From IMG/VR virus record IMGVR_UViG_3300044580_000446, positions 1-29,293 of that record: a stretch of DNA of 29,293 nt, one strand, 5' to 3'. This document shows positions 1 to 29,293 of this stretch, piece by piece. The DNA comes from a virus. Lineage: Duplodnaviria > Caudoviricetes. The notes under the pieces were generated by a model, which did not search any database, was not told the DNA's origin, and saw only the letters and a list, made by a program, of their open reading frames with translations. Made by a program: the position numbers and the translations under genes. Position 1 is the stretch's first letter. Each line of letters opens with the position of its first letter.

Positions 1-50
1 TGTTTTTATTATTCTTGTATTTTTTGCTTGACTATTTTATAGTTAGCTCC

Positions 51-665
51 TTAAATTAATTTGAATTTGTTTTTCAGCCGTTCAAAATGTTTCTTTTTTC
101 TGGCGTCGTTTTCTGCCTTTTCCGTAACAGCTCTTTTCTCAGCAAGGTAATTCTCGTACCCTTTTACCGTCCTTACTCCCACATCGGTCTGTGTATAGGC
201 GGGAAAAGTCACCGGACTTACGTCAAAGAGTTTAACTTCCAGAAGTTCTCGTATATCGATATTATCCTCGGTACGCCACTCGTCCTTTAACACCACGAAC
301 CCGAAGCTCATCTGCGATATATCTCCTCTCGAGATGCTGACGCTTAAATCATTTGCCCATGAGGTATCGGGCGGGTGTATCCTGACGAACAAGCCTTTCT
401 TGTCTTCCCTAAGCTCCAGCGTCCCCGATTTGTTTCGACCAAGAACATAGTTGGGGTCATGATTGAACAGGGCGCGTATATCATCGCTTTCGATACTCTT
501 TTTAAAAGCGCCGGCACGAACCTTTTCCTTGAAGGGAAATATACCGCCGAGTGTTTCGCTCCAGCTGTCAAAAACCGACGCGTGACCTTCTATTACACGG
601 CTCCCGTTACTGGTTGAAACCCTTAGCTCATGTACCGGCAATGTCCGTATTTCATGTTTTTCCAT
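51..665 (-). CDS. HK97-family phage prohead protease
   Basis: Motifs IEGHASVF, ALFNHD, LGR, MSFGF and DVSPVTFPAY; directly downstream of and overlapping the portal gene; GGAGG RBS. Confidence 0.95.
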   Translation of the reverse strand: MEKHEIRTLPVHELRVSTSNGSRVIEGHASVFDSWSETLGGIFPFKEKVRAGAFKKSIESDDIRALFNHDPNYVLGRNKSGTLELREDKKGLFVRIHPPDTSWANDLSVSISRGDISQMSFGFVVLKDEWRTEDNIDIRELLEVKLFDVSPVTFPAYTQTDVGVRTVKGYENYLAEKRAVTEKAENDARKKKHFERLKNKFKLI

Positions 666-1887
666 CTGTTCCTCCGTTATTTATTTTTGCGGACACCATA
701 TTACCGTTTACCAGATAATCGTCGCCGCCCTTTTCCGCGGGGATAGGATTTAAGTCCTCCAATTCCCTGATGTCGTTTACGCTCAGCCATCCGTTTTGCC
801 TTGCGGTTGCGTATCCCTGCGTCCTTGTCGCAAAGTCTCCCCTAAGCAACCCGTCAACATTGAACCTCGCAAAATATATCTGCCGTTCAGTATCGGAAAG
901 AAGCGATCGGCCGATCTCCTGCTCCCATCTTACCAGCCAGGGTCTTATGGTATGCTGCACAAATTCTATCGACTGGTGTTCTATGTTAGAGAATGTTGCC
1001 CGCTCCAAATCGCCGACCAGATGCGGCGGAACTCTGAATATTCTGCATATCTCGTTTACCTGGTATTTGCGGGTTTCCAAAAACTGAGCGTCCTCCGGCG
1101 CGATGCCTATCGAATGGTACTTCATACCTTCCTCAAGCACCGCTACCTTATGGCTGTTCTTTGCCCCCTGATACACCTTGTTCCAGCTTTCACGAAGTTT
1201 CTCGGGATCTTTAAGTATTCCCGGATGCTCAAGCACGCCGCCTGGTCTTGCTCCGTTGCCGAAAAACTTTGCTCCGTATTCCTCCGTTGCCAGCGCCAAA
1301 CCGATTGCCTCCCTTGCCTGAGCTATCGGGCTTATACCCTTTAAGCCGTCGTAGGACAATCCCTTAACATGGAATATCTGGTCGGGGCGGTAGGTATATA
1401 CTTTTCCGGTGCTGTCGTCGGTATAATCGTATCTGATCTTCCCGCTTGTCTGGTCGCGCTCAACGCTCATGCATTGAGGTTTTAAATACCACAGCTCCTC
1501 CACATGGCCGTGCCTGACAATCTTTCTGGCATACGCGTTGCCGTATAGGAGCAGCGATGTCATCATTACTTCCCGCAGCTGAAAACTTGTCATCTCGCTG
1601 TTAGGCGTCTCATACAAACAGCTGTAGAGCGGATGTTCCTTCGCCTTCACTTTCATGTTCTTCTCTGTCTTATACAGATGGAGCGGCAGACTGGCTATCG
1701 TTTCGGCAAGTATCTTTACGCACGCATGCACCGCCGATGTCTGCATCGCCTTTTGCTCATCGACAAATACGCCGCTGTTAGCGCTTTGGTAATCGTCAAC
1801 TCCCGTAATAAAGTCTTTCAGCCTGTCGGGCATATTCCTCTTTCCAGGCGCGTCACGGCTGCGGCGGAATAATTCTTTCAATCCCAT
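652..1887 (-). CDS. HK97-family phage portal protein
   Basis: AVHACVKILAETIASLPL, LLYGNAY, GISPI, FFGNGARPGGVL, ICRIFRVPPHLVG, SNIEHQ; RBS GGGAGG at about 1892-1897. Confidence 0.96.
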   Translation of the reverse strand: MGLKELFRRSRDAPGKRNMPDRLKDFITGVDDYQSANSGVFVDEQKAMQTSAVHACVKILAETIASLPLHLYKTEKNMKVKAKEHPLYSCLYETPNSEMTSFQLREVMMTSLLLYGNAYARKIVRHGHVEELWYLKPQCMSVERDQTSGKIRYDYTDDSTGKVYTYRPDQIFHVKGLSYDGLKGISPIAQAREAIGLALATEEYGAKFFGNGARPGGVLEHPGILKDPEKLRESWNKVYQGAKNSHKVAVLEEGMKYHSIGIAPEDAQFLETRKYQVNEICRIFRVPPHLVGDLERATFSNIEHQSIEFVQHTIRPWLVRWEQEIGRSLLSDTERQIYFARFNVDGLLRGDFATRTQGYATARQNGWLSVNDIRELEDLNPIPAEKGGDDYLVNGNMVSAKINNGGTDGKT

Positions 1888-1901
1888 TTACCCTCCCAAT
1901 G

Positions 1902-1934
1902 AAAAACCGCCCTCGGCTTTAGAGAGCGGTTTTT
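1902..1934 (-). terminator. Intrinsic terminator (possibly bidirectional) between the 56-aa ORF and the portal gene
   Basis: AAAAACCGC...GCGGTTTTT inverted repeat with A/T tracts on both sides. Confidence 0.7.
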
Positions 1935-1956
1935 ATTTATTATCTTATACTTTTCT

Positions 1957-2127
1957 TTACCAGGTCTTGCAGACGTTGAACGCTATGAAGTCCATGCTCT
2001 TATCGCTCAGGTCTGCCCAGCCTTTGTAGTTTGTCCTTATTATGTATTGCAGCTTTTCGGTATTGATTTCTCTTTCGTAGAACCCTCTTTTTATCAGCTT
2101 TTTGTATGCGATTTCGTATGTTGTCAT
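1957..2127 (-). CDS. Small hypothetical protein, 56 aa (MTTYEIAYKKLIKRGFYEREINTEKLQYIIRTNYKGWADLSDKSMDFIAFNVCKTW); not in the ORF track
   Basis: Translated by hand; AAGGAG RBS upstream of ATG 2127; preceded by the repeated promoter and followed by a terminator. Confidence 0.75.
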   Translation of the reverse strand: MTTYEIAYKKLIKRGFYEREINTEKLQYIIRTNYKGWADLSDKSMDFIAFNVCKTW

Positions 2128-2156
2128 GGTTGTTTCTCCTTGTTTTTGTTAACATA

Positions 2157-2185
2157 ACAATACCGTAAATACCATAAAGAGCCCA
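2157..2185 (-). promoter_or_regulatory. Repeated cassette promoter, copy 1 (TGGGCT-N17-TATTGT, with TACGG before the -10)
   Basis: About 90 bp similar to 6786-6878; same spacing as the copies at 6818-6846 and 7102-7130. Confidence 0.65.
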
Positions 2186-2214
2186 GCGAAAAAGCGAAGA
2201 AAAACACATATTTT

Positions 2215-3579
2215 TTAATTATTTTTGTCGCTCAGTAATCCCGCATAAAGCGTCTCTTCCAACTCTTCGCCGCCGCGAATCAGCCTTATGCTTTTGTCGG
2301 GGAAATTCTTGTGATATCTCTTGACTATAACATCGCAGTATCTCTGATCAAGTTCTATCGCCCGGCATTTTCGATTCAGCTGCTCGGATGCAATAATCGT
2401 TGATCCGCTCCCCGCGAAAGGCTCATATACTGTATCGTTCTCATGGCTGCTGTTGTATATAAGCTTTGCGCAGAGGGTAATTGGTTTCATTGTCGGGTGG
2501 TCAGGAGATTTTACCGGCTTATTGTCGTGGATTACTGTTTTTTGTAGAGAAAACACTTTGTCCAATAGTTCTGACAGTTCATTTTTAGAAAGTTTTTTCA
2601 GATCTTTTCTGCCTTCCTCAAACACACTCTGATTGGTTCTGTCATCAATAAAGTAATGGCCCGCTCCCTCTTTCCAGCCGTATAGTATAGGCTCGTGTAT
2701 CCACTGGTAATCCTGCCTGCCGAGCGTAAAGTGGTTTTTATACCATACCAGTGTCTGGGCATACTTAAATCCCGAATTTACCATCGCCCTTATAAAGTTT
2801 ATGGTTTCTTTAGTTGAGTGGAATACATATGCGGCGGCGCCCGGTCTTAAGTTTTCGAATGCGGCTTTATAAAAATCCGACAGAAACTCGTAAAAGTCGC
2901 CGTCGGACAAATTATCATTTGCTATATCCCTGCCGGAAGCCATACCCCTGCTTTCCAATGACGTGCCGTAGTCAACATTATACGGAGGGTCGGTCACCAT
3001 AATATCGGCAAGCTTTCCGTCTAAAACGCGTTTTGCGTCGCCAGGTTTGGTGCTGTCGCCGCATAACAGCCTATGCTCTCCAAGTATCCATAGGTCTCCC
3101 GGCTTTGTCACAGGCTCTTCCAGGTTCTCCAATTCCTTGTCCGTGTCGAAGTTGTCTTCCTCGACATTCTCCATACTGCCCCTGCCGAAGAGTTCTTTTA
3201 TTTCGGTCAAGTCAAAACCCGTCATTGTGACATCATAGCCGCTTCTCTCCAAGTCCTGCAGAAGGTTTGTCAGCAAGATCTCGTTCCATGAACCGGATAT
3301 CTTATTAAGCGCTATATTCAAAGCTTTCTCTTTCTGCAAATCCAAGTCAACCACAACGCAGTCTACCTCGGCAAAGCCTAATTCCTTTAGTACTTTCAGC
3401 CTCTGATGACCGCCGACCACATTGCCCGTTTGACTGTTCCATATAACCGGTTCGACATAGCCGAATTCCTTTATGCTTCTCTTAAGTTTCTCGTATTCGG
3501 GATCTCCCGATTTCAGATCTTTTCTTGGGTTGTACTCAGCTGCTTTTATTTTTTCTATTGATATTTTCTTTATTTCCAT
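2215..3579 (-). CDS. ParB-like N-terminal domain fused to an N6-adenine/N4-cytosine DNA methyltransferase (beta-type motif order)
   Basis: N-terminal YNPRK...EFGYVEPVIWN...VGGHQRL (ParB/Srx fold); HRLLCGDS, TDPPYN, HPTMKP, EPFAGSGS. Confidence 0.92.
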   Translation of the reverse strand: MEIKKISIEKIKAAEYNPRKDLKSGDPEYEKLKRSIKEFGYVEPVIWNSQTGNVVGGHQRLKVLKELGFAEVDCVVVDLDLQKEKALNIALNKISGSWNEILLTNLLQDLERSGYDVTMTGFDLTEIKELFGRGSMENVEEDNFDTDKELENLEEPVTKPGDLWILGEHRLLCGDSTKPGDAKRVLDGKLADIMVTDPPYNVDYGTSLESRGMASGRDIANDNLSDGDFYEFLSDFYKAAFENLRPGAAAYVFHSTKETINFIRAMVNSGFKYAQTLVWYKNHFTLGRQDYQWIHEPILYGWKEGAGHYFIDDRTNQSVFEEGRKDLKKLSKNELSELLDKVFSLQKTVIHDNKPVKSPDHPTMKPITLCAKLIYNSSHENDTVYEPFAGSGSTIIASEQLNRKCRAIELDQRYCDVIVKRYHKNFPDKSIRLIRGGEELEETLYAGLLSDKNN

Positions 3580-3580
3580 A

Positions 3581-5152
3581 TTAAATAATGATTATTCCCC
3601 TTTCGTTATATATGCTTTCAACACTTTGATTTCTTAACGCTCTGTCAAGAGCCATTATCAAAGCCACAATTCCATCGATTTTCTCGGTGGACTTTTCCTT
3701 ATCCGGCTTTATATTTCCAGCCGGGTCTGTTCTTACCGTAACATTATCCGCCATCCAAGCGAGCGGTTCGTTGCCGCCGTGCGCAATCCGCTTTTCCAGC
3801 ACCAGTTTCATAAGTTCCTTTGTGGGGCTGCTCATGCTTGCGAAACCTTGCCCGAACGGAACCATTGTCAGTCCCATATCGCCAAGCCGCTGTACAATTT
3901 GAGCCGCGTTCCAACGGTCATAGGCAATCTCCTTTATATCAAATTTGTTTTTTAAAAGACCTATAAAAGTTTCAAGTTCTTCGTAGTGCATTACATTGCC
4001 TTCGGTAACCATTATTCTGCCTTTCTTCTGCCAGACATCATAGGGAACTTTATCTCTCCTTACTCTTAGTTCCAGCGTCTCTTCCGGCAGCCAAAAGTAC
4101 GGCAACACCATTAATTTTTCATCGGCTGTCCGCGGAGGAAACACAAGCACCAATGCCGTTATGTCCGTAGTGCTTGCAAGGTCTAATCCGCCGTAACACA
4201 CCCTGCCGGCAAGTTCACCCTCATCCACAGGAAACGAACACGCTTCCCATTTTTCCATCGGCATCCACCTTACCGACTGCTTAACCCATTGGTTGAGTCT
4301 TAACTGTCGGAACAAGTTTTCTTCAGCGGGGTTTTCTTTGGCGCTTAAGTATGCGCTCCTTAGTTTTGAGATGTCGACCGTTACGCCTAAACTGGGGTTC
4401 GCCTTTTTCCAGACTTCCTCGCTGCTCCAATCATCGTCATCGGCGGCTCCGTATATAACCGGATAAAATGTCGGGTCTTTGCGTTTGCCCCTTAAGATAT
4501 CCTCAGCCTTTCTGTGCTGCTCATAACAGATGCTGTGTCGATCCGTTCCCGCCGTTGTAATTAAAAAATACAGCGGCTGTTTTCTAGCGTCGCCTGAACC
4601 GTGGGTCATGACATCAAACAGGTCACGGTTTGGCTGTGCGTGCAATTCATCGAATATGACTCCGTGCACGTTGATTCCGTGCTTGGTATATGATTCTGCC
4701 GAAAGAACCTGATAAAATGAGTTAAGCGCAGGGTATACAATCCGCTTTTGGCTTGGTATGATTTTTACCACCTTTCTTAGCGTCTGGCATTGCTGCACCA
4801 TCTGGCAAGCGACATCAAACACAATACTCGCCTGGGAGCGGTCTGCCGCGCAACCGTATACCTCGGCGCCCCATTCGCCGTCACCGCAAAGCAGGTAAAG
4901 GGCAACGGCGGCTGCAAGTTCGGACTTGCCTTGCTTTTTTGGAATTTCTATGTATGCCATATTGTACTGTCTGTATCCGTTTTCCTTAACAGTCCCGAAT
5001 ATGTCGGTTATAATTTTGCGCTGCCACGGCAAAAGCTCAAACGGCTTGCCGTGCCACTCTCCCTTTGTGTGCTTTAAGGCTTCAATAAAGTTTACAGCAT
5101 GGTCGGCGAGTTTAGGATTATACCGGCTGTCTGATTTCTTTTTTACTGCCAC
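3581..5152 (-). CDS. terL: Terminase large subunit
   Basis: Walker A EIPKKQGKS, Walker B VIFDELH, ITTAG, nuclease motifs GLDLAS and KIDGIVA; GTG start at 5152 chosen from the GGGAGG RBS. Confidence 0.96.
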   Translation of the reverse strand: MAVKKKSDSRYNPKLADHAVNFIEALKHTKGEWHGKPFELLPWQRKIITDIFGTVKENGYRQYNMAYIEIPKKQGKSELAAAVALYLLCGDGEWGAEVYGCAADRSQASIVFDVACQMVQQCQTLRKVVKIIPSQKRIVYPALNSFYQVLSAESYTKHGINVHGVIFDELHAQPNRDLFDVMTHGSGDARKQPLYFLITTAGTDRHSICYEQHRKAEDILRGKRKDPTFYPVIYGAADDDDWSSEEVWKKANPSLGVTVDISKLRSAYLSAKENPAEENLFRQLRLNQWVKQSVRWMPMEKWEACSFPVDEGELAGRVCYGGLDLASTTDITALVLVFPPRTADEKLMVLPYFWLPEETLELRVRRDKVPYDVWQKKGRIMVTEGNVMHYEELETFIGLLKNKFDIKEIAYDRWNAAQIVQRLGDMGLTMVPFGQGFASMSSPTKELMKLVLEKRIAHGGNEPLAWMADNVTVRTDPAGNIKPDKEKSTEKIDGIVALIMALDRALRNQSVESIYNERGIIII

Positions 5153-5166
5153 TTTTCCTCCCAATT

Positions 5167-5195
5167 AAAAAAGAGCCGGGGAGCTGGCTCTTTTT
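5167..5195 (-). terminator. Intrinsic terminator immediately upstream of the terL RBS
   Basis: AAAAAGAGCC...GGCTCTTTTT hairpin with T tract. Confidence 0.75.
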
Positions 5196-5207
5196 GTCTG
5201 TTAAATA

Positions 5208-5429
5208 TTAAACTTTGCCGTCCAGGTCAACCAGGTCGACCTTTTCCCTTATATGAGACAACGCCTCGGCATAACTTTTGCTGTTTAACACGGCATCACG
5301 AAGGTCATTATACTCGGTTATGAGCCGTTGTTTTCTAAGCGCATCCCGCACTTTGGACAGCACTCGGAATATGTTCCCCGACTCACCGCCGCTGTGGAAT
5401 TCAATCCTCTGTTTTTTCGACGCCATCAT
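5208..5429 (-). CDS. Small hypothetical phage protein (about 73 aa; GNIFRVL...SYAEAL)
   Basis: GGAGG RBS at 5436-5440 supports a start at 5429 or 5426; last gene of the amidoligase cassette. Confidence 0.75.
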   Translation of the reverse strand: MMASKKQRIEFHSGGESGNIFRVLSKVRDALRKQRLITEYNDLRDAVLNSKSYAEALSHIREKVDLVDLDGKV

Positions 5430-5877
5430 CGCATTCCTCCCCATATGTTCCCATTCTCATTTTGGTATGTTCCAAGGCTTTTGTCAGGTGTACGGTATCA
5501 AGCCCCACATCTTCATATCCTTTGGCTATTGCGTCCAGATACCATTTGCTTGGAAGGCAGGGTATACCGTCGTTCATAAGATACATCATGCCTTTGACCG
5601 TTTCGCCGTTCAGCTCCACATCGACTATAGTTTTGCCGTATAATCTGGGATAACCCTCATATCGGTCTAAGGAGATTTCATCCTGCGGAGTGATGTCCCA
5701 TATCCCTACGGGAGTTTCCGCCTGGGGATCGGGTTCCAGGGTCGCCACCCCTCTGAATGTGAGCTGCCAGCCCTTGAGCATTGCCGTTCCCACGGGTTTT
5801 GCCGTGGGACAGCGTACAGCCATTTGCCTTAGGTTTAAGTTGCTTCCGTATGCTATATACAGTTTGTTGTTTTTCAT
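5401..5877 (-). CDS. Gamma-glutamylcyclotransferase (GGCT/AIG2-like) family protein
   Basis: LYIAYGSNL, MAVRCP, LDRYEGYP motifs; start moved to ATG 5877 (GGAGG RBS). Confidence 0.9.
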   Translation of the reverse strand: MKNNKLYIAYGSNLNLRQMAVRCPTAKPVGTAMLKGWQLTFRGVATLEPDPQAETPVGIWDITPQDEISLDRYEGYPRLYGKTIVDVELNGETVKGMMYLMNDGIPCLPSKWYLDAIAKGYEDVGLDTVHLTKALEHTKMRMGTYGEECDDGVEKTED

Positions 5878-5894
5878 TGCGCTTTCCTCCGTCC

Positions 5895-6788
5895 TTAAGC
5901 CGCTATCCTGCGGTTGTCTTTCCATGCTATGTCGCCTTCGAGTTTTTCGAGCAGGTGAAGCCTTGCGGTCTTGAACTCGTCTCCGTTCAGCCCCAGCCTT
6001 ATCAGCCATGTCCTGAAGGTGAACTTTTCGTTAGTCGTCACCGTCTTTCTTGCCGAGGCGCAGGTCTGTGTTTTTGCCTGGTGGCTTATCGCCAGGGCGA
6101 GTTGTATGTATGCTTTTATCTTGCCGGCGTGGGTTGTGGAGTTGAAGCACCTGAACTCTATCGTTCCTTTCTGCCATACCGAGTGCAGGTTGAGCGCATG
6201 GTATCTGCTCTGATGGTAGTGTTGGGATGCCCCGTCGTTTCCGTTGTACCATACCTTTCTGACAGCCGTTTCGGTGTTAACGCTCGGGCGGTTCAGTCTG
6301 TTTACCAGGCTGCTTTCCACTTTTTTGCACCATCTGCTTGCCCTTTCTTCATTTACATCCAGGGCTTTGAACAGCAGGTCTTCTTTGCTTGCCATGATGT
6401 TGACTATGTTTTTCAGCGAGCGGGCGGTGTGTCCGTCCTTGCCGATGTGGACATGTATGCCTGTCGAGTCGTTCACTCTCATCCCCGCCTTTCTGAGTTC
6501 CCTTACTATCGCCTGCACCGTTTCGATGTCGTCGTAGCGGCATATGGGGCTTACCAGTTCCACCTTGTAGTCATCGGTTGCCGTTGCGCCGTTTTTCCTC
6601 TCTGCCCTTATGCTTGCGTCGCTCATCAGCTTCCATATCCTGCCTGTGCTGTCGGCGACCTCGTAGGCGCTGTAGGTTCCTCCCACATAGCGTTCCGATG
6701 TACCGAAGTAGGCTGCTATCGTTTTTGCCGCATCGTATCTTGTCAGTCCTGTCATCTCGATTTCGATTCCGAAGGTTTGTGTTTTCAT
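5895..6788 (-). CDS. Putative amidoligase (COOH-NH2 ligase type 2, Amidoligase_2)
   Basis: FGIEIE, DASI, ELVSP, STGIHVHI, RYHALN, TIEFR; start ATG 6788 with AAGGAG RBS. Confidence 0.92.
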   Translation of the reverse strand: MKTQTFGIEIEMTGLTRYDAAKTIAAYFGTSERYVGGTYSAYEVADSTGRIWKLMSDASIRAERKNGATATDDYKVELVSPICRYDDIETVQAIVRELRKAGMRVNDSTGIHVHIGKDGHTARSLKNIVNIMASKEDLLFKALDVNEERASRWCKKVESSLVNRLNRPSVNTETAVRKVWYNGNDGASQHYHQSRYHALNLHSVWQKGTIEFRCFNSTTHAGKIKAYIQLALAISHQAKTQTCASARKTVTTNEKFTFRTWLIRLGLNGDEFKTARLHLLEKLEGDIAWKDNRRIAA

Positions 6789-6817
6789 GGTTTGCTCTCC
6801 TTTGTTTTTGTAACACA

Positions 6818-6846
6818 ACAATACCGTATAAAGGTTAAAGAGCCCA
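6818..6846 (-). promoter_or_regulatory. Repeated cassette promoter, copy 2 (TGGGCT-N17-TATTGT)
   Basis: Direct repeat of 2157-2185, upstream of the amidoligase gene. Confidence 0.65.
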
Positions 6847-6891
6847 GTGAAAACGCGTAGAAAAACACTATATTTTTAAGATTTTATAAAG

Positions 6892-6917
6892 AAAAAGCGG
6901 TAGTTTTCTACCGCTTT
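6892..6917 (-). terminator. Intrinsic terminator after the 51-aa ORF
   Basis: AAAGCGGTAG-TTTT-CTACCGCTTT perfect 10-bp stem with a T tract on the minus strand. Confidence 0.8.
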
Positions 6918-6924
6918 CCTATGT

Positions 6925-7080
6925 TCAAATTTTCTCAACGCTTACTTTAAAATTTGTTCCGTCAGTAAGCTTTACTGTTATAGCCTGGCCGTCTGCGCTT
7001 GTTTCTTTTACCAAGCCTTCGTCAGTGTCAACGACTATAAGTTCATGTACCAGGTCTAGGAATTCTTTGCTTTCCATCAT
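6925..7080 (-). CDS. Small hypothetical protein, 51 aa (MMESKEFLDLVHELIVVDTDEGLVKETSADGQAITVKLTDGTNFKVSVEKI); not in the ORF track
   Basis: Translated by hand; AAGGAGG RBS; has its own promoter copy and terminator. Confidence 0.75.
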   Translation of the reverse strand: MMESKEFLDLVHELIVVDTDEGLVKETSADGQAITVKLTDGTNFKVSVEKI

Positions 7081-7101
7081 CCGCCCTCCTTTTTATTAAG
7101 C

Positions 7102-7130
7102 AAGATACCGTAAAGAATTTATTTAGTCCA
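7102..7130 (-). promoter_or_regulatory. Repeated cassette promoter, copy 3 (TGGACT-N17-TATCTT)
   Basis: CTGGAC-N15-CGGTAT, the same spacing as copies 1 and 2. Confidence 0.6.
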
Positions 7131-7144
7131 GTACTATACTTGTC

Positions 7145-7666
7145 TTATTTATAATCTTTTTGAAATCTCAATATGATTCTTGACACATAGCTTTGGCTTA
7201 GGTTTATTTTTTCAGCTATTTCTTTTTGTTTGTATCCTTTAGCATACGCTTTGATTATTTTACGGTCACGCAAACTCTGTTTTTTCAGAAAGTTATCTAA
7301 ATCCAATATTTCCGCAACAGCGTCCAACTGTATTATCTTTGCGGGTAATATGTCCGACAGACAAAGTTCATTTCCCTCATCATCTTTAGAGACGGGTTCG
7401 TCAAGTGACTTGTCCTTATATATAAACCTGTTTACCTTCCTTAAAAACATAATCATTTGATTATGTATACAAAATGCCGCATATGTAGAGAACTTTATAT
7501 TCTTGCCGCCGTCAAAACTCTTTGCCGCTTTGACCAGACCTAGCATTCCTTCTGATATAATGTCGTCTCTGTAGAGTAAAACCGGCTGGGTTTGCCTTAG
7601 CTTATTGAACGTAAAATAAACGAGCTTTATATTATCAGTTACTAAATCATCTCTTAAACACGGCAT
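7145..7666 (-). CDS. Sigma-70 family RNA polymerase sigma factor, sporulation (SigK/SigE)-like
   Basis: Region 2 NIKLV...DIISEGMLGLVKAAKSFD...KFSTYAAFCIHNQMIMFLRK; SLDEPV...DDEGNELCLSDIL; region 4 QKEIAEKINLSQSYVSRI. Confidence 0.9.
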   Translation of the reverse strand: MPCLRDDLVTDNIKLVYFTFNKLRQTQPVLLYRDDIISEGMLGLVKAAKSFDGGKNIKFSTYAAFCIHNQMIMFLRKVNRFIYKDKSLDEPVSKDDEGNELCLSDILPAKIIQLDAVAEILDLDNFLKKQSLRDRKIIKAYAKGYKQKEIAEKINLSQSYVSRIILRFQKDYK

Positions 7667-8777
7667 CTCTCAGCTCCTTTACCCTATCCGCTATCTCCCA
7701 GGAGAACTTCTCGTTTCCAAAATGTCCGCCGGATGCGGTTGATGTATAGATTTGTTTTTTTAGGTCAAGAGCCTTTATGATTTCAGCCGGTCTGAAATCA
7801 AATACATCCAGGACGGCGTTTTCGATTGCCTTATCTCCTGCCCTGTTTGTGCCGAATGTATCGATGTTTACCGCCATAGGTTCTGCCTTGCCTATGGCAT
7901 AGGATATTGTTACCTGGCACTTATCCGCCAGACCGCCTTCCACAATGTTTTTGGCTATGTATCTGGCAAAGTACGCGCCGCTGCGATCAACCTTGCTTGG
8001 ATCTTTTCCGCTGAAGGCTCCGCCTCCGACAGGAACTCTAGGACCGTAAGAGTCGGCTACTATCTTTCTGCCGGTCAGTCCTGTGTCCGCTTCTATACCT
8101 CCTGTTACAAACCTGCCGCTTGGGTTTATTAAGATTTCTGTATCTTCAAGGTCAAAGTCAGCAAATACTGGATATATAACTTTTTCTGTTATTTCCGACC
8201 GCAGCTCTTCCATATCTTTATCCGGTTTGTGCTGTATGGATATTACAATCTTAGTAAAGCGAATAAATCTGTCTTCGTCGAACTCGGCGGACACCTGGCT
8301 TTTCCCGTCTAAGCCTATGCCCTGTATTTCTCCGTTGGCAAAGACTTGCTCTATTCTGTTAGTCAGCCTTCTTGCATAGGTGTACTCTAACGGCATAAAG
8401 TCTAATGTCTCGTCACAGGCATATCCGACCATAATTCCCTGGTCGCCCGCCCCTTGATTGTCCTCCGTTCCTACAGCTCCTGCTATATCCGGACTTTGGA
8501 CATTGACCGCGGTTTTTATTTCAACGCCGTCAAGGTTATATCCAACCTTTTTTGCCGCCGCTTTTACAATTGCGTTATAGTTTATGGTTGCAGTTGTTGT
8601 TATTTCGCCGCCTATTACTATTAGCCCTTTTGTCGCAAAGGTCTCGCATGCCACATGCGCGTCAGGGTCTTCTTTTAAACACATGTCAAGCACCATGTCA
8701 GACACCAAATCGCAGAATTTATCCGGATGACCGCTTGTCACCGATTCCGCCGTGTATATTCTTTTCATTCTCGTCAC
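7647..8777 (-). CDS. metK: S-adenosylmethionine synthetase (phage-borne)
   Basis: ESVTSGHPDK, QSPDI, GAGDQG, DGKSQV, DTGLTGRK and GGGAFSGKDPSKVDRS signatures. Confidence 0.97.
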   Translation of the reverse strand: MTRMKRIYTAESVTSGHPDKFCDLVSDMVLDMCLKEDPDAHVACETFATKGLIVIGGEITTTATINYNAIVKAAAKKVGYNLDGVEIKTAVNVQSPDIAGAVGTEDNQGAGDQGIMVGYACDETLDFMPLEYTYARRLTNRIEQVFANGEIQGIGLDGKSQVSAEFDEDRFIRFTKIVISIQHKPDKDMEELRSEITEKVIYPVFADFDLEDTEILINPSGRFVTGGIEADTGLTGRKIVADSYGPRVPVGGGAFSGKDPSKVDRSGAYFARYIAKNIVEGGLADKCQVTISYAIGKAEPMAVNIDTFGTNRAGDKAIENAVLDVFDFRPAEIIKALDLKKQIYTSTASGGHFGNEKFSWEIADRVKELRDAVFKR

Positions 8778-10408
8778 TCCTGTAAAAATAATGCCTTATA
8801 TATTTCTTCCAATACATTGACAACTATCCCGTTGCCTGCCTGGCGATACTGCTGCGTATTGCTTATACCGGCATTTTGGATTCTGTCTATCTGATCGTCT
8901 TTCCAACCCATCAGCCTCAGGCACTCCCTGGGCGTGAGTTTCCTAATCCGAACATTTTCTGTAATCACAGCATTTCCATCGCCGGTAGTAAGTGTATGCG
9001 CTAAGCCTTTGCCTACTCTACCGCGTTTCGTATTAGAGTTTGGATATGTGATATTAACATAATCCCCCTCTCCCGCTTCATCATAGCCTTTTTTATTTGC
9101 AACTTTTATTTTTAGATATGACTGCTGAGTCTGTCCTGCATTTGCTTGAAGCGCCGGACATATTTCTGTTTCTCTTCGTTTCCGTGTTGCTGTCCCATCG
9201 GCAGCCTTATGCTCCCAATTATTAGGGGCAAGCAATGTTACATCTTTTGTCTCAAGCTTTAGTACGGCGGAACTGCCGGAGGCTGCATTGCACTGTGTCG
9301 TAATCGTCGGAGCTATATCCTTTATTTCCTGGCTGTTGTACGCCACAAACATCTCGGGGATATATCCTTTCTTTTCAATGAACTTACCATATTTTCGGCT
9401 TACGAAGTTTCCATCAATTAGAAGGTTGTCCTTCTGCACGGTTGTTATGGCGTTTGATGTGCCCTTTGTGTTTTCTTCAAAGCGTTGGACGATTTTTCCG
9501 CCCGGCGTTCTGTCAGAAGGATTGTCAGGATTTCGTCCTCTCATTGCCACTATTTTAAGCTCCGTATTCCCTCCGCCCTGGCAATGCACTGTCGGTGATA
9601 TGCCGTCCGGAGAGAACACTCTCTTGCTCATCTTGTAAACCTTGTCCCATTTACCGCCGACCAGGTCTCCCACCATTACGCATTGCGGCTCGTGAAAGTC
9701 TCTTTGTCTAAGGCATGCGGCTACACCTTCGGCGTCCCTTATGCTGTCCCGCCTTGAGTGGTATGTGGAAGCAAGAATGCTTTTTATCGTGCTTTCCCTA
9801 AGGTAGTATTTTTCTTCAACCATTTGGTCTATCATATCTTTCAGCCTCAGGGTAAGCTCTTTCTTTTTAGGGAACAAATACGGCTTATGCTCTCCAAGTA
9901 TCGATACAACGAAAACACGCTCACGGTTCTGCGGGATGCCGTAATCTTTAGCGTTCAATACCTGCCAGTAGTTTGCGTATCCGAGCGATGACAAATAAGA
10001 AAGCCAACTGTCAAAGTCGGCTTTGAATTTCTTGGATACCAGGTTTTTAACGTTCTCAAGGAGCAGGTACTTTGGGAGAATATTCTCTTCCTTTGCGATA
10101 TTCAGCAGCCGCTCTACTTCCCACAAAAGCCCCGAACGCGTCCCGCTGTCTTTTGAAAGACCTTTACCCTTTCCCGCAACGGATATGTCCTGACATGGAA
10201 AGGAATATGTCCATAGATCGGCTTCCGGCAGCCTCGATATCTTTGTTATATCGCCCAAGTTATTTACAGCTCCGTGCAATGCCTCGTAACTTTTTATCGC
10301 GTACTTATCGATTTCCGATATTGCCGTTACCTCATGCTCTACCCCTATATTCTTAAGAGCTTGAGACTGGCTGCCTATCCCGGCAAATAAATCTACAATC
10401 TTTAACAT
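8774..10408 (-). CDS. C5-cytosine DNA methyltransferase with a long variable region (probably multispecific)
   Basis: LFAGIG, FPCQD, ENV, PQNRER, RKLTPRECLRLMG, QAGNGI; long insert between motifs VIII and IX. Confidence 0.95.
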   Translation of the reverse strand: MLKIVDLFAGIGSQSQALKNIGVEHEVTAISEIDKYAIKSYEALHGAVNNLGDITKISRLPEADLWTYSFPCQDISVAGKGKGLSKDSGTRSGLLWEVERLLNIAKEENILPKYLLLENVKNLVSKKFKADFDSWLSYLSSLGYANYWQVLNAKDYGIPQNRERVFVVSILGEHKPYLFPKKKELTLRLKDMIDQMVEEKYYLRESTIKSILASTYHSRRDSIRDAEGVAACLRQRDFHEPQCVMVGDLVGGKWDKVYKMSKRVFSPDGISPTVHCQGGGNTELKIVAMRGRNPDNPSDRTPGGKIVQRFEENTKGTSNAITTVQKDNLLIDGNFVSRKYGKFIEKKGYIPEMFVAYNSQEIKDIAPTITTQCNAASGSSAVLKLETKDVTLLAPNNWEHKAADGTATRKRRETEICPALQANAGQTQQSYLKIKVANKKGYDEAGEGDYVNITYPNSNTKRGRVGKGLAHTLTTGDGNAVITENVRIRKLTPRECLRLMGWKDDQIDRIQNAGISNTQQYRQAGNGIVVNVLEEIYKALFLQE

Positions 10409-10429
10409 CTCCCTCCCAAAATGGGCAAC

Positions 10430-10451
10430 AAAAAAGGAGCGTTTCCGCTCC
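10430..10451 (-). terminator. Intrinsic terminator after terS
   Basis: GGAGCG-N4-CGCTCC followed by T6 on the minus strand. Confidence 0.7.
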
Positions 10452-10473
10452 CGTATTGCCCTATAATATGTTT

Positions 10474-11037
10474 TTAATCCTTGCCTTTCAGCAGTTTTGC
10501 CATTACATCGTCCGCCGGGTTATGGTCGCCAACCGCAACGCTGCTGTTTTCCTTGACTATCTGAAATATCTGTCCCCAGATGATATTCGCCTGCTTTAAA
10601 AAATTTAATCCCATCGAGACATAAGGACTTGCAATCGGAGAGCCCGTTGTCGGATGCTTTGCCAGCAGTCCGAAAGAATTTATTCCCTCTTCGCACTGCA
10701 CCCATCTGGCTATGTATAGGGCATACTGTTCTATGAGTTCAACCTTTACAAACTGTTCGCAGCCCCTTTCCTTTAACCACTGCCAGGTTTTTTCATAGAT
10801 TTCCGGCGCAATGTTCTCGTTGGTATTCTTGGTCATTTTCTTAAGATACTCGGATACCGGCGGCATATCGTTGCCGGATATGTCAGGACAATTCTCTTTT
10901 GACAATTCCTTTTTCTTTTTCGGTTCTTTAAGTTTCGTTATTTTATGGTTTCCGTTTCCGGCGTATAAAATCTTTTCCGCAAGCGCCTTGCGTTTTCTTC
11001 CGGAACCTGGCCTTGCGCCGCCGTGACCGTTACTCAT
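10474..11037 (-). CDS. terS: Terminase small subunit (P27-like)
   Basis: GGARPGSGRK N-terminus, LIEQYA...RWVQCEE...GLLAKHPTTG.PIASPYV, DDVMAKLL; first gene after the cos-like region. Confidence 0.85.
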   Translation of the reverse strand: MSNGHGGARPGSGRKRKALAEKILYAGNGNHKITKLKEPKKKKELSKENCPDISGNDMPPVSEYLKKMTKNTNENIAPEIYEKTWQWLKERGCEQFVKVELIEQYALYIARWVQCEEGINSFGLLAKHPTTGSPIASPYVSMGLNFLKQANIIWGQIFQIVKENSSVAVGDHNPADDVMAKLLKGKD

Positions 11038-11195
11038 ATCTCATTGCTCCTTTGATTTCAAGTTTTATTCTGTTTTCCCTTCCTTTTTTCAAGTTTGAAC
11101 TAATCCAAACTTGAATTTTTTTATTTTTTGACAACAAAAAAACCGCTGTTACACGGTTTTTTGACTTTTTTTTTGATTTTTTGCCGAGGGTTAAT

Positions 11196-11277
11196 ACCCC
11201 TCTTGAAAAATGGGGGATTTTGCGTGCGGCTGCCCGCCCGCTGTTTAGGGCAAAAGTTGTAGAGATATGACCGCCCC
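11196..11277 (-). other. Probable cos / packaging initiation region
   Basis: GC-rich block GGGGCGGTCATATCTCTA...GCGGGCGGGCAGCCGCACGCAAAA...GAGGGG in non-coding AT-rich DNA between the packaging HNH and terS, the usual cos position in HNH-assisted cos phages. The exact cut site cannot be determined. Confidence 0.6.
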
Positions 11278-11341
11278 TTTGGTCATAAAAATTCAACAGT
11301 ATTTAACGCTTTGTATAAAGAAATATTAATCTATGAAAGAA

Positions 11342-11713
11342 TTAATAATTGTCTTTTTCTTCAATATCTTTAGCTTTCTTTTTCGCATAATTTGACAAAA
11401 CAACGATAAGTGTAATACCAATTAAACAGGCTAAGCCTCCTAACAGACCTTTCACTAATTCTTCAGGATATACTGCATTTATAACTACTGGTAAACTAAT
11501 TAATAATATAAAAACACCAAGACCAATACCTAATCCAATTCTTACAGCTAAATTACGCAATCTATCCTTTTCAGAATCACTATAAAAAACTGTCGGTAAA
11601 AGCAAGATCCAACTAATAAATGGACCTATACCAAATATACTAGCCAAAATAAGATTGCTTATAAACACCTGTTTCCTTGTTGAATTGTCTTTTCGAATTG
11701 TCCATCTCGACAT
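11342..11713 (-). CDS. Hypothetical membrane protein (about 3 TM segments), AT-rich moron
   Basis: Long hydrophobic stretches, GGGGG RBS, composition differs from flanking phage genes. Confidence 0.75.
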   Translation of the reverse strand: MSRWTIRKDNSTRKQVFISNLILASIFGIGPFISWILLLPTVFYSDSEKDRLRNLAVRIGLGIGLGVFILLISLPVVINAVYPEELVKGLLGGLACLIGITLIVVLSNYAKKKAKDIEEKDNY

Positions 11714-11788
11714 ATAAATTCCCCCTTTTTCTTTTTATAATAATTGATTAATTATACTCTATTATTTGTTTTCTATTAAATAAACATT

Positions 11789-12373
11789 CTATTTTAGATT
11801 ATTATTCTTGCTAATTGTTTTTTCAAGATATAATTCTTTTATCAAAGCAAAGTATATTCCTGAAATCCCCGTTATCAAATAATAGATAAAACTACTTTGC
11901 AAGCTGATCAAAATGCTATAAATAGGTATACACAAAAAAATCCAATTCATGATTGAGTAAAAATATCGAGGATTACTCTTTAAATCTTTATTCAAATCCT
12001 CACTATCAAAAATTGATTTAAAATAATAATGAAATATTATATATAATTGAAATATTATTATAAAAATAATTATCAATAACGGGAAAAAAGCATTTTTAAA
12101 TTTATAAAATAATGCAAATAAAATTTCTAATACAAGCAATCCATACACATCTATAAAAAACATTTTACTATTTTTATCAAATAAAATGCTTTTACTAAAG
12201 CCGAAAGATATGGCCAAAACTGTCATTGCTACACCAACAAGACATAATAAAATATTTAATAAAGTATCTAAATCAGCATCTTTTACTTCTAATGAAATAT
12301 CTATGAGAGGCAGTAATAAAAACGCTACAGTTGGAATAGTAATAAATAAAAAAAATTTCCATCTATTATTCAC
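11789..12373 (-). CDS. Hypothetical polytopic membrane protein (about 6 TM segments), very AT-rich moron
   Basis: Multiple hydrophobic segments; has its own consensus promoter. Confidence 0.75.
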   Translation of the reverse strand: MNNRWKFFLFITIPTVAFLLLPLIDISLEVKDADLDTLLNILLCLVGVAMTVLAISFGFSKSILFDKNSKMFFIDVYGLLVLEILFALFYKFKNAFFPLLIIIFIIIFQLYIIFHYYFKSIFDSEDLNKDLKSNPRYFYSIMNWIFLCIPIYSILISLQSSFIYYLITGISGIYFALIKELYLEKTISKNNNLK

Positions 12374-12402
12374 AATAATAATCCTACAAGTGTTTTATTA
12401 AA

Positions 12403-12431
12403 ATTATATATAGTTATTTTTTAATTGTCAA
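12403..12431 (-). promoter_or_regulatory. Consensus sigma-A promoter for the membrane-protein moron
   Basis: TTGACA (12426-12431) -17 bp- TATAAT (12403-12408); the -35 overlaps the HNH stop codon. Confidence 0.8.
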
Positions 12432-12796
12432 TCTTTATTTTTCCACCTACTCCCTTCTTTTGCCGACTTTCTGCTATGGCAACTCCAACATAGCGATTGA
12501 AGATTGTTAGATGAAAACTTATCGCCGCCTTTTTTTATTGGTATTATATGGTCAACCATTTCAGCCTTTATAAATTTACCGTGTTTTAGGCATTCTTCAC
12601 ATAACGGCTGAATAGTAAGCTGATTTTTTCTTACTATCTTCCATTCACGGGTTTTATAAAAACTTTTAGAGAAATCATCTCTTTCATAACGGTTGTATTC
12701 CTTATCCCGTAGCTTTTTATGTTCCTCGCAATAGTTAGCGTCACCAAGCGCGGCGCATCCGGGATAACTGCAGGGTCTTTTGGGTTTATACGGCAT
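12428..12796 (-). CDS. Packaging-associated HNH endonuclease (HK97 gp74-like role)
   Basis: MPYKPKRPC..PGC, YCEEH, PLCEEC, VDHIIP, NLQSLCWSCH; start ATG 12796 with GAGGAG RBS. Confidence 0.92.
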   Translation of the reverse strand: MPYKPKRPCSYPGCAALGDANYCEEHKKLRDKEYNRYERDDFSKSFYKTREWKIVRKNQLTIQPLCEECLKHGKFIKAEMVDHIIPIKKGGDKFSSNNLQSLCWSCHSRKSAKEGSRWKNKD

Positions 12797-12821
12797 AACA
12801 ATCTCCTCCTCGTTTAACGGC

Positions 12822-12850
12822 AAAAGAAAAGGGACAGCTGCTCCCGCCCC
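12822..12850 (-). terminator. Terminator-like hairpin in the late-operon leader
   Basis: GGGGCGG-GAGCAG-CTGTCCC followed by TTTTCTTTT. Confidence 0.6.
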
Positions 12851-12938
12851 TGTGTGTACGCTTTTACCAGCGCTTATTATTATTCTATGAGCCGTCCTGC
12901 CCCTTTCAAATGCCTCGGGAATTGTTCCCCTCAATATT

Positions 12939-12947
12939 ATTATACCA
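12939..12947 (-). promoter_or_regulatory. Late promoter extended -10 (TGGTATAAT) with no canonical -35
   Basis: TGn-TATAAT directly downstream of the tandem repeats and the activator gene. Confidence 0.7.
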
Positions 12948-12950
12948 CGG

Positions 12951-13000
12951 GTTTCGTTCAGTTTCGTTCAGTTTCGTTCGAAATCGTTCGAAATCGTACG
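12951..13000. repeat. Five tandem 10-bp repeats (gtttcgttca x2, gtttcgttcg, aaatcgttcg, aaatcgtacg)
   Basis: Read directly from the sequence. Confidence 0.95.
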
Positions 13001-13005
13001 GAATT

Positions 13006-13290
13006 TTAATCAGACATTATCTTGCAGAGGTTATTACATATAGTTCCTACCCTGTAATGCAATCCTGATTTTGCATAACCTATTTTTCTAGCTACCTTTG
13101 CATACGACTGCCTTTCCATAAACACTAATGTCACAATCTGGTAGTCAATCTCCGGGAGTACGCTTATGCTTTTTTCTAACATTTCCACACTTCGGCAGAT
13201 ATCGCTTGTAGCCAACCCACTCTCTATTTTTCCTTTTAATGTTTGATAGTCTTTCAATAATTGCCGAATCTTCTCCGCTGTATATTGCAC
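13006..13290 (-). CDS. Putative late transcriptional activator (RinA/ArpU-like, sigma region 4-type HTH)
   Basis: SISVLPEIDYQIVTLVF...SYAKVARKIGY; last gene of the replication module; GGAGGT RBS and GTG start. Confidence 0.75.
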   Translation of the reverse strand: MQYTAEKIRQLLKDYQTLKGKIESGLATSDICRSVEMLEKSISVLPEIDYQIVTLVFMERQSYAKVARKIGYAKSGLHYRVGTICNNLCKIMSD

Positions 13291-13747
13291 TTAGCACCTC
13301 CTTCGGAAGACCACTCAAAGTGAATGACGGCATTCCACTCCCTATTAGTCCCCTTTTTAAATTTTCCCTGTATTCCAACACCCAATCGTTTTGCGGCAAC
13401 TCCCGAATACCGCTGTTTAGCCAAATCCTGATACTACCGTCATCTTCCAAGTCATGGTCCCATTCTTTTTCCAAGCATACGCCTTTAAGATACCACATCT
13501 GCATCGTTCCGAATTTTTCGCCTTTATAGAAAAACAGCATCATCATTTCTTCTGAAACTTCGTCATAATACTTGGCGCGGAAATAATAATCGGAAAGCAA
13601 CCTGCCGGATTTTTGCATGTAGTTTATGTACTGTTCTGATTCGCCTTTAATGTCAAGTTTCGGCATTTTTAAGCAAATAATCTCCTCGTAATCGAATGCC
13701 GCCTCTTCCGTTATAACTACTTTGTTGATTATCATTCCCGCTGTCAT
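13145..13747 (-). CDS. Hypothetical protein
   Basis: 200-codon ORF in operon context after VRR-NUC; its 3' end overlaps the next gene by 146 nt. Confidence 0.7.
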   Translation of the reverse strand: MTAGMIINKVVITEEAAFDYEEIICLKMPKLDIKGESEQYINYMQKSGRLLSDYYFRAKYYDEVSEEMMMLFFYKGEKFGTMQMWYLKGVCLEKEWDHDLEDDGSIRIWLNSGIRELPQNDWVLEYRENLKRGLIGSGMPSFTLSGLPKEVLSAIYSGEDSAIIERLSNIKRKNREWVGYKRYLPKCGNVRKKHKRTPGD

Positions 13748-13750
13748 TTG

Positions 13751-14038
13751 TTACTCCCTGCTTAACGCACCAATAATTTTTTTCACCTCGTCAACAGACT
13801 TGACAACCAGCGCTGCCCCACCGGCATTTCTTATCTTCCGCAATGTAATCTCCTGAAGCACGGAAACCTTACCATTTTCGGTTTTTACCTCTAAAGCAAC
13901 AAACTTTCCCCTGTAACAGATGATTATATCGGGTATTCCCGCCGTGCCGAACTGTCCTCCGTGTTCCTTCCAACAAAACAGTTCCGGTACTGCCTTTAAA
14001 TACTGCATGATTTTGTTTACTAAATCTTTTTCTCTCAT
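13751..14038 (-). CDS. VRR-NUC domain nuclease
   Basis: MREKDL...AGIPDII...FVALEVK...S.LQ...I.NAGG...VV.SVDEV. Confidence 0.93.
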   Translation of the reverse strand: MREKDLVNKIMQYLKAVPELFCWKEHGGQFGTAGIPDIIICYRGKFVALEVKTENGKVSVLQEITLRKIRNAGGAALVVKSVDEVKKIIGALSRE

Positions 14039-14061
14039 TTTTTTCCTTTATTAAAAGTAAC

Positions 14062-14175
14062 TGTCGTATATGTCGATATGTCGAAATAGACATATCCGAC
14101 ATAATCGACATTAGGGCTTCTTGGTAAATATATAATTTTTATATTTTTATTGTCGACGTTTCGACATATACGACA
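14062..14175. repeat. Iteron-like TGTCG/CGACA repeat cluster with a perfect 15-bp inverted repeat; probable replication origin
   Basis: tgtcgtatatgtcga (14062-14076) and tcgacatatacgaca (14161-14175) flank further copies and an AT-rich core; directly downstream of the primase-helicase gene. Confidence 0.75.
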
Positions 14176-14199
14176 TATAGTTTTATATATAAGTATCGA

Positions 14200-16167
14200 T
14201 TAATCGTTATAAATTGATTTTTGATATGCTGAAATATAGGGAGATTTTTTTATAAAGGTATGCTCTCTTTTTTTGCTTCTTGAAACTTTGTGTTCAATTC
14301 CGTCGCAATACAGACGATACTCATATTTAGAAATAATTTTCCCTACTAAATTGGTAGTATCGGCATTCTGCTGACCGGTAATGTCAAATGCCGCTTTCAT
14401 AAGGTCTTGAGCCGAGCCGCACCAACCGGATATGGGATTTCTTTTTACGAGTTCTTTTATAGTCCTTATGTAGATATTTGTCTCATATTCCTCCCTTTCC
14501 CTGCGCTCCTCAATCTCTTTCTCCGTACCTTCAACTTCCCAGATATAATCAACCTTATTAAAATGTATTACAAGATTATCCTGCTGAATGTCACGCCCTA
14601 TCATCTGTAGCTGCGCGCTTTCGTCAGAGCGTTTTTTCTTGTAAATAATAAATATTGAATCAGCCGCTCCCATCAGCGCCGTGCTTCCGCTTATCATATT
14701 GAAGACGTCCGATTCATCCGCCATTTTCCTTAAATGGTGAACCAATAACAGGCAGATTTTGTTCTTATCGGCAAAGTCTTTGAGACCGCCCATCTCCCTG
14801 TAATCCGTGCTGTAAAGCGATTCATTTTTTATTGCCTTGTCCCTTACCTTTTGAAAGGTGTCTATTACTACAAGCTTTATATCGGGATAACGTTTAAGTT
14901 CTTCGCTTATTTTATCTAGGAGTCCGGTGTTAATAGAGTCGGCTTTTATCGCAAAATGAAGGTTTTTCGATGCGGGTTTGCCTTTAAGAATTTTATTCAT
15001 ACGGTCTTTGAGCCTTGCCTTGCTGTCCTCAAGCGCGTAATACAGACAGGCGTGTTTGTTTGTTTCAAAATTTAGAAATCTTTCCTCAGCTGTTATGTTT
15101 AAACACAGTTGCAGAACCATCCAGGACTTTCCTATCTTTGACGGGGCGCACAACAACGCAAGACCGGTCGGCAAAATATCTTTCACTATCCAATCAGGAG
15201 GATCGATTTTTTCATTCTGAAGTTCCGCCGCATCAAAGCTATCCTTTGCCGTTAGATATTTTTTCTTCGCAGATTCTTTTGCATTGACTATATTTTCAAT
15301 AAGTCTTGCGGGGTCGGCAACAAGCAATTCGTTTGGATCTTTGAAACTATCCGCAATATTAAAAATGTCAAACTTAATATTGTTTTCAAACAACAGGTTG
15401 GCAAGTTCCTGCGATGCTTTCCGCCCCGGCTCATCGTTGTCGAAACAGAGTATCAGCGTCTTATTAAATTTTTTTCTCGTTACTTCTGCTAGCAGTTTGC
15501 TTATTCCCGTCCCGCAAAGAGCCACTGCCTGTCCGCCGCACTGAGCTATGCTCATCGCGCATATGGGACTTTCAACCACAAAGACGGGTTCTCTGCCGCT
15601 TGCAGACAAGACTTCCTTATTATAAATCGGCTCGGGCCCCGCTTCTTCCGTTTTTGGTTTAAAGAACTTTTTATCAATGACGCTCCTGCTCTGGTAATAT
15701 TGAAGCTTTGAACTGTAGGGTATAACAACGCATTGGCGGCTTGTATCATAGCCTAAGAAAAACCTCTTTATTGTATCGTCGGTCAGGCCGCGCTTTTTAA
15801 AATAGTCGATTTTAGCGATGTTTCTGATACAATCCGTTAAATATTTTTTGATGTCAGTTTTATGTAGCTTTGCTTTGATGGGTTTTTCATCATAAGGAAT
15901 ATTAAACTCATCTGCTATAATCTTTGCCGCTTCCAAGGCTTCCACTCCTTTCATCCTTGCGACAAACTCTATGGCATCGCCGCCTGTCGAACACCCGAAG
16001 CAGTGCCAGATTCCTTCGCTTTCCTTGACTGAGAATGACGGCGTTTTTTCGGTGTGGAACGGACAGCATGCCATATTGCGGCTGTTCAGTTTTATTCCGG
16101 CAAAACGCTCCACTACATCAGAAATGCTTGCCGATGCTTTTACTTTTTCAAAAATACTTTCCGCCAT
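14200..16167 (-). CDS. Primase-helicase fusion (CHC2 Zn finger, TOPRIM, RecA-like AAA_25 helicase)
   Basis: CPFHTEKTPSF...WHCFGC; VVESPICA, CFDNDEPG, KDPNE; APSKIGKS, YALED, VVIDT, LLVHHLRK. Confidence 0.93.
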   Translation of the reverse strand: MAESIFEKVKASASISDVVERFAGIKLNSRNMACCPFHTEKTPSFSVKESEGIWHCFGCSTGGDAIEFVARMKGVEALEAAKIIADEFNIPYDEKPIKAKLHKTDIKKYLTDCIRNIAKIDYFKKRGLTDDTIKRFFLGYDTSRQCVVIPYSSKLQYYQSRSVIDKKFFKPKTEEAGPEPIYNKEVLSASGREPVFVVESPICAMSIAQCGGQAVALCGTGISKLLAEVTRKKFNKTLILCFDNDEPGRKASQELANLLFENNIKFDIFNIADSFKDPNELLVADPARLIENIVNAKESAKKKYLTAKDSFDAAELQNEKIDPPDWIVKDILPTGLALLCAPSKIGKSWMVLQLCLNITAEERFLNFETNKHACLYYALEDSKARLKDRMNKILKGKPASKNLHFAIKADSINTGLLDKISEELKRYPDIKLVVIDTFQKVRDKAIKNESLYSTDYREMGGLKDFADKNKICLLLVHHLRKMADESDVFNMISGSTALMGAADSIFIIYKKKRSDESAQLQMIGRDIQQDNLVIHFNKVDYIWEVEGTEKEIEERREREEYETNIYIRTIKELVKRNPISGWCGSAQDLMKAAFDITGQQNADTTNLVGKIISKYEYRLYCDGIEHKVSRSKKREHTFIKKSPYISAYQKSIYND

Positions 16168-16179
16168 GCTCAATCCCCC

Positions 16180-16593
16180 TTACAGTTCTTCCATCTTCTC
16201 ATCAAAGTATCTGACGGGAATTTTAAGATCCTTTGCCAGCTCTATTTCCGCCTGCATCCCCTTGCTTATCGTCTGTCCGAAAACCCATAATTCCCGGCAT
16301 TGCCAAAGTTGTTCCAATCCGTATCTCAACCCTGCCGCTCTTTCATTTTTGTTTGTGTCATCCAAAAACTGCGGAAAGTAGATATGCGGAGCCACCGGCA
16401 CAAACCCCTCCTCATAAGCAAAGCGGCAATACAGCCTTGCTTTCATCATGTTCTTTTCAATGTTGCCTTTTAGCGGGGAACATATGTAAACCCTCTTTGT
16501 CGGCGCTTTGCCCTTCGTCTGCGTCAGCCTGTCGTATAATTTCTCTTCCGTCTGCGTATTCGGCAGCTGCGGTTTTAAAGTCGTATTATCCAT
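16180..16593 (-). CDS. DUF4406-like / nucleoside deoxyribosyltransferase-fold phage protein
   Basis: VYICSP, PVAPH..FPQFLDD, C.ELWVFG..IS.GM..EI..A; start ATG 16593 with GGAGG RBS. Confidence 0.8.
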   Translation of the reverse strand: MDNTTLKPQLPNTQTEEKLYDRLTQTKGKAPTKRVYICSPLKGNIEKNMMKARLYCRFAYEEGFVPVAPHIYFPQFLDDTNKNERAAGLRYGLEQLWQCRELWVFGQTISKGMQAEIELAKDLKIPVRYFDEKMEEL

Positions 16594-16661
16594 GATTCCT
16601 CCGTCTATCCCGCGCCTCCAGGCAACGGCGCCACCCGCCGCCCGGAGTAACGGCATATCAA

Positions 16662-17378
16662 TTATTCCTCGTCGCTTATATCCATAGCCGATTCAGGCGT
16701 TCTTTGGGAGAGCGCCTTTATCTGCTCGGCAAACGGTTTTACAAAAGCAAGTTCTTCCGGCGTTAAATCCCTGTCGACAGACAGCACCGCCTGGCTGTAT
16801 GCGATTCCGCCCGCGTTCTGGGCCTTTTTCAGGCTGAATTTTGTAACCACGCTGCTTGATGTTTTTCCTTTTGAGAGAAGCCTCGTAACATATTTGCTGT
16901 AATCGGCAAGGCTGCCCGTCGGAATGGATAATATTGTCGGCAATGCCTCCCCTGCCCTTAAGATATACAGCCTGCGCTTTTGCTTGCATGCCTTAGCGCC
17001 GTTCTCGCCGCTGCCGAACTTGTTATACGGACAATCCTTACATGACTTAACCTCTGCCGTTTCCGCATCGAGTCCCTTATGTCCGTCAATGCTGGCGCAG
17101 TCCGGGGGAGTGTTTCCTCCCGTGTACTTTTCCTTGTAGAATGAATGCACGGGGTGCTGGTATAAAATCACAGCTTTGAACTCCTTAACCATATCCGGAC
17201 TGTCTGGGTTGTCTCCCGGTATTTCGTACGCCAGTCCGCCGCCGGCGGGTATCTTGATGCGATCGAACGAAAGCGTCAATCCGTCCATTTCCTCCGCAAG
17301 AAGCTGAGGAAGGTTTATGCTGTTTGCGCCATACTCTGCTACTTGATTTCCTGTCTTAACTAAGTTTTTGTTTTCCAT
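16662..17378 (-). CDS. Phage replication-module protein, possibly ssDNA-binding
   Basis: PPDC.S.DG, C.DCPYN.FGS, KACK Cys cluster; acidic C-terminal tail (DISDEE). Function is inferred only. Confidence 0.65.
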   Translation of the reverse strand: MENKNLVKTGNQVAEYGANSINLPQLLAEEMDGLTLSFDRIKIPAGGGLAYEIPGDNPDSPDMVKEFKAVILYQHPVHSFYKEKYTGGNTPPDCASIDGHKGLDAETAEVKSCKDCPYNKFGSGENGAKACKQKRRLYILRAGEALPTILSIPTGSLADYSKYVTRLLSKGKTSSSVVTKFSLKKAQNAGGIAYSQAVLSVDRDLTPEELAFVKPFAEQIKALSQRTPESAMDISDEE

Positions 17379-17409
17379 GTTCTTCTCCTGAATTTTTTTA
17401 TTTTTACCG

Positions 17410-17823
17410 CTAAACTTTGCGGCCGCGTCTTATTTGTATCGATGGCTTTTCGGCTATCTTAATAAGTCCTTCAAGCCACTTTGGGAGTTCCCCGTCATTG
17501 TTTTCCTTAAGGTCCCTCACCGTTGCGGAAAGCGTGTTGCTGTTTATAGTGAATAAGTCCTCAAAGCCTCGTTCCTTCATTACCCTGTAAAGCTCGTCTT
17601 TCCTTTCCGGTTCCGCTGCCGGGTATTCCTTAACTACTAACGAGTAGTTAAAACCTTTGTGATTGAAGCCTGTCGATTCATTCTCGATCAGGTCTTGTAT
17701 AAGCTCTGCCGAAACACTTTCTATTTCGGCATTTATGCCCTTGACCTGCGCTTCCAGTTCCTGCTTTTTATCGCGCAATTCCTTTAAGAATTCCGCAAGC
17801 TGAAATCTTTTGTTTTCGTCCAT
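17410..17823 (-). CDS. Hypothetical phage protein with an N-terminal coiled coil
   Basis: 137-codon ORF whose start overlaps the SNF2 stop (TAATG); GGAGGT RBS. Confidence 0.75.
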   Translation of the reverse strand: MDENKRFQLAEFLKELRDKKQELEAQVKGINAEIESVSAELIQDLIENESTGFNHKGFNYSLVVKEYPAAEPERKDELYRVMKERGFEDLFTINSNTLSATVRDLKENNDGELPKWLEGLIKIAEKPSIQIRRGRKV

Positions 17824-19184
17824 TAACCTTTACCTCCTGTCAGTTTTCTGTAATCGTCTACCATTAAGCGCGCGATATCGCTTTTCCTGCGTAATGCTTC
17901 CATTACCTTTTCGTCAACCGTGCCTTTTGCCACCAAATGTATGTACAGGCACTTTTGCGTCTGACCTATGCGGTGGATGCGCGCCCTGCTCTGTTCGTAA
18001 TTGGCGTAAGAAAAGTCCAGTGAATAGAACACCGCCACATTTGCCGCCGTCAGCGTTAGACCCATACCGGTAGTCTGGAGTTGCCCTATAAACACCTTGC
18101 ATTCCGGGTCGGTCTGAAACTTTGAAACCTGTTCCGCTCTGTCGGCAATGCCGCCGTGGATAATCGCATAGCCTGTCTTGCGGATTTTTAATAGCCTTTC
18201 TATCGCTTCTATCTCGGGTACGAACCTTGCAAACACAACGACCTTCTTTCCCGCTTCCCCGCACTCGTCAAGGATATCTTCCAAAGCATCCAGCTTTGCG
18301 CGGCTGACTTCCTGAACAATACCGTTTTCATCGTCCCGTATAAACCCGCCGGTGCATTGGGATAGTCTTAATAACCTTGTAAGCACATTCCTCGTCGTTA
18401 CTTCGCCCTGCATAAGCTCAGAATAACTGTCCTCGTCGATGTTCCGGTATATGTTTTGGGCATTCCTCTCAAGCTGAATTAGTCTTATGTCGTCAATCTT
18501 GTCCGGCAGTTCCACCGCGTCTTCGATCTTTATCCTGTATGCTATCGAGTGCGCCTTTGTAACGAGTTCCGACATATTCTTGTATCCTACTATCTGGTGG
18601 TTGCCGTAGCCGCCCAATGTCGCGTACCTTGCCCGGAATCTGAAATAGCTTGTACCGAACACTTTCTCATCCAGGAACTTGTACTGACTGAAAAAGTCCA
18701 GAGGCGAATTTGTAATAGGTGTTCCAGTCAGGATCGCTTTATACTTTGCGATTCTTCCTAAATTGTGCAAGGCTCGTGCCTGTTTTGCCTGGGGGTTCTT
18801 GATCTTGCTTGACTCATCGCAAACTATAAAGTCCGGTTTCCACTTTGTTATCTCCGTTTCAAGCCGCCATGCGCTTTCGTAGTTGACTATCGCAATCTGC
18901 AGACCTTTCCCGTTCATATGCCGCAATATGTCCGCTTTCTTTATACTGTCGCCCGACAAAGCCGCCGCGTTATACTCAAAGTCAGCAAACTTGTTGAGTT
19001 CAGCCTCCCAGACTCCGACAATACTTTTCGGGCAAACTACAAGCAGTTTCTTTATCTTCCCCGCCTCGTACAATGCGCCCGCCACGGCAATCGTGGTTAT
19101 GGTCTTGCCGGTGCCTTAACCCATGTCCATAAAAAACGCTATGCCTTTGCTTTCCCGGCCATCTCCGTTAATTTGAACACTCAC
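17823..19184 (-). CDS. SNF2-family helicase with an in-frame TAA (19116-19118) inside Walker A; recoded or pseudogenised
   Basis: GGAGGTG RBS (19192-19198) and GTG 19184 give VSVQINGDGRESKGIAFFMDMG*GTGKTITTIAV, in frame with the tracked 420-aa ORF (VVCPKS, NYES, CDES, LTGTP, GMGLTL, QSRARIHRIGQ). Confidence 0.88.
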
Positions 19185-19621
19185 TTTACATCACCTCCTC
19201 TTTTTCTGTGTTTGCTCCAGTATTCCGAAAAGTGGAGCCTTGCGTGATCTGACTTTGTCATTACCGCCAGGTTCTCGGGACGGTTATCGGTTTTGTTCCC
19301 GTTGATATGGTGTACCACCTCATTCGTTAAAAGCACCCGTCCGATTTTCTTCTCTGCCACTACGCGGTGTTCATGCCGCTGATAGTATTTTTTGTAACCG
19401 TGCGCCTCGCCTTTTTGAGCTATTGCCTGCTCGCGTTTTCTCCTTCTTCTCTCCGCCGTCCAGAACTCCGGCTTATTGGTCGGGTTTTCCGTCCTGTTGA
19501 AAAGTGACAGCCATGCGTTATAACAATTCCGTGAACAGTAATTCTTTTTACTTGGTTTTCCTCTCTTTACAAATCCGCGGCCGCAAAAGAAGCAAATTAC
19601 TTTCCTGTTTTTTCTAGCCAT
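19181..19621 (-). CDS. Free-standing HNH homing-type endonuclease
   Basis: CFFCG...YCSRNC Zn motif; HEHRVVAE..IGR.L...EVVHHINGNKTDNRPENL; overlaps both neighbouring genes. Confidence 0.92.
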   Translation of the reverse strand: MARKNRKVICFFCGRGFVKRGKPSKKNYCSRNCYNAWLSLFNRTENPTNKPEFWTAERRRRKREQAIAQKGEAHGYKKYYQRHEHRVVAEKKIGRVLLTNEVVHHINGNKTDNRPENLAVMTKSDHARLHFSEYWSKHRKRGGDVK

Positions 19622-19940
19622 CGGATTGCCCGCCCATCAAGATTTTTATTGCGAAGTTAAAAGCTGCAATCTGGTGTTGATATGGTTCGGCGCGTATCGG
19701 CATCCTGACTATTGGCTTGACGGTCGTATTATGCGGTCTGTCGGACTTTATAAGTTCTATCAGCTCGCCTTCCGGTTCTGCCCCGAGCATAATTACCTGC
19801 TCGAGATTCTGTTTTGACAACGGTATGTACCATGCCTTTTCTTCCGTGTCATACCGTCTTCCTGCGATTTCCTTAATGCCCTCTCGGAAAAGATAACAAT
19901 CCGTAAGTTTTATTTCGTTATCCGCTTTTTGAGCCTTCAT
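19614..19940 (-). CDS. Protein resembling the N-terminal part of SNF2 helicases (HARP-like segment plus Q-motif)
   Basis: IKEIAGRRYD.EEKAWYIP and MPIRAEPYQHQIAAFNF; start ATG 19940 with GGGAGG RBS. Confidence 0.7.
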   Translation of the reverse strand: MKAQKADNEIKLTDCYLFREGIKEIAGRRYDTEEKAWYIPLSKQNLEQVIMLGAEPEGELIELIKSDRPHNTTVKPIVRMPIRAEPYQHQIAAFNFAIKILMGGQSDG

Positions 19941-20433
19941 CCATTCTTGAGACCTCCCTGCTAAATTCCAAAATCCGCATTTGTAAATCCGTGCCGGGGG
20001 TGCGCCGTCCCGCAATGATATTTGCCAGCGCGCTTTTGCTGATGCCGAGTTTTTCTGCAAGCTCGGTCTGCGTTATTCCTTTCGAAAGAATATTGAAAAT
20101 GACTTCGACATCGAAAAGCTTATGTACACTGTGAGCGCGTAACAGTTTTTCAAGCACTAAGGCATCTTCCAAAGACACTGCCTTTATCGCGTTCTGTAAA
20201 GCATTGATTTCCCGTTCCGTATAAACTTGCTCCGGTCTTTTACCCGTCCATATAACACCTCCGCCGCATCCCCGCGCCGTTTCAATGGGATAGGACATGG
20301 AAAGCGTTAATATGTCGGAACGAATCGTCCTTTCAGTCACGCCGAATTCAGCCGCCAAGTTCTTGATGTTGTCGCGTCTGCGTAATCTTAAGCGTTCGGC
20401 AATCTGCTCTCTGCGTTCAAGCGCGCTTTCCAT
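19918..20433 (-). CDS. Double-HTH regulator (N-terminal DeoR/HTH_11-like wHTH, C-terminal XRE HTH)
   Basis: LAAEFGVTERTIRSDI...G.GGG and ITQTELAEKLGISKSALANIIAGRRTP; AGGAGGTG RBS. Confidence 0.85.
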   Translation of the reverse strand: MESALERREQIAERLRLRRRDNIKNLAAEFGVTERTIRSDILTLSMSYPIETARGCGGGVIWTGKRPEQVYTEREINALQNAIKAVSLEDALVLEKLLRAHSVHKLFDVEVIFNILSKGITQTELAEKLGISKSALANIIAGRRTPGTDLQMRILEFSREVSRMDEGSKSG

Positions 20434-20617
20434 GTCTTCACCTCCTTTTGCGAATTTTGTAGCTGCAGTATAAAACTTAAAGCGGAAGGGTAATTTCCTG
20501 TTTGAGAAAACTCTTTTGCTTTTTTTAAAGTTATTTTCTCAGGCAAACCCGACACCTAATGTCGAGTATAAAAAATATTTAGGACTGTTTTTAGCTAATT
20601 GGACTAAAAAAGAGCAT

Positions 20618-20674
20618 AAAAAAAGCCCGGCAATAGAAAATCCCTTTAATGGGGTATTTTCTATTTGCCAGGCT
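20618..20674 (-). terminator. Long terminator/attenuator hairpin upstream of the early operon
   Basis: AGCCTGGCAAATAGAAAATACCCC...GGGATTTTCTATTGCCGGGCT followed by a T tract. Confidence 0.7.
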
Positions 20675-20760
20675 CTTAACGATTCTCTGCCGAGTTCAGC
20701 GCTCTTCAACAAATGTTGCCGTAAGACATATCGTGTGCCTTACGACCGTATTCAATTGTG

Positions 20761-20946
20761 TTATCCTTTAGTTGGTTCGGTTGCCGCCTTTACTGAATTC
20801 TTCTTAACCAAGCGTACGGATTCTTTTGTGATTGTTACCTCAACATCCTCATGGCATTTGGGACACATCATTTCCACCCGGGAACCATCCTCGCCCTTCA
20901 GCAGCTTATATCCGCATTGCGGGCATACAGCAAAATACTTCATCAC
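20761..20946 (-). CDS. Small Zn-ribbon protein resembling Mu Com
   Basis: CPQCGYKLLK...VEMMCPKC, 61 aa, AGGAG RBS. Confidence 0.75.
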   Translation of the reverse strand: MMKYFAVCPQCGYKLLKGEDGSRVEMMCPKCHEDVEVTITKESVRLVKKNSVKAATEPTKG

Positions 20947-21021
20947 TACTGTCTCCTGTTTTGTTATATATAACCATCATCGGCCGCAAACTTTTTAGAC
21001 GGGGCTGCTGTCTTTGCGTTT

Positions 21022-21642
21022 TTAAAGCCTATGAATACAGTTATCGACCACTCCCAAAATCTCGCATTCCTTTACAACAATATCAGGGTAATTCCTCTCG
21101 CCTTTGCTGTTCAGCGTACTGTTTGCCGCCCTGAGAATTATGCGGTTTTTCTGGGGTAAATATATTTTAGCGGTAGCCTCACTATCTATCAGGGCGATTA
21201 CTACTTGTCCGGGGTCCGCCGTGTTCTGTTTTTTTACTATAAGGATGTCTCCGTCATATATGCCTTTCTCAATCATGCTGCTTCCCGTTGCCTTGAGCAT
21301 AAACCGCTCCTGAGTTCCGAAGAACTCTGCCGGCAAGGCGAAGTTCCCTTCTATGTTCTCTATCGCCGTAATGGGACTGCCGCATGCTACAGCTCCCACC
21401 AGCGGTATGGTCACCATCTCTCCCCGCATAAGGCTTTCATCGATAGCCACGCTGCCGCGTTCGTCTTTCTCTATATGCCCTCTGTCTTTTAAGACCTTAA
21501 TATATCTGAATACTGTTCCCAAGTTAGTAAATTTACAATGCCTCATTATCTGCCGGTATGTCGGAGACTTACCGTTATCTAACTGGTATTCCTGGATAAA
21601 CTTTAATACAGCATCCAGCTTGCCTTCATCATATAGTCTCAT
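21022..21642 (-). CDS. lexA: LexA-like repressor (wHTH plus S24 peptidase)
   Basis: SPTYRQI, IPLVGAVACGSPI, GSSMI..GI.DGD, EATAK; start ATG 21642 after AAGGA. Probably element-encoded rather than the host SOS repressor. Confidence 0.88.
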   Translation of the reverse strand: MRLYDEGKLDAVLKFIQEYQLDNGKSPTYRQIMRHCKFTNLGTVFRYIKVLKDRGHIEKDERGSVAIDESLMRGEMVTIPLVGAVACGSPITAIENIEGNFALPAEFFGTQERFMLKATGSSMIEKGIYDGDILIVKKQNTADPGQVVIALIDSEATAKIYLPQKNRIILRAANSTLNSKGERNYPDIVVKECEILGVVDNCIHRL

Positions 21643-21678
21643 TTTTCTTTCCTTAACTAAACTTAAAGTTGCGTTATG

Positions 21679-21707
21679 ATTATAAAACATTTGTTTGGGT
21701 TTGTCAA
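21679..21707 (-). promoter_or_regulatory. Consensus sigma-A promoter of the lexA-like gene with a palindromic operator in its spacer
   Basis: TTGACA-17-TATAAT; AAAC-N4-GTTT at 21685-21696. Confidence 0.8.
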
Positions 21708-21806
21708 TAGTTGTTTGGCAAATTTTTACATTTTTTATATTCCAAAAAATTATCGAAAGTATGAACAATTAAATATATCAAAATTCAAAACGCAAATATG
21801 CTTTGA

Positions 21807-21835
21807 TAGACAGAAACTATTATTTTTGATAGAAT
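21807..21835 (+). promoter_or_regulatory. Putative promoter of the endonuclease gene
   Basis: TAGACA-17-TAGAAT with a TG extension. Confidence 0.55.
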
Positions 21836-21853
21836 TAATTTTGAGGTGAAATA

Positions 21854-22750
21854 ATGGGAAAATCTTTTGGAAAATCCGAACGCACAATATGTGACTTATT
21901 TATAATTGGTAGAAAATTTACTTTTAATAACTTCGAGTATGAAATTCTAGAGTCAGGCAAGCCTACATGTCCTAAAGGGGAACCTAAAACAGATATTTAT
22001 GTCCGCGCTCGCTGTTTATTGAACAATAGTGAAAAAGAGCTTAAAATTACCTTTAAACAACACAATGCTGACTTTTTAGAAAATAAAACTAATGCAGAAC
22101 GGGCTGAATTGTTACTTGGGTCTAATTGGAAAGATATTATTTGCAAATCTACTGCTTCAATAAAAGAGCAATTTGAGAAACGTCCTATAATATACAAATC
22201 AGCCTTTCATCGCACAGAAAAAGGCGCCATCACACTCGGTTGGAAATTTGAGTTACTTAATAAACCAAGCGGTGAATTAAGCGGCGAGATGGCATTAACA
22301 GCTTCTCAAGTAATAGATGTATATTCGGGTACTAATCTTCCGTTGGATAAACGAAATGCCCGTGTTAATGGTAAAGTTATTGAAAATTCTGGGATAGCAA
22401 CCCATATTCTGGTTGATAATAGACCATGTTCAACATTACAAGAAACAATCAATAGTTTGCAAACTATAGAAGAATATGTGGCACAATATCCGAAAATATA
22501 TTTTGCTTGTAAGGCTTTGAATTATCGAACTTTTAATAGTAAATTTGATGGCAATCGTCCATTAGCTGTTTACATAGATTGGCATATATCTGAGGGCAAA
22601 CTCGCTGCAAAATTTTGTTATGATACACCGCTACTTCAAGGAGGTAATTTCGTATATTCAAGATTAATAAAAGCTCTTAGAGCATTAGGTGTAAGCACTA
22701 CCGATGATTTACAGGACAATATGATTCATTCGAGCATTAGAGTTATTTAA
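21854..22750 (+). CDS. Putative type II restriction endonuclease (PD-(D/E)xK-like)
   Basis: GEPKTDIYV...ELKITFK; directly upstream of a C5 methyltransferase; AT-rich. Family not firmly recognised. Confidence 0.6.
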   Translation: MGKSFGKSERTICDLFIIGRKFTFNNFEYEILESGKPTCPKGEPKTDIYVRARCLLNNSEKELKITFKQHNADFLENKTNAERAELLLGSNWKDIICKSTASIKEQFEKRPIIYKSAFHRTEKGAITLGWKFELLNKPSGELSGEMALTASQVIDVYSGTNLPLDKRNARVNGKVIENSGIATHILVDNRPCSTLQETINSLQTIEEYVAQYPKIYFACKALNYRTFNSKFDGNRPLAVYIDWHISEGKLAAKFCYDTPLLQGGNFVYSRLIKALRALGVSTTDDLQDNMIHSSIRVI

Positions 22751-22751
22751 T

Positions 22752-22780
22752 TTGACATAAATATTATTCTAAGTTAAACT
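22752..22780 (+). promoter_or_regulatory. Separate sigma-A promoter for the methyltransferase
   Basis: TTGACA (22752-22757) -17- TAAACT (22775-22780); GAGGAGG RBS follows. Confidence 0.7.
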
Positions 22781-22803
22781 TACAACAATGAGGAGGCACT
22801 TAT

Positions 22804-23787
22804 ATGAAAGTTGCAAGTTTGTTTGCAGGTGCAGGCGGATTAGATCTGGGATTTGAAGAAGCAGGGTTTGAGATAGTATATGCTAATGAGTATGATCCAA
22901 CTATTTGGGACACATATGAATCTAACCATAAATGCAAGTTAGATAAACGTGACATAAGAAAGATTTCATCTGAAGAAGTCCCGGATTGCGATGGAATAAT
23001 TGGAGGACCTCCATGTCAATCTTGGTCTGAGGCTGGCTCCCTAAAAGGTATTGAGGATTCCCGCGGTCAATTATTTTTTGATTATATACGTATTTTATCA
23101 GAAAAAAAACCAAAGTTTTTTCTTGCTGAAAATGTTGTTGGCATGCTTTCAAGTCGACATACTTATGCCGTAGAAAACATAAAAAAAATGTTCATCGAAG
23201 CAGGCTATAATCTTTCAGTCAATCTTGTTAATGTGGTTGATTACGGTATTCCTCAAGATAGAAAACGTGTTTTTTATATTGGAATACATAAGGATTATAA
23301 TTTTACTTTCAAGTTTCCTGAACCAGATAAAAAAATCGTCACGTTGAGGGAAGCTATTGGTGACCTAAAAGATTCAGCAGTGCCTGCTCTATTAAAAAAT
23401 AAGAAAAATCCAAATACAATAGTTCCTAACCATGAGTATTTTATAGGAAGTTTCTCAACTATTTTTATGAGTCGTAACCGCGTACGTAGTTGGGACGAAC
23501 CAGGTTTCACTGTTCAAGCCACTGGTCGTCAAGCGCAATTACATCCGCAAGCTCCAAAAATGGAAAAAATAGAACAAAATCTTTATATATTTAAACCGGG
23601 ATTTGAAAGTCTCTATCGTAGAATGACAGTAAGAGAATGTGCACGTCTACAGACTTTCCCAGACAGTTTTGTTTTCTACTATAATGATGTGAATGATGGT
23701 TATAAAATGGTTGGAAATGCAGTACCTGTTAAAATGGCAAAAATAATCGCTGAAGCAATAAAACATCAATTTGATATAAAGACCTAA
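22804..23787 (+). CDS. C5-cytosine methyltransferase, M.HaeIII/M.NgoPII-like (predicted GGCC)
   Basis: [23 protein letters not shown] and a target-recognition region [29 protein letters not shown] closely recalling M.HaeIII. Confidence 0.92.
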
Positions 23788-23856
23788 ACAGATTCTGGGA
23801 TAATAAGCCCTACGAAACCTTCTTGTCCTGTAAGAGAATAACTTTTTGGGTAGTGT

Positions 23857-26800
23857 TTATTGAGCTTGTTTGCCTTGTTCTGTTCTTTTAAAATGTATAT
23901 CTGGTAAAATCACTTTTGTTTCGGTATATTCTCTACTTTTATCTTCTGTGTTTTTCCACCAAACAATAAGTCTGACGCTTGCATACTGCGGGATATATCC
24001 TCTTGCTGTCATTTCATTAATCCTTATGCTCATGCTGTCTGAAAATTGTATTACCTTTTTCCCTTCCGTTGTATAGGCAAAATATTTTTCTGCATTGCGC
24101 CCGTCTTTTAGTTCCACCATCTCACGCCGGATCTGCAGTTTATCTTTGCTTTTTACCAAAGCAACTTCTTTTTTACAGAAATAGAATGATGATAAAGCCA
24201 CGCCCTTATGTGAAACCGGGAATACAATTTCATCCGGCTCCTGATATTCTTTTTCGTCAAATATTTTTTTAACCTCTGAAAGTTTTATATCGTCAAAGCA
24301 GTTTGAGCTGCAATGTATGTAAAGGTTGTTTTTTGCCCGGGTCATAGCAACATAAACTTCGCGTTTTTTTGTATCTGTTTTTCGCGGCTGTTTTAAGGAT
24401 AAAAACACATTGTCAAACTCTCTGCCCTTTGCCTTATGTATGGTAGAAACGACTACTTGCGATATCTCACCTGTTACAAAATCCTCCAGCCTTGATTCAT
24501 GTGCAAATTGCATAAAATCAGACTTGTATTTTGATTTGGGATTCATCTCCTCAAAAACTTTTAGAAAATTTTTCGCATATTCATATGCCACGCTACCACT
24601 AAACTCATTTTCCATTATTGATTTTGCTCTTTCCCATGTGTAGTCATCTATTGTATATACATCTTCACGCAAAGACAGTGCATCAATAAAGCATCTCACT
24701 TCTGCAAGATTATACATTGAAAAGCCGCTGCCGTCCTGAATCAGTCTTGCAGATATGCCGTTTTTTGTAAGCAATCCGGCAATCGTTGCCGCCTCGTCAT
24801 TTGTTTCTGTAAGCACGCAAATCGAACCTGAAAGCGGTTTGTTTAAAATATCGTTCACTATTGGGATGCTCAGGTTTGAGCTCTTATATTTAGTAATACA
24901 GACTTCGCCATCTGCTTGCTGAACAGCTTTTATATCTGTTTCTTTCATCCTGTCAGAAATCTTTTTTAAAAAAGCATTTGACAACGCAACAATATTTTTG
25001 CGGCTTCTATAGTTTTCTAAAAGTTCATATTTGGTAGCCTTGTAATCGGTTATCAACGAACGCAGATATTTTGAGTCTGAATTTCTGAACTCATAGATGT
25101 TTTGATCATCATCGCCCACAGCAATTATACGCATTTCCTCGTTTGCTTCCATAAGGGCTTGGACAAGGGAAAACTCAACTTCGCTCATATCCTGTGCTTC
25201 GTCAATAACCAAAACTGTTTTTGTAATTTTGTTAGCTTCAATTTCACCTGATTTTATCCGCCGGACAGCTTCAGTTACCACGATATCGCTGTCGCTGAGC
25301 GAACCTACCCTACCCAATAAATCAAAGCAATATGAATGGAATGTGGTTATACCCTCCGCACGTGTTCCTCCGCCAATGAAGTTTGCGGCATTGCCCAGCA
25401 TTTCTGGTCTGGTCAGGCGTTTTCTAAACTCTGTCGCCGCCGCACGGGAAAATGTAAGCATTAGCATTTGTTCCTGCTTAACATCCTCCATTTGATAAAG
25501 CGAGGCTAACTTATGAACAAGCACTTTTGTTTTTCCGCTGCCGGGTCCGGCCGCGACTACGATATATTTACTGTCTGTATCCTTTATTATGCTAAGTTGG
25601 CGTGCCGATAAATCGCCGAAAAGCTGTTTAAATTTTTTAGGAGTAATATTTTTAGAAATCTCGGCTTCCCTGCCTCTAAAATATTTGCGAAGAAATACAT
25701 CATAATTTAATTTAAAATAGTCATCAACAAACTGCAGAGCCTCTTTATAGTCGCTCGTCATTCGTTTTGCATATTCACCCACGATATGTATTTGTTGAAT
25801 TTTATTGTTGTAAAAATCCTCCAGTTTCTTGTAATCTTCTCTTTTGTACTGACGTCTGGTATTTTGCTCAGTACGCTCTATTCTCATTGCGTTATAAGCT
25901 ACTAAAAACGCACCGTCAAGTCTGAGCGCTCCGATTTTCGATAAATAATACAATGTATCGTCTATCTCATCAAATGAAGTTTCTCTTTTGCCAAGCAAAT
26001 CACCCATTTCATATTCTTCTTTTAGTTCAAGGCAAGAAAACTCAACATCAACTTCCTCTCGTTCGTCTGACTGTGAAGTATATTGACTCTTTTTGAAAAG
26101 ATATTTGATTATAAAATCTGCGAGCTCGTTACGTCTGTTACACCGCTCTAATAAATAGTCATATGCAAAATTTGATTTGACAATTATTTCATCCTTTGTT
26201 TCGCTGTTTGCACGCTTAACCAGGTTCTTAATAGCATAGAAGTTAAATACGATTTTTAATTTCTGTATATTAACAGTAGAAACGGATTTCTCGCACTCTT
26301 TGTTTAATTCTTTTAAATTTATTTTTTGCTCGGCTTCAGATATGGTTTCTATTATAGATTTCTCTATTTGTGTGAACTCGTTAAGTATACCGAGCGATGT
26401 GTTTACTCTGCCGCTCTTTTTGACAAATGCGATTAAATCCTTGGCATCTGCAAGAATTCGTTCCTCACGCATTATATTGATGACTCGAATAATATTTTCT
26501 TTAACAATGCCTAAACTGTCTGACAAATAATCAATCCGTGATTCGCCATCCTCGTTGCCTGCTTTGGCACGGGATTTTGAGGATATCAAACTTTTTATTA
26601 TTCTGACAGCGTCTTGTCTTTCTTTATCGTTGCTGAACTTATCAGATGCATTTATCCGACGAGTCGCTTCTTCCATGTTTTTTACAAGGATGCTGTTTGC
26701 ATAAATTCGTGGACTGTTTTGTCCACGCTTCATAAAGCCCGATTCTTCAAGAGCTGCAATTGCAGTACGTACCCTTGTCTCAATATCATTAATCGAATCA

Positions 26801-28743
26801 TCCCAGCCTGCTTCTCTTGCTATTTCTAAGGCTGACTTGGATGCCGATTGCCTTAATTTCGTAATTTCTTTAATTGCTTTCCAGACTTGTTGAATTTCTT
26901 TTATGCTTAGTTTATTTTGATTAAGCATAATAAAATGCTTATTCAAGTCCTCTTCGTCAAACAGAACAAAACATTCCGCCGAAAGCTTTTCATCACGCCC
27001 AGCTCTTCCTGCTTCCTGTACATAGTCCTCTAAGCTGGTGGAAATGTCGTAATGTATAACAAGCTGAACGTCACTTTTATCAACGCCCATGCCAAATGCA
27101 GTCGTAGCAACAATAATCCTTGCCTCGCCACTCATAAACTTTTCTTGATTCTCTATGCGCTGCTGTCGATCCATTTGACCATGATAACTGACAACGCCTC
27201 CGCTAACGCCGTCTTTTTCAAGTCTCTCTGCAAGTTCTCTTGTGCGTTTTGTCCTTGATACATAAATAATAGCTGGAGTATTGTTATTTGTTTCTAAAAG
27301 TGTCCTTAGCTGCTGGTATTTATCCTCAGCTGAAGTTTTGGTAAATACATAATATTTTAGATTTGTCCTCTGCGCACCACTCCTAAACAGCACTAAATCA
27401 AGCGACAGCTTTTCTTTGAAGTATGATAATATATCCTCTATTACTCTCTGTTTTGCTGTTGCGGTAAAACACGATACCGGGATACTCTCTCTGAGATTTT
27501 TCTTCTCCTGATATTCTTTAATAAAGTCTCCAATATACAGATAATCAACACGGAAATCCTGCCCCCACGATGAAAAACAGTGGGCCTCATCAATTACAAA
27601 TCGTACGATATTACGTTTTAGCAGCAAAGTTTCTATGGATTTTGACCGTAAACTTTCAGGTGAAATATAGAGGATAGAGGCAGAGCCATCCTCAACCCTT
27701 TCGTATGCCTTTGCTCTGTCAATCGGGTCAAGCGCCCCGTTTATCGTAACCGCCTCGGTAATTCCCTTTTGTTCCAAGTTGTCCACTTGGTCTTTCATAA
27801 GTGATTGCAATGGTGAAATGACTACTGTCAGACCTCTGACTGCTTCGCCCTGAACAAGTGCAGGTAATTGAAATGTTATGGATTTCCCACCGCCCGTTGG
27901 GAAAATTGCAAGCAGCGACTTCCCATCTATTGCAGCCGTTGCTGCCATTTCTTGCAGCGGCATCCCCTCATAAGTCCTGAACGATGGATAATTAAACAGT
28001 CTGTTGAGAGCTTTAACAGGGTTAATACTGCTATTGCAATAATCGCAGCCCGTAGCACAGCGACTGCTTCTGAGATAATATAATATATTTTCAACCCTTG
28101 GAAAGTGTTTAAAAACCCACGGCGGTGTCACCGAATATTTATTATCAGCATTGATAAGAGCCAAACTATATGAAAGTTCAACAGGCGATTCTTTAATGAA
28201 TTTTGCCAGATTAGCATTTTCGCATATTTTACCACTGAAATAATCTTTGATATTCTTTTCACAATCACCGTTGCTTTCAAAGCCAATAAAGATAAAAAAA
28301 TCTTTAAATTCCTTTTGTTCACAAAGCAGCGAGTAATAAATGCTTTTTAATCGCTTGTCCAACTTGTTAAAAGTTGATATTTCGTCAAAAAATAAATCTC
28401 TTGATAATTTTGAGTCTAAAACAGGATTGTTTGGGTCTTCTTCCGATATGATTTTATACTGCTTTCCAATTTTATGATAAGGCTTTGATGGGAACAAAAG
28501 CGGTGACCAGTAAAGCGTATCTATGAACTTTCTCACTGGCGATTGCACAATGGCGTCTTTAACATATTTTAAATCATGCTCAAAGATGTTGTGTCCGCAA
28601 AGATATTCTGCGTCTTTAATGAAAGCCGAAAAAGCCGACTTGCTTGAATCGTGAAATTCTTTATTGGTTAAACTGACAGCCCCTATATCAGGTGGTGTTT
28701 TGTCAGCCTCTAAGTCAAAAAAAACTATTTCTACTTCCGGCAC
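23857..28743 (-). CDS. Large fusion: DEDD exonuclease-like domain, RecQ-family SF2 helicase and UvrD-like SF1 helicase
   Basis: FFDLE/GHNI/DTL; PTGGGKS, IDEAHCFSSWGQDFR, AFGMGVDK, QEAGRAGRD; AGPGSGKT, IDEAQD, VGDDDQNIYEFR, ENYRS, STIHKAKGREF, YVAMTRAK. GTG 28743 follows GGAGG. Confidence 0.9.
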   Translation of the reverse strand: MPEVEIVFFDLEADKTPPDIGAVSLTNKEFHDSSKSAFSAFIKDAEYLCGHNIFEHDLKYVKDAIVQSPVRKFIDTLYWSPLLFPSKPYHKIGKQYKIISEEDPNNPVLDSKLSRDLFFDEISTFNKLDKRLKSIYYSLLCEQKEFKDFFIFIGFESNGDCEKNIKDYFSGKICENANLAKFIKESPVELSYSLALINADNKYSVTPPWVFKHFPRVENILYYLRSSRCATGCDYCNSSINPVKALNRLFNYPSFRTYEGMPLQEMAATAAIDGKSLLAIFPTGGGKSITFQLPALVQGEAVRGLTVVISPLQSLMKDQVDNLEQKGITEAVTINGALDPIDRAKAYERVEDGSASILYISPESLRSKSIETLLLKRNIVRFVIDEAHCFSSWGQDFRVDYLYIGDFIKEYQEKKNLRESIPVSCFTATAKQRVIEDILSYFKEKLSLDLVLFRSGAQRTNLKYYVFTKTSAEDKYQQLRTLLETNNNTPAIIYVSRTKRTRELAERLEKDGVSGGVVSYHGQMDRQQRIENQEKFMSGEARIIVATTAFGMGVDKSDVQLVIHYDISTSLEDYVQEAGRAGRDEKLSAECFVLFDEEDLNKHFIMLNQNKLSIKEIQQVWKAIKEITKLRQSASKSALEIAREAGWDDSINDIETRVRTAIAALEESGFMKRGQNSPRIYANSILVKNMEEATRRINASDKFSNDKERQDAVRIIKSLISSKSRAKAGNEDGESRIDYLSDSLGIVKENIIRVINIMREERILADAKDLIAFVKKSGRVNTSLGILNEFTQIEKSIIETISEAEQKINLKELNKECEKSVSTVNIQKLKIVFNFYAIKNLVKRANSETKDEIIVKSNFAYDYLLERCNRRNELADFIIKYLFKKSQYTSQSDEREEVDVEFSCLELKEEYEMGDLLGKRETSFDEIDDTLYYLSKIGALRLDGAFLVAYNAMRIERTEQNTRRQYKREDYKKLEDFYNNKIQQIHIVGEYAKRMTSDYKEALQFVDDYFKLNYDVFLRKYFRGREAEISKNITPKKFKQLFGDLSARQLSIIKDTDSKYIVVAAGPGSGKTKVLVHKLASLYQMEDVKQEQMLMLTFSRAAATEFRKRLTRPEMLGNAANFIGGGTRAEGITTFHSYCFDLLGRVGSLSDSDIVVTEAVRRIKSGEIEANKITKTVLVIDEAQDMSEVEFSLVQALMEANEEMRIIAVGDDDQNIYEFRNSDSKYLRSLITDYKATKYELLENYRSRKNIVALSNAFLKKISDRMKETDIKAVQQADGEVCITKYKSSNLSIPIVNDILNKPLSGSICVLTETNDEAATIAGLLTKNGISARLIQDGSGFSMYNLAEVRCFIDALSLREDVYTIDDYTWERAKSIMENEFSGSVAYEYAKNFLKVFEEMNPKSKYKSDFMQFAHESRLEDFVTGEISQVVVSTIHKAKGREFDNVFLSLKQPRKTDTKKREVYVAMTRAKNNLYIHCSSNCFDDIKLSEVKKIFDEKEYQEPDEIVFPVSHKGVALSSFYFCKKEVALVKSKDKLQIRREMVELKDGRNAEKYFAYTTEGKKVIQFSDSMSIRINEMTARGYIPQYASVRLIVWWKNTEDKSREYTETKVILPDIHFKRTEQGKQAQ

Positions 28744-28772
28744 TCTTTTTTCCTCCAAGCGTTTAACAAGGG

Positions 28773-28973
28773 TTACTTATTTAGCTCTTTAAAATTAATA
28801 TTTTTCTTCTCACAAAATTTATCAAATTTGGACTCAACGATTAAACTCGGCAACTTCTTACCATTTTCCCAGCGATTAATTGTTTGCCTGGTACAGCCTA
28901 TTTCATTTGCAAGTTGCTCTTGCGTAATAAGCAATTTTTTTCTAACGGCTTTTACTTTATCCTTAAACTCCAT
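28773..28973 (-). CDS. XRE-family HTH transcriptional regulator
   Basis: VKAVRKKLLITQEQLANEIGCTRQTINRWENGK; GAGGTG RBS. Confidence 0.92.
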   Translation of the reverse strand: MEFKDKVKAVRKKLLITQEQLANEIGCTRQTINRWENGKKLPSLIVESKFDKFCEKKNINFKELNK

Positions 28974-29240
28974 TTTACACCTCGACTCTTGTGTAACCTT
29001 ATGTATACTATTGTAACTGATTTTTAAAAAAATACAAGTTATAAAACAAAATAAACTGAACCTTTTACAATATACTTTGTAATGTATAATTCAAATCCTA
29101 CACGAACAGTGTTTTTTGTAGCCCTTACCTAAGGTAAGAAATGAAAAATCTCCCAAGCCATTTTTTGACTTTGAGACAACCTAACTTGTGTAAAAATACA
29201 AAAAAGGGTTGATTTTATGCAAAAACACCCCTAAAAAAGC

Positions 29241-29280
29241 AAAAAAGAAGTGAAACTGCCTTGAGACAAATTTCACTTCT
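29241..29280 (-). terminator. Terminator-like hairpin of an upstream gene outside the window
   Basis: AGAAGTGAAA...TTTCACTTCT 10-bp inverted repeat with a T tract on the minus strand. Confidence 0.55.
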
Positions 29281-29293
29281 GATGTGGCTCCCC

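Follow-up and report, generated by a model that had tools for sequence, protein, structure and literature searches.

A phage SNF2 helicase split by an HNH endonuclease gene carries a putative short bypass site at its Walker A motif

Natural bypassing of coding gaps in bacteria is known from gene 60 of phage T4 and its relatives and from one Streptomyces candidate. As far as the available text of Manning and Atkins describes (bioRxiv 2022.08.31.505936), an HNH gene splits the host gene in the gene 39, mobA and gene 60 layout, MobA nicks gapless alleles and the gap gives immunity, and the take-off and landing codons of gene 60 homologues always match within wobble. In the accessible part of another study, pairing of the exiting mRNA is the proposed driver of the gene 60 bypass (bioRxiv 2024.12.09.627546). 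The Streptomyces candidate, the terminase of phage Hau3, has a short natural gap of 10 nt and a proposed 5' stem-loop stimulator; it has a rare UUA trigger and a proposed regulatory role, and neither a homing endonuclease nor a helicase is described in the available text (PMC10732093). In Magnusiomyces mitochondria, mobile inserts called byps are crossed by bypass with a relaxed match between take-off and landing, as the accessible accounts have it; these inserts measure 27-55 nt, are crossed by mitochondrial ribosomes, involve unused sense codons and lie in many genes. A 2016 review, in its available text, knew of no natural in-frame stop hop, and the E. coli stop-hops that it covers are synthetic constructs (PMC5009743).

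We have analysed a stretch of 29,293 nt from a virus record with portal, terminase, primase and LexA-like genes (hereafter the window), in which a helicase of the SNF2 type is interrupted by a GGU-UAA-GGC sequence at the glycine of its Walker A motif. From comparisons within its family, we consider that ribosomes probably cross this gap by a short programmed bypass within a homing-endonuclease cassette, with a probability of roughly 0.78. We infer the hop, the push by an RNA helix and the identity of the product from these comparisons. On the one hand, set against what the available texts describe of the T4 cassette, both layouts show a host gene split by an HNH gene and followed by a new N-terminus, a homologous stretch and a coding gap; both have a glycine take-off codon with a stop or rare codon next to it and an implicated 5' RNA structure, and in both the nuclease is often lost while the gap stays and the halves can re-fuse. 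On the other hand, the gap lies in a helicase Walker A motif here and in a topoisomerase large-subunit gene there, the HNH protein has about 146 aa instead of the 269-279 aa of MobA, and the gap measures 4-11 nt instead of 20-50 nt. The helicase family also differs in that it has no conserved take-off stem-loop, a central G suffices for landing, its helix directly adjoins the take-off codon and shows covariation throughout the family, and its hosts are mostly Clostridia. The helicase gap would work like the gene 60 bypass and is neither its homologue nor a member of the MobA element. The Hau3 candidate is the nearest known to it in size (PMC10732093, available text). The in-frame gap of the window matches the synthetic stop-hop; unlike those constructs, as they are described in the available text, the helicase site is natural, under selection and equipped with a dedicated predicted RNA signal (PMC5009743). 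A full-text literature search, with most subscription papers and supplements outside it, found no report of the gapped helicase family.

Table 1. Features of the split helicase locus in the window (positions of the window).
Feature	Position	Strand	Basis or remark
Helicase N-terminal half, 109 aa	19614..19943	-	ORF; 60% identity over 98 aa to P0002 residues 1-98
HNH endonuclease gene, 146 aa, HEHR-type	19181..19621	-	Pfam HNH_3, E 3.8e-15
Shine-Dalgarno-like GGAGGTG of leader	19192..19198	-	Sequence; 7-nt spacer to GTG 19184
Leader ORF, 21 codons: novel N-terminus and strand preceding Walker A	19122..19184	-	Sequence
Predicted helix, 5' arm GUGUUCA	19174..19180	-	Pair probabilities 0.84-0.99 (5' side alone folded); family covariation
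Predicted helix, 3' arm UGGACAU	19123..19129	-	Ends 2 nt before take-off codon; 1 nt in most relatives
Inferred take-off codon GGU (Gly)	19119..19121	-	GGU/GGC in 54/57 gapped vs 13/26 intact alleles
UAA stop adjoining take-off codon	19116..19118	-	Stop here in 54/57 non-redundant gapped alleles
Inferred landing triplet GGC	19113..19115	-	Central G in 57/57 alleles
Helicase body, 429 aa, SNF2 and Helicase_C domains	17823..19112	-	Pfam; resume codon ACC at 19112

The HNH gene (19621-19181) splits the helicase and overlaps both neighbouring ORFs (Table 1). The ORF of the N-terminal half (19943-19614) stops just past a PYQHQ motif and ends in a short unrelated tail. The frame of the body is open from the ACC at 19112 to the stop at 17825-17823 and carries SNF2 and Helicase_C domains by Pfam, and the MGxGK motif is complete only when it is read across the gap. 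The closest relatives of this protein are fused helicases of about 542 aa (P0002, 542 aa); the body of the window is 87% identical to the intact fused L001/P0002, with dN of 0.087 and dS of 1.9. A similar leader is also present in the intact split relatives P0022 and P0024, both without a gap. No tRNA genes were found in the window.

The original prediction on this DNA had proposed a programmed hop across the stop at the Walker A glycine. Its ribosome-binding site GGAGGTG with a 7-nt spacer, the GTG at 19184, the GGT-TAA-GGC at 19121-19113 and the open frame to 17823 are all present as claimed, and its product of 451 aa agrees with a leader of 21 codons, one glycine and a body of 429 aa. The called ORF, which starts at 19085, indeed lacks Walker A. 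This earlier picture of the gene gave the putative hop site correctly; the N-terminal half, the splitting HNH gene and the conserved 5' helix were absent from it. The bases themselves could be checked on assembled contigs. Contig X2 (study P1), from a strain about 97% identical, spans 18950-19450 unbroken and keeps the 6-nt gap, with two substitutions, neither of them at the site, and no indel. Its presence in the contig of an independent strain shows that the gap is no error of assembly. Contig X4 (study P2), which extends over 19090-19279 and has one substitution elsewhere, agrees with the window at the site; it has fewer than 31 letters on one side of the site and is therefore not counted as bridging. 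The site is outside the coverage of contigs X6 and X8, and the RNA runs X16 and X20 contained only 5-7% of the sequence words.

The exact GGN-stop-GGN pattern gave no loci in IMG/VR, and a gap pattern requiring MDMG only gave four matches, all unrelated; the gap family surfaced only with looser patterns. When extra bases were required between MG and GTGK (pattern A), 10 viral, 89 metagenome and 49 genome loci were retrieved, which together with the window made 149 records. Among these, 88 belonged to the helicase family, and the remaining 61 (different proteins, fortuitous matches or intact sites) were set aside; the stop directly followed GGN in 86 of the 88. When the pattern fixed the stop and left the landing free, skips of 4 nt and landings on AGC, CGC and UGC were also retrieved; a pattern fixing neither stop nor landing gave 45 matches, 42 of them in the family (38 with a stop and four with UUA). 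Pooling all searches, 224 loci reduced to 141 distinct alleles, and the gap was found at the same Walker A glycine in 95 of them, with 45 gap types, and the other 46 were intact; the ratio of gapped to intact among these pattern-selected loci does not represent prevalence. Signature counts below refer to a non-redundant set of 57 gapped and 26 intact alleles. In samples selected on upstream sequence only, and among the matches listed, 4 of 239 viral loci were gapped, as were 3 of the 48 of those near the window helicase. A sample of 401 genomes from the class of genome G001 contained six matching genomes, five of the family type. The hosts are mostly Clostridia (11 of 18 genome loci, with five in Bacillota without a class and one in an Acidobacteriota bin), and two isolate genomes, L143 and L165, carry the gap. 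The two closest cultured phages, THSA-485A and FP_Epona, carry intact sites, and no match was found among plasmids at E 1e-60. In one genome bin, G003, a 9-nt and a 10-nt gap allele (L154 and L155) occur with helicases 95% identical, beside further helicase matches.

The skipped stretches measure 4-11 nt and restore the frame from all three registers (0/+1/+2 in 20/10/27 of the 57 alleles); L154 and L155 differ by one C more or less in the gap, so that the frame differs between them. The codon after take-off is UGA in 25 alleles, UAG in 16 and UAA in 13, and the remaining three have AGA, CGA or UUA, codons that account for 0/3, 1/19 and 0/39 of the cognate codons in their own helicase genes (for UUA, in L480, none of 39 Leu codons). 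An alternative genetic code was considered and rejected, because the gaps shift the frame and all three stops are used. Clostridia have a tRNA-Gly with a GCC anticodon. C is the last base of all eight landing triplets that do not begin with G, compared with 47% of those that do, and two-out-of-three pairing of the GCC anticodon would favour this. The gap spacers contain one G in 111 nt. In 51 of the 57 alleles no two-pair triplet comes before the one that restores the frame, and in the other six an earlier one exists; among alleles with a spacer the restoring triplet is the first in 35 of 41, compared with a mean of 19.6 for random spacers. A match between take-off codon and landing codon on the same tRNA had been part of the original prediction; this applies to the window and to only 40 of the 57 alleles, with AGC, CGC, UGC and GGA landings occurring elsewhere. 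A preference of GGA take-off codons for GGA landings (2/3 vs 8/54, p 0.08) was not upheld. An in-frame start preceded by a Shine-Dalgarno sequence is present in all 57 gapped alleles by a loose motif test. Because the alleles are related, all these counts and p-values overstate independence.

In averaged folding, nucleotides -8 to -1 before take-off paired with upstream bases, as a rule 26-52 nt away and in most cases where the leader begins. The predicted 8-bp helix has at least seven of its eight pairs in 54 of 57 gapped alleles vs 2 of 26 intact ones, and its probability exceeds 0.5, with only the 5' side folded, in 53/57 vs 2/26. The third base of an Asp/Glu codon covaries with its partner (A-U 35, G-U 8, C-G 6, G-C 5, U-A 3). 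When the arm was chosen blind to this variable position, the position still paired in 56 of 57 alleles, a value that none of 20,000 shuffles reached (mean 39.1), compared with 8 of 26 intact alleles. RNAalifold recovered the helix in 25 alleles of equal spacing, with 97.5% of the cells paired as against 30-50% when the arms were slid. We consider that the conserved signal is this predicted 5' helix, directly 5' of take-off and with compensatory changes. In the window itself two of the helix pairs are G-U, another arm does equally well in the blind test, and the region of the helix is no stabler than shuffled sequences (z -0.69 and +0.87); the helix has a probability of 0.96 there, and of 0.32 in L093, the closest cassette relative of the window. 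Helix and gap persist in alleles without the HNH gene, and in 24 of 41 such gapped alleles an upstream PYxHQ-type motif is in frame again. No stem-loop containing the take-off codon appeared among the 30 top averaged pair probabilities of the 57 alleles, no conserved A-site stem-loop was found in the family, and enrichment of 3' structure was not supported. A 6-bp stem 3' of the site, predicted earlier, does exist at its positions in the window; it is not conserved, since the window alone among the 57 gapped alleles pairs it fully. The C-rich spacers had suggested a GGG-loop-CCC mini-hairpin spanning the gap, which was not among the conserved pairs.

During translation of such an allele, a ribosome would pause with peptidyl-tRNA-Gly on the GGU (GGY in the family) while its A site faces a stop or slow codon. 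Translation would have unwound the helix, which may then refold at the exit side directly behind the ribosome and push it forward. The peptidyl-tRNA-Gly would re-pair at the first adequate triplet, GGC in the window, and decoding would resume at ACN, here ACC, to give an intact Walker A motif. A difficulty for this push model is that the helix abuts the P site: a hop of 4-11 nt leaves too little room outside the ribosome for the whole helix, which is within the usual ribosome footprint even after landing. The driver structure of gene 60 ends 26 nt away, according to the accessible text (bioRxiv 2024.12.09.627546). In the available part of a further report, upstream hairpins adjoining the shift site promote forward shifts on 70S ribosomes and mimic an internal Shine-Dalgarno duplex (PMC6321510). 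We lean slightly towards a broader proposal, in which an 8-bp exit-side helix and a stop would form a minimal and widespread module that suffices for skips of 4-11 nt in any frame, with nearly every triplet whose central base is G open to landing. Homing endonucleases would have used this module repeatedly to invade the ATP-binding loops of phage helicases, and its in-frame cases would be the first natural in-frame stop-hops.

Other explanations of the gap have to be weighed against the bypass. One alternative is loss of the gap at the RNA level, where an unknown activity in trans would cut and join the RNA or the RNA polymerase would skip the gap, with the 5' helix serving that step. An intron could in that case end at the invariant G that lies two bases ahead of the resume codon, and codons that match only loosely would be no surprise; however, none of the 57 alleles has a frame-restoring register in which the 5' exon ends in U or C and the removed piece ends in G, so that a group I geometry fails, and an Rfam search of the window at E up to 1 gave no match. 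Signatures of decoding are also present, namely a stop or rare codon in frame, a bias towards GGY and a C following a mismatched first position, and we regard removal from the RNA as unlikely. Readthrough or a one-base frameshift, depending on the length of the allele (readthrough in the window), would leave a loop one to three residues longer. The GGU-U and G-GGU contexts permit one-base slips, and promotion of +1 shifts by an upstream helix is known from the available part of that report (PMC6321510). Nevertheless, three mechanisms would be required for one conserved element, the near-identical alleles L154 and L155 switch frame, and a sense-only insertion is found neither in the 33 in-frame gaps (0/33 lack a stop) nor in the 108 intact proteins. 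All 108 relatives with an intact site read MGxGK; in the full set of 120 homologous proteins, 11 others begin after the site and one is a frameshifted gap allele. From these alignments a longer Walker A loop seems not to be tolerated, which argues against readthrough or single-base shifts, and we consider them quite improbable.

The stop could also be a true one, in which case an internal start would yield the body as an ATPase-dead protein that serves some other role, or the gene would be switched through rare loss of the gap from the DNA. This would fit the in-frame GUG at 19085, the UUG that overlaps the stop in some 8-nt alleles, and the intact alleles at up to 98.8% protein identity. Against it, the GK codons beyond the gap stay intact and vary synonymously, as does the Thr codon (ACN in 95/95, a count partly imposed by the search patterns), most gap types have no in-frame start before the motif, and the leader and the helix are conserved. 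No joint that skips the gap was present in the contigs examined, which as assemblies drop rare variants. We give the true stop a low probability. Lastly, in favour of a pseudogene or an assembly artefact, many of the loci are prophages, and the body is truncated in 6 of 75 gapped loci. On the contrary, the gap is kept in an independent strain contig and in the two isolate genomes, which speaks against an artefact, and the helicase remains under purifying selection, which speaks against a pseudogene: between the window and the strain contigs X1-X3, 23 codon changes are synonymous and three non-synonymous among the 29 sites listed, and the median dN/dS is 0.067 in 22 gapped pairs, about twice the 0.035 of 12 intact pairs. 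An ORF of at least 400 aa is kept in 69 of 75 gapped and 35 of 36 intact loci with at least 1400 nt downstream. Decay or artefact is accordingly very improbable. The programmed bypass at the Walker A glycine, as originally predicted, draws strong comparative support from one site in 95 distinct alleles, lengths independent of frame, three stop codons and purifying selection.

Its association with the splitting HNH gene suggests that the gap probably entered the helicase together with that gene. An [EAL]H[RC] motif is present in all 51 HNH proteins beside gaps and absent in 11 of 12 beside intact sites; the exception, L002, has an HNH of the HEHR type and an intact site. An unbiased sample contained two gapped loci with the motif and 16 intact loci without it. 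In the HNH type beside intact sites, KKAR-like letters replace HEHR and the HH-x-N-G core is kept; the nine of these motif-less proteins that are on the tree form one clade. This HNH type is a candidate for a dead or retargeted nuclease; reading it as a dead enzyme is not supported, since the core is retained. Split helicases with intact sites and this separate HNH type were observed at L320, L321, L339, L342, L346, L348, L352, L365, L379, L381 and L387. A PDB sequence search with the HNH protein gave no match and hence no solved relative.

Gapped alleles adjoin intact ones at 87-99% protein identity, and the gap state changes at least 14 times on a helicase tree of 112 rows. On 46 matched loci the gap needs three changes on the helicase tree and two on the HNH tree. 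The contrast of 14 with two changes was rejected as proof of mobility, as different rows were used; with three against two on matched trees, mobility rests on the nesting of gapped among intact alleles. The gap and helix remain after loss of the HNH gene and after re-fusion of the halves. On the model of MobA in the account of Manning and Atkins, the gap may protect an allele from the HNH nuclease by altering its presumed target, and we consider immunity a fairly probable origin of the gap.

The helicase family comprises 45 gap types of 4-11 nt that occur naturally, has a 5' helix that covaries, and includes nearly identical alleles without a gap that can serve as controls. With a cassette of less than 100 nt, it makes a bypass driven by refolding of the mRNA behind the ribosome directly testable. 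The combination of a homing nuclease with a bypass gap suggests a recurring solution. The family also suggests that gapped helicases get called as truncated genes without Walker A.

Several further observations were made in relatives and in the window. In 5-nt gap alleles (P0090, P0127, P0130, P0131, P0133 and P0134), gene callers give a false out-of-frame N-terminus; the 90% cluster of these proteins includes intact members, and therefore the gap is polymorphic within the cluster. The same GGU-UAA gap recurs, 8 nt long, at about 1021-1054 in L453, a distant helicase (36% over 58 aa), together with a full 8-bp helix that has its 5' arm at the start codon, 80 nt upstream. The HNH beside this helicase, which we take to be NUMOD4-like, is of a different type and precedes an N-terminus that is not split; the helicase body is interrupted after 85 aa and may therefore be decaying. 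The Walker A position of a distant helicase in L243 holds a long insertion that begins with Cys and is likely an intein; it follows the match at 1801-1820. In L396 an HNH-like sequence begins at that same Walker A position. In the window, a 298-aa ORF without a Pfam match followed by a C-5 methylase (21854-23787, + strand, opposite to the phage genes) is likely a restriction-modification pair, and beside it a 1633-aa DEAD plus UvrD double helicase is encoded at 23857-28758 (- strand). Between the replication and packaging modules, at 5401-10408 (- strand), lie gamma-glutamyl cyclotransferase-like, amidoligase, SAM synthetase and C-5 methylase genes.
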